DNA of 64,000 bases from Anolis carolinensis. Taxonomy: Eukaryota. The stretch is taken from contig NC_085842.1 of the NCBI RefSeq assembly GCF_035594765.1, positions 221,537,747 through 221,601,746 on the forward strand, given 5' to 3'. Both the position numbers and the translations under genes were made by a program. Numbering within the stretch: position 1 is the stretch's first letter; every line of letters begins with the position of its first letter. The notes under the pieces were generated by a model. That model saw only the letters and a list, made by a program, of their open reading frames with translations. It had not been told where the DNA came from and did no database searches. This document shows positions 1 through 64,000 of this stretch, piece after piece.

Positions 1-643
1 CGAGTAGACTGAGATCAGTTTTCAAGTAAGTCTCTACAATTTTCAAGAGTAAAAGTGATACTGCACAGTGACAGGCATGCTTTATGTTCAGTCCGTGCAT
101 ATCAAAAACTAATTTCCCCCTTCAGATAATTCTTTCAACTATTCCAGAGAACTTCCTGTGATCCTGAAATATGCCTGGAGAATGCGCTTCATCTTGCTCT
201 TTATTATCTTGTTCCTTGATCCTGTACTTACCCTTGAGGGCTGCTCTATTAATGCCATGCTCTGTAATGGCGGAGCACTATATAATTTTCTTCTCATTAT
301 ATCATCCAGTGGCCTATATAAAAAAGAAGACCTGGGATTGCTAACTAATGCTTAATGATGAGAAGTCAGTAAAGAACTCAACCCAAAAGGAAGCTAAGAT
401 AACAGACTTGCCTATTGTCTGGATTAAATGTTAGAGTGAAAAAAAGGAGATGTTTGATATGGCTGTCATTGAGAGTACATAGTTTTGCCATCAGGTCTGG
501 GAAATCTGGTATTAAAAATGCAATCTAAGTGCATGTAGAGTTAGTAGCTGTGTGTTATCTTTTCATGGTAGCAAATGTATTATGAGATATAAAATGAGGT
601 TTCAAAAGCCATGGTAGTCAACTAAACTTCATAGAGGTCAAGT

Positions 644-967
644 AGGTAAAAGGTAAAGGTTTCTCCTGACGTTAAGTCTAGTTGTGTCGACTCTGGAGGT
701 TGGTGATCATCTCCATTTCTAAGCCGAAGAGCCAGCATTGTCCAAAGACACCTCCAAGGTCATGTGGCCAGCATGACTGCATGGAGCGCTGTTATTTTCC
801 CACCGGAACGGTGCCTATTGATCTACTCACATTTGCATGTTTTCGAACTCCTAGGTTGGCAGAAGCTGGGCCTAACAGCGGGAGCTCACCCTGCTCCCTG
901 GATTCGAACCGCCAACCTTTCAGTCAGCAAGTTCAGCAGTTTAACCCGCTGGGCCACCAGGGGGCCC
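644..967 (-). mobile_element. Sauria SINE, full length
   Basis: tRNA-derived head (ggtggcccagcgggttaa...ggttcgaatcc on minus strand) and (ACCTTT)n tail. Confidence 0.9.
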
Positions 968-3350
968 AATAGAGGTCAAATAATGACTAGCCAAATAGAA
1001 GAAAGATGTCAAGAGAGAAAAAGCAAGTTGTTAAGTCCTCGCCTCCTTCTTGTCCTTTGGAGTGTTTACTGAACCTGGGGCCCAATCCACTCAGTCTTCC
1101 CTCAATTACATTTGAGGATTTTCCAAAAGTGAACAAAGCCACTATGCCACAAGATGGCAGTTTATTAAATGTACATGGATGGTAAGTCGAGAAATAAAGG
1201 CATAGCAAATTCTCACATATCCTTTTAGCCAATGGAAGCAGTGACACCTCAAATGGTATCTGGTTCCCAAGACATACAACACCTACTGTGATCCACATGT
1301 ATTCAAGTTTCCTTGGAGTGATAGCTGGCTTTATCTTCTCTCTAAGGAATGAAACAGGATTTACTGTGGGTGTAGATTTATATAGCCAGCTGTCACCTCT
1401 ATTTTACAATTTGTCTTTAAGCCAGTAAGAGCATTCCTTATCAAATGTATGATAGCACAACCTGGCAACTGCAGGAAAATTTAACCTGAGAAGCTGCTTT
1501 CACTTAGGACAGTTTATCTTATAAATCCCACTGAAGGAACTGATGGCATTCTGTTACTATAGTAAGCAATGTAAGTCTCTTTGTAATTCAGTGTAATAAA
1601 AGACCCATTGTGAGAGTTTGTCAGCTCTTCACAGTTTTCTGGTATCAGCCCAACTGTATCCTGAAAGTCAGCTTAACTTTTGAAGGAGTTGAGTCTTTGA
1701 AGACAAAATGGGCTGATAGTGGCCCAGCTTTTTAGTCCCTTGTGCCACTTACCAAAAACCTCACCTTTGGAGAGGAGATGAGAGGGAGAAGGTAGTAAAG
1801 ATTACCACTAAAGGTAAGAAAGATGGTGGGGCAATTTGGGCAAATCCAAGTGCCAGTTCAATTGCAGGTCATGCTCTCTACTGCCACGCCTCTGAATGTT
1901 AGTGGCAAACATTCAGTAAATGTCAAAATGCAATACCACACCACCAGGTTGTTGGCAAAATTGGGATATATTTCTAAGTGGGTTTTTTTTAAAAAACTGA
2001 GAAGCCCATCTGAAAAAAGTGGAAACCCTAAAACAACAACATAAAATAAGAACTCTAAATTTTGTGACATCACCCAACTATGTCTACATATGTCTAAATA
2101 TATTCCTAAGGGGTTTCCTTAGTTAAAGTTGCTTTTCTGTAAACAAATCTATGAAAAATATTGCTGCCAGAATAGGCATCAGTCTGGACAAACTTTCCAG
2201 ATCATTGCATCTTCTTTTTGCCGTTGCTCTGCAAAGTTGTTCTCCTTTTTGGTGTTTTGAATATACTCGAGGCCTAAATCCTTTACAGATGAGCAAAATG
2301 GCTTTTTATTTTGGTATTCAGCATTCTCTAAGATTCCGTGGGGTTTTTGTTGGCACTGGAATGCTGAAAGAAACCCAAATATTAGTATCAAGAAATATGG
2401 AAAGTAAAAAAAAATAGTGTCAGTGCTAGATGTGGACAGCTCACTAGTGTCTGGAATTAACTCAAGGTTTTATTCCTTAATGTGAATGAACTGTCTAAGT
2501 TACTGAACTTATAGGTATATGATTCAGCAGCTTTGATGATGATTTGTAGCCCACATTTCTCCCAGGACGAGACCCGAAAACACCTCAAAAACTGTAACAA
2601 GTATATAATTTAAAACCCTACAACATATAAATATTAAAATAGGATTAAATATTCCAAGTATTAAAACGAGTAAATAGCTCCTCTAAAAACTAGAGTGGAT
2701 TCCCTTGCCTACTGCCATGCATTCCACCAACCACCACTGGAGTAACATAATTTAATTTGAAAGTGTATTACAAATGTATTAACTTGAAAATGTGTGTTAT
2801 AAATATTGTTCAGAAGTATTTTAGTATTACATGGCATATTCCAAAGGTTATGCAAATAGAATCAAGTTCCTTTTTCAGTGTATTCTAAGGATATGCCCTC
2901 TAGGAAACATGCAACTCATGGGAGAATTTTCCACAGTTCCCAGAGATCATTATGCATTTTCCCTAATAAAACCAGAAACTATATCTTCAGAAGCATCCAT
3001 TGTGCTCATTGTGCAGGAAAAACAAAATAGGGACTCACGTATTTTTTACTTAAATCTCTTTCACAAAATGAGAAGTGACTTTCAAGTAGAGATGTTAATA
3101 TTAAACTATGATCCTGTATCCTTATTTAATGTTAATATCAACTCTTATTTTAGCTGACAGATTACAAAAAATCATTTCATTTTTTCCTCTTTTTCCTTAG
3201 ATCAACAGAATCAATCTAGTAACTAAGCATGCTCAGCCATCATTGGTCTCCTTGGTGTCTGAGAGAATTGAAGGATCCTCCCTTTACATATTTTGTACTG
3301 TTGTAGATTTTGCTGTGATTCTCCCTCCTGTATGCTTTAATTGCTTCTCA

Positions 3351-3490
3351 GAGCCCTTCCACACAGCCATATAACCCAGAATATCATGGCAGATAATCCA
3401 CAATATCTGTTTTGAACTGTTCACACTGCCATATAAACCAGTTCAAAGCAGATAATGTGGAATTTTATACAGCTGTGTGAAAGGGGCCTC
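3351..3490. mobile_element. Short MITE (Harbinger-like TIRs)
   Basis: Terminal inverted repeats gagcccttccacacagc ... gctgtgtgaaaggggcc. Confidence 0.7.
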
Positions 3491-4298
3491 AGTGATCCCT
3501 TTTTTTACTATTATTCTGTCAAAATGCACCAATTAATATACAATTGGAGGAAGCAATTAGTTGCAGTACATCTTCACAATTAGAGATATGCTATAATCTG
3601 GAAGTCCTACACCTTTAGACTCGGAGAATCCTGTCAAAGTATGTACACAGCCAAAAGTTAGAAGCCAGAGTTTGATCTTTGAATGATGATATAATTGTAT
3701 TTGACTCTTGAATGAAGTCTGGGTGAATTGTTTGCTGACATTTAAGAAAATAAGCAATTCCCTTGGTGTCCTCTGTTCTATGTCCTGTAGGGTTAAGAAC
3801 AGGTTCAACTGCACTTTAATAGCCAAGGGACATCTAAAGTGCGGTCATTGTGAGGTTTATACATACTAAAGTTCCTCGGTAAAAAGGTTTTTCTTTTCTT
3901 TCCTATGGTCACCCTCTTAACCTGGATTCTCAACTATCCTGAGTAAGGGAATGATAGTGGTTTTTTTTATATATATAGTAGTAACATTCTTACCTGAAAG
4001 ATTGTAATTGCAGTATTTGAGAGTTCCTGGAGCTATCTCCCCAAATGCTCAGATAGATGTGACAGTCAGAAGTGCTTACTTTTTTTCAGTTTCTGCTGAT
4101 GCACAGCTGCACCCTTTCCTAGAAGATCCAAAGCATTGATAATCTCAAAGTTAGATTTCTGCAATACACTATACATTGAGGCTACCCCTGTACCAAGTTT
4201 GGAAACTCCAGCTATACAGTAAATGATTTTATTGATCATCCAATTGGCCTTATCAAAATAGACAATATAAAAACAACATACAGTATTATACAACATTC

Positions 4299-4555
4299 AG
4301 CCCCCGGTGGTGCAATGGGTTAAACCCTTGTGCCAGCAGGACTGCCGACTGATAGGTCAGCGGTCCAAATCCTGGGAGAGTGGGTGAGTTCCCTCTGTCA
4401 GCTCCAGCGCCCCATGCAGGGACATGAGAAAAGCTTCCCACAAAGATGGTAAAACACCAAACATCTGGGTGTCCCTGAGGCAACGTCCTTGCAGATGGCC
4501 AAGTCTCTCACACCAGAAGCGACTTGCAGTTTCTCAAGTCACTCCTGAAAAAAAA
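4299..4555 (+). mobile_element. tRNA-derived SINE (Anolis SINE2-type)
   Basis: tRNA-like head, body ...gagaaaagcttcccacaaagatgg..., poly-A tail; several homologous copies in the window. Confidence 0.85.
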
Positions 4556-4766
4556 GTATACATCAGGTCCAAGTAAAATTATAAATATACAAGCACAGAT
4601 AAAAAAAAAAAGTGGGGATGGCCAATTTATAACCAAATGAACCTTAATCTTAAGTTTATACTTCAGATGTCTTTGTGTTTTAAATCTGTTTATTTGAAAT
4701 GGTTTTATGTGTTTTAATTATATATTGTATTTTAATTCTGTTACAGAATGGGAAGGGGTGGGTAAG

Positions 4767-4767
4767 A

Positions 4768-4823
<56 letters not shown>
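4767..4823. repeat. (ATT)n microsatellite
   Basis: Direct observation. Confidence 0.95.
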
Positions 4824-4824
<1 letters not shown>

Positions 4825-4994
4825 TGAAACACAACAAGATGAGTCCACAGCAGACACTCTGATGGTTGTTGTATTGGATCACACGTCGGACACGTGAGGT
4901 CAGGAGTATTGTGCTCCAAAACTCTGTCTGTCTGAATTCGGAAGTACCAGAGTAACTTGACATGTTCATTCTCTGTAACCTTTTCAGACTTGTG
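4824..4994 (-). mobile_element. R4/Dong-clade non-LTR retrotransposon fragment with internal deletion
   Basis: Encodes KLLWYFRIQTDRVLEHNTPDLT (start of the restriction-like endonuclease) joined directly to a 3'UTR; flanked by (TAA)n on both sides. Confidence 0.75.
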
Positions 4995-5035
<41 letters not shown>

Positions 5036-5036
<1 letters not shown>

Positions 5037-5447
5037 GACACAAAGACATAGTATGACACTCAAACGAGATATATGTGCTGGATTTCGTATCACAAAATCA
5101 CAAGTCGAACACTTCCCAAGTGTTTAGGACTGTGTGATGTATTTTCGGATGAAATGTGCAGATTGCAGTAAGGTGGCCTTTTGCAGTTGACAGATCGTAA
5201 TTTTGTCAATGTTTATTGTTTCCAAATGCTGGCTGAGATCTTCTGGCATGGCACCCAGTGTGTCGATTACCACTGGGACCACCTGTACTGGTTTATGCCA
5301 GAGCCTTTGCAGTTTGATTTTGAGGTCCTGATAACTGCTGAGTTTTTTCTGTTGTTTTTCGTCAACCCGACTGTCACCTGGTATGGTGACATCAATAATC
5401 CAAACTTTTTTTTCTTTTCCACAGCCATGAGGTCTGGTGTGTTGTGT
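5036..5447 (-). mobile_element. R4/Dong-clade non-LTR retrotransposon 3' end
   Basis: Frameshifted RLE domain HNTPDL..IIDVTIPGD..QRLWHKPVQVVPVV..LQKATLL..IRKYITQS*, followed by 3'UTR and (TAA)n. Confidence 0.8.
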
Positions 5448-5566
5448 AGTAAAGACATGCTAGATTTAGATTTCAACCTACCTACTAAATATATAAACAA
5501 TCCTGAAAGCTTTTAAGCTCACTTCAGGCCTCTGCTTTAGAGACACAGCTTTAGGTGTGCTGTTTT

Positions 5567-6152
5567 CATAGAATCATAGAATCATAGAATCATAGAATAG
5601 TAGAGTTGGAAGAGACCTCAAGGGCCATCTAATCCAACCCCCCGCTAAGAAGCAGGAAATTGCATTCAAAGCACCCCCGACAGATGGCCATCCAGCCTCT
5701 GCTTAAAAGCCTCCAAAGAAGGAGCCTCCACCACGGCCCGGGGGAGAGAGTTCCACTGCCGAACAGCCCTCACAGTGAGGAAGTTCTTCCTGATGTTCAG
5801 GTGGAATCTCCTTTCCTGTAGTTTGAAGCCATTGTTCCGTGTCCTAGTCTGCAGGGCAGCAGAAAATAAGCTTGCTCCCTCCTCCCTATGACTTCCCCTC
5901 ACATATTTGTACATGGCTATCATGTCTCCTCTCAGCCTTCTCTTCTGCAGGCTAAACATGCCCAGCTCTTTAAGCCTCTCCTCATAGGGCTTGTTCTCCA
6001 GACCCTTAATCATTTTAGTTGCCCTCCTCTGGACGCTTTCCAGCTTGTCAGCATCTCCCTTCATCTGCGGTGCCCAAAACTGGACACAGTATTCCAGGTG
6101 TGGTCTGACCAAGGCAGAATAGAGGGGGAGCATGACTTCCCTGGATCTAGAC
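5567..6152 (-). mobile_element. CR1 LINE, 5'-truncated
   Basis: ORF2 C-terminus [19 protein letters not shown]...LDGHL, (ATTCTATG)n tail, gttttc on both flanks (probable TSD). Confidence 0.95.
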
Positions 6153-7121
6153 GTTTTCTATTGTTTCAATTTATAGGACTGTTGTAGAAGAAACATTTTG
6201 TTTGTCTGGGAACTAGCCTAGGTAATACAGATTTTAGTCTTCCAGACTGTTGCATCTGGAGCTTGATATCTTTTGCTTTATCCCTAGTGCATGCTGCAGA
6301 TGTTAAACATAATAATAATAATATAATAAAAATAATAAAAGTTTATTTCTAACTTGCCCTATCCTTCAAAAGGGACTCAGAACTGCTTCCAGACATAAAA
6401 CATAAAAACTGGCAAACATTCAATGCCATTTCAACAACATAATACATCTATACAAATAGCTTAAAACAGAATTCAGCAATGGCTGATAATCTGGCAGTCA
6501 ACATCATGGAACATACAGTCAAGTAATTAAGTTGTACGTAGTATAAAATATAAAAAATATAACTCTTCAATAAATTACAATAAAATTGTTATTGTCAACA
6601 AGTCCCATTGCAGCCAAATCCCATTTCAGATTTATCCTATACCCTGTTAGGCATTCATATCAACTGGTAAAGGACAGGAAGGATGGATAGCCATCACAGA
6701 CCATTAGGACATCTCAAAACCATTTGACCATTTCAGTTCTTGGCAAAGCCATACTTAAAAAAAACTGATTAACTGATGACTTTTGTTTGGCAACTTGTTT
6801 TATTCTGCATGAAACATTAATTAAATGTTTTATTTAATGTAATTTTAGGGAGGTTTGATTTCCTGTATTGCACTCTGTTTTACTTTTGATATGCTGGTCT
6901 TTCCCCATCCTTCATTACTGTATTAAAATAAGCTGCCTCGGGAATGTTCTTTGTATGGTAGAGGTAAAGGATAAAGATTCCTAACTTATATTATAAATAT
7001 AAAAGAAAGGGTAAACAGGTCTGCAGGCTGCCCATGGCAACTTAGAACATAACCTAGTTCTCTCTTACATATCACTCTTCAGCCAACATGGTTGCACATT
7101 CATAAAATGTGCTTTCTCTAA

Positions 7122-7732
7122 GGTGCATCTACACTATACAATGAATGCAGTTCGAGACCATTTTAACTCCCAAAGCTCAATGCTATGGAATCATGAGATT
7201 TAGGACCTCTTCACATGACCCATAGGGGCTATGCCGTGCTGGCAGTCGCTGGTGAAAGGGAAGGCACGCAGGGTGCCTTGTGGTGTCCTACATGCCTCCT
7301 TTTCTTCCCCTATCACATGGTGGGGAGAAAGGGTGGCAATGCATAGCAACAGGCATTGCCTCACCACCTTTTCCCCATCATATGGAGAAAAGGGGAGGAA
7401 ACTGCAGGCAGCTCTTTCTGAGCTACCCAAAAAACACTTTCCTTCCCATGGTAGAGGAGAAAGTGCCTTCTGGTGCTTCCCCTTCACTTCAAGAGGAATG
7501 TGGGTAGGACCTGCCGAATGTCATCTGATGGCCAAGCCCTGACTAAAAGCATCAAAATGGGACTATTTCGCCCCGTGTTAAGAGGACCTAAGCTACAGTT
7601 TGGTGAGCTGCACGTTTTGGCAAAGAAGGCTATACACCTGCTTAAAAATACAGTTGCAATGATTCCATTACATTGAACCATGGTAGTTTAAGTGGCCTCA
7701 GACTTGCATTCATTCTACAGTGTAGATGCACC
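7122..7732. mobile_element. MITE (TIR ggtgcatctacact) interrupted by a second TIR element at about 7202-7588
   Basis: Outer TIRs ggtgcatctacact/agtgtagatgcacc; inner imperfect TIRs aggacctcttcacatg/cgtgttaagaggacct. Confidence 0.65.
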
Positions 7733-7767
7733 CCGGGATATGTCACACTGAATTCACTGTGCATTTT

Positions 7768-8087
7768 GGTTTTCCTCTGTCATGAAGTCTAGTCGTGTCC
7801 AACTCCGGAGCCTGGTGCTCGTCTCCATTTCTAAGCCAAAGAGCCGGCACTGTCCGTAGACACCTCTAAGGTTATGTGGCTGGCATGACTGCATGGAGTG
7901 CTGTTACCTTTCCACCGGAGTGATACCTATTGATCTACTCACATTTGCATGTTTTCGAACTGCTATGTTGGTAGAAACTGGGACTAACAGCGGGAGCTCA
8001 CCCCACTCCCCAGATTTGAACTGCCGAACTTTTGGTCAGCTACTTCAACAGCTCAGCAGTTTAACCCGCTGCGCCACCGGAGGCTCC
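7768..8087 (-). mobile_element. Sauria SINE
   Basis: Homologous to 644-967. Confidence 0.88.
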
Positions 8088-9364
8088 ACAGTGTGCATAC
8101 TTCTCAGTAAATATATATATAGGCTGCATTATCAGATAATAAGAACAGTTCTGGTGACTGTATTCAGAGGGTCCCATTTATAGCTGCCTTCTTTCAGGAT
8201 GTTTTGTTTAAGTGCGCATTTCTGGGAAACGGTGAAGCAAGAAAAGACTTTCAGTCATTAAACATGATCAACAATGGACATTTTATCTTCCATGGCTATT
8301 TGGAGATCACATCTGTGCTCTGTGGTGAGTCAGAAAGCAGTTTGGCTACCAATTCTCTTTTGCTGCACCGTTAAGTTCTGTGACTTAGTGAAGATGTGCC
8401 ATCCTGAGGCATAACACTAAAACAACTGGGCAGTAGAATAGTGATTTGCTGAGACTGCTTTCTCTTCCTCTCCCTTCCCTTGATTTTTCTCTCACATAAT
8501 CTGTACTAGTTCTAGTAGCTGGTAATGTGGAGCATCAGAGTGTATTCATGACATCAGTTCAAAAGACACTATGCCAAGGCTATTATTTCACTTGGCAAAA
8601 CACTTCAGGCAAAGCCTTGTTCGAAACAACAGACTGCTGCCATTCCCAGGAGCAAAAATATTTATATGTGAGATTTACAGCAATGCTAATTAACCACCAG
8701 CTTGAATCCCTCAGTGCTGGGGATTTTCATGTTTATCAGTCAGGATTTATCAAGTGCTGGTTGTCTTCCTGTCTTGAGGCATGGTTTATATTAACATCTC
8801 CCTCCTTCCATGTGTGATTTCAGGTTAAAAGCTTAAATCAAAAAGGCAGAAATACCTTCTCATTGCCTTCAGCACCCCTCCAGTCCAATTCAGGTTGAAA
8901 AGAGAAGTCACATGCCAAAATAATTAGATTTTTTTATTTCTAAAAACATTGACTCAGAACGGGGAACATGTTGGAAAAATCAGATGGGAAATAATTGTAT
9001 TCTAGATTGTAAAGTATATTTTAAAGACACAATAAAAAAGAGTACTGTCTAAAATATTAGTCATTTTTCATACCCATCCCATGCTTCATGGGTGCATTTA
9101 TACAGAAGAAGTAGGAGAAACTATTGAAAAGGAACTTGTTGGAAGTATCAGATGGGAAGGAATTCCTAAATTACACAACATGGCTTCACAATGAGACTGA
9201 AAGACATCTGTTTAGAACAGTTTAACATTCTCAGCACTAGAAAGCATATACTGTATGTGAGTGTGTGTGCATGTGTGCAGAGAGCCTTACAACATCTTAC
9301 TGGAAGATTTATTGTGGTATGTGTCTTCAAGACGACAGTTCACACAAAATGTTCATCATCTGAT

Positions 9365-9693
9365 AGGTAAAGGTAAAGGTTTTCCCCTGACGTTAAGTCC
9401 AGTCGTGACCGACTCTGAGGGTTGGTGCTCATCTCCATTTCTAAGCCAAAGAGCAGGCGTTGTCCGTAGACATCTCCAAGGTCATGTGGCCGGCATGACT
9501 GCATGGAGCGCCGTTACCTTCCCGCCGGAGCGGTACCTATTGATCTACTCACATTTGCATGTTTTCCAACTGCTAGGTTTGCAGGAGCTGGGGCTAACAA
9601 CAGGCGCTCATTCTGCTTCCAGGATTTGAACCTGGCACCTTTCAGTCCGCAAGTTCAGCAGCTCAGTGCTTTAACACACTGTGCCACCAGGGG
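9365..9693 (-). mobile_element. Sauria SINE
   Basis: Homologous to 644-967, with (ACCTTT)n tail. Confidence 0.9.
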
Positions 9694-10185
9694 TATGTGT
9701 AAACAGAGGATCTGCTGAACTAAATGGAATATATTCGGAGGGGGGTATGCATTGAATTGCACTGCTAAAATTTGCAATATTCCTGTTAAGTTATAATTGG
9801 CGAAAATAACAAAAAGGGCACAGACCATTAAATGCTATTTATTTATTTATTACAGCATTTGTATCCCGCCCTTCTCACCCAAGAGGGGACTCAGGGTGGC
9901 TTACAATAAAAGCACATGTATAAAAATAATACAATACATTGCAATTCAATTAAAATTAATTACATTAGACATTCATAAAATACACTTATAAATATGCAGA
10001 TTGGTGCGTTTAGAGTCTAAAAAACTGGGACTGTCATTAAGTTCCAACTTATTGCACATAAGTTATCAGATAATGTAAAATTCTCATTGTTCATACTTGA
10101 GAATTGTTCTACAGTCAGATCCTATCAATGATTGATGAAATATCAAATGTTAATATCTACTGTAGCTCAGATATCAGATTGACGC

Positions 10186-10549
10186 GACCTCATCAGATGA
10201 CTCTTCGACAGCGTCATAGGATGTTTTCATCCCAGTCAAGCCATGAAGCCCCACATCACCCATCAGATGACATTGGCTGGGCTCTTTAACTCCACTGGGG
10301 TGCAAGCTTCCTATGATGTTGTGCTCAGAAAATAGGAGGCTTCCCGTGTTCTGTTTAAAACAATGGGGCCTGTGTGTGTGTGTGTGTGGGGGGGGGGGGG
10401 GGACTGTGTGGTGATGCTTCCCCCCTTTTGATCAGAAAGTTCAGCTGCAGCCAATGCAGGGTGCAAAGCACCCTAATTGCCCCCGCCCTGCATATTTGCC
10501 ATGGAAGCTGGCAAATCACCCGGCTGCCCCTCATCCATGTGATGAGGTC
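10186..10549. mobile_element. Degenerate MITE with TIR gacctcatca
   Basis: gacctcatcagatg ... catgtgatgaggtc; internal (TG)n and poly-G tract. Confidence 0.5.
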
Positions 10550-11148
10550 AGATTTTGCGGATACTAGTGAATACTGGCCATCTTGAGAAACCTTAGTAGC
10601 AATCATGCATCTATACTGCCTTACTTCTGCTCAAGATAACTAAAAAGACATCAATGAGTATTTGGATACAGTGTTGTTTCAGTCATCTCTATCTGCAAAA
10701 GGCTCTGAAGCCTTGATCGCAAGCATGTCTTTATTGTTGTATCGTGTAAGCCATTTGTAAAACAGCTTTGACACTGCAAATGGAAGAGCTTCTTTCTAGT
10801 TCAATTTATAGCAATGAGTTTGTTTTACTTGACATTTTGAATAGAGAGCATCAGAGTATATTTGGTGTTTTCATTTCACTGTGTGTATGACATTTTGTGC
10901 CAGGTTGCAAGCCCGTGACAATAAAACTACTAGGCTTCAGTAGCTCTCAAATATTGTTTTTCTTGTCAGTGCTTCTGCTCACATCCCATGTTAGAAAAGT
11001 TAATGTTGGGTTTCTGTGCAGCATTAAGCAGTGAGATGTTGGAGCCTATTTTGCTGAACATTGAGGTGAGGATTTTTATTTCTTTGGGGACATTACAGCA
11101 TGCTTGCTGCTATCCCATAGTGTTCCCACAACATGGGATAGCAGCACT

Positions 11149-12033
11149 GAATCATAGAATCATAGAATCATCGAGTCGTAAGAGACCTTGTGGGCCTTCC
11201 AGTCCAATCCCCTGCCAAGAAGCAGGAAAATCGCATTCAAAGCACCCTCGACAGATGTCCATCCAGCCTCTGCTTAAAAGCCTCCAAAGAAGGAGCCTCC
11301 ATCACTCCGGGCAGAGACTTCCACTGCCAAACAGCTCTCACAGTGAGGAAGTTCTTCCCAATGTTCAGGTGGAATCTCCTTTCCTGTAATTTGAAGCCAT
11401 TGTTCTGTGTCTTAGTCTCCAGGGCAGCAGAAAACAAACTTGCCCCCTCCTCCCTATGACTTCCCCTCACATATTTATACATGTCCATCATGTCTCCTCT
11501 CAGCCTTCTCTTCTGCAAGTTAAACATGCCCAGCTTTTTAAATCACTCCTTATAGGGCTTGTTCTCCAGACCCTTGATCAGTTTAGTTGCCTTCCTCCAG
11601 ACACTTTCCAGCTTGTCAACATTTCCCTTAAACTGCGGTGCCTAGAATTGGACACAGTATTCCAAGTATGGTCTGACCAAGGCAGAATAGAGGGGTAGCA
11701 TGACTTCCCTGGATCTAGACACTATACACTAATCCCATTGGCTTTTTTAGCTATTGCATCACATTTTTGGGTCATGTTTAACTCCGAGATTTTTTTTCCA
11801 CATGTACTGCTGTCAAGCCAGGTGTCACCCATTCTGCATTTTTACATTTCATTTTTTTCTGTCTAAATTGAGTATCTTGCATTTGTCCCTGTTGAACTTC
11901 ATTTTGTTAGTTTTGGCCCATCTCTATAATCTGTTAAGATGATTTTGAATTCTGCTTCTGTCTTCTGGAGTATTGACTATCCTGCCCAATTTGATGTCTG
12001 CAAACTTGATGATTATGCTTTCTAACCCTTCAT
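11149..12033 (-). mobile_element. CR1 LINE, 5'-truncated
   Basis: ORF2 C-terminal peptide [12 protein letters not shown]...LDGHL and octamer tail. Confidence 0.93.
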
Positions 12034-12157
12034 CTGATTTTGAAAAAAATTGGCTTGTTGTGGACACAAGGATTGGTGAGTAAGCTTCAGTGGAGACACC
12101 ATTGAAGCTTACTCACTAATCCTTGTGTCCACAACAAACCATTTTTTTCAAGATCAG
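12034..12157. repeat. Near-perfect palindrome (about 59-bp arms, 5-nt loop)
   Basis: ...gtggacacaaggattggtgagtaagcttcagtgg agaca ccattgaagcttactcactaatccttgtgtccac... Confidence 0.85.
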
Positions 12158-12495
12158 GAACAGAATGTGGGACAAAAGGGCCACAGATAGCAAAACAAAG
12201 ACTACAGGAGTGTTAACCTTTCCCTATGCTATCCATATATATATGACTGGAGTTACACTTAAAATTTATCTGTCCTGGCTTACATATAAATTCAGTTTAA
12301 GAACAAACCTACAGAACCCATTTTGTCTGTAAGTTGTGCCTGTATCCATTTCAATCTGGTTTCAGACCTTCAATTAGCTCATATAAATGGAAACATTTCC
12401 AACAAATGTTGGCATAATTGCAGGGGAATACTGCAATACAATACTATAGATCTTGAATCCTATTATTGAGGAAAACGTAGTATAACAATGGATCA

Positions 12496-12991
12496 GGCTG
12501 TATCTACACTGCCATATAATCCAGATTATGAAGTCAGATAGGTAAAGGTAAGGGTTTCCCCCTGACATTAAGTTTAGTCATGTCCGACTCTGGGGCTTGG
12601 TGCTAATCTCCATTTCTAAGCCAAAGAGCCAGTGTTGTCCGTAGACACTTCCAAGGTCGTGTGGCCAGCATGACTGCATGAAGTGTTGCTACCTTCCCGC
12701 CGGGGTGCTACCTATTGATCTACTCACATTTGCATGTTTTCAAATTGCTAGTTTGGCAGAAGTTGGGGGTAACATCGGGAGCTCACTCCCTTCCCCAGAT
12801 GCGAACCACTAACCTTTCAGTCAGCAAGTTAACCAGTTCAGCGGTTTAATCCACTGCACCACCAGGGGCTCCAACATGAAATCAGATAATCCAGATTATT
12901 TCCTTTGAATTATATTATATGAGTCTGCACTGCCATATAATCCAGTTCAAAGCAAATAATCTGGATTTTATATGGCTGTGTAGATGGGGCC
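12496..12991. mobile_element. MITE of the 3351-3490 family, interrupted by a SINE
   Basis: ggctgtatctacactgccatataatccag ... tatatggctgtgtagatggggcc. Confidence 0.7.
12541..12872 (-). mobile_element. Sauria SINE nested in MITE
   Basis: Full element with TSD atgaa(g/a)tcagata at 12528-12540 and 12876-12888. Confidence 0.9.
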
Positions 12992-14192
12992 TTAGAGATT
13001 CTATAATTCTTAGGAGCACAAAGCTTTAGAAGTCAATTTGGGTCCAACATTTTATTCAGCAATAGGGTAACCCTGAATTGAGATTCAATCAAAACAAGCA
13101 TGACTTTGTATTGCAACATGAATTTTAATAAATGATTTTTCTTCCAACTATAAGAACAATAATATCACTACTTTATATAACAGTGTGTTGATATTTTCTT
13201 TTCTTCTATTACCAGCTCAATTGTATACATGCCTGGTTAAAGGTTAGTCCTACTAAGCTCAATAGATCTTACTTTTAAAAAGGTAGGCAGAGGGACTCAA
13301 TCTAAGTACTTTGCTGCTAATGAAGATCATTAATCTGAATGATTCAGGTTATCAAATATGAAATTTGAATGTTATTCAGCATAATTAACTACACTGATGA
13401 AGAAATAGAGCACTGGCATCTGACTCTGTCTCACTCTCTAATATGACGTATTGAAAATTTCTAAATTTCAACAATGCGAAAGTCATGAACTCCATCACAA
13501 TTATGTGAGATATGCTATCTAAATGCTGCTTTCATAACCCCATTACTAATCTGATCAAATAGAGCTACATTTCCATAATGAAATCTACAATTTAAATTTA
13601 TCAAATCTAGAAAATCCATACTGGGGGTTTCTACAGGATAACTTTATGAAAAAATGTTTCCCTACCAACGTGTTAACTGCAAAATTCTTACAACAATTTT
13701 CACCACCTTTGGAGAGCAGGTGGGATATTAAAATTGTATGGTGCTTTCTTCTGAAGCAGATGTTATTAAAATGTCTGTAAAACATTGAAAGTATATGGAG
13801 AGGACAATAAAACTCAAGAATGTGATAAAAATCCTAAGTTAATTATAGGTTTTAATTAACACAAAAATATATTAATCAAGAACGTAATGGCAAAGCCCCA
13901 AGTTACTGATATCTGAATAGTGGTCAAATAATGGATTTGAATAAATTAAAGCTAGTCCAATGGGATGCTACCCATACCAAGGAATTCAAAGCAGCTTTGT
14001 GACAATGCAAGCAGGGGGTTCTATCATCCTAGTGCAACATTCTAGTTGGATTCATTAACAAAGTGAATCTGGAAGAGAATTTTGGGATTAACTGATGAAC
14101 ATTGTGAAGAGTTTGCCATATCTAGACTTTCTAGGATCTCACCAGATTTTGATAAAAATGAAATTTCAAGCTGGGGAAATGGCAGCTTCAGT

Positions 14193-14471
14193 TTTTTGGG
14201 GGTTTTTTTTCGTGTCAGGAGCAACCTGAGTCACTTCTGGTGTGAGAGAATTGGCCGTCTGCAAAGACGTTGCCCAGGGGACGCCCGGATGTTTCTTGAT
14301 GTTTTTACCATTCTTGTGGGAGGCTTCTCTCATGTCCCCGCATGGAGCTGGAGCTGATAGAGGGAGCTCATCCGCGCTGTCCCCGAGTGGGATTCGAACC
14401 TGGCAGCCTTCAGGTCAGCAACACAACCTTCAAGTCACAAGTCTTTAATCCATTACGTCACTGGGGGCTCA
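14193..14471 (-). mobile_element. tRNA-derived SINE (Anolis SINE2-type)
   Basis: Homologous to 4299-4555; TSD gcagcttcagt. Confidence 0.9.
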
Positions 14472-14841
14472 GCAGCTTCAGTGTCAGTATGTCAATTAAT
14501 CTTCTCCAGGTTAAGGGAGCTGCACAAAATATTTAAAACTACCCCCTATATTTTCAGTATCTTAGAGAAGTCCTTAAAGCTTTATGTCAAAAGGTGTATG
14601 ATGGCAGAAGGAGACTGATAAAAATATCCAAGGAAATGTTCATGCTCTACTGGCATTGAACATGTTCTTTGATGACCAACATGAGAAATAAAGAGGCCAG
14701 AGAAAAAAGGGGGTAAATTGGGCCATTTATTAGCCTATATATTATAGCTTCTAGACAGATATTCAACCTGGGGAAGTGAACTCAATTTGAAATAAATGGG
14801 ACAGAAGGTCTCATATTTATGACATCACCCTCAGCTTACTT

Positions 14842-15388
14842 GGGGTACTTCACCACAGCGGAGAAGTCAGCTTCGACCCAGGTTTAAAAAACCCAGGTTG
14901 GAGTGGACTGTAGTCTGCACACCAGTTGCAAAAGATGCGCTTTTGTGGCAGAGTGTCCAGATGTACTCCCGGTGCCTTCTGGGAGAACACCCAGACACTC
15001 TAACCCCTCTCCACACCTCTTTAAAAAGCATAAAAACAATATAACTTACCTGGCCAGCATTTCCTGTCATTCCTCCATGCCAGGAGAGGGCCAGCAGAAG
15101 GGAAATGCTGGTCAGGTAAGTTATTTTACTTTTTAAAGGGGTTTGGGGAGCTTTTGGGGAGGAAGTTGTCCTAGTGGTTTTCCAGGCTAATTTAGCCTGG
15201 AAAATCACAGGAAGTAGTGGGTTTATCCCATACTTTCCAAGAAGGCACAGAATATACCCACTATCAAATTAATTCATCACAAATCACTAACCAGAGAATT
15301 AATTCGTGTTTTTCATGGACGTCATCTAGACAGTCCCCTTTCTATTGTGGGAAGTCCTGCATTTTAGGGGCTGTCTGGATGTGCTCTT
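14842..15388. mobile_element. Non-autonomous DNA transposon with internal palindrome
   Basis: Degenerate TIRs; internal motifs shared with 35871-36563. Confidence 0.5.
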
Positions 15389-16058
15389 AGTTTCAAAGCA
15401 AGCAACCAATAAAACTCTTACTACTGCAGGGGCTGGATGGCGCATCAATGCTCAGCTGAGAAAGGAGCTGAAGGAGGGGCATACCAGCCATAACAAGGGT
15501 CCTCAGTAACCTTGCCCATCAGCTCATTATGATGCAAGATGCCCAGCAATAATTCTGGCCTCAATCTTGTGAGGCCAACAAACAGTCTTTTTTCATCACA
15601 TGCTGCACCAGTGATTTGAATTCAGTTTTCTTCGTTTCTTTTTTGGTCTGTATCTTCATGAATTAGGTGGGCTTCAAACTCTTACTACAAAGCACATGGA
15701 TTTGTGGATCTTTTTCAAAACTGCTTCTTGTCAAACTCTATTGAGCCTCCTCAGACCAGACACTTCCATTTCTCAATGGTGACATTGCTATTTTTGTTAA
15801 TTACTATGAACAATCCAATTGATGTCTGAATAGTGCTTTTTTGTGACTGTGTTTTCAACTGTGAAAATTAAAAATACCAATATCCATAGGGAAGTTTCCA
15901 TAAATAAACAAACAAGCAAACCCTCCAGTTTACAGCAAGGAGCAACTGTTGAAGTTATATTCTCCAACAAGAGTACATTTGGATCATAAATTACATCCTC
16001 TACCATGCTGACCCAGTACATAGATGGATACCTATAGCATTCTTTGCTTGCATTAGAG

Positions 16059-16174
16059 CAGTGGTTCTCAAATTGTGGGTCTCCAGGTGTTTTGGCCTAC
16101 AACTCCCAGAAATTCCAGCCAGTTTACCAGTTGAAAGCCAAAACATCTGGGGATTCGCAAGTTGAGAAACACTA
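16059..16174. mobile_element. hAT MITE
   Basis: TIR cagtggttctcaa/ttgagaaacacta; 8-bp TSD cattagag/cattggag. Confidence 0.85.
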
Positions 16175-16926
16175 CATTGGAGGATTAATTCCCTGAAAAG
16201 AGGACAAGACCTTTACACCCCTAAGATTTAAAGACAGATTAAATGTTGGAGGCTGTATTCCTCCCACCCACCTAAAACCCCAAATAAATTAATTCCACCC
16301 ATACAATAGCCATCATGATGTAGTAGTCTGACTGCTTGGCCATGGAAACCCACTGGGTGACCTTGGAGAAGTCACACCCTCTCAGTCTCAGAATAAAGCA
16401 AGAGCACACCCTCTCCAAACAATTTCTTAGGTCTCCATAAATCTGTATATACTACCAACAACACCAAACCACAGAAACATTTTTTTCTATTTGAGAATAT
16501 GTATTAACACATCCCTGTTCAAGTCAGCTAAAATGTATCAGTTCTTTGCCAAAGGGAGTAGAAGGCACTGAAGTGATAAAGTGAAAAGTGGAAACAGAAT
16601 AAAATTTGATGGAAAAACGAATGCAAAGATATCAGCAGTTCTTCTTATACACTTACGAATTGATGAGAGTGTTTCAATTTCAATGGCTGGAGAGGAGAGC
16701 ATAAGAAGGAAAAAGAATGGAATAAGTATCAAAATTGCATTAACACTGAGTGCTTGGCTGTGGGCATTAACTGCAGAAATAATTTAATGTGTAGCCAGAA
16801 AACTCCAGGAGCCATTTTTAGATTGCTAGTGTCCAATGTCATTTTCTGGCATTGATGCTGGAATAACTATTTGAAGGAACAAGAATAGAGAGAGTTTAGG
16901 TGCATCTTCACCTAATGTGGTTTGAC

Positions 16927-17519
16927 ATAGAATCATAGAGTCAGAAGTGCTCTCAAATCCAACCCCCTGCCCCCCTTGCCATCAAACCACCCCCAACTGA
17001 TGCCCATCCACCTCTGATTAAAAACCTACAGAGCGGGGGACTCCACCACACTCTGAGGCAGCACATTCTACCAAACTGTTCGTGCCATTGGGAAGTTCTT
17101 CCTAATGTTAGGGAGAATCTTTTTTTCTTGCAATTCTAATCAATTGCTCCCTATCCTGTTCTCCACAGCTTTCCTCCTCCTCTTTTCAATAGTTTAAACA
17201 CGATTATTATGTCCCATCTCAGCCTTCTTTTCTCCAAGCTACATACTCAGCTCCCTTAGCCACTCCTCATAGGACTTGGTTTCCAAACTCTTAATCATTT
17301 TGGTCACCCTTCTCTAGACACCCTTCTCTAGTTTGTAAATATTTTTCTTGAATTGCAGCGCCCAGAACTGGACACAGTTTTCCAGGTGAGGTCTGACCAA
17401 AGCAGAATAGTGTGGGACTACAGCTTCTCTTGATCTCAACACTATACTCCTATTGATTCAGACTAGAATCACATTGGCTTTTTAAGCTGCCATATCACAC
17501 TGTAGACTCATGGTCACAA
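16927..17519 (-). mobile_element. Older CR1 3' fragment inserted in a MITE (MITE remnants about 16899-16926 and 17520-17680)
   Basis: catagaatcatag tail; similarity to 5567-6152. Confidence 0.8.
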
Positions 17520-17828
17520 CACTTTACCTGTCTTGGCTCATGGGAGCTGTTATTTTACAACGTTATTAGCCAAAAACCTACCTGAGTGCCAGTGCCTCAC
17601 CAAACTACATCTCCCATGATTCCATAGCTTGAGCCATGGTAAGTGATGTAAAACTGCATTGAATCTGCAGTGTGGATAAACACTATGACAGACCAGCAAG
17701 GAGACACATTAAAGAACTCCCAAAGGAATTTTAGGAACTCTCACTAAATTACTTGTTCTCAATAAAATGACAGTTCATAAATTTAAATAATAGCTATCAG
17801 CTTTATCATCAGAAAGAGGCAACAAACA

Positions 17829-17979
17829 TTGGGTTGCTGTGACTTCCCAACCTCTGAGGATGTCTGTAATAGAAGTGGGTGAAATATCTGGAGAGAATGC
17901 TTCTGGAATATGGCCATATAGCCCAGAAAACTTTTAGCAACCCAGTGATTCTGGCCATGAAAGCCTTCGACAACACATC
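17829..17979 (+). mobile_element. Penelope-like element pseudo-LTR fragment with decayed hammerhead ribozyme motif
   Basis: ctctgaggatg...gtgggtgaaatatc..gagagaatgcttctggaa...gattctggccatgaaagccttcgacaacacat, plus a short inverted 5' piece. Confidence 0.75.
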
Positions 17980-19464
17980 AATAAACATTGCTTTGTCAAA
18001 ATTTCTGCAATTTTCTCGGGACATAATTATTGCCTTTTTCCTTTGTGGATTACATCAACAAGCAAGCATAGGAGGACATATACAAGGTGTGGTAAGCCAT
18101 TACGCTATTCAGTCATACAATTTTTAAAAATCAGCAGATATTTTTGTTTAACTGTACCATTTTCATGAGTATTTTTCTTGCAAATGTTTTCTCTTGGCTC
18201 AGAGGGGAAAGGAAAAAAATCACCAGCTGACGTCCTCAATTGGAAGACAAACATAAAGAGTGTTGCTGCATCTCCTTAACCTCTAAAAATAAACCCCCTC
18301 ATTGCAAGCAGCACTGTGTAGGCATTTCTATGTTGTCAGAGAATGAAGAAAAGAACAGGGATAAACCCAATTATTTTCTTATAGCCAGATCCATTCTGGC
18401 AAGCATCTGCAGAGATCTCCAGGAGACATGGAAAGCATTGTCCAGCAATAGAAATATAGCAGTACACATCACCACTCAGTTTCACATTCTCCAGCAACGC
18501 ATTCTCCAGAAATAGTTGTATTAGGAAGGGCTACACTGCTTTCAAAGGGAGTTATGAAGGTTGGAACAGGATTACAATCTGTGTAATGGTTGAAAAAGTG
18601 ACCTGCAACTGAATAAGTCCAACTGGCATCATTGTATTTCACCAAAGGAATGCCAGCCATCGTTCTTTGTTCCTCCATACAAGAAAGTAGTAAAAGAAGT
18701 TTTAGATTTCTGAATATTAGCCATATTTCCATGGACAAAAGCAGTAGTGCACACTATGGCTCTCCCAAGTGTTTGGAACTCCAACTGCCAGAAGCTCTAG
18801 GCAGCTTGTCCAATGGTCAGGAATTCTGGGAGCTGAAGTCCAAAATAGCTGGAGAGCCACAGATTATACAGGCCTGGACTAAAGATGCAAACAGAAAAAA
18901 TGTTATAGGCTGCTCATTTCTACAGAATCATAGGTTACCTCAGTGTACAGACATGTTGGGTGTATATTGCTTGTTCTGTACCTTGAGTTAACTCTCTCAG
19001 GGCCCTTCCACACATGACTTAAACCCAAGCCAAAGTGGGTTCAAAAACCCATTGCACAGGTTTGAGTCCCCACAAGCCACCGAAAACCTGGGCTTTCTTG
19101 GGGAAGGCATGCAGCGACCCCGAAGCCCCCCAAAATAACACCTTAAAGTTTAAAAAACCTACCTGGCTGCCTACCTACCTACATTCCTCCTTTCACTCTC
19201 TTGACATGAGGAAATGACACACCAGGAGACCTGGGGGGGGGGGGGGCGAGGAGGAAAATACCTCCTCTCCCTTTCTCTTGTATTATAGTTAACATGTTTT
19301 GTTTTAATTTTCCATGTATTTTACTTTGTTATTGTTTACTTTATTTTTACATTGTTTACATGTTTATTATCATTTATTTTGTTTATACTGTTATATTGTT
19401 GAGAGCCACTTCAAGTCCCCTCGAGGAGAGGGGATGGGATACGAATAAAGTATTATTATTTTAT

Positions 19465-19654
19465 TATGACACGGCAAACAAGATAGATATGCTGGATTTC
19501 GTATCACAAAATCACAAGTCGAACACTTCCCAAGTGTCTAGGACTGTGTGATGTATTTTCAGATGATGCATGCAGATCCCAGTGGGGTGGCCTTTTGCAG
19601 TTGGCAGATCGTAATTTTGTCAATGTCTATTGTTTCCAAATGTCGGCTCAGATC
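19465..19654 (-). mobile_element. R4/Dong-clade 3' end
   Basis: Homologous to 5036-5447; abuts a (TAT)n tract at the tail of an L2-like element. Confidence 0.8.
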
Positions 19655-19698
19655 CATCAGGCTGCTTACATCTGTCTAAATCACAACACATTCTAGTA

Positions 19699-19833
19699 GA
19701 GTGGTTCTCAACCTGTGGATCCCCAGATATTTTGGCCTTCAACTCCCAGAAATTCTAACAACTGGTAAACTGGCTGGAATTTCTGGGAGTTGTAGGCCAA
19801 AACACCTGGGGATCCACAGTTTGAGAACTACTG
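19699..19833. mobile_element. hAT MITE
   Basis: TIR agtggttctcaa/ttgagaactactg; TSD ttctagta/ttctagtg. Confidence 0.85.
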
Positions 19834-22789
19834 TTCTAGTGGTTATTGCATCACATGACTATATGTGATCTCTCTGTGAACAAGAAGCAACAGTGCTGCT
19901 CTACCAATATTTCTGTAGAGCTTTTGTATCACCAGCTAGACAATGCGGTCTAGGCAATGCAGTACAACCGTCTTAAACAAGCAGTAAACGGTGGGGAATA
20001 AGGTTATTTAACATCATCAAGCTATTGCTGTACACCCTAAAAAAGAGCTGGTGACAAACTCTTGAACCTCTAGCTCAAAGAACAGGTAGCTGTTACTTTT
20101 TATGAGGTGCACAATTATAGCCAAATGGAGCATTGAACCATCAGCTCTCTACTGCTTAACAGTGAGAGTAAACCCTAGTGGTGTCCCCAAAGTTTGATTC
20201 ATTAGGTCTCATTGAGCAAGGAGCTGTACAATGTCTGTACTTAGCAGCAACAAACAGAATTTAAAAGTGTCCCATGGAGATTTCTCAAACACTACACAAA
20301 CACGAGAAGGTGGAGAGGCGACACAATGGAGCTGGCTGCCCTTTCACCATAGGTTAATGAGAGAAGGCGGGGATCCGAGGAGGTCCATTCTGTGGAGGCT
20401 AGCAAGAACCATGCCCCCCCCCCCCAACTCAAAAAGGAAACACAAAGAAGGGAGAGCATGAGAGCTCTGCAAACACGGAGGAAAAATGGCAGTGCGACTA
20501 GCTGGCTGCCACCTCGCTGTAGAGCAAGAAACAGGGTGTGGGGCTTGCAAGGGGGTATGTCCACCTCCGCCTTCAGCAGGTAGGTAGCAAATAGATTTAC
20601 CCCACCTTTCCTGCTTTACCGTGGGCTTAGGGCTCATTGGGCAAGGAAGTATGGAATATAATGGCTGTGCTACACAGCAGCAAAAAGAATTAAAAAGTGT
20701 TCCATGGAGATTTCTCAAATTTTATCTCTACATAGATAAATGGGTTTGTCAGTATACACAGCTTGTGAACAGAGTGTTAAGGAACTGTGCCAAAATCAAT
20801 GACATTGACTAGATGCACATAATTGACATCGAAAAGAAATAGTGAAATAATCATTTCTTGATATGATATGAACAGCAATTAGCCATTTTTAGCAATTAAA
20901 TGAGAGTCATCCATCAGATGTTTCCTTCAGTGCAGTTGATTGTCTCAGCTTGGCATGCCTGAAAACAATGTATTAATCTAAGGTTAAAAAATTGCATTAG
21001 ATAACCTTGTATACCCATTTTGAAGAAGAACCTTGTGCATTTTGAAGGAGCTTGAAAAATACACTGTACATTTTCTCCTTTGAGCCCAACCATGTAAACT
21101 GATGAGTGGAGCCCAAAGGAATTAATGGAAGCAGAAAACAGAAAGAAAGATTAGTTTAAGTGTGATGAGACCATAAGCTGCAGCAAAGGCTATATATCAC
21201 TGTCAGGATCAGGAACCAATCTCAACTGAAGGTCTAAATTACTTTGAATTAGCCCTATGCATTTTCCCCTGTCCTTTTGAGTTTGACTCAGCTTGTTTCC
21301 TGGAAGAGATGATCCCATTAGATCAAACCATCCAGTTCTTATATTGTTTACTTTTGGAACACCTTGATTTATATCAGTGGTATTGTTTGCAATGTGATTA
21401 AATTCACATTTTCTTGTAATGACATGCCACTTACCTATTACAAAGCTCTATAAAGGGAGGAAATCAAAATCCTACATTTCTTCCTACTGCACTCTGATGA
21501 ATCATCTTAAAAGTTGAGTAAATGTTAACTGCTGACATAAGTATGTGATAGCATATATCTCAATCAACCATTCATGTCCATCACTGCAAATTCACCCACA
21601 GTCTATACTCATGATCAAACCCTATTTTTGCAGGTCCTCAAGTCTTACTCTGAACACTCAAGGCCCCTTAACCCTTAAAAGAAATCCCTAAAAATATGGA
21701 AACATGTAGAAATAAGCCACTACAATCCACAATTTCCTCTTTTTTAATCTATAGTCTTTCTCTCCCTGCAACTCACACATTCCCCTATTTTCCTCTGTAG
21801 GCCCTCTGCTTCCCGTTTTGATAGGGGCTATGGAAGGGGAAAAAAAGTATTCATGCTTGCTGTGAGGAGGATGTCTGTTGCCAGTGAGGAAATTGACTCC
21901 TGCCCCGGCCAAAGTTGGCTACTAGGCTTGAGCGATCCATGAAAAAATTGATTCTAAACTCGTTTCAAAAGTAGGGGGCGCCAGCGTTTCGTTTCTGATG
22001 TCATTTCCGAATTTTGCCCCCCAAAAAATTCAAAATTAACGAAAATTCGTTATTTTCTAAATTAATTCGTTAATGGCGGACGCGCATGCGCAGTGGCCAA
22101 AAAAAAACAGCACGAGGGGAGATTTTACAGGACTCTCCCGCCCTCATTTTTTGAGTGATCTTCTTCAAACTTGGTACAGTGGTAGAACACATTTAACACT
22201 GATAGCTCACCAAACTTTGGAACGTTTCCCTTATCCTCTGATTTTTGGCGAATTTTCATAGCTTTTATAATAAACCATTTTTTAATAATTGCAGAAATCT
22301 GTTCCTGGTTTGAAAGTCTTATTTCCTGTTTCATTGGGTTGTCTTTACTGTGAAAGTCATTGTTCTACTTCAGAAACTTTGTTTTTGTGGCTGAAACTTT
22401 GTTAAATTGGTGGACCAAACCATAATATGTTCCATCCATGTCGCTTGCACAAAGTTCAGGCAGTGTCATAGATTTTGCCATGTTTCTATGACAGAACCAA
22501 TTAGGAAATGACATTTATCACCCAGGAACAGAAATCATAGTACACCATCAAATCCTTCCTGACAGATGGCCATCAGCCTCTGAATAAGGAAATTAGTTCC
22601 TGGTTTGAAAGTGCTATTTCCTGTTTCATTGGCTTTTCTGGGCTGAGAGTGTGTGACTTGCCCAAGTGGGTGGCAGAGTGGGGAATCATGCCACAATTGG
22701 AGTCCAAAATTCAAACCTCTTCCTCCCTCCTTCTCTCTAAACTTCTCATACCTTCCAAGAATTCACATACTGTATGAAAGTTTGGTCAA

Positions 22790-23237
22790 GATGGTCAGAG
22801 GAGGGCAACTAAAATGATGTAGGGTCTGGAGAACATGCCCTATGAGGAGTGGCTTGAAGAACTGGGCATGTTTAGCCTGCAGAAAAGAAGGCTGAGAGGA
22901 GACATGATGTATAATATGTGAGGGGAAGTCATAGAGAGGAGGGAGCAAGCTTGTTTTCTCCTGTCCTGCAGACTAGGACACGGAACAATGGCTTTAAACT
23001 ACAGGAAAGGAGATTTCACCTGAACATTAGGAAGAACTTCCTCACTGTGAGCTGTTCAGCTGTGGAACTCTCTCCCCGGGCTGTGGTGGAGGTTTCTTCT
23101 TTGGAGGCTTTTAAGTAGAGGCTGGATGGCCATCTGTTGGGAGGGATTGGATGGTGTCTTCCTGCCTGGCAGAAGGGGTTGGGCTGGATGGCCCACGAGG
23201 TCTCTTCCAACTCTACTGTTCAATGACGCTATGATTC
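22790..23237 (+). mobile_element. CR1 3' fragment inside the hAT element
   Basis: [34 protein letters not shown] peptide and CR1 3'UTR. Confidence 0.9.
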
Positions 23238-23363
23238 TAAGTGAGGACAAAAGGGGGTGGGGAATGTTAAGAGGAGAGAGGGCCTGGAACACCTGGGAAT
23301 TGTAGTTTGCAAGTGGGCATAGTACTATTGGAGAAACGTTTGCTTCAGCCCAATGCTTTTATA

Positions 23364-24374
23364 AATGGTCAATATTCAGAGGCTTCCTTCTCCTGCATTT
23401 TGAAAGCTATTATGATGAAATTTGCCAGAATGGAAGCAAAAATTAAGTACTCTTAGCCTATCAAGTTTCATAATGTTTGACCCATCCACTGATTTTAGGG
23501 GATTTCTGAAGCAACATTTTTTTAAAATGTTAGCAGATCGATAGCCACGCCTCCCTGTCCTTCTTCCTTCCACTTTGATTGGCTTGCTAAGGCTTCTGGG
23601 AAATGGAGTTTTTTCTCTCGTTATGGCGAATTGCTTCATTAATGTTCAATATTCAGAGGCTTCGTTCTCCTGCATTTTGAAAGCTATTATGATGAAATTT
23701 GCCAGAATGGAAGCAAAAATTAAGTACTCTTAGCCTATCAAGTTTCATAATGTTTGACCCATCCACTGATTTTTGAGGATTTCTGAAGCAACATTTTTTT
23801 AAAATGTTAGCAGATCGATAGCCACACCTCCCTGTCCTTCTTCCTTCCACTTTGATTGGCTTGCTAAGGCTTCTGGGAAATGGAGTTTTTTCTCTCGTTA
23901 TGGCGAATTGCTTCATTAATGGTCAATATTCAGAGGCTTCATTCTCCTGCATTATGAAAGCTATTATGATGAAATTTGCCAGAATGGAAGCAAAAATTAA
24001 GTACTCTTTGCCTATCAAGTTTCATAATGTTTGACCCATCCACTGATTTTTGGGGATTTCTGAAGCAACATTTTTTAAAAATGTTAGCAGATCGATAGCC
24101 ACGCCTCCCTGTCCTTCTTCCTTCCACTTTGATTGGCTTGCTAAGGCTTCTGGGAAATGGAGTTTTTTCTCTCGTTATGGCGAATTGCTTCATTAATGGT
24201 CAATATTCAGAGGCTTTGTTCTCCTGCATTATGAAAGCTATTATGATGAAATTTGCCAGAATGGAAGCAAAAATTAAGTACTCTTTGCCTATCAAGTTTC
24301 ATAATGTTTGACCCATCCACTGATTTTTGGGGATTTTTGAAGCAACATTTTTTTAAAAATGCTAGCAGATCGAT
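23364..24374. repeat. 277-bp tandem repeat, about 3.6 copies
   Basis: caatattcagaggc recurs at 23370, 23647, 23924 and 24201; units are nearly identical. Confidence 0.95.
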
Positions 24375-25081
24375 GTCCATGCCTCTCCCTCCCTCCCTCT
24401 TCCGCTCTGATTGACTGAGAGGCATGCCAACATGGCTTCTCCTCTCAGAGGGGCTACAGCTTCATCCAAAGACATCAGAAACAAACGAAAAAAGGTACTT
24501 TTATTATTCAAATTCGTAATATTTGTAAGGGCAGTGAGCAGATGGTTCAATATTAATTCAAAATTGCTTACGAAACGAATTTTTAACGAATTTAACGAAA
24601 TAACGAAAAATTTGCTCTAGCCTATTGGCTACCTTTGAACAACACAAATTAACAATGGTATATATTTTGATGGCTTGAGAAGGTGTCTCATCTTGTAAGG
24701 CTGGAATATCCTATTTCTCAAATTATAACTCACATCAGGGCACAATTATAGTTTGGTTACATCATGCTAACTCCTTAGTAAGGCATGTTTTTGATGCTGT
24801 TGAAGTCCGGCACCTCATTTCTTGAAACTAAATGCATTTGCAGCAATTGCTGCAGTCTTTGTGTTTCACTCACCAGAATGTAAGGACCTCACCACATTGA
24901 TAATTGGAAAGCAGGGGTGAGGGGGGCAGAGGGAACTGTCTTAATTCATTCCCTACTGTCTGTCCTACATTTTTTTTCATCCTTTCCTGGACTTTCTCCA
25001 CTTTCTCCTCGTTTTATTGAGTCAGGAGTTGGGTAGTAACTAACTCCTGAAAACAGCCTTCTCTCTATTTTACCCTACCAG

Positions 25082-25204
25082 CAACATGGATTCCCACAGA
25101 CAGCCACTGGAAGTGGCCATGTATTGTGAGATGTCATTCATGGGACCCGTTTTGCCGCTGTGTGAAAATGGATAGAAGGAGAGTTGGCTACATGGGATGA
25201 AGTC
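25082..25204 (+). other. Candidate non-coding (5'UTR) exon
   Basis: Branch point ctaac near 25040, pyrimidine tract and cag acceptor, donor GTC|gtaagt. All three frames contain stops. Confidence 0.3.
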
Positions 25205-26336
25205 GTAAGTGAAATAAAATATATACCAGCAGGATCCTGCACTTTATTGTGATAAACTTATAGAAGAGGCAACTATTTTTTTTCTCCATGAGATTCTGAA
25301 TGAAGCCTCAGCCCTTTGGCACCATGATAAAAAGCACATATTAATTGAACTGTGTTTTCTGACTCCAATTAGAGAATTCTAAGGTATTGCAAATTATAAT
25401 ATTGATATATCTGCATATATAACAATATTGTATCTTGTCTGAACAGAGCCAAATCTGTTCCAAATACCCAAATAGCATGAGGTAGAACAAAAGTAAAATG
25501 ATAAAAAATAATATGAGGCATTATACTTCTTGCATTCTGAGGTATTCCCTTACCTCAGTGCATTTCAGTGCTCTCAATGGAAGTAGTGTCAGTTTCTTCC
25601 ACTGCTGAGGAAAGGGGTCTACATTCTGATTTGCAATTTAATTGGATTTAAAAACTCAGATCAAGTATGTCCAAACTATTTTGATGATGTTTCATAGGTA
25701 GCTCTATTTATATGGAAGGCATTGTCCCAAAAAATAGGGTATGGCACCCTATTCAGACCCCAACCACATAGCTATACAGAAGTAATGTCAAAATGTTGTA
25801 TTTACCTCCTATGTATAGTACATCTTTATTCCTTTAGCTGCTATAGGACTGTGATTTTTAACACATTATTCAAATCATCCACCTACAGTGTTATGATATG
25901 ATGAATACCAACACTCGGTATGTACTTGAATTAATACCTAAAGGTCCATTCAAACTAATGATCTGAACAGCTTTAAAACAACTCAGAAGAGTTTTGCTAA
26001 GTTTTGAAAACAGTCATTTACATAGTGATTAAGGAGTAACCATCAAAATTAGATATTCAAGATGACAAAGCACACTGAAAATGCCAATTAAAAAGGCAGT
26101 CTAAAGCAGCAATGTGTCAGGAGATTTGTATATTGCTAAAACACAGAGGTAACTAATTACAGATATGAGAAGCTGTCACTCTTACTGTCATTCTCAGTTT
26201 CCACCAATGTTCTTATCTTCTCCTGTTTTGGTTATGTGTTGCAAGACTTTCTTTCCACTTTACAGAAGTTTCTGAATACTTTTCTGTACACTTTTAAAGA
26301 TGAAGCTATATTTTATCTGCATTTTTGTTCATGTTT

Positions 26337-26493
26337 GCCTCTGAGTGTGGTGGAGGCTTCCTCTTTGGAGGCTTTTAAACAGGTGTTGGATGGTCAACTG
26401 TTGAGGGTACTTCAATTGTGCTTTTTCTGCATGGCAGGGGATTGGACTAGATGCACCATATGGTCTCTTCTAACTCTACAATTCTATGATTCT
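26337..26493 (+). mobile_element. CR1 3' end fragment
   Basis: LPLSVVEASSLEAFKQ.LDG peptide and attctatgattcta tail. Confidence 0.8.
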
Positions 26494-26654
26494 AACTGAA
26501 TACTTCGGTTGGAGATGTGTAATCACAATGAAACAATGAGTTCTCAGAATTAACTTTGGACATTGAGCAACTTTCTCCAAGCACAAGGTTAAGGGTGGTT
26601 TAAAGCCATTTAAAACACAGTCCACCTAGGGTTAACCCAGTTTAACCCTTAGCC

Positions 26655-26918
26655 ATAATGCTTGGTACCCAAAATGTTGGAATATTTGTGAATGAGGTAT
26701 CTTGAAGATGGGGTGCAAATCTCAACCCAAAATCCACTGATAAAGGTAGCTTGAAGGTAATTTTATATACAGTATTTATAATTATGTTATGCATGAAACA
26801 AAGTTTTTGCGCAATGAATTAACAAGAAGCAAAGGTGTCACTGTTTCAGATGCTGTATGGACAATTTTGAATTTTGGAATATTTTGGATTTTGGAATTCC
26901 AGATACAAAATACTGTAT
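26655..26918. mobile_element. pogo/Tigger-like MITE fragment
   Basis: Homologous to 30309-30655. Confidence 0.55.
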
Positions 26919-26967
26919 GAAGTTTAAAACACAAATAAATAGATTTCTGTTTTAAAAATACAAGTTG

Positions 26968-27242
26968 TTTTTTTTTTTTTTTCGTGTCAGGAGCAACCTG
27001 AGTCACTTCTGGTGTGAGAGAATTGGCAGTCTGCAAGGATGTTGCCCAGGGGCTGCCTGGATGTTTTTGATGTTTTTACCATCCTTGTGGGAGGCTTCTC
27101 TCATGTCCCCGCATGGAGCTGGAGCTGATAGAGGGAGCTCATCTGCGCTCTCCCTGGGTGGGATTCGAACCTGTCAGCCTTCAGGTCAGCAACCCAACCT
27201 TCAGGTTACAAGGTTTTAACCCATTACACAACCGGAGGCTCC
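26968..27242 (-). mobile_element. tRNA-derived SINE (Anolis SINE2-type)
   Basis: Homologous to 14193-14471. Confidence 0.9.
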
Positions 27243-27397
27243 TCAAAAAAAAAAAAAACAAGTTAAACATGCATGTTCAAAATACAGTTGTGAATGTTAC
27301 CAATAGAATGCTGGTCATAGTCTGAGATATGTAATTTTTCATGATAAATATGTTATCCAAGCATGCTACTTATATACTGGCTTTTGAATCTCCACCG

Positions 27398-27957
27398 TGA
27401 AATAAAGAGACCAGGCACAAGATGTGGAGAAATAAATGGGCCATTTATTGACCTAATTAGAAAACTGGTAATTGAGCTAAGTAACTAGTTGTGGGGGGAG
27501 CACTGCGACATGGTGTGAGGCCAGGTACCATTCTCAGACTACCTGCCAAGCCAACCACTGGGCAAAGCACCTGACCCTGGGGGTACTCCATGTTGATGAT
27601 TTGCTATCCCGGCTGGTAATTACCAGAAGGCCATCCCTGGAAACCTCCCCCTGAGCCATGAAGCCCATAGGAGAGAAGCAAACCCCCAAGGTAAGCCCTA
27701 AAGAAAATATTTTGAGGAACTCCCTTGGTCATAGAGCCTACAGAGATAAACCCAAAAGTCCCCCTTCACCCGAGAATGAAGGGGTGCCAAGGTATACGCT
27801 GATACAAGCTCTCCCCCCACTTCCTGCAAGCAAGACTTAGTTATTAAGGCCCCACCCATTTAACTTCCTTACTCCCAGAAGCTTCAATATGGGGTAGGTG
27901 AAAAAAAAACCCTCTCTGAGGAGGGAAAAAAATTCCTACCTGGCCCTAGTGTGACCA
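27398..27957 (-). mobile_element. Possible solo LTR
   Basis: GC-richer block with AATAAA on the minus strand near one end; its left end resembles 14682-14735. No clear TSD. Confidence 0.35.
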
Positions 27958-28217
27958 GTATAACTCATATTGAACGGAGGGCTGGAGGGTGGGTTGCGCT
28001 GCAGGAAGGCTGAATGCAGATGGGAGGGGGCTGCCTACAGGAAGGCTCTCTCCTCTGCCAACTGGCGCAAATGCCAGCCAGAAACAATTGGTCTTTTGCA
28101 AGGGATTCAAGTGCTGCCCTCCGACCATCTGGTTGGCCCCCTTGTGTCTGGAAATGTGTGATTTCTGCAATTCATTTTTAACCTTTGAAATAGCACTTTC
28201 AGCTTACCTCTTTCTAG

Positions 28218-29548
28218 TAGGCATGTGCGATCCATGGAAAAAAAAGGTTCAATACTTGCTTCTAAAGTAGGGGGCGCTGATGCTTCGTTTCTGAAACTAC
28301 TTCTGAAATTTGGCCCAAAAATATTCAGAATATTAGAAATTAATTCGTTAATGGCAGAGGCGCATGTGCAGTGGCCAAAAACAGCACTGGGGGAAAATTT
28401 ACAGGACTCTCCCACCCTCATTTTTTTGAGCTATTCTCTTCAAACTTGGTGCAGTGGTAGAACACATTTAACCCTGATAACTCACCAAAATTCAAAACGT
28501 TTCCATTATTCTCTGATTTTTGGAGAATTTTCATAGCTTTTATAATAAACAATTTTTAATAATTGCAGAAATCTGTTCCTGGTTTGAAAGTCTTATTTCC
28601 TGTTTCACTGGGTTGTCTTTACTTTGAAAGTCATTGTTCTACTACAGAAATTTTGTTTTTGTGACTGAAACTTTGTTAAATTAGTGGACAGTGTCCCAGG
28701 AAACCATAATGTGCTATTATAGCACCATGTCCCTTGCGGAAAGACAAAGTTCAGGCAGTATCATAAAATTTTGCCATGTTTCTATGATAGAACCAATTAG
28801 GAAATGACATTTATCACCCAGGAAAATAAATCATAGTACACCATTAAATCACTCCTGACAGATGGCCATCAGCCTCTGAATAAAGAAATCAGTTCCTGGT
28901 TTGAAACTGTTTCATTGGGTTTTCTGGGGCTGAGAGTGTGTGACTTGCCCAAGATCACCCAGTGGGTTTCCATGGCTGAGTGGGGAATGAAGCCACAAAA
29001 ATGTCCAACTCTCAAACAACTACACTACACCATGCTGTCCCAAAAAGGGACCGCTGTTTCTTCCTATGAGGCTTAAAACCTCAGTCTGCAAGTGGTTTGC
29101 AAGGGAGATCCTGCAGAGCAAGCAAACAAGACTCCTTTCTCTTGCAACCTGGTTTTCCTGCAACCCTGTTTAAGAGGCCTATAGAAAGCAACCACTCCAG
29201 GACAGGGTAAGGGGAAAGGGGATTTCTCTCCTGAATAGCAACCACAGCCAGCCACCAATGCATTTTTCAAACGAGACACCCTCCCTTCTGTGATTGGCCA
29301 CAGGGAGGCCAGGCAAGCCCAGGCTAGCCTGCACCTCCCTCAAGTCAAGTTTGGATGCTTTAAAAATGCATGGCTTATTGGCTTAAGTACCGAAAAACAT
29401 ACGACACCATTAGAAAAATTGGCTATCCTGGTTCAATATCATGAGATACACACGGAGGGATAACCTACTTCAAAACTCGGTTCAAAAGTGACAAAACAAA
29501 TGAATTGGATCCGACATATGAGGGATTCAACTTTTTTACCCTACCCTA
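28218..29548. mobile_element. Non-autonomous hAT transposon related to 21923-24624
   Basis: TAGG...CCTA ends, perfect 8-bp TSD ctttctag; first ~770 bp homologous to 21923-22700. Confidence 0.85.
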
Positions 29549-30308
29549 CTTTCTAGGTAAGGCCCATCAGTAATGACACCATTGAAACCTGGGTATTGTT
29601 GCATCAGTGATTGTGAGGTCATCACAGTCATCAGTTAGATTGTTGCACATCCTAAGCTTGTCATGAGACATGGATCCCTAAGGGAAAGGAGAGAGACATG
29701 AGGAGAAAAGGAGGCCAGAAACAACTTCAGAGTGGAGTTTTTAAAAGATACTAAACAAGAAGGAAGAAAGGATAAGCAAATGTCTGTATGTAACATTTTA
29801 GCTGAGTGTGATATTTTTACATGGGTTCCAAGACTCACTGTTGATCTCAAATCCTGTGTTTTAGCAAAATAAAAGATACTTCATTTGGGGAAAAGGCCCT
29901 TGTGCAAATCTTACCTCATTCTTGAATATTCAGGATGATCTTAAGTGCACTATTATCTTAGATCCAGATATATTCCAAATTCTCATTTGAATCAATTGGA
30001 AGTGATGTGTAAATCTAACTGTTCATCTCAGAGTAAATACAATGGGATTTAGAGGGGTTGAATTTTAAAGATCAGTTAATTGTAAATCATGATTTTATTG
30101 GATTTCTTTATTGGATGGTAAGTCTGAATTCTTACTAAGCATTCCTTCTATGTAAAATATTTTGAAATTAAGAAGGGGATATGTATCAGCTCATCGTTGT
30201 TGTAGTTCTGTAGACTGCATGTATGCCATGTAAGTGGATTTTTAAAGAAAATGAGCAGCCCTTTCTCATACTCTCTCTCTAGGGGCCACCTGTGATGTTG
30301 CGGTAATA

Positions 30309-30655
30309 AAGGTTGAGTATCGCTTATCTGTAATATCTACAACAAAAGTGGACATCAGTCTTTTGGGGTGGGGGTGTTGGAGAATTTGGGAATACCTGTA
30401 TGTGCAAATGGGGTATTTTGGAGATGGGGCCCAAGTTTAAACATGACATTCATTGGTGTTTCATATACATGATACACACAAAGCTTGAAAGCAAATTTAT
30501 ATGAAATATTTTAAATAGTATTTTGCATGGAACCAAGTTTGTGCACACTGAACCTTCAAAAAGCAAAGATGTCACTATCTCAGTCAACTGTATGGACAAT
30601 CATGACTTTTTAATATTTTGAATTTTGGAATTCTGGATAAGGGATACTCAGCCTA
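30309..30655. mobile_element. pogo/Tigger-like MITE (Tigger4/MER46-like TIR)
   Basis: aggttgagtatcgcttatc ... gataagggatactcagcct. Confidence 0.7.
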
Positions 30656-31194
30656 TGGAACCAGAATGTGCTGGACTGATATTCACATTCCTAATTTATA
30701 CATATTAATAATTCCTAAGAAATCAATCCTGAATAACCAGGCAGCTGCAAGTGATGGGTGTCTGTTCTGTCAATTGAGACTTATTAGACTGACATTTCCA
30801 CCCTCACCACCTCAAGCAATCTTTGGTTCAAGGATGAAATGTGATATCAATTTGGTCGCTTGCATGAAGTCAGTGTGTGGGGGAGATCAAGCTATGAGAG
30901 GATACTTAAGCTATGTAACTAAAATAGTTACAATTAACTGATGTTGAATGCAAATATTACTGATAGTTCTGCTCCACTAGTGATTTGGATTCTAGGAATT
31001 AGTGAGGTGTCGGTCAACAATATTAGATGTTGGTTGCTTATTATAAAACCATTGCAACATTTGTACTAAGGCAGCATTGCCAATGCAGCACATAAATCTA
31101 CATTAGTGTCAACATATGAGCACAATATACACTCTGCATTTAGCCATATCCACAGAGTGCTTTTGCTCCTATCACCATTGCCATTACTATATTC

Positions 31195-31713
31195 TAGGGG
31201 TGTGCAAACTTCCATTGGTCAATTTGGATTTCAGATAATTTTGGAGATCTGGCAGCCAAGCTGTCAGAAACTGACTTGGAGCCTTCTCAAAATGAAAAAC
31301 GGACCGCCTAATCTTTTGGCAAAAAATTCAGGAAAGATTAATTGATTCAGACTGATTTTTCACATTAGTATTCTGATCATTTGTTTGTTTTGCAAGCAAA
31401 AGTTATTGATAAAAACTTCAATTTTTTCCCAAAAATCAGTGGATTAGCAAAATAATTTGAAACTTGACAGGCTTGCAGTCATAAATGTGTCCTACAAGTG
31501 TGGCAAGTGTCACCCTGATAGCCATAAAAATGATGGAAAGACAATCCTTGCAATTTCCCCATTGGCGCCAATGCACCGAATCTTACTGAGATGAAATCAG
31601 AACTCAGGGTTCCAAATTACGACACCCTCCCCCTCCGCGAATTGCCTGAAATTTCTCAAAAACAGAATGGGGATCCAAAACAGAACAGATTTTTGCCATT
31701 TTGCACATCCCTG
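31195..31713. mobile_element. Non-autonomous hAT element
   Basis: TIR TAGGGGTGTGCAAA/TTTGCACATCCCTG; perfect TSD ctatattc. Confidence 0.85.
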
Positions 31714-32319
31714 CTATATTCAATAACATTGCCCAAAATTTTCAACTTGGGTTCCTGAACCCATGCATGATCAAGGAGATTCTGAGTACAACAGTTCCCC
31801 CATGGAAGAAGTTCCAGAGAATATAGCAATAACAAAAAGAAGGAATTGAAGTGTTACTTTAGGGACAGCCCTCCTTCAATTTTTTTCCAGTGGTATCACA
31901 TTGCCATAAAAACACATTAGTAAGATTATTGTTTATATGTTTTCCCAGTAACTGATAGTTTATAAATTAAATGGTCAGTCCATTTATGATGTTTCTCTAG
32001 TCTTATTTAGTGGCTGCTGAGGAGGAGCAGGAGGTTTAATAATAAAATACAGTATAACTCCTTTATCCACCATTTTACATACCTATACTTCAAGATTACC
32101 CCCTTGGAATTGATTTTGAGCCTCTTTAGGTCTTCCATTGTGCTTCTACCATATACTTCTGGCTCAAGAATAGTCAAAATACAGGAGTTGCTATTATCCA
32201 TTGTTTCAGGCAGCAATGGGGGACTTGGAATACCACATCCATGAATATGGAGGCCATACTAGATTCCCTTTGTCACAGTCAATAAAACAGTAATGTCTGC
32301 TTCCTCGGTGCCTTATTAT

Positions 32320-32450
32320 GTTTCTGTGAGGCTGAGAGAGCATGACTTGCCCAAAGTTATGCAGCGGATTCCATGGATGTCCAGAGGGTGGATGGATGTT
32401 AGATCTTGGCCTCCAGAGTCATAGTCCAATACTGAAATTATTACACTAAA
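32320..32450 (+). mobile_element. Old CORE/MIR-like SINE fragment
   Basis: gaggctgagagagcatgacttgcccaa motif, also seen near 22640, 28930 and (reverse) 16350. Confidence 0.5.
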
Positions 32451-32479
32451 ATAAGATCATATTGCGTAGTGTTGTTGTA

Positions 32480-32514
32480 TTCTTCTGCTTATTTTTTTTT
32501 ATCTTATTCACTAG
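32480..32514 (+). promoter_or_regulatory. 3' splice acceptor of the TOPORS-like coding exon
   Basis: cttattttttttatcttattcactag|GTGATGGCATCA directly before the ORF. Confidence 0.75.
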
Positions 32515-34305
32515 GTGATGGCATCATCAAATGAAGAGGTCAATTCTTCTGGTAACAGCTTTTCATACCTTACGGGAACAGGAAATGAGAACATTGCCAT
32601 AGCATCTGATGGACCTTCAGACTCAAGATGTCCTATCTGCTTGGAAAAAATACAGAACGTGGCCTTCTTAAATCCATGCTTTCATCGATTCTGTTTTGCT
32701 TGTATCCTAGAGTGGTCAGACAGGAAAGCAGAATGCCCACTCTGTAAGCAGCATTTTAATTCCTTTTTTCACAATATCAAAACTGATACAGATTTTGAAG
32801 AATACATTGTTCCTTCTGAAAATGTATGCTATGGTAATTGTGAAGAGAGATCAAGAACTGCTGAAAGACATGAGTTCCCAGAAGATAACGGGATTTTGAA
32901 TGAAGTACATTCAGGTCATCACTCTCAAGGCTCAAGGCTGAGAACACTTGATGAGTTAATGGGACATCTTGGTATAAGGAGGACACCTTATGCAGGAGGA
33001 TTGTCTCTTGGACAAATTCAAGAGCATGTTACAATAAAATTCAGAAGGGCCCTCTATCAATCTGGAGTGCGTGTCAGAAATGTCCAAAGTAGAGGTTTTT
33101 ATAGGGATATATCAGCAGATTTTTTCCACAGAAATCCCGCCCACCTTAACAGATTAGTTCCCTGGTTGAAACGTGAACTACGAGTGCTGTGTGGAGCACA
33201 TCCATCTTTGATCAACAACATACAGCATATCATTTTGAATAATATAACAATTTATGATCTGGACAGCCAAGCATTTTCTGAAATTATTCAGCCTTATTTG
33301 CTCCACTTAACTAATCACTTCCTGCATGAATTCATCAATTTTGCCCGTTCCCCTTTCAACATTAGGGCCTATGACTGGCGAGCCAGTTATGACTTCCCTT
33401 TTCCTACAGATGATGATGAGTCCCAATCTTATTCATCATTTACAACATCATCTTCAGAAGAGGAGGAGGAGGAAGAGGGGGAGGAAGAGGAAGAAGAAGA
33501 ATGGGAAAGTGAAGACTCAGAAGAGAATGCAGAAGAATCAGTGTCAAGTAATGAAGAAGGGACATGGGATGATGAAATGCAGAGATCAGCCAGTTCTGAT
33601 TCAGATCATACTCTGGATGAGATTTTTCTTCCTTTTGGATCTTCAGATGGTGAACTATTAAGAAGTGATGACAACATCCATGCATTTTTTCAAGCTGAGG
33701 TACAGTTAGGCACAAACCACAGACACAGTACATTACATAAATGTGGTCTTGATGAGCCTGAAGAGAATACATCAACACCATGCAAGTCTATCCCCAAATG
33801 TTTCGAGGCTTCAAAACACATTTCAATACATTTCACTGATGATGAAGAAGAAGAAGGGCTGATGAATGAGCAAGAGGCCTTAAGAAGTCACTGTTTTGAC
33901 AACAGTACTCATAGTAGTACACATTCTACTACTACCTCTAATGTTGTCCACCGTTCTAACAGTAATCAAATGCTTAATAATCCACAGCTTCCATCTCATG
34001 AACAAGAAAACGATAGCATGGAGAAGACACTATTGCACAAACAAGAGGCAGTTAGCAGCAAACTGATCCGCCATGAAGGAAATGAGATATTTGTGGTTAA
34101 GATACTTCAACCACAGACAGAAGACATGTTGGTTATTGAGCATTTCGAATGGAAAACAAGTGACAGGGATGATTTTGCTCAACTTCAATGGCATGGTGAA
34201 GAAACGTCTAACTTTATGGGACCGAACTCTTCCACAGACATAATTCCAGGTGGTCCTGCTACCAAGTATGAAGGTGGATGTTTTTCACATATCAGAAGAC
34301 CATGA
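32515..34305 (+). CDS. TOPORS-like: E3 ubiquitin-protein ligase Topors-like (divergent TOPORS paralogue), single large coding exon; ATG at 32518
   Basis: 596-codon uninterrupted ORF. C3HC4 RING CPIC-x12-CFH-x2-CFAC-x10-CPLC at 32629-32745. TOPORS signature block FRRALY..RVRN..YRDISADFFHRNP..RLVPWLKREL..HFLHEFINFARSPFN, then WDDE and SSDGELL. Preceded by a polypyrimidine tract and tag acceptor; Kozak context gtgATGg. Confidence 0.93.
   Translation: MMASSNEEVNSSGNSFSYLTGTGNENIAIASDGPSDSRCPICLEKIQNVAFLNPCFHRFCFACILEWSDRKAECPLCKQHFNSFFHNIKTDTDFEEYIVPSENVCYGNCEERSRTAERHEFPEDNGILNEVHSGHHSQGSRLRTLDELMGHLGIRRTPYAGGLSLGQIQEHVTIKFRRALYQSGVRVRNVQSRGFYRDISADFFHRNPAHLNRLVPWLKRELRVLCGAHPSLINNIQHIILNNITIYDLDSQAFSEIIQPYLLHLTNHFLHEFINFARSPFNIRAYDWRASYDFPFPTDDDESQSYSSFTTSSSEEEEEEEGEEEEEEEWESEDSEENAEESVSSNEEGTWDDEMQRSASSDSDHTLDEIFLPFGSSDGELLRSDDNIHAFFQAEVQLGTNHRHSTLHKCGLDEPEENTSTPCKSIPKCFEASKHISIHFTDDEEEEGLMNEQEALRSHCFDNSTHSSTHSTTTSNVVHRSNSNQMLNNPQLPSHEQENDSMEKTLLHKQEAVSSKLIRHEGNEIFVVKILQPQTEDMLVIEHFEWKTSDRDDFAQLQWHGEETSNFMGPNSSTDIIPGGPATKYEGGCFSHIRRP
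33457..33501 (+). repeat. Coding (GAG/GAA)n tract encoding poly-Glu
   Basis: gaagaggaggaggaggaagagggggaggaagaggaagaagaagaa inside the ORF. Confidence 0.9.
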
Positions 34306-34383
34306 TTTGTATATCAGAAAATTCAGTCCACGGGGGAAGTATTAAGTGGCCCTCTTCTGGAGGTTAAACATTACCCTCAGTTC

Positions 34384-34389
34384 AATAAA
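34384..34389 (+). promoter_or_regulatory. Candidate polyadenylation signal of TOPORS-like gene
   Basis: AATAAA about 80 nt after the stop codon; an alternative ATTAAA lies near 34942. Confidence 0.45.
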
Positions 34390-34529
34390 TTCATATATAT
34401 ATGAAAAAAATGTTTAATCCATAATATGAGAAATCTGGTGTTAACTCAAAAAAGTGTTATCAAAACACCTTTACATAACTTATCTTAACTGCTACTATGA
34501 GTAGAGCTGCTATGTAGAAATTGGATATA

Positions 34530-34849
34530 CAATAGAGTCTCACTTATCCAAGCCTCGCTTATCCAAGCCTCTGGATTATCCAAGCCATTTTTGTAGTCAA
34601 TGTTTTCAATATATCGTGATATTTTGGTGCTAAATTAGTAAATACAGTAATTACAACATAACATTACTGTGTATTGAACTACTCTTTCTGTCAAATTTGT
34701 TGTATAACATGATGTTTTGGTGCTTAATTTGTGAAATCATAAGCTAATTTGATGTTTAATAGGCTTTTCCTTAATCCCTCATTATCCAAGATATTAGCTT
34801 ATCCAAGCTTCTGCCGGCCCATTTAACTTGGATAAGTGAGACTCTGCTG
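34530..34849. mobile_element. Tc1/mariner-type MITE
   Basis: TIR caatagagtctcacttatccaa/ttggataagtgagactctgctg flanked by TA. Confidence 0.88.
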
Positions 34850-35870
34850 TATTTTCAAAATCATACTTGCATGCTTTATTGTCTAATTTTGGAAAGTGTA
34901 CATTTGTACATTTTGAACACACATCAGATTTTTTAAAGTACATTAAAGAAAAACTCTTTAGAGATCATTTATGAACCCTATATAGATTTTGTGTGTTTCA
35001 AATCACTGTACAGGTATGTTCATTGAAACAAAACTTTTACTTTCCTTCTTGCTTTGTTTTGGTTGATCAAGTACCTAACTGAACAAGAAACAAGTAATAC
35101 ATTAATGGGGAAGGGAACATCTGACACTTGAGAAACTTTGGATCTCTCATTATCCCTAAATTCTGGCAATAATACGTGGCACAGATGAGTTATAAGCCAA
35201 AATATTTGAACAGCCACCTTACACCAAATGGGATGAACTACAGTTGCAGTCGTACTTACTGCTGGCTTTGCTTCCATTTTAGTTTGGAATCTTTTATCTG
35301 TCAAAATGCTTTATGCTGCCACAGGCATAATTATTCATTAGAATCAAGTTCCGTCACAGGATAAGTATATAAGTTTTAAAGCTTGGGCCTGCTTATAACA
35401 AGTGAAATCAGGTCAATCAGGAATATCCATCATCACATAGCAAAGTCAATTGAAAGTCAATTGGAAAAGGATTATCAGTATTCAAGGACTAGCAAGCAAA
35501 ATAGTTTTAAGTTCACCCAATACAAGCAGGGTGTTGCATTAAATTAAGACCAATGACAGGCTTTGCAATTTTGAGACCCAGCAGTAAAGAGTATAATCAT
35601 CATGTTAAGTGCAGGGTGCTTTAATGATAACTAACTGTTGAGTAACATGGGAGTGGCAGAGGTATGGAATTTTATATACAGTTTAATATGAGAGGTTCAT
35701 GGATTGATTTGTAAGAGATCTCAAGAGACATCCAGTCCAACACTATGCCATGCAGGAATACACAAAGCACTCCTAACAAATGGTCATTTAGCCTCTTTCT
35801 CAAACTGTCACAGAGGAAGTCTGAATTTAGATGGCTTCTCCCCATACCGGCATCACAGCTCCTGAGTACT

Positions 35871-36563
35871 GGGGTGGTTCCAGACATCACTTTAATGCAA
35901 GTCCATTTGGGTTTTAAAAACCTGATTGGATTTGCACTGAAGTCTGCACAACTCCCAGAAAGCACATGCTTTTCTGCGGGGAGGAGGGGGGGGGGTGTCT
36001 CCAGATGCCCTGCCAAGTTTCCACCAGAGCACTGGGACACAAACGAAAAAACATTTAAAAGCCTCTTAAAAAGCAAAATAACTCACCAGGCCTTGGGTTG
36101 TACCAATGGTGCACCTGGAGAAGAGGGAGCCAGAGCGATTTTCCTCCCCCCCCTTTTCCAGGCATGTCATTGGTACGACCCAGGAGAGAGCCGGAGAAGG
36201 GGAAATTGAGGCCTGGTGAATTATTTTGCTTTTTGAAAGACTTTAAAAGGGAGTTTTGGGTGGGTTGGGGGCTGTCTTGGATTTCTTGGGCTCCAGCAGC
36301 CCAAAAATCCTGAGACAACAGTGTGGATTGGAACTGGAACTTGCGCAATGTGTTCCCTTAACCCAATCCACACAGCCTCCGGAACGGGAAAAAAACGGTT
36401 CTTTTGAAAGACCTGCATCTTTCCAGTTGACAAATTACCTTGGGCCAAAGCAGGGTTTTCCTGCTTTATCCCAAAACCATTCGCGTTTACCTGGGGCATT
36501 ATCCAGACACCCCTTTTTAAAAAGTGGGAGATTCCACTTCTAAGGTGTTGTCTGGATGTGCCC
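35871..36563. mobile_element. Non-autonomous DNA transposon (Harbinger-like TIR)
   Basis: gggtggttccagaca ... tgtctggatgtgccc, with internal inverted symmetry. Confidence 0.6.
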
Positions 36564-37945
36564 CTGGTGCAGCATGAGTGTAACAGAGTTACATCATGGA
36601 CTCTTCCAACAAAGCCTTGGAGTTCTCTGATGTGACAAACATTGAATGATTTAAGAAAAATGCTATATTAACTGTCATATTACTGAAGATAGGACAAGCT
36701 GGGCCTCTATTAGAAGTAACCATCTAACTGATTGGGCTGTTTCATTCTCATGGTTGTAAGTAGAACTGACCACACTTGAAGCCATGTGTAGGGATTGCTG
36801 TTAAGGAGAAAGACCCTGGAGGTACAGTGCCCTCAACTCCCATTATCTTGAGGAGAGCACAGATGACACAAAGAATAGCGATTCCTTCTCTTTCAATATA
36901 TTCTGTCTTTTCTCTGAAATACACTAGGATCAGAAGAAAGAACTCATTTGACTTAACTGCACCGCCATCTAGTAGAAGACAAAATATACAGTTATCAACA
37001 TGCCATATCGATACCTGTTAAGAGTAAAACATATATAAAAAGAGAAAAACATATATAGTCAAGCACATGCATGCTATTGTTAATATGCTTTCAAATGGAC
37101 TTCAAGAATTGATAATTCTCTTTTATTTTTGGGTTACTCTATTAAACACATACAACAAAAATATTGTCTTTAGTAATATAAAATACATACAAGGATTAAA
37201 ACTGATAAGTAACTCTTTATCTTACTACAATAACAATGCAGTCCAACCTCATAAAAAAATGAGGGTCAACAGTGCCTGGCCTCCCAGTCTCCCAGGTCAA
37301 GGTAGTATTTGCTTCCAAGACCTTCTGCCTCTAAGGCCTATTATATTACTTTTATTATCAATCAAAATAGATAACATATAAATACTTCTATTTAGAACAG
37401 ACTAAAAAAAGCAAAAGAGAAAAAAACTGATCACAGGAAAAGGAAATGGAAATCAGCTAGAAACAAACAATGGAAAAAATTAAAAAATATTTCATAAGTA
37501 TTATGTAATACAATACAAAAATCAACAAAATTATACAAGTAAAGATGTATAAGATTACAGAGCTGCACCAGAAGTAACAAGATGGATTTTAATGGGGAAA
37601 AATGTATGAGACTACACTACGTCAATAAAAATGAAATGCACAGATATTGGATGGGTAAAACCGGGCTTGATAATAGTACATATGAACATGGACTTTACAT
37701 GATCTGTACAAAGACTTGAGGATTCTGGATGAATGGATTTTAATCTTGGACATTCTTAAAATTTTTATATAATGTGTTTTTATTTTGTAATGGTATCTGT
37801 TTTATATGAACTGTTGTTTTGTAGATTGTTTTATATGAATTGTTGTTTTTACATTGTTTTTAGGCATTGAATTTTTGCCTATTTACTGTAAGCCGCTTTG
37901 AGTCTCCTAGGAGAGAAAGGTGGGGTAAAAAGTAATGTAAATAAA

Positions 37946-38897
37946 AGGATCTAGGAGTCTTAGTAGACCACAAGTTGAACATGAGGCAATAATGTGATGC
38001 AGCAGCCAAAAAAGCCAGTGGGATTCTAGGCTGCACCAATAGTAGTATAGTGTGGAAATCGAGGGAAGTCATAATCTCATTCTATTGTCAGGCCTCATCT
38101 GGAATAATGTGTCCAATTCTGGCACCACAATTTAAGAAAGATATTGACAAACTAGAACTTGTCCAGAAAAAGGTGACCAAAATGTTTGGAAACCACGCCC
38201 TCCCTATGAGGAGCGGCTTAGGGAGCTGGATATGTTCAGCTTGGAGAAAAGAAGGTTGAGAAAGGACATGATAGTCATAATTAAATATTTAAGATGGGTT
38301 CAGGCTTGTTTTCTGCTGCTCTGGAGACTAAGACATGGACCAATGAATTCTAATTACAGGGGAAAAACGATTCCACCTAAACATTAGGAAGACCTTTCTG
38401 ACTATAAGAACTGTTCGGCAATGGAATATGTTGTTTTGCAGGGTGGCAGACTATTTATTTATTTATTTACTTCATTTTATTTTATTATTTACTTATTATT
38501 TAGCTGTGTGGCATTGAATTTTTGCTGGAGCTGTAAGCCACCTTGAGTCCCCTCCGAGATTGAGAAAGGAAGGGTAAATTTTTACCCTTCCTTTCTCAAC
38601 CTCGGAGGGGACTCAAGGCGGCTTACAGCTCCAGAAAATACTCAATGCCACACAGCTAAATAATAAAACACATCTCATCAAAGTATAAACAATCTAAATA
38701 TACAAGCAATTAAAACACATATAAATCATTTAACAGATTAAAAACCATATAAAATGCTGAGTCATCCTTCTCTGGAGGTTTTTAAGCAAAGGCTAACTAG
38801 CCATATGTCAGGAATACTTTAATTGTGTTTTCCTGCATGGTCAAATAGGTTGGATGGCCCTTGTGATCTCTTCCAACCCTATGATTCTATGATTCTA
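37946..38897 (+). mobile_element. CR1 3' fragment interrupted at about 38452-38758
   Basis: gatctaggagtcttagtagaccacaagttgaacatgag... degenerate ORF2, ending ctatgattctatgattcta. Confidence 0.85.
38452..38758 (-). mobile_element. L2-like 3' tail insertion containing an 86-bp-arm palindrome
   Basis: (TAAA)n tail and gtaagccgccttgagtccc motif, present in both orientations around 38579. Confidence 0.7.
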
Positions 38898-39039
38898 GGT
38901 CAAGTCCTGACAAGAGAGAGGGAACAATTATAGACCTATGTCCCCCTTAAACTATTTTTGAGTCTTTTTGCTAAAGTGGACCTATAATAGTTATTGTTAT
39001 TTATAAATTATTATAAACCATGCTTCAAGAATGAATTCA

Positions 39040-39215
39040 TCAAGATCAAAATGACTTTATACCTAAATGGCAACATGAGGCAAATCATAGGCATTGTAGA
39101 GAATTGAAAGCACCATAATGAAAGAAAAGGCTGAAAAAGCCTTTGATAAACTGAATTGGGAATTCTTCATATCCCTAGCAGAAAAGATGGATTTAGGGAC
39201 AAATTATGTATTGAG
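39040..39215 (+). mobile_element. Degenerate L1 reverse-transcriptase fragment
   Basis: Translates to ..NMRQIIGI..AEKAFDKLNWEF... Confidence 0.6.
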
Positions 39216-39347
39216 AAACCAATTATGCTGTAGGAGGTAGAGTCTCAGGTTCAATTGCTGTATAGTGGTGATGTCACTTGTGGAACATCAGTGCCACTTT
39301 TACACAACATTCTATAAATAAAACCACCAGTATACCAGGCTCCTACT

Positions 39348-39636
39348 GTTCTGGAGACTAGGACATAGAGCAATTGACTCAAGTTGCAGGACAAGCCATG
39401 CCACCTAAACATTAGGAAGAACTTTCTGATGGCAGTTTTGCAGTGAAGTATGCTGCCTTTGATTGTGGTGGAATCTCCTTCACAGGAGGTTTTTAAGCAG
39501 AGGCTGGATGGCAATTTGTCAGGGGTGCTTTGAATGCGTGTTCCTACATGGCAGTGGTGGTGGTGGTGGTGGTGGGGGGGGGGGGGGTTAGATTGCATGG
39601 CCATTGTGGTATTTTCCAAATCTATGATTCTATGAT
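39348..39636 (+). mobile_element. CR1 3' end fragment
   Basis: ccacctaaacattaggaagaactttctga ... tctatgattctatga. Confidence 0.85.
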
Positions 39637-41431
39637 TTAAGACTCCTGGTTGATACTGACTCTATATTCAGAGAGGAGTATCACAAAGTATATAATATTA
39701 TTAGCTACATTTTTCCTGTTGAATGGTTTCCAAACAAAATGTAGCACACAATGGTTTGATGTCCATTAAAGATGACTCAGGAGGATAGAATGTTGATAAC
39801 TAGGTCTTATGATGCATATAACATGCATTAGTGATTGGCTGTTTATTTCTGAGTATTATCATTAAGCCTATCAAATTTTAATCATAAAATATTCAACTTT
39901 ATTGCCTGTGTAATTTTGAGATAACAGTACGGAGAGCACGATTCATTGCAGTCATTCTGCTCACTAAAGTACTTACTTTTTCATCAACCATAATTAACTT
40001 TTAATAGCTATTACTTTAATCTTAAATTAAAGACATTTGTGGCAGTCCATTTGACATGTAAACATTTTCTAGCTTGACTGGCATTCTTTCCTAATGAACT
40101 TTACTTTTAAATATTTGTTATTAAAGTATTAAGAATGGGGATAGCAACCATTCTGGGGGGTGAGGGAGGGGCTTCTTGTAGATTAGAACTCACATCAGTC
40201 CTGGCCAGTGTACTCAATAGTAAAGGATGATATGGATTGTGATCCATCTGGAAGGCTATTTGTTCCATATCCTTGTTGTAATTTATCCCCCCACCAAATG
40301 CACCCATCCTGTGATGATGGGGAATTCCCTATAGTGTTGGAAAGCTGTCATTATCATAGGATGTAATTTATAGGACCAACATTATTATGTTTGTTGTGGA
40401 TGGGATCCCTCTTTGTTGTCACTCTTGTAACCTGACCTGTTTTCTATGTCTTTCTATTGATGACACCATAGCACTATGGATCCTCGGATGATGTCCTGAG
40501 ATAAATCTGAGGACCTTATCACACATACCATGGGAAATGCCAGTAAAGTAGGTAACCTAAAGTTTACAAAGGCTCAATAAGAGCTCAATTCATACGGGAC
40601 ACATACAAACCACATAACAATCATGGTTCTCTCCTTCCCATCTATATCTATATATATAATAAAAGTGAATGTTTGTATGCGAGTATGCATCAGCGTTTTG
40701 ATTGGCCTGGCGGAATATGTGCTCGCGTTTTGATTGGCCGGCCGGAATATTGGCCAGCTTTCTGATTGACCTCCACTTTCACAGGCCACTGGGACTGCTG
40801 AGGCAAAAACTATTACCAACTGGCTTCGTTCGGCCTACTTATCTCCTCAGAACGAAGCTAGCTTTCGTACTGTTAACAGCCTTGGCCCACTCACACATTA
40901 ACAGCATTCTGAATCCAACTAATCTATATAGATAAAAGAGTGATGGCATCACGGCAATTCACAAAACAACAAAAGTACAGGCCCCCCAACCTCAAAATTT
41001 GACAACACAACCCATCATCCACGCCTCAAGGTTGATACAACAAAAAGAAAAGAAAAATAAAGTCCTAATTAGAGGGAGAGCAATAATTTATTTTATCCAA
41101 TTGCTGCCAGTTTAGAGGGCTAATCTCTGCCCACTTGGTTGCCTAGCAACCAAGGGACAGCCAGGTTTCAGTTAGGGGACAGGCTGATTGAGGCCTCACT
41201 TAGACTTCTTCCATAGATTATCAGATTTGCACTGGATTATATGGCAGTGTAGACTCAAGGCCCTTCCACACAGCTATATAAGCCATATATAATCTTATAT
41301 TATCTGCTTTGCACTGGATTATCTTGACTCCACACTGCCATAAAATCCACTTCAGTGGGCATTTTATACAGCTGTGAAGAAGGAGCCTCATATAATCCAG
41401 TTCTGAGCAGATAATATAAGATTAGAAATAT

Positions 41432-41951
41432 ACAGTAGAGTCTCACTTATCCAACGTAAACAGGCCGGCAGGATAAGTGAATATGTTGGATAATAAGAAG
41501 GGATTCAGGAAAAGCCAATTAAACATCAAATTAGGTAATCGTTATACAAATTAAGTACCAAAACATCATATTATACAACAAATTTGACAGAAAAAGTAGT
41601 TCCTTGCGCAGTAATGCTATGTAGTATTTACAGTAGAGTCTCACTTATCCAACACTTGCTTATCCAATGTTCTGGATTATCCAACACATTTTTGTAGTCA
41701 ATGCTTTCAATATATCGTGATATTTTGGTGCTAAATTCATAAATACAGTAATTACTATATAGCATTACTGTGTACTGAACTACTTTTTCTGACAAATTTG
41801 TTGTCTAACATGATGTTTTGGTGCTTAATTTGTAAAATCATAACTTAATTTGATGTTTAATAGGGTTATCCTTAATTCCTCATTATCCAACATATTCGCT
41901 TATCCAACGTTCTGCTGGCCCGTTTATGTTGGATAAGTGAGACTCTACTGT
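41432..41951. mobile_element. Nested Tc1/mariner MITEs captured in Helitron B
   Basis: cagtagagtctcacttatccaa termini; same family as 34530-34849. Confidence 0.8.
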
Positions 41952-42521
41952 ACTGTATTTACAAATTTACCACTAAAATATCACAATGAATTTAAAACAC
42001 TAACTACAAAAACATTGATTATGAAAAGGCAGACTGCGTTGGATAATCCAGAACATTGTATAAGCGAATGTTGGATAAGTGAGATTCTTCTTTAATATGA
42101 AATAATTACTGGGATAGAATAATGCAGAACAATATAATCTCTAAAACCAGGACAGTAAATAAACAGGGGAATTCCACACAGGAAACAATCAGGGCCAGCT
42201 AACACCTCCCAACAAAGTATTCCCATCATCAAAGTCTGGCAAATCCTGTTTTCTCAGGGCCACAGACAGTAGAAGCACATAAAATATCGCAAACAACACC
42301 ACTCTGAAAACAAGGGAATTCCAAACAGGAAAGAATCAGGGCCAGCTAACACCTCCCAACAAAAAATTCACTCAGGGAGGAAACAGCCAGGCTTTAAAGC
42401 TGCAAGGCCATTACATCCTAATCATTTTTCCTAATTGCAGCATTCATACTTGCCTCCAACAAACAAACAAACAAAAAACCAAACAGAAATATTGTATATT
42501 CACAACCTTTAGGAAATAATA

Positions 42522-42826
42522 TCCCCTGATGGCGCAGCGTGTTAAAGCGCTGAGCTGCTGAACTTCTGGACTGAAAGGCCACAGGTTTGAATTGGGGGAG
42601 CGGAGAGAGCCCCCACTGTTAGCCCCAGCTTCTGCCAACCCAGAAGTTCGAAAACATGCAAATGTGAGGCGGGAAGGTAACGCCGCTCCATGTAGTCATC
42701 CCACATGACCTTGGAGGAGTCTACGGACAACGCCGGCTCTTCAGCTTAGAAATGGAGATGAGCACCAACCTCCAGAGTAAGACACGACTGGACTTAATGT
42801 CTGGGGAAAACCTTTACCCTTGACCT
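42522..42826 (+). mobile_element. Sauria SINE carried by Helitron B
   Basis: Homologous to the other Sauria SINEs; at the same position in the second Helitron B copy. Confidence 0.88.
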
Positions 42827-43529
42827 TAACTACCACCAATTCCTCAATACTTTATTTCCCATACCACCAGACTTCGCCACAGCAACGCGTGGCCGGGCAC
42901 AGCTAGTGATGGAAAATAATTATGTTTTAATGCTTCTTTTGTTTATGAAAACTTCTACCCCCTCACCTCACACCCCCCCCCCCAGCGCTTCTACTGACAG
43001 GCCAAGGCCTTTGCAGGCTGCTAGGCCCTGCTAGGCCGCAAAGGAGGGGGCCATCTCCCCCCCCCCCCCAATACTGTTCCAAAGACAGGTTTTCCCTGGC
43101 TCATTGGGACACAGTACTATTCACAGCTGACTAAAGAGAAAATAATGACTATCTTTTTATTCTTTCCTTTTAAGGATTGTTTACTCCCTCCCCCCTCCCA
43201 GTTTTTACTGAGGCAAAAAACTACCACAGAGCAGGCTTGGGCCTACTAACTCTAACAGGCCTGACACATACAGTCCCCATGACCTACTATACACCAGGGC
43301 ACTGTTTGGAGTGGGATGGACCATGGATGATGGACTTGCATATGGGAGTTGTAGTTCACCTGCCCCCACTGAACCCACCTAGGTCTTATTTATACTACTA
43401 TTGCTTGACGTTACCTTTATGTTTTATTTATATGGTGGATGTTAGCACGTGGCTTAATGACCTTGCAAGCCAAATATCAGAATTAAATAAATAAATAAAT
43501 AAATGTCTCAATGGTATGTATGGTTGGAA

Positions 43530-43755
43530 TGACCTTCTGTCAGGAGGGCTTGGATGGTGTCTTCCTTTACAGCAGAAGGGGCTGGACTGGATGACCTTCA
43601 GAGACCCCTTTCAAATCTAGGACTCTTATCTATCTCCCAATCATATTTATGACAGGATGGCCATCTGTCGGCAGGGCTTGGATGCTGTCTTCCTCTATGG
43701 CAGAAGGGGGTTCGACTAGATGGCCTTTGGGCACCCCTTCTAACTCTAGGATTGT
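43530..43755 (+). mobile_element. Two tandem CR1 3'-terminal fragments within Helitron A
   Basis: Repeated ..ctgtc..gagggcttggat..tgtcttcct..gcagaagggg... Confidence 0.7.
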
Positions 43756-43849
43756 ATGAAAGCCTTTAAACCAGCCATGGCCCAACTTGGGCCCTCCAGG
43801 TGTTTTGGACTCCAACTCCCACACTTCCAGACAGCCTACCCCATGATGC

Positions 43850-44420
43850 ACTTTATATGTTGCAGCAGTTTGGGGGAGGATGGACCAAGGACCATCGAAT
43901 TTGCAGTACCTTCATCTAATTCACCTCCCACAGGCCACTGTGATTCCCATGAATGACGAATCTGTACCAAACTTGATACACAGGTGCAATGTGGCCCCCT
44001 TTATGCCCTGGTCCAGTTTGGCGCAGGGTGGGCCATGGATGATGGGATTTGCAGTACCCTCACCCAATTCACCTCCCATGGACCACTGTGATACCCATGA
44101 AAGATGAAACAGTACCATACTTGACACACAGGTGCAATGTGACACAATTTATGTCCTGGTGTAGTTTGCAGGAGAATGCACCAAGGATGATGGGATTTCC
44201 AGTACCTTCATCCAATTCACCTCCCACAGACCACTGTGATGCCCATGAATGATGAAACTGTACCAAACTTGACACACAAGTGCAATGTGGCCAGCTTTAA
44301 GTCCTCCTGCCCTTTGAGGAAACAACTGACCAGGGAAGATGGGATTTACAGTACCTTCACTCACTTCCTCAGACCACTGCAACCCACACCAATGACTGAT
44401 CAAGATCAAACTTGACACAT
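43850..44420. repeat. 148-bp diverged tandem repeat within Helitron A
   Basis: acca(a/t)acttga.acaca.gtgcaatgtg at 43966, 44114 and 44262, with weaker further copies. Confidence 0.85.
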
Positions 44421-44698
44421 CGCGTCCCCATGACCTACTTTACATCCTGGCGCTATTTGGAGGGGGATGGACCATGGACTTACATATGGGAGTTGTAGTT
44501 CACCCATACAAATTGAAGACAACTGACACTGGATCGAGACTAAACTTGGAACAAAGGCAAACAATTCCATTCTCAAATAACCCGGGCACCGCCGGGCCCC
44601 CAAACTAGTATCTAATAAATAAAACACTTTGATTCATCATATGGCAGAGAGATGACTCCTTCCAATCTATCCCATGTTCCCCTAAGACTATGTTTTCC

Positions 44699-44701
44699 TT
44701 T

Positions 44702-44765
<64 letters not shown>

Positions 44766-44767
44766 TC
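44699..44767. repeat. (TTTC)n microsatellite
   Basis: Direct observation. Confidence 0.95.
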
Positions 44768-44898
44768 ATTGGCAGATCATGGGCAACCACATAAGTTTGT
44801 AATCACTGTCCAAATGACAAAAGGTTACACATATTTTGCTCCTGTGGAGCTGTGCAGTCCCTCACAGTCTGTTCAACTACTTTTAGCAATGTAAACCC

Positions 44899-44949
<51 letters not shown>

Positions 44950-44982
44950 CACCACCACCACCACCACCATCATCATCATCAT
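44899..44982. repeat. Compound (AAT)n(CAC)n(CAT)n microsatellite
   Basis: Direct observation. Confidence 0.95.
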
Positions 44983-45093
44983 TTCAATGGAAATCTCAAG
45001 ACCTGTTACATCACATCTAGCAAGCCACATCCCACAATGTGTTAGACTATTTCTGGTAAGGCAAGCCCCACAATCTGTTATATTATTATTATT

Positions 45094-45365
45094 GTATGAC
45101 ACAGCAAACAAGATAGATATGCTGGATTTCGTTTCACAAAATCACAAGTCGAACACTTCCCAAGTGTCTAGGACAGTGTGATGTATTTTCGGATGATGCA
45201 CGCAGATCTCAGTAGGGTGGCCTTTTACAGTTGGCAGATTGTAATTTTGTCAATGTCTATTGTTTCCAAATGCCGGCTGAGATCTTTTGGCACGGCACCC
45301 AGTGTGCCCATCACCACCTGGACCACCTGCACTGGTTTCTGCCAGAGTCTTTGAAGTTCAATCTT
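45094..45365 (-). mobile_element. R4/Dong-clade 3' end between (TAT)n tracts
   Basis: Homologous to 5036-5447. Confidence 0.8.
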
Positions 45366-45367
45366 AA

Positions 45368-45417
<50 letters not shown>

Positions 45418-47772
45418 TCAGTGGGAATCCCATGATCTGTTACATGACTTTTGGCAAGGCAAGCCCCATGATCTGTTAGCAGGGCAAGCTGAATACAGAC
45501 GAATGGACCATCATGTTAAAACCTGTGCCTATGACACATGCAGTGATGAGTGAAGATGGTTTCCAATCTGTTTTACCAAAGGTACGGTCTGCAGATCATT
45601 TGCCTGAGTACCTATGGATTATCTACGAAAGGGATTTTGCATCATGTGATGGGACCCGTAGGCACCAGTAGGCAAAGAGTGCCAGGTATGGGGAAAAGGA
45701 CTGTTTGAGATGAGATCCTGACTATCTCCTTCAAACAATGATTCTCTGCACTGTAAGATGTGTCAAAACTGCCCCCACTCATCAATTCAGATATTAATCC
45801 ACTCCCCTGTCAACTCACTGAAGTCAGATATCTACATAAGTGACCTAATCTTTATATGTAGATAATATCTAAATAAATGACCTATTCTTTATATGTAGAC
45901 TTCACCTATGAAGTGTACACTTTCTTGGTCTACATCATGGACATATCTAATTTGTTAGAGCAGCTCCTAAATCATATATAATTGGGTTAGGTGGAGATAG
46001 CCAAATGAGATGAAATAGTTATACTGGAAGGGGTGCAGTTTCCAAGTACACAAACTTTATTCTGTTCCAAAATTGAAGGTTGAGGGTACAATCTTGCACC
46101 TGGAAAAGACATTTAAGGAAAACAAGTAGTGTAAAATAAAATTTGCATCATCCATTCAGTTTACAGATTAGAAAAGTTAAAAGAAATATATTTCAAAAGT
46201 ATATTGGCAAATTAGCTAATGTGATTGGGGAACCAGAGGATTTAATTTCTATCTTTGGAGATGCAAAAGGATTAATAACTAGTTTAGAGAAGACATTGGC
46301 TTTGTTTAATGTTCTTCATGAGTAGACAAAGCTACTTCTACCTTCTTTGTGGAAGGTATATATGCTAACACAGCTTTTATAAGCCTTTAAAATGATGCTA
46401 TGATAGGGAGAGTGTTTTGGGTCTTCCTAAAGAAACATTGCCAACTAAATACCAAATACTCTTGCTTTCCTATAATGTTTAAAGAGAAAATTCTCAAATT
46501 GGGGGAGGGAGGCAGAGAATTGTTCCACCAGTGTGTCCCTTTTGATATATTTGTTTGTTCTGACTGTCACAAAATACCCTCTGTTTTTTAGCCTTCTGTC
46601 AAATAGTTGGTTGTCAAAGATGTAACAGTTTAGTTATATAATCTTCTCCTTCATTTCATTTATGAAAAATTCTTCAGATCATAGACTGTTCCATAAACTG
46701 AAGGGAGATTTCCAAAGAAAAAACTCTACTGGATATGTTCCATTACAAAAACATTGCTTCAGTGGATTTGGCTCAGACATAAATGAAATCCTTTCTATAA
46801 ATTCACCACAAATTTTAAATACACAAAAAAGAGCATTAACACTTGCTATAGTTGTTTAAAAAGAACAAGAAGCAAACCCCTGCCACAGATTGAACTTCAA
46901 TTTGCATCTAAATGACAACAGAGTTTGATTAAAACATTTTGATGCACAAAAGCAAAGAGAATGGGGCAATAAAATGAATAAATGTAGCCAAAGTCAGCTA
47001 TTTTAAATCCTGCCATATACATTGTATATGAATGTTTACCAGGAACTGGCTTAATTGTAGTGAATTGTACATTTCAAAGGAGAAAATAAAGCATGTTACT
47101 TCATTATATTTAACAGTAAAAGAAAGCCAAGGTTAAACTGAATTTCCTTCTACATAAAGATAGCAGAGAAATGAATTTGGTTTGCATTTAAATGTAATTG
47201 CTTATTGCATATTTTTCAATGTATAATGTCATACTTTGTTGGTTCCAGATTTTTTTTTTTGTAATGCACTTCTTCAGTTAAAATAAAAAAGTATACAAAA
47301 CTGAATGTGTTAGGATAAATCATACACAAAAACAGGCACAATGAAACAGTGTACCAAATAGCACAGAGGAAACACTTACATATTATGAAATTATGTACAA
47401 AAAAATCATATATTTGGAGACATTGATATAAAAATGCATTTGAATTTTCACACTGATTTTTTTCCAGAATTTTACAGAATTTGCAAGCTGATAAAACAAA
47501 TTTCTGATATGTGTATGTGCGTGGAAATGTGACAAGCAAAAACTGACAGATTCATCCATATTATCTAGTCCTTACTTGGCTATGAAATTTGCTACATGAT
47601 CTTGATCCAGTCTTGTCTCGACTTTTACTTACCTCATGGGCTTGTTCTGATGATAAAAGAGGATGAAACTGTACATTAACTCAAGCTCATAGGATGAAAA
47701 GAAATATCAAAATGCAGGTGGTCTTCTACTTTTGATGCCATTAGTGCTGAAATCACTCCATGCAAACATACC

Positions 47773-47899
47773 GGACACATGACCTTGGAGGTGTCTACAG
47801 ACAACACTGGCTCTTCAGCTTAGAAATGGAGATGAGCACCAACCTCCTGAGTTGTACACAACTAGACTTAATGTCAGGTGAAAACCTTTACCTTTACCT
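47773..47899 (+). mobile_element. Sauria SINE 3' portion
   Basis: cacatgaccttggagg...acctttacctttacc. Confidence 0.85.
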
Positions 47900-48004
47900 A
47901 GTGATGCAAATTGTCAAGACATGGTTACTCAAGGCTTCTCTAGGGCTGAGGTTTCACAAAAGCAAATGAGGATCCAAAGTTATGTTTTGCATAAGGTAAC
48001 AACT

Positions 48005-48172
48005 GCTATATCTCAATGCTATGGTATTCTGTGAGTTGTAGTTAGGTGAGGCACCAGTCCTGCTTGATAAAGAATTCAAAAAACTTTTTAAACCTAAAAC
48101 TCTCTTAATTCCATAAAATTGAGCAATGGGAGTTGAAGTGTGTGAAACTGCATTGATTCTACATTGTAGATG
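48005..48172. mobile_element. MITE fragment (7122-7732 family)
   Basis: ctcaatgctatgg...aaactgcattgattctacattgtagatg. Confidence 0.6.
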
Positions 48173-50232
48173 ATATGTGGAAAGAAGACGTGATTGTTTT
48201 TTCTATATTAACCACAGGGCTGGGGTCAGGGAGAGAAAGAAAGACAGAGACTCAATCTACCTAGTAGACAAGCTGTCAAGGAAGGATTTCAGAACAGAAG
48301 ACAACAGAACAGAAACTATTTCCAAGAACAATATTTTCTGCCTGGAAACTTACACAAACATTAAAATCAAGTTAGATAATAGATTAAACAGAACCGGTTC
48401 CTCTGTTAGGCACCTACAAAACTACTTCAGGAACTAGTTCCACGTTGGGATAGTAGCCACAGGATCTTTTAATTACAGATCGGAACCTAACCTAAAAATA
48501 TGGGTTTTTTTTTCTTATTCAAGTTTGCTGAGATATGTTGATGCTGATGCACATCTCCATGTCCATCTGGGATCAGCACTATACCATGGCAAGGCACAAG
48601 AAAGGAGAACAAAAGGCTGGAAAGTGAGCCTTCCCATACAAATAATGCCATTTCTTCTCCCAGGGAAATTAATATTTGCCAGCCAGCTGTGTTTCACTGT
48701 GTTTTGAAGTGTTTCAGAGCTAGAGGTGTCCTGATAAGTTTTTGGCACTTTCTAGTCCTGGCTTTGAGCTGAGCATGAGATATACTCTAATCGGCGATGG
48801 CACATTATTTGGTGTGTTCTGGACTTCCTAGTGAGTTTTTTAATGGGCTTTTTCTGGCTTGATGTGAGCTTCAGTGCACATTGGGGGTGTGTGCATTGTG
48901 TGGACACTCTGCTCTTGAGTCAGCTTTGAACTACATTATAGTGTTTGTGTAGAACTGCCCTGAAGCCCAGAATCTTCTTCTCTTCCATTGTAGATGGAGG
49001 TGATACATGGACCACTCAACTGTGTTTGCATCAAGTTGATGGATGATCTATGCAACAAGAAGATACTGCCATGGTGTTCTTGCCAGTTTTTTGTTAGTAT
49101 GAGGTGTTTATTTAAAAAGAGAGTTGTTGCAATCTACCATAAAATTACCTTTCATGTATAGTTCAGTAAAATAGAGTGCTAGATGCAATGAAGCAATGAG
49201 GCAGCTACTGACATTAAGTGGATGCATGTAGAGGAGATTAACTGTTCCAAGAGTATTTGGCAGTGAAGGCTACCCAAACCCTGATGTTTACCTGCAAGCA
49301 GTTTTTGAATGCATAATTTGTGTTTTTGTCTCACTTTCAAGCCAAATGTACCGCTTTATCTCTATGAGACAGATGTGAGTGAGGAAGAAAACCGTTGCTC
49401 TATCAGAATAGATGGCATAATGTGAAACTCAAAGCCAGTTCAAATCCATCTCCCAAGATGAATCCCCAGACTATTAGCCACTTATGGGCAAATGGGAGGT
49501 GCTTGATGTTAGAACTGTGGGAAAATATCTTCTCAAGGATGTCTACCCAAAGTGTGGTCATATAATTTAATTGAGCCTCCAGCAGGGGGTCATTTTACCA
49601 TTTTTCTCCAAGAGAGATAGTTTTGGATGGATGTGGCTCGCAATCAGCTATGCCCTTGGGGGGAATGCAGTGGCCAGAGAGGGCAAGGGAAGAAGATAGG
49701 GGCTAAAATCCGCCTTCATTCTTGGAATTCCTATCAGAACAACTGCCACAGCCCATTCTAATTACCGTTACCCTCCTCCTGCCTCTGTCAGCCTGCTCAT
49801 CTATCCTTATGGTGGGAGGAAGGTAAGGAGAGTGGCTGTTGTAAAAATCTCCTTCAATGTAATTGTCCTTCTTTTCCTTTGCCTCAAGCAAGATGATGAC
49901 ACCGAAGATTTTTGCAATAGCTATCTAATAGCATGCATGTTTGGAGAACTTACAATATTTGCAGTTTTTCTACCTTTACAAAAGTTGAGGGCTGATGGTA
50001 CAATGAGTAAAAACAACAACATATGCATGGATTTCCATAGTGAAAGAAGAAGAAGGAAACACTGTATTGTCAATTCAAATAATTCATATTGGACTTCAGT
50101 GATCTGCAGGAGGGAGGAGGCTAAACTGGGCTCAACCTGACCTCCTTCTCAGCCATCCCTTGGCAAGGCACCCAAGCTCTGTGCTATTGATTATTTTAAT
50201 CAAGTACCCAGCCAAACCAACAACAGTAACAA

Positions 50233-50296
50233 CAACGTCAGGAGAGAATGCTTCTGGCACATGGACATACAGCTCAGAAAACTGATAACAACCCAA
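50233..50296 (+). mobile_element. Penelope pseudo-LTR fragment
   Basis: aacgtcaggagagaatgcttctgg...caaccca, homologous to 17880-17945. Confidence 0.65.
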
Positions 50297-52086
50297 CAAA
50301 GAGGATCTTCCTTGGGAACTTCCCCCTCACCCATGTTCTATGATATAAGGAGAAAAGATGCCTCATGTTGACTACAAGGGTAGTCCTTTATATTCTTTCT
50401 TTTGGATTTGTTATGTTAGCGAAGGGCTATTCAGATGTTCTTTCTTGTTACATGTATTTTTTCTTCCATCCTTCAAAACATGGCTTGATGTCTATTTCAT
50501 CTAGCCATAAATTGGGTATACATATGCAGGAAACTGAATGTATTGATATTAAACGTTATCCAGGGTTTTCAACTCACCATAGTTAAATTATTCTTTATAT
50601 TAGTCTATTCAGCAGGTCTTAATCTGGGAATTTTATGCTTCTTTCTTCTGCCCTTTCTTTCTTCTCTTGTGTAACATTTGTCAGTTTTTACTTCACCATA
50701 ATTTGAGGATTCATTCATTTTTTATCACTGATTCAGCTAAAAGTATGTAGCAAAGGGTCACATTGAAATGGCTGCCCACAAGTTGCCATTCTATTTGCAG
50801 TTGGGGGCTTTGTGGTATTTATTTTCATGTTATTTAGGGGGTTAGAATTAATATAGATTATAAATTATAGATTTTCACTGGAGAGAATGGAACCTGTGCT
50901 AATATTCTTCACAGATGGCTACAAGTCAGAAGTCTACAGCTGCTCCTTCTATGTAAAAATGGTAAAATATTTGAAAATATTTGAAAATGGTGGAAGAACA
51001 TGTATCAGGAGTGTCTGGAAAGAATGTGAAGAAAATGCTGTTCTGCATAGAAAAATGTTGTTTTTCTCTGCCAAAACATAGGCAAATTTCCCACACTGTA
51101 TAGAATGCAATAACTGCACTACTTTCAGAGATAGTGGGGAGAAATTTTCTAAAATTAGTCATAGCTCCCTTCAAAAATGAAATCAGAGGAGAATAACATA
51201 CTTAGTCCTTTCCTGCCTGTGGTTGAATGTTTGGGAAAAAATAAAAGGGGAGCTCTACTTGAAAGTTATTACAGCTACTACTCCTAATACCTTATGATAC
51301 CCCCTTTTCACTCTGTTTTGGGAATTACTCAGTCCTCCCTCTCAAATCAGGTGAATCCCCATGGCATGAAAATTACCAATGTTAATGCAGTCTCTCATTA
51401 TTTCTTCATTTATTATTCTCTTATTTAGTATTTGTGTTTCATCTATTCGGTCTTTAATGCTTCTCTCCCCTAAGTCCTTCTATCCATTTTATTTTTCCAC
51501 CCCCCTTTGCTCAGATTCCCCATCTCTTTGCATTATGATCAAATTACATTTAATTTTTAAAGCTCTTAAGTCTTCACATTTCTCCTTTATTTTCATTCAC
51601 TGTATTCTTTTTTCTCTTCACATCTCACACATTTTCTTCATCTTTTGAAAAAAACTTGCTTTTCATTACATCTACTGCTTTCATTCACTATTGATTTTAA
51701 TGGCCTCAGATCAAAAATAATATTGGTTTTTAAATCTCGTATTTTCACTTCTGTTTATCAGCATTGGCATTTGACATGTTTCCCGTCTTCCTTCAAAGTT
51801 TTCTTTCCTCAAGTATTTTATTTGATTTCAAATCTGTAGGTAGAGCCTTGCTTTCTTTATTTTTTCCTATGTGTATTCCAGAAATATTAGGCCATAATCA
51901 GTGAGTTAGTCTATTTTCTTCCTCACTTGAAAATGTTTCCTGTTTATGACATTGTAGGTACACAGTGCTAAAGTTGGAGAGAATGATTTACCTGGCAGAT
52001 GGAATAGTTGGAAAGAGAGGGCACTATGGACAAATTTGGTTGCAATCATTTATAGGACAGATATTGCCCTGTTAATTGCAAAAACA

Positions 52087-52356
52087 GGAGTCCCTGTGGC
52101 CTAGTGGATTAAAGGCTCATGACTTGAAGGTTGGGTTGCTGACCTGAAGGCTGCCAGGTTCGAATCCCACCCAGGGAGAGCACGGATGACCTCCCTCTAT
52201 CAGCTCCAGCTCCATGAGGGGACATGAGAGAAGCCTCCCACAAGGATGATAAAAACATCAAAACATCCGGGCGTCCCCTGGGCAACGTCCTTGCAGACGG
52301 CCAATTCTCTCACACCAGAAGCAACTCAGGTAGCTCCTGACACAAGGGAAAAAAAA
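52087..52356 (+). mobile_element. tRNA-derived SINE (Anolis SINE2-type)
   Basis: A/B boxes (gtggcctagtgg; ggttcgaatccc); TSD aatt(g/a)caaaaa. Confidence 0.9.
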
Positions 52357-52789
52357 GAAAATTACAAAAAGATAAAGAGCAGGTCTGAGGAAATTGTAGC
52401 ACAGAGACATTTTGTATCTAACTTTTCTCATCACCACACCACCTGAGCAATGGTCAGAATGATGGGAGATGTGGTCTAGCAAAATTTCTCAATCAGAAGT
52501 TATGAACATAAGCACAAGGACCAATGAGATTTATGGTTTGGGGTTAGCTTCAAATGTGTACACCCTCTCCTCAGAGCTATATACTTTAGGCAAGCTTATA
52601 CTAATATTATAGAACTAAATCTTAACATGTAAACTTCCCAGGAAATCTAACCATGATGGAAATATTTATAATACCTGCATGCACCCTACATACAAGAGAG
52701 TTGAAAACTTGGGAAAATCCATCACTCTCATTTGGATTACAAGTCCCAGAATTCCCCCAGTTAGTATTTCCATTGGGAATACTGGGAGC

Positions 52790-53559
52790 TAAACTATGTT
52801 TTAACTTGGATGTTTGCAGAAAAATCTATACTGAACATTCTTAGAAGTTATCATCTAAAGCAAAATTCAAACAATGTGTGGTGATTTTGGAAGTAGGAAA
52901 CCCAATTTCCAAACTCTGTACAAGTCTCGGATGTCTGAAACCTTCATGGCATCGGTCATCCCTACTACCTCTTGTAAACATTGTGAAGATGAGTACAGCA
53001 GCAAAGTAGAATTGGAGTTTTTCAGGTTGTAGTACCTCAGAGTGGTTTCATGCTACTTATAGAAAAATGCATTTGGACCTCCAGGCATGCAAGCAATTAC
53101 TATAGCGGTCTTTCAAACATTGAATACTGGGAAAATGTACTCTCTTATATTTTTAAATGAAAAAGTGAGAAGTGAGAAGAAGTTGTGTGGAACATAACTG
53201 GGCACCTACAGTCTTGAAATACAGATGCATAGAATCCCTCAAGAAATCTAATCAGGGGAATTGATATAGAGAGTTGAAATTCATGTGGCTTCCTTAGTCC
53301 TTCCTCTGGCATTCAGCTCAAGTAGAATGTTTCTGAACAAATTTAACTTTGGGTAAACTCAGTGACAACCTAGGGATGCAGAACACCTCTGAGAAATTGT
53401 GCTAGCTTCACTGAATTTCTTTCAGTTCCCTTTAAAATTCCCTATGGGTTTCCTACTTCCAAAATCACCACACATTGTTTGAATTTTGCTTTAGATGATA
53501 ACTTCTAAGAATGTTCAGTACAGATTTTTCTGCAAATATCCAAGTTAAAACATAGTTTA
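52790..53559. repeat. 115-bp inverted repeat pair (52790-52904 and 53445-53559)
   Basis: Arms are reverse complements, with two mismatches by eye. Confidence 0.92.
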
Positions 53560-55160
53560 ACTGTTGGACATAATGTATAATGTCCTTCCTAGTTTATATA
53601 GGTTGAAACTATATAGGTTATATAGGTTATGTGGAGATAGGTTGATTATCCATTAAGGATTTGAATAGGAGCAGTATACCTTCTAGATTTTCCAGAAATT
53701 GGCTAATTTTGACCACACCTTGTCAAGTTTACCTTTTTGAATTGTGATTTGATTCTTACTGTTTACACCCAACAGATCAATAATTCAATGTTGAGTCAAC
53801 AGATAGTTAAATCACATTGATTAAATGACAAATTTGGAATGGTGTCAACATTTTCAGACTGTAGACTTCAAGTGAAGTAGATTAGAATCCACAAACAGGA
53901 TTGTCTTCCTGGTGACACAAGACTCTCATTCTTCTTCTGATGAGTTTTGGTTCTCTTCCTTTTCCTATTTTTGAATGTACAGTTGAGATTAATTGTATGG
54001 GTGTATTATCTACACTGCAGAAATGAATGCCATTTTACACCACAGTTCAATGCTATAAAATTTGGAGTTGTAGTTTTCCAAGGTCTTTCACTTTCTCTGA
54101 GTAAAAGTGTGATGTCTAACCAAACTACAATGTGAACGTACACATGATGAATTGACCAGAGTCCTGTATTTAAACTCTTTCCTGTATTTAAATTCTTTCT
54201 AAATGAGAAAGAGCCTTAAAGCCTGTCCAGTTCCCTCCAAGACAGAGGTATGGAAGGAGGACACTTTCGGATATCTTCCTCTTGGAGCAGGCTGAAAGAT
54301 GCTCCTTCCTTCTTACCTACCGATTGACAGCTTTTTCCTATTTATCTGCTAGCTAATTCCAGCCTTTACTTCACTGGAGCTATAATTAATACTCCACTTA
54401 GTTCTAATGTGGTCATCAACATGAAAAGTAGAGTCACCCACAGTCAAGTACATTTTAGGTGTGTGCAATTCAGCAAAAACCCATGCTGTTTTCAGTGCCT
54501 GGTTTTCGGCTGCACCCTTGTTCTATTTAGAGGGAACTTTTTGAATTTGGGAGGAGTTTCTGTTTTTATACCGGAAAAAAATGATCCATTGCTTCCAATG
54601 TGGAAAGTTTGGAGTCTCATTCCTCCAAAATCATTAGGTTTATCAGCTCATTCACTTGTAGGCCACATTTACTTCTGCAAACCTGACAAGTTTCAGTACA
54701 TTTCACCAATCCACTAACCTTTTGGAAATTTTTAAAGTTTTTACCATAACATTTTTATTAAAAAAAACCACAAGAAGGGGTTCTGGGAATTGAGGTCCCA
54801 AGCACATGCCACAAGAGGAGAGAAAAATGGAATCAGTCAACCATGTCTCTGATTGACTGGAAAAAAAGTAAAAAAAATACACACAGAGAAAAAAAAACCA
54901 ATTTCCATTATTCCTCAGGAAGGAACACAAGGCTGCTGGGAAAGTGTGTTCCCATTTGCCTCAAGTAGGCATGGAGGGAGGCTTTGAGAAGAGATGGAGG
55001 AAACTGCCAGGGAAGCAAGCAAAGAAGGAGGAGCAGTTTTTCCTTATTTGCAAGGCTGCCCTGCCTACACACCACTACCTCCTCTCAGTAGAGTGCTGCT
55101 CAGCCCCATTTCTCCCCATTGGCCAAAAAGATCTGGCCACTGTGATCTTTACCTGCTAAC

Positions 55161-55440
55161 AGAGCCTCCGGTGGCATAGTGGTTTAAAGCCTCATGACTT
55201 GAAGGTTGGGTTGCTGACCTGAAGGCTGCCAGGTTTGAATCCCACCTGGGGAGAGCGCAGATGAGCTCTCTCTATCAGCTCCAGCTCCATGCAGGGACAT
55301 GAGAGAAGCCTCCCACAAGGATGGTAAAAACATCAAAACATCTGGGCATCTCCTGGGCAATGTCCTTGCAGACAGCCAATCCTCTCACTCCAGAAGCGAC
55401 TCAAGTGGCTCTTGACACGAAAAAACAAAAACAAAAAAAC
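55161..55440 (+). mobile_element. tRNA-derived SINE (Anolis SINE2-type)
   Basis: Homologous copy; TSD cctgctaac. Confidence 0.9.
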
Positions 55441-55937
55441 CCTGCTAACGCTTTAACTGACCCATGCAAGGCTCTTTTTCATGGATTCAGCAACCAAATC
55501 CACTGAACCATCCAAATCTGATACACATAAATGAAATCGGGCACACTTGCAGTACATTTGAATTTATTCCCACATGGATTCAGTGTCTATTGCCCCATGT
55601 CCCTGAGATATGTCCTTTCTTCAGGAGGCAAATGTCTAGGATATCCATGTTCACTAGGCTATGTGGAGATATTTTGTAGGCATGTACAGTTCTTCAAACT
55701 CTAAAGGAGATTATTTTAGAAAATATTGTTAGGGATCACTCCCTTAGATATACTTTGGCTAAGATAAGGAATCAACTCCAAATGAGAATGTGACCTTTCT
55801 GTGCAATGTATGACAATGATCTACAAATAGAGCTCCTTGCAGAAGAAAAAGGGTAATTCTGTTATCTTTCTAGTACTACAAGGAGCAGGAATTTCCTTTA
55901 GAAGATGGTGCAGCCACATATTCCACCCAATCACCAT

Positions 55938-56212
55938 GCCTCCAGTGGCCTAGGGGATAAAAGCCTTGTGACTTGAAGGTTGGGTTGCTGACCTGAAGGC
56001 TGCCAGGTTCGAATCCCACCCAGGGAGAGTGTGGATGAGCTCCCTCTATCAGCTCCAGCTCCATGCGGGGTCATGAGAGAAGCCTCCCACAAGGATGGTA
56101 AAACATCAAAACATCTGGGCGTCCCCTGGGCAACATCCTTGCAGACGGCCAATTCTCTCACTGCAGAAGCAACTCTGGTTGCTCCTGATACGAAAAAAAA
56201 CCAAAAAAAAAA
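55938..56212 (+). mobile_element. tRNA-derived SINE (Anolis SINE2-type)
   Basis: Homologous copy; TSD accatgcct. Confidence 0.9.
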
Positions 56213-57518
56213 ACCATGCCTTGTCCCATAGTGTAGCTCCAGATTAATAAAGAAAGCAGCCATATGGGCACACAGATTTTGCCTTCTGGAGGGAAAGCAT
56301 TCTCAACCACATCTATGCACTGCCACTCATAAATCTCTTTACACCTGTACATTCAATCATATATATTTACCTGCAAGTTTAAACTGGTGTCTTGGCACTT
56401 TATTACATTTTGAGCCCTCTCCCATTCACCAATAAAGAACTCCCTTCACACACCACAGTGTACAGTATTTTTTTTCCTTACTCTGCCTTCCTGATATGTT
56501 GATTCTATCCACATGTTGTCAAGAAATCTAACCTGAATTATTGATTTTGTTCTTTCATTCATGGATTTATATTATTTTTCGCCAACAGCAGAGTTAGGAA
56601 CATTAATCAAAACATGTGATTTTTTTCATATAGAAGCTAACAATGGGAGAGGAACTTCCTTTTGTGCTTTGTAGGAAGGTAAAGGCAGAGACTGCAAACA
56701 GGAATGGAACTCTGTGAAGCATTAGGGGAAGAACCAATTTAAGTATCATTTTCATTATTGTTAGGAAATTGTTTTTATTGTTTTGTGATGGGCAAATGGG
56801 CACGCAGATCAACACCAGGGAAGGTTTGTTGGTCAGATGTTTCCATTTTTGTTCTAAATTATCCAAAATAATATTAATTCCAGCACCATATCTAGGAATT
56901 AAATAGTGTATGAGAAAAAAGGTCAGTGCTAAAACCAATGCTACTGCAGAATACCTGAGGTGTCCGTTGCTTTATGGTTGGATGTTGGTCTTTTTCTTAT
57001 TTTGAGTATGAATAGGGACAATATTTAGAAAATAATTGAATAATTGTTGAAACCTTTTTCTTTCCCTCTTTAGTATCTAGAAATCTTGAATCTCAAATTG
57101 ATGAAAATGTTCAATATTTGGGAAATATTATACACATAATATGTGTTTTGTGTTTTTGAACAGAAAATAGCTTTGTGGGGAGCTTTTACTGTGCACAAAA
57201 TAGGGAGTTTGCATGGAATCATTATTTTCAGTACTGTTTGACACTTAAAACAACATTTTCTGTGCCAATAACATTTTTTTCTGTGTAGAAAAAAGAATTA
57301 CATGCAGAAATATTGTTTTTTGACAAGAAAATGCTGTTTTCTGTGCAAAAGATGTCAGTTTGCCAAACAATTGTGAATTATTTAGGTGTAGAAAAATCCC
57401 AAATAGAGAATAGGCTTGAACAAATGTGGTTTCCCAAGTTTTTCAGTAAGAGAAAATTGCCAAACATACTCATTTCTTCCTTTGAGAAAAAACTTAATGA
57501 AGAATTGCAACCCAAGTA

Positions 57519-58310
57519 CTCCAGACTGGACTACTGTAATGCGCTCTACGTGGGGCTGCCCTTGAAAACGGCTCGGAAGTTCCAACTGGTCCAACGAGCG
57601 GCAGCCAGGATGTTAACTGGGGCCCCTTACAGAGAGAGGTCAACCCTCCTGTTCAAGGAGCTCCACTGGCTGCCATTTATTTTCCGAGCCCAATTTAAGG
57701 TGCAGGTGCTTACCTACAAAGCCCTGAACGGTTTGGGACCATCCTACCTCCGTGACCGCATCTCTGTCTACGAACTCACGCGTTCACTTTGGTCATCTGG
57801 AGAGGCCCTGCTCGTGATCCCGCCTGCGTTGCAAGCGCGGTTGCTGGGGACACGAGACAGGGCCTTCTCCGTGGTGGCCCCCGGACTCTGGAACACCCTC
57901 CCCAAGGATCTCAGACAGGCCCCTACATTGGCAGTCTTCAGAAAGAACTTGAAGACCTGGCTGTTCCAATGTGCCTTCCCAGATTAATAGGAAATCTCCA
58001 ATACCAAGTCCCATAAGCACTTTATTAGAATTAAGATTGCATATCGCACTCTGCACTTGCCCTATAAGCCTTATATATGACCTGTCACATCAGCACTTTT
58101 AATCTTGTACCCATTACTCTGGCCCGGCCCAGTTCTATTGTGTTTTAGCGTATTGTTATTGCTTGTGGTTTATACTGTTTTAATTCTTTTAATTTGCCTT
58201 TGTTTGTATTGTTATATTGTGTGTTGAGGCCTTGGCCTTTGTAAGCCGCATCGAGTCCTTCAGAAGATGCTAGCGGGGTACAAATAAAGTTTAATAATAA
58301 TAACAATAAT
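57519..58310 (+). mobile_element. L2-clade LINE, 5'-truncated, young
   Basis: Intact ORF2 C-terminus SRLDYCNALYVGLP..LQLVQ-like..LHWLP..RAFSVVAPGLWNTLP; (TAA)n tail; 10-bp TSD aacccaagta. Confidence 0.93.
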
Positions 58311-61300
58311 AACCCAAGTAAAAACTGATCAAAGCAGTTCACTTGGTTTAATGTTTAAACTCACATTGAATTTCTGATTGTGTTTGTTGCACAATAGCTA
58401 CAGCTGAGACACACTGAGCAGCATTTACCAGAATAAGCACATAGCCAAGCAAACCAATATATTTAAAAGTTATCTCACAAATAAATAGTGTGACGTGCTA
58501 TGAAGAGTGGTCAGGAGCAAATACCAGAACACAAATACTTAGTAGCACATGAAATCAAGCTATTAATAACACATCTCAGCTGTGAATATATCATCATCAT
58601 CATCCTGTTTTTCTCTTGATTGAGAGAGAAAAACAGTGTGGCTGCCAATGGGCCTGATTCACAGATCTAAAAACACAATAATCCAAACACACTCTTTTGT
58701 TAAGAAGAATGTGTCACAAACAGAAGCCTGTTTAACATATTCAGTTTGCTTTATTAGTGTCAATGACAATAGAATCTGATATGGAGTCCGAAGTAGTGTG
58801 TAGATGAAACATATTTTACTGATGTCATTTTACTCCATTACTAATTAGGTTTTTAAGAATAGAATATTCAGTTGATTATTCACTTTAAATAATGTGTGCA
58901 ATGTGGGTTGAGTTGGCTTTCATTTATCCAACATCCATCTTATTGTAACAGTGTGTTTGACTTCACAAGCTTTTCAGCTTCTGTGATACACACAACCTTG
59001 TCCTTATTGAATTTTACTTGCAGATGAGACACTATACGGTCCTTAGAAAATGTAGGAAAAACCTACCTGCTGTCACTTGAATAGACATTTATTTCCCTTT
59101 GCATTTTTCGGAGGGATACAGCTTGTAAAGTGATGTTATCAACTCGCTGTCCAAGTTAATGTACAGGAAAGAGCAGATAATATGGCATTTTTCTTTAATG
59201 CCATTAAAATGTTCTCACAGTACTTTGTCTTCCTTAGCTTATGCAGATAGTGATCCATTTAGTTGTCAAGCTGTCTGTTTCATCTGATGTTAATATGATT
59301 TCAGGGGCATGTTTAAATCTGTATGTGTTGACCTTGGAGCTCGTCTTCATAACCTTCTAGAGAGTATCTGATGGAATAAACAGAAGAAGACAACTCTGAG
59401 TGCATAAAGTAGGTGCTTTCTGAGTACTTAACATTCTCATATGCAATAATTCTGATGTTCCTTCTATAGTGGAATAGACTGGAATTTGTGTTTACTTTGG
59501 GCTGAATGTGCCTCCTGTTAGAAGATGACTTATGCCACTCCAATTGATCCTACAGACGAGAAGGCTCTTGTTCCTTTAACATAGCAGTGAGCTTCTTTCA
59601 TGGATCCAATTTTTCACCTAGAACCTGCTGTCAGCTTCGCCACCACATAACTGAAATTTGCTAGCAACCTGTTAAAAAAACATTTTAAATGGTTGTACTG
59701 GCACTTGATTTTGTAAATGTGCCTCCTTTTAAATAGCCTTAAGGACTACATGCATCCCCTGAATCAGAGCTGGTTGGCAGATTACGATTGCAAAACACTA
59801 TTAGGGAATTTAACTCTCTGCCTCCTACATCTGTCCTGTGTTGAATAGGAGCTCTAGTTGAATTTTCTTGTTAGTGTTTGATTTTCTTGGTTCTGGTCTA
59901 TGAAAAAATTGTGGCACTAGGTTTGCTAAACAATACAGCTAATCACCACCCCACAGCAAAAAGGGAAGAAAAAAACTGGTCATTAGCTTTCAATACTGGT
60001 AAGCGATCCATATAATATTATGGCAAATTGATATTTATCTGTCCTATCTAAACAGATGGTTCTGCACCAGGTTTTTATAAGCAAATGAATGGTACTGCTA
60101 GATCGCAGCAAAAACCTTCCATTCAGGAACTTGTTTCTCAGAAACTAGACATGAAGACAGCTGCTCTTTCCAGATGTTCTGCCCTTACAACTGCCATTTA
60201 AAGACTTCATAACTGGAGTCATTGCTAGCCATGATTTCGATAAAATTGATAATAATAAGAACTATTTATGTGACTGATAATGAATAGACACCAGACTATG
60301 ATTTAGATTTGTGCAATTTTTAAATGTTTTTATAATTGATGTTTTAATTATATTGCTTTTATAACTGTTTTTGGCATCAAATGACTGCCCTGAGTCCCCC
60401 CCCCCCCCCCAGGGAGTGGTGGTGAGAGGGACAGGATACAAATGTATGAAATAAATAAATAAATGCCTTCAGTCATTTTTTTAAGTAATTCAAATTAATG
60501 GCCTAAATCTTCTCCACATCTGTTGAAAGTCAATGGAAGCAAAGTAGAAATTATACATTTATTTATTTACTTATATTTCATTTTATTTCTATACCACCTT
60601 TGTCTCCATGCAGACTCATGGTGGCTTACAATAACATGGCACAACCCAATAAATTTTAAAACATGGCAAAAGTTAAAAAAAAATGAAAAACAAATATGTG
60701 TGTCATGAATACAAAATACAGTTAAAATACAATAAAATGCATACAAATTTACCATACCATTATATTGGTTTTATAAGTCTTCTCAGAGGTCAACTCCAAC
60801 GAACCTAATGAAATTTGGCCAATGATAAGTGTGTATGTAATTGCACTAAAATATCATGGCTAATTCTTTCTATTCCCAAAGAACAGTTAGTACTGTAGTT
60901 TAGAAAGGATGGTGAAAATGTTCAGTAACCCCTAACGCTTTTACAGAACAGGCCAAGCATTTTCCTGGTTGGGGAAAAATAATATTTAGCAAGTTTTAAG
61001 TTTAGTTTAGATAAATCACACACCACAGAGTAGATGGAATGCCCCAATAATGTTAAGAACTGAACAGGGTCATTTTCGTATAGATAAGGAACACTGTTAT
61101 GTGAGAGGAAGATGCCAGTTTCCCCTAATTACCTTGTGAATTGTATTATCGCACATCACATCTAAATATCTGTTTTACTTTGTAGTGTATCTCAAAATAA
61201 TAACTAGAAGAAATTTTGTGTCATTTCCTGTGACTTTTTTGGATTACAAAAGAAAATAGAGATATTTTTTGGCAAAAAGAAGATGAAAATTATCATCATC

Positions 61301-61314
61301 ATCATCACCATTAA

Positions 61315-61597
61315 CAGGCATGTAGCCGGGGGGGGGGGGGGGGGGGCTTGAGGGGCTTCAGCCCCCCCCCCCCCCCGAAATTCTCAGGGTGGTCGGCAAG
61401 GCCTTACATTTATGATTTAAACTGTTATGTTTATTCATATCATGAAATGATCACCATGCTCTGTATATCCCATATGCATGGGGGTATTGGGATGACAATA
61501 CAAAAGGTTTGCTAGGGTAGACCCTCTCCCACTCAGACTCAGCCCCCCCCCCCGAACCAAAATCCCAGCCCGAAACAAAATCCTGGCTACGGGCCTG
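61315..61597. mobile_element. hAT MITE with poly-G/poly-C tracts
   Basis: TIR caggcatgtagcc/ggctacgggcctg; perfect TSD accattaa. Confidence 0.88.
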
Positions 61598-61789
61598 ACC
61601 ATTAATATCCCACTTTTTATATTTTGATTGTGATGCAAGGCAGATCACAAGATTTAAAAACAATGTGAGTAACATCTTCCACATATAAATATTAAAATAG
61701 AATTAAACATACAAATCAGCTAAAATCATGTAAAATACTTAAAAACAGGTAAAATAATTAAAATACTTTATACACACACCTGAGGGAGG

Positions 61790-62105
61790 GGGGTAACTCT
61801 AAACAACTTTCTTCTTCAAAAGGTTGCCTGAATAAAAAGATTTTAATCTGCTACTTGAAGGACAACAGGGACAGAGCCATTCTGGTCTTCCTAAGCAGGA
61901 GGTCCAGAGCCCGGGGGTAGCCACCAAGAAGGTCCTCTCTCTCATTCCTTCCAACTGAGTTTGCAATGGTGGTAGAATCAAGAAAAGGGCTTCTATTGAG
62001 GATCTCAGGGCCCAAGCAGATTCATACTAGGAGATACAATCCGGCAAATAGTCCAGACGTGAGCCATATATGGCTTTATAGGTTACGACTAGCGAATTGT
62101 GGCCA
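61790..62105 (-). mobile_element. Older L2 3' fragment
   Basis: Degenerate ERTFLVATPGLWTS, equivalent to the L2 DRAFSVAAP.LWN.L motif. Confidence 0.7.
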
Positions 62106-62562
62106 GAAGCAAGCTAACAGACCAAAGTAGATAAAGATGAGGAAGAGGAGGAGGGCTTGGGTGTTTGGAAGCCCCAGTAGTGAGTTCAGGTTCAACATGA
62201 AATCTGTTGGCTATATTCACACCCCATAATATAGTTCTATCTACTGAACACCCTGAATTATTCATTAGATATTTTGATATATATTACTTATCCTTTTTTT
62301 TGCTAGAAAATCAGAAAGTAAAAATAGCGTCAACATCTCAGGATCAGAAGTGCTTCTTATCAAAATTTTCTTCCACATTAATTCTCCTTCTCCACTCATT
62401 TTGATGCTAATTATGTTTAGTATCTTTTTTACACTTAAAAAATAACTTTGGTAAACTGACCATGCTTAGAAGCAAAAATCAGTTTGAGGGAGCCATAGTT
62501 TGAAAGTCAGTGTAGGCAAAGCATTCATGACAGTGAAATAAAGGGAGAGTTTTATATATATA

Positions 62563-62800
62563 CTAGCTTTGCCCGGCCACGCGTTGCTGTGGCTTATGGG
62601 AATCCTTTGTTGGCCAGGTGGAATAGCACTGAATAGCCTTGTAGTCTCAAAGCCTGGCCGTTTTCTGGAGTAGCTGGAGCTCTTTGTTTTATGAACGCAG
62701 AGGCATGGATGAGGGGTTGTGCTGCCAAGTTTAGTGTTTCTGGGATGTGTAGTTTTGTTGTTTTGTCCTAGGCCGAAATTTCATTACCCTATATATATAT
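62563..62800 (-). mobile_element. Short non-autonomous Helitron
   Basis: Same 3' hairpin and CTAG terminus as Helitron B, different body, (TA)n at the other end. Confidence 0.75.
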
Positions 62801-62803
62801 ATA

Positions 62804-64000
62804 CTAGCTGTGCCCGGCCACGCGTTGCTGTGGCGAAGTATGGTGGTATGGGAAATAAAGTATTGAGGAATTGGTGGTAGTCAAGGTCAAGGGTAAAGGT
62901 TTTCCCCAGACATTAAGTCCAGTTGTGTCTTACTATGGAGGTTGGTACTCATCTCCATTTCTAAGCCGAAGAGCCGGCGTTGTCCGTAGACTCCTCCAAG
63001 GTCACGTGGGATGACTACATGGAGTGGCGTTACCTTCCCGCCGGAGCAGTACCTATTGATGCACTCACATTTGCATGTTTTCGAATTTCTGGGTTGGCAG
63101 AAGCTGGGGCTAACAGTGGGGGCTCTCTCCACTCCCCCAATTCAAACCTGTGGCCTTTCGGTCAAGAAGTTCAGCAGCTCAGCGCTTTAACACGCTGTGC
63201 CATCAGGGGATATTATTTCCTAAAGGTTGTGAATATACAATATTTCTGATTGGTTTTTTGTTTGTTTGTTGGAGGCAAGTATGAATGCTGCAATTAGGAA
63301 AAATGATTAGGATGTAATGGCCTTGCAACTTTAAAGCCTGGCTGTTTCCTCCCTGAGTGAATTTTTTGTTGGGAGGTGTTAGCTGGCCCTGATTGTTTAC
63401 TGTCTGGAATTCCCTTGTTTTCAGAGTGGTGTTGTTTGCGATATTTTATGTGCTTCTACTGTCTGTGGCCCTGAGAAAACAGAGGATTTTCCAGACTTTG
63501 ATGATAGGAATACTTTGTTGGGAGGTGTTAGCTGGCCCTGATTGTTTCCTGTCTGGAATTCCCTTGTTTTCAGAGTGGTGTTGTTTGCGATATTTTATGT
63601 GCTTCTACTGTCTGTGGCCCTGAGAAAACAGGATTTGCCAGACTTTGATGATGGGAATACTTTGTTGGGAGGTGTTAGCTGGCCCTGATTGTTTCCTGTG
63701 TGGAATTCCCCTGTTTATTTACTGTCCTGGTTTTAGAGATTATATTGTTCTGCATTATTCTATCCCAGTAATTATTTCATATTAAAGAAGAATCTCACTT
63801 ATCCAACATTCGCTTATACAATGTTCTGGATTATCCAACGCAGTCTGCCTTTTCATAATCAATGTTTTTGTAGTCAGTGTTTTAAATTCATTGTGATATT
63901 TTAGTGGTAAATTTGTAAATACAGTACAGTAGAGTCTCACTTATCCAACATAAACGGGCCGGCAGAACGTTGGATAAGCGAATATGTTGGATAATGAGGA
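62804..64000 (-). mobile_element. Helitron B, second copy (runs off the window)
   Basis: Reverse complement of about 41880-42906, including the SINE (about 62884-63210), a ~147-bp tandem unit and MITE pieces. Confidence 0.9.

Follow-up and report, generated by a model that had tools for sequence, protein, structure and literature searches.

A RING-intact, SIM-less reptile gene grouped by sequence with mammalian TOPORSL

The 64,000-nucleotide stretch of Anolis carolinensis DNA analysed here (the window) carries a spliced gene, referred to as gene A, which sequence comparison identifies as an old and constrained reptile co-orthologue of mammalian TOPORSL that is RING-intact and lacks SUMO-interacting motifs (SIMs). 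We propose that it would encode a RING ubiquitin ligase of the TOPORSL lineage, freed from the SUMO-directed nuclear role of TOPORS and re-aimed by an acidic tail. TOPORSL is nearly unstudied, with only two passing mentions in the literature searched, and no functional RING remains in the mammalian protein; the ancestral duplicate, as the reptile gene shows, was RING-intact. Human TOPORS is tied to retinitis pigmentosa and to centrioles and cilia. As a natural version of TOPORS that has the RING and helical domain with neither SIM nor RS region, gene A makes two questions testable: which partners bind the TOPORS helical domain; and whether any TOPORS substrates are SUMO-independent, for example at centrioles and cilia. 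The surprise is moderate, as gene A is a paralogue of a known ligase, auto-annotated as "Topors-like" in many reptiles, and its protein is already on record in NCBI in 595- and 598-aa forms. We found no description of the reptile gene or of its duplication in the main texts of the literature searched; supplements could list it in transcriptome tables. Features of the gene are collected in Table 1.

Table 1. Features of gene A and its surroundings (window positions)
Feature	Position	Strand	Basis
Core of CREM/GCNF composite site, TGAGGTCA	29614..29621	+	Lies about 100 bases 5' of transcribed exon 1 sequence
Exon 1, 5' end not mapped, ends ATG TCT before GT donor at 29786	29721..29785	+	X4 loose end matches 29721-29750
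Minor 5' form, alternative GT donor at 30118	29786..30117	+	X8 and X9 loose ends map to 30087-30116, one match, 0 expected
29-nt cassette exon	30283..30311	+	X4 and X9 loose ends map to 30284-30309; AG and GT boundaries
Pyrimidine tract and AG acceptor of last exon	32495..32514	+	Sequence; sharp rise of X4, X8 and X9 depth at 32515
Coding sequence, 595 aa, TOPORSL-clade gene A	32518..34305	+	Frame, homologues, tree
C3HC4 RING, residues 38-77, with I40, W66, L75, K77	32629..32748	+	Pfam PF00097, E 5.5e-9; model; structure matches
TOPORS helical domain PF26084, PWI-like, residues 168-293	33019..33396	+	Precomputed PF26084; pLDDT 93-98
Ser/Glu-rich acidic stretch in place of first TOPORS SUMO-interacting motif	33412..33612	+	Alignment
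Tandem hydrophobic-acidic motif of SIM-like type (residues 523-543), in squamates only	34084..34146	+	15/15 squamate sequences
C-terminal hydrophobic-basic motif; Cys-x-x-Cys in most reptiles, one Cys in A. carolinensis	34273..34302	+	26/28 A-type records
AATAAA polyadenylation signal	34384..34389	+	Sequence; X4, X8 and X9 contigs end at 34410, 34378 and 34374, X1 continues

Relatives of gene A, 550-595 aa in length, were found in iguanians, a monitor, snakes, lacertids, an amphisbaenian, a cordylid, geckos, turtles and crocodilians, and share 67-82% identity over residues 30-300. They form a clade (100/100) that follows the species tree, with squamates split from turtles plus alligator. Gene A, a squamate paralogue (B) and the mammalian TOPORSL-type genes constitute one clade (100/99) in two trees (43 rows for the helical block; 28 rows for RING and helix together, with a bootstrap that had not fully settled), the rows being a subset of the matches picked to span taxa. 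An earlier reading, made from the sequence alone, had offered a relation to mouse Toporsl or a lizard-specific origin; the former stands, while the latter does not, as turtles and crocodilians carry the gene. The far longer bird branches stay outside this clade, which argues against long-branch attraction, and AU tests, which carry the model's long-branch bias, rejected both a separate mammalian duplication (p 7e-5) and a separate reptile duplication (p 2e-4). A shortened RING-to-helix linker is an independent character common to the TOPORSL clade: it measures 96-100 residues in A, B and marsupials versus 112-117 in tetrapod and coelacanth TOPORS, although linker length also varies by itself (sturgeon, 102; invertebrates, 74-92). 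The joint clade and the rejection of separate origins imply that the duplication came before mammals and reptiles parted, about 320 million years ago. For the order within the clade, AU p values of 0.18 and 0.37 leave mammalian TOPORSL compatible with orthology to A, to B or to the two together. The stem of gene A is about 0.9 changes per site long and its later branches are short, the pattern that would be expected after a change of function, as the sequence-only reading had supposed.

Gene A was not found in birds, mammals or tuatara among the matches listed by word-seeded searches (120 of 316, 10 of 10 and 120 of 359). It appears dispensable in some lineages, none having been found in birds among the matches listed. 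Birds own multi-copy TOPORS-like genes, including 13 rhea records in one cluster and a duck record with two RING units (P0180, P0387-P0398, P0209); these were rejected as descendants of gene A since they branch outside the TOPORSL clade.

Paralogue B (about 720 aa) belongs to the same clade as gene A and has an intact RING, but its tail is basic and it evolves faster (0.76 and 0.73 identity). In other squamates it lies directly downstream of A, as seen from adjacent locus tags and from A-B fused models in three species (B records P0137, P0191, P0270, P0277 and P0282-P0298), and it is present in Sceloporus and Phrynosoma. Neither one genome search nor a profile search of 264 kb found it in A. 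carolinensis, from which it has apparently been lost; a weak match 80 kb upstream of A was due to chance. The 120 of 359 matches listed contained no turtle or crocodilian B. A garter-snake model, P0301, fuses SPAG8/CFAP143, A, B and an SNF2 piece and is probably an assembly or annotation chimera; SPAG8/CFAP143, considered as a neighbour of gene A because of this model, is 103 Mb away in the present genome.

Mammalian TOPORSL resembles gene A in its clade, its shortened linker and its want of canonical SIMs, and marsupials keep an LNP remnant of the RING loop. However, the RING pattern is missing in all 10 mammalian records tested and the tail is long and basic, whereas A keeps the RING and has an acidic tail; the close gene neighbours do not appear to be common to the two either. 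One mammalian PF26084 protein without a RING is named "arginine/serine-rich-like". Decay of the TOPORSL RING appears stepwise, with recognisable remnants in marsupials and almost none in placentals (P0198, P0271, P0272, P0273).

All eight zinc ligands of the gene A RING and its Trp are present, as is the RLVPWLKREL...HEFINFARSPFN block, just as first read from the letters, and the ligands are complete in 25 of 25 gene A records. Over nine squamates, the RING is more conserved in gene A than in TOPORS (identity 0.91 vs 0.84), and the helical domain less so (0.87 vs 0.93). Gene A is constrained as well as spliced, and the earlier claim of a retained duplicate is upheld. A model of residues 30-299 built from 113 sequences had a mean pLDDT of 87, with 92-97 in 10-residue blocks of the RING, and the RING model matched RING structures with Z up to 7.6. 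The modelled helical domain matched RBM25 (3v53) and a spliceosome chain (6ff4_Y), both of which we take to be PWI domains, at Z 6.0-6.2, which is too low alone to prove the fold but is in line with a PWI-like bundle. I40, L75 and K77 correspond to I105, L140 and K142 of human TOPORS, the joint mutation of which abolishes ligase activity (PMC11402782; numbering from PMC4752349). Judging by these conserved residues, the gene A RING very probably binds E2 and transfers ubiquitin.

TOPORS, described as a vertebrate RING ubiquitin ligase and a SUMO1-selective SUMO-targeted ubiquitin ligase (STUbL) (PMC11402782, PMC11183266), shares with gene A the RING plus PF26084 helical domain, a large last coding exon and the chromosome. 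It differs in being about 1000 aa long with an RS region, SIMs, a UBC9-binding C-terminus and a basic linker, whereas gene A has 595 aa without any of these; its pI is 9.1-9.4 versus about 4.8 in gene A of this species; and a new C-terminal motif belongs to gene A. Over the records compared, pI is 4.6-5.2 for gene A and 8.6-9.7 for TOPORS. Canonical SIM words occur in 0/25 gene A records versus 14/14 TOPORS records, when tested for the four human SIMs that the methods of PMC11402782 give as needed for poly-SUMO binding; PMC11183266 counts five SIMs plus one atypical. Likewise, the basic linker motif (FRYRTT-type) is present in 14/14 TOPORS and in none of the 25 A, 9 B and 10 mammalian TOPORSL-type sequences, and all strongly basic 6-mers are absent from gene A. 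Its tail has 4 RS/SR pairs versus 30 in TOPORS, the RS region being absent. The earlier claim that no canonical coding remnant follows the stop was borne out by tblastn of five canonical C-terminal halves against positions 34000-64000, which gave none at E<=0.1. Turtle gene A aligns with canonical TOPORS to its last residues, up to TOPORS residue 546 of 1024, and the 254 TOPORS residues beyond that point contain 36 RS/SR pairs; by this alignment, gene A is shown to be cut off near the start of the RS region. Past this cut lie the UBC9-binding region of human TOPORS (871-917) and a second SUMO1-binding region (PMC4752349).

The tail was rightly called acidic, but it is not merely low-complexity: over squamates it consists of blocks at 0.69-0.70 pairwise identity versus 0.47-0.49 in the stretches between, and the turtle tail aligns with TOPORS. 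Its conservation peak (0.83-0.90) is the tandem hydrophobic-acidic motif, which is missing at the same place in five turtle and crocodilian sequences and is partly eroded in A. carolinensis. The C-terminal motif has two Cys in 20 records, one in 4 (including A. carolinensis) and none in 2 (lacertids), and the motif is missing in the crocodile and one gecko record. In turtle, alligator and opossum TOPORS its homologue is a CxxC immediately ahead of the RS-rich part, the motif being derived, by this alignment, from that CxxC at the truncation point. The sequence-only reading had overlooked that the SIMs and basic linker are lost and that the tail has gained motifs; nor did it mention tandem paralogue B, or that the RING of mammalian TOPORSL is dead. 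Three strands suggested at residues 514-546 were discounted, as the full-length model had a mean pLDDT of only 33; a two-copy prediction of tail residues 498-560 scored 0.00, and the python tail had no usable match in the Atlas. The spacing rules for CaaX and Rab-type prenylation signals do not fit the C-terminal Cys, and such signals were therefore rejected.

From these comparisons, gene A is probably a RING ligase uncoupled from the SUMO-directed role of TOPORS and retargeted by its new acidic tail. On balance, it seems no longer to be a TOPORS-type SUMO-targeted or SUMO ligase. It would have no coupling to SUMOylated chromatin or PML bodies, and substrate and place would be set by the helical domain and the new tail. 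It is quite conceivable, if less than probable, that the helical domain chooses substrates or the site of action, as A, B and mammalian TOPORSL have kept no other part in common, and a human N-terminal fragment reaches centrioles and nuclei. That fragment (1-380) is described in PMC4752349; by analogy, its centriolar position suggests a centriolar role for gene A, and since it is also nuclear, gene A may still reach the nucleus even without an RS region. More tentatively, the C-terminal motif might tether the protein to a membrane or a partner, by acylation where Cys is kept. The loss of one Cys in four records and of both in two lacertids weakens the acylation reading, and the lacertid loss indicates that the motif may work by hydrophobic contact rather than by acylation alone.

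One alternative, which we regard as unlikely although it fares best among those considered, is that gene A is a rebuilt SUMO-targeted ligase acting in another compartment, with the scattered SIMs swapped in squamates for an RNF4-like tandem pair. Through this SIM-like pair, SUMO binding may have been regained. Two acid-flanked hydrophobic cores are found in 15/15 squamates, right at the conservation peak of the tail, and the tandem SIMs of RNF4 described in PMC11402782 provide the model. RNF4, a tandem-SIM STUbL, and squamate gene A are alike in having a RING plus a close pair of such motifs but are unrelated outside the RING. The domain order of RNF4 is opposite to that of gene A. Moreover, the pair is missing at that place in turtles and crocodilians and partly eroded in A. 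carolinensis itself, and short hydrophobic motifs have many other partners. A still broader scheme, to which we give little credence, holds that, once TOPORS had been duplicated, its two halves were distributed between lineages: mammals would have a RING-dead, basic TOPORSL; reptiles would have an active acidic ligase with a lipid- or membrane-tethering C-terminus, with RNF4-like tandem SIMs rebuilt in squamates; and gene A would be an extranuclear, tethered STUbL of spermatids at the centriole or flagellar base.

Gene A might also compete with TOPORS in a dominant-negative manner, holding E2s or helical-domain partners off SUMOylated chromatin, as RING-dead mammalian TOPORSL might do. The helical domain is indeed the sole part kept in all TOPORSL-clade genes, and dominant-negative action has been proposed for human TOPORS truncations at 807-867 (PMC9123486). 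These truncations, however, retain the RS region that gene A lacks, and the gene A RING is more conserved than that of TOPORS itself, so that we consider competition improbable.

The frame at 32515-34305, 596 codons from stop to stop, was confirmed as open; the best of 100 shuffled windows reached 203 codons without a stop, and in a neutral decay simulation 0/1000 copies stayed open at 0.1 substitutions per site. That it is a paralogue rather than the orthologue, as first proposed, agrees with the finding of a full-length TOPORS elsewhere in this genome. This TOPORS is a 994-codon frame at C2:226.26 Mb, 4.7 Mb from gene A, identical to the record named A. carolinensis TOPORS, and an NDUFB6 exon lies 18 kb away; the sequence-only reading had allowed that the frame would be the orthologue if the genome held no other TOPORS and synteny here were orthologous. 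Between gene A and this TOPORS, identity is 54% for the RING and 64% for the helical domain. Their codon positions 1, 2 and 3 differ at about 0.28, 0.22 and 0.6, and 32/46 four-fold sites differ; this pattern with near-saturated four-fold sites indicates that gene A is old and that selection acts on its protein. Gene A lies on the same chromosome as, and between, SMC2 (5.7 Mb off), presumably a neighbour of mammalian TOPORSL, and a NIPSNAP-family gene (23 Mb off). Horse TOPORSL has OR13, NIPSNAP3 and ABCA1 as neighbours, according to PMC11350783. Among 50 candidate exons and frames beside gene A, from the window plus 100 kb on each side, no Pfam family was found. No intact single-exon SUMO frame was identified for predicting a complex.

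The main ATG at 32518 stands just 3' of the AG ending at 32514, which makes this frame the last exon of the gene. Small assemblies, one from each of three studies (X4, X8 and X9), the RNA nature of which is the tool's guess, cover 32515 to 34374-34410 with almost nothing outside, at a contig depth of 600-1400 that does not rank expression; run X1 covers the whole stretch at a depth of about 30 and is DNA-like. Runs with next to none of gene A's words are no proof of silence. In the same three assemblies, GT-AG joins lead from the last exon to upstream exons, and their loose ends map uniquely. The donor at 29786 accounts for the bases that open the X9 loose end and for the N-terminus of record P0363; these joins and this donor mean that gene A is spliced. 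A direct join of exon 1 to the last exon, which we infer from the donor and the 598-aa record, adds three N-terminal residues to give the 598-aa form. The segment at 29786-30117 is likely an extension of exon 1. If the cassette exon is included, the exon 1 ATG, as read from the sequence, would open an upstream frame of 9 codons, closed ahead of the main ATG. Other squamate gene A records enter the last exon directly before Ile/Val-Met, and mammalian TOPORS records appear alike; an acceptor at the same position as in TOPORS points to a DNA-level duplication, not a retrocopy. We therefore dismiss, as refuted, the idea that gene A is a redundant or decaying copy (a young pseudogene or retrocopy) or the true TOPORS orthologue, despite its single coding exon and an A. 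carolinensis branch of 0.20 versus 0.03-0.05 in sister iguanians, given the full-length TOPORS beside NDUFB6, the nearly saturated four-fold sites, the shared acceptor, the spliced transcripts and the orthologues across reptiles.

Among possible sites for gene A, male germ cells would rank first, a suggestion on which our confidence is evenly balanced and for which the evidence is weak. Mouse Toporsl is testis-biased. Near exon 1 lies TGAGGTCA, which gives a weak hint of a spermatid promoter, although three copies occur in the window versus 2.7 expected, which is no enrichment, and the exon 1 copy was chosen after the fact; the function of the CREM/GCNF motif is taken from PMC2853129. No GC-rich CpG island was found near exon 1. 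Against a germ-cell site, mouse Toporsl is expressed in cochlear inner hair cells, as reported in PMC12528612.

Several minor observations concern these transcripts and the surrounding DNA. One high-depth contig, in X4 only, joins window position 32657 back to 29721 across a short shared word and is probably a library or assembly artefact. A 2494-base X9 contig (record 17) reaches the acceptor (window position 32513) with about 2460 bases upstream, as either a long 5' form or upstream read-through. An inverted-repeat element occupies 34525-34850, a short way beyond the polyadenylation signal; copies about 89% identical to it lie at 41626-41952 and in the flanks. Tandem, near-identical LTR retroelements, Gypsy-like as judged from their frames, lie 20-30 kb upstream of the window (L043-L044, G000:C2:221.506-221.518 Mb), and a CpG-island promoter with CCAAT and GC boxes is found about 31 kb downstream of gene A (L031:1000-1400, G000:C2:221.603 Mb). 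Two further TOPORS-like sequences were noted in this genome. At L020:4371-5390 (G000:C1:252.79 Mb) there is a decayed, frameshifted last exon of canonical TOPORS with 67% identity over 1095 bases. A third intact frame, at L018:5894-6889 (G000:C2:226.578 Mb), lies 320 kb from TOPORS toward SMC2; it has a TOPORS-like RING (68% DNA identity to TOPORS over 98 bases) with one E2-contact position changed, Cys for the last Leu, a Ser/Lys/Pro-rich middle and a C-terminal hydrophobic helix with a 19-residue hydropathy of 2.36, and is thus a candidate tail-anchored RING protein.
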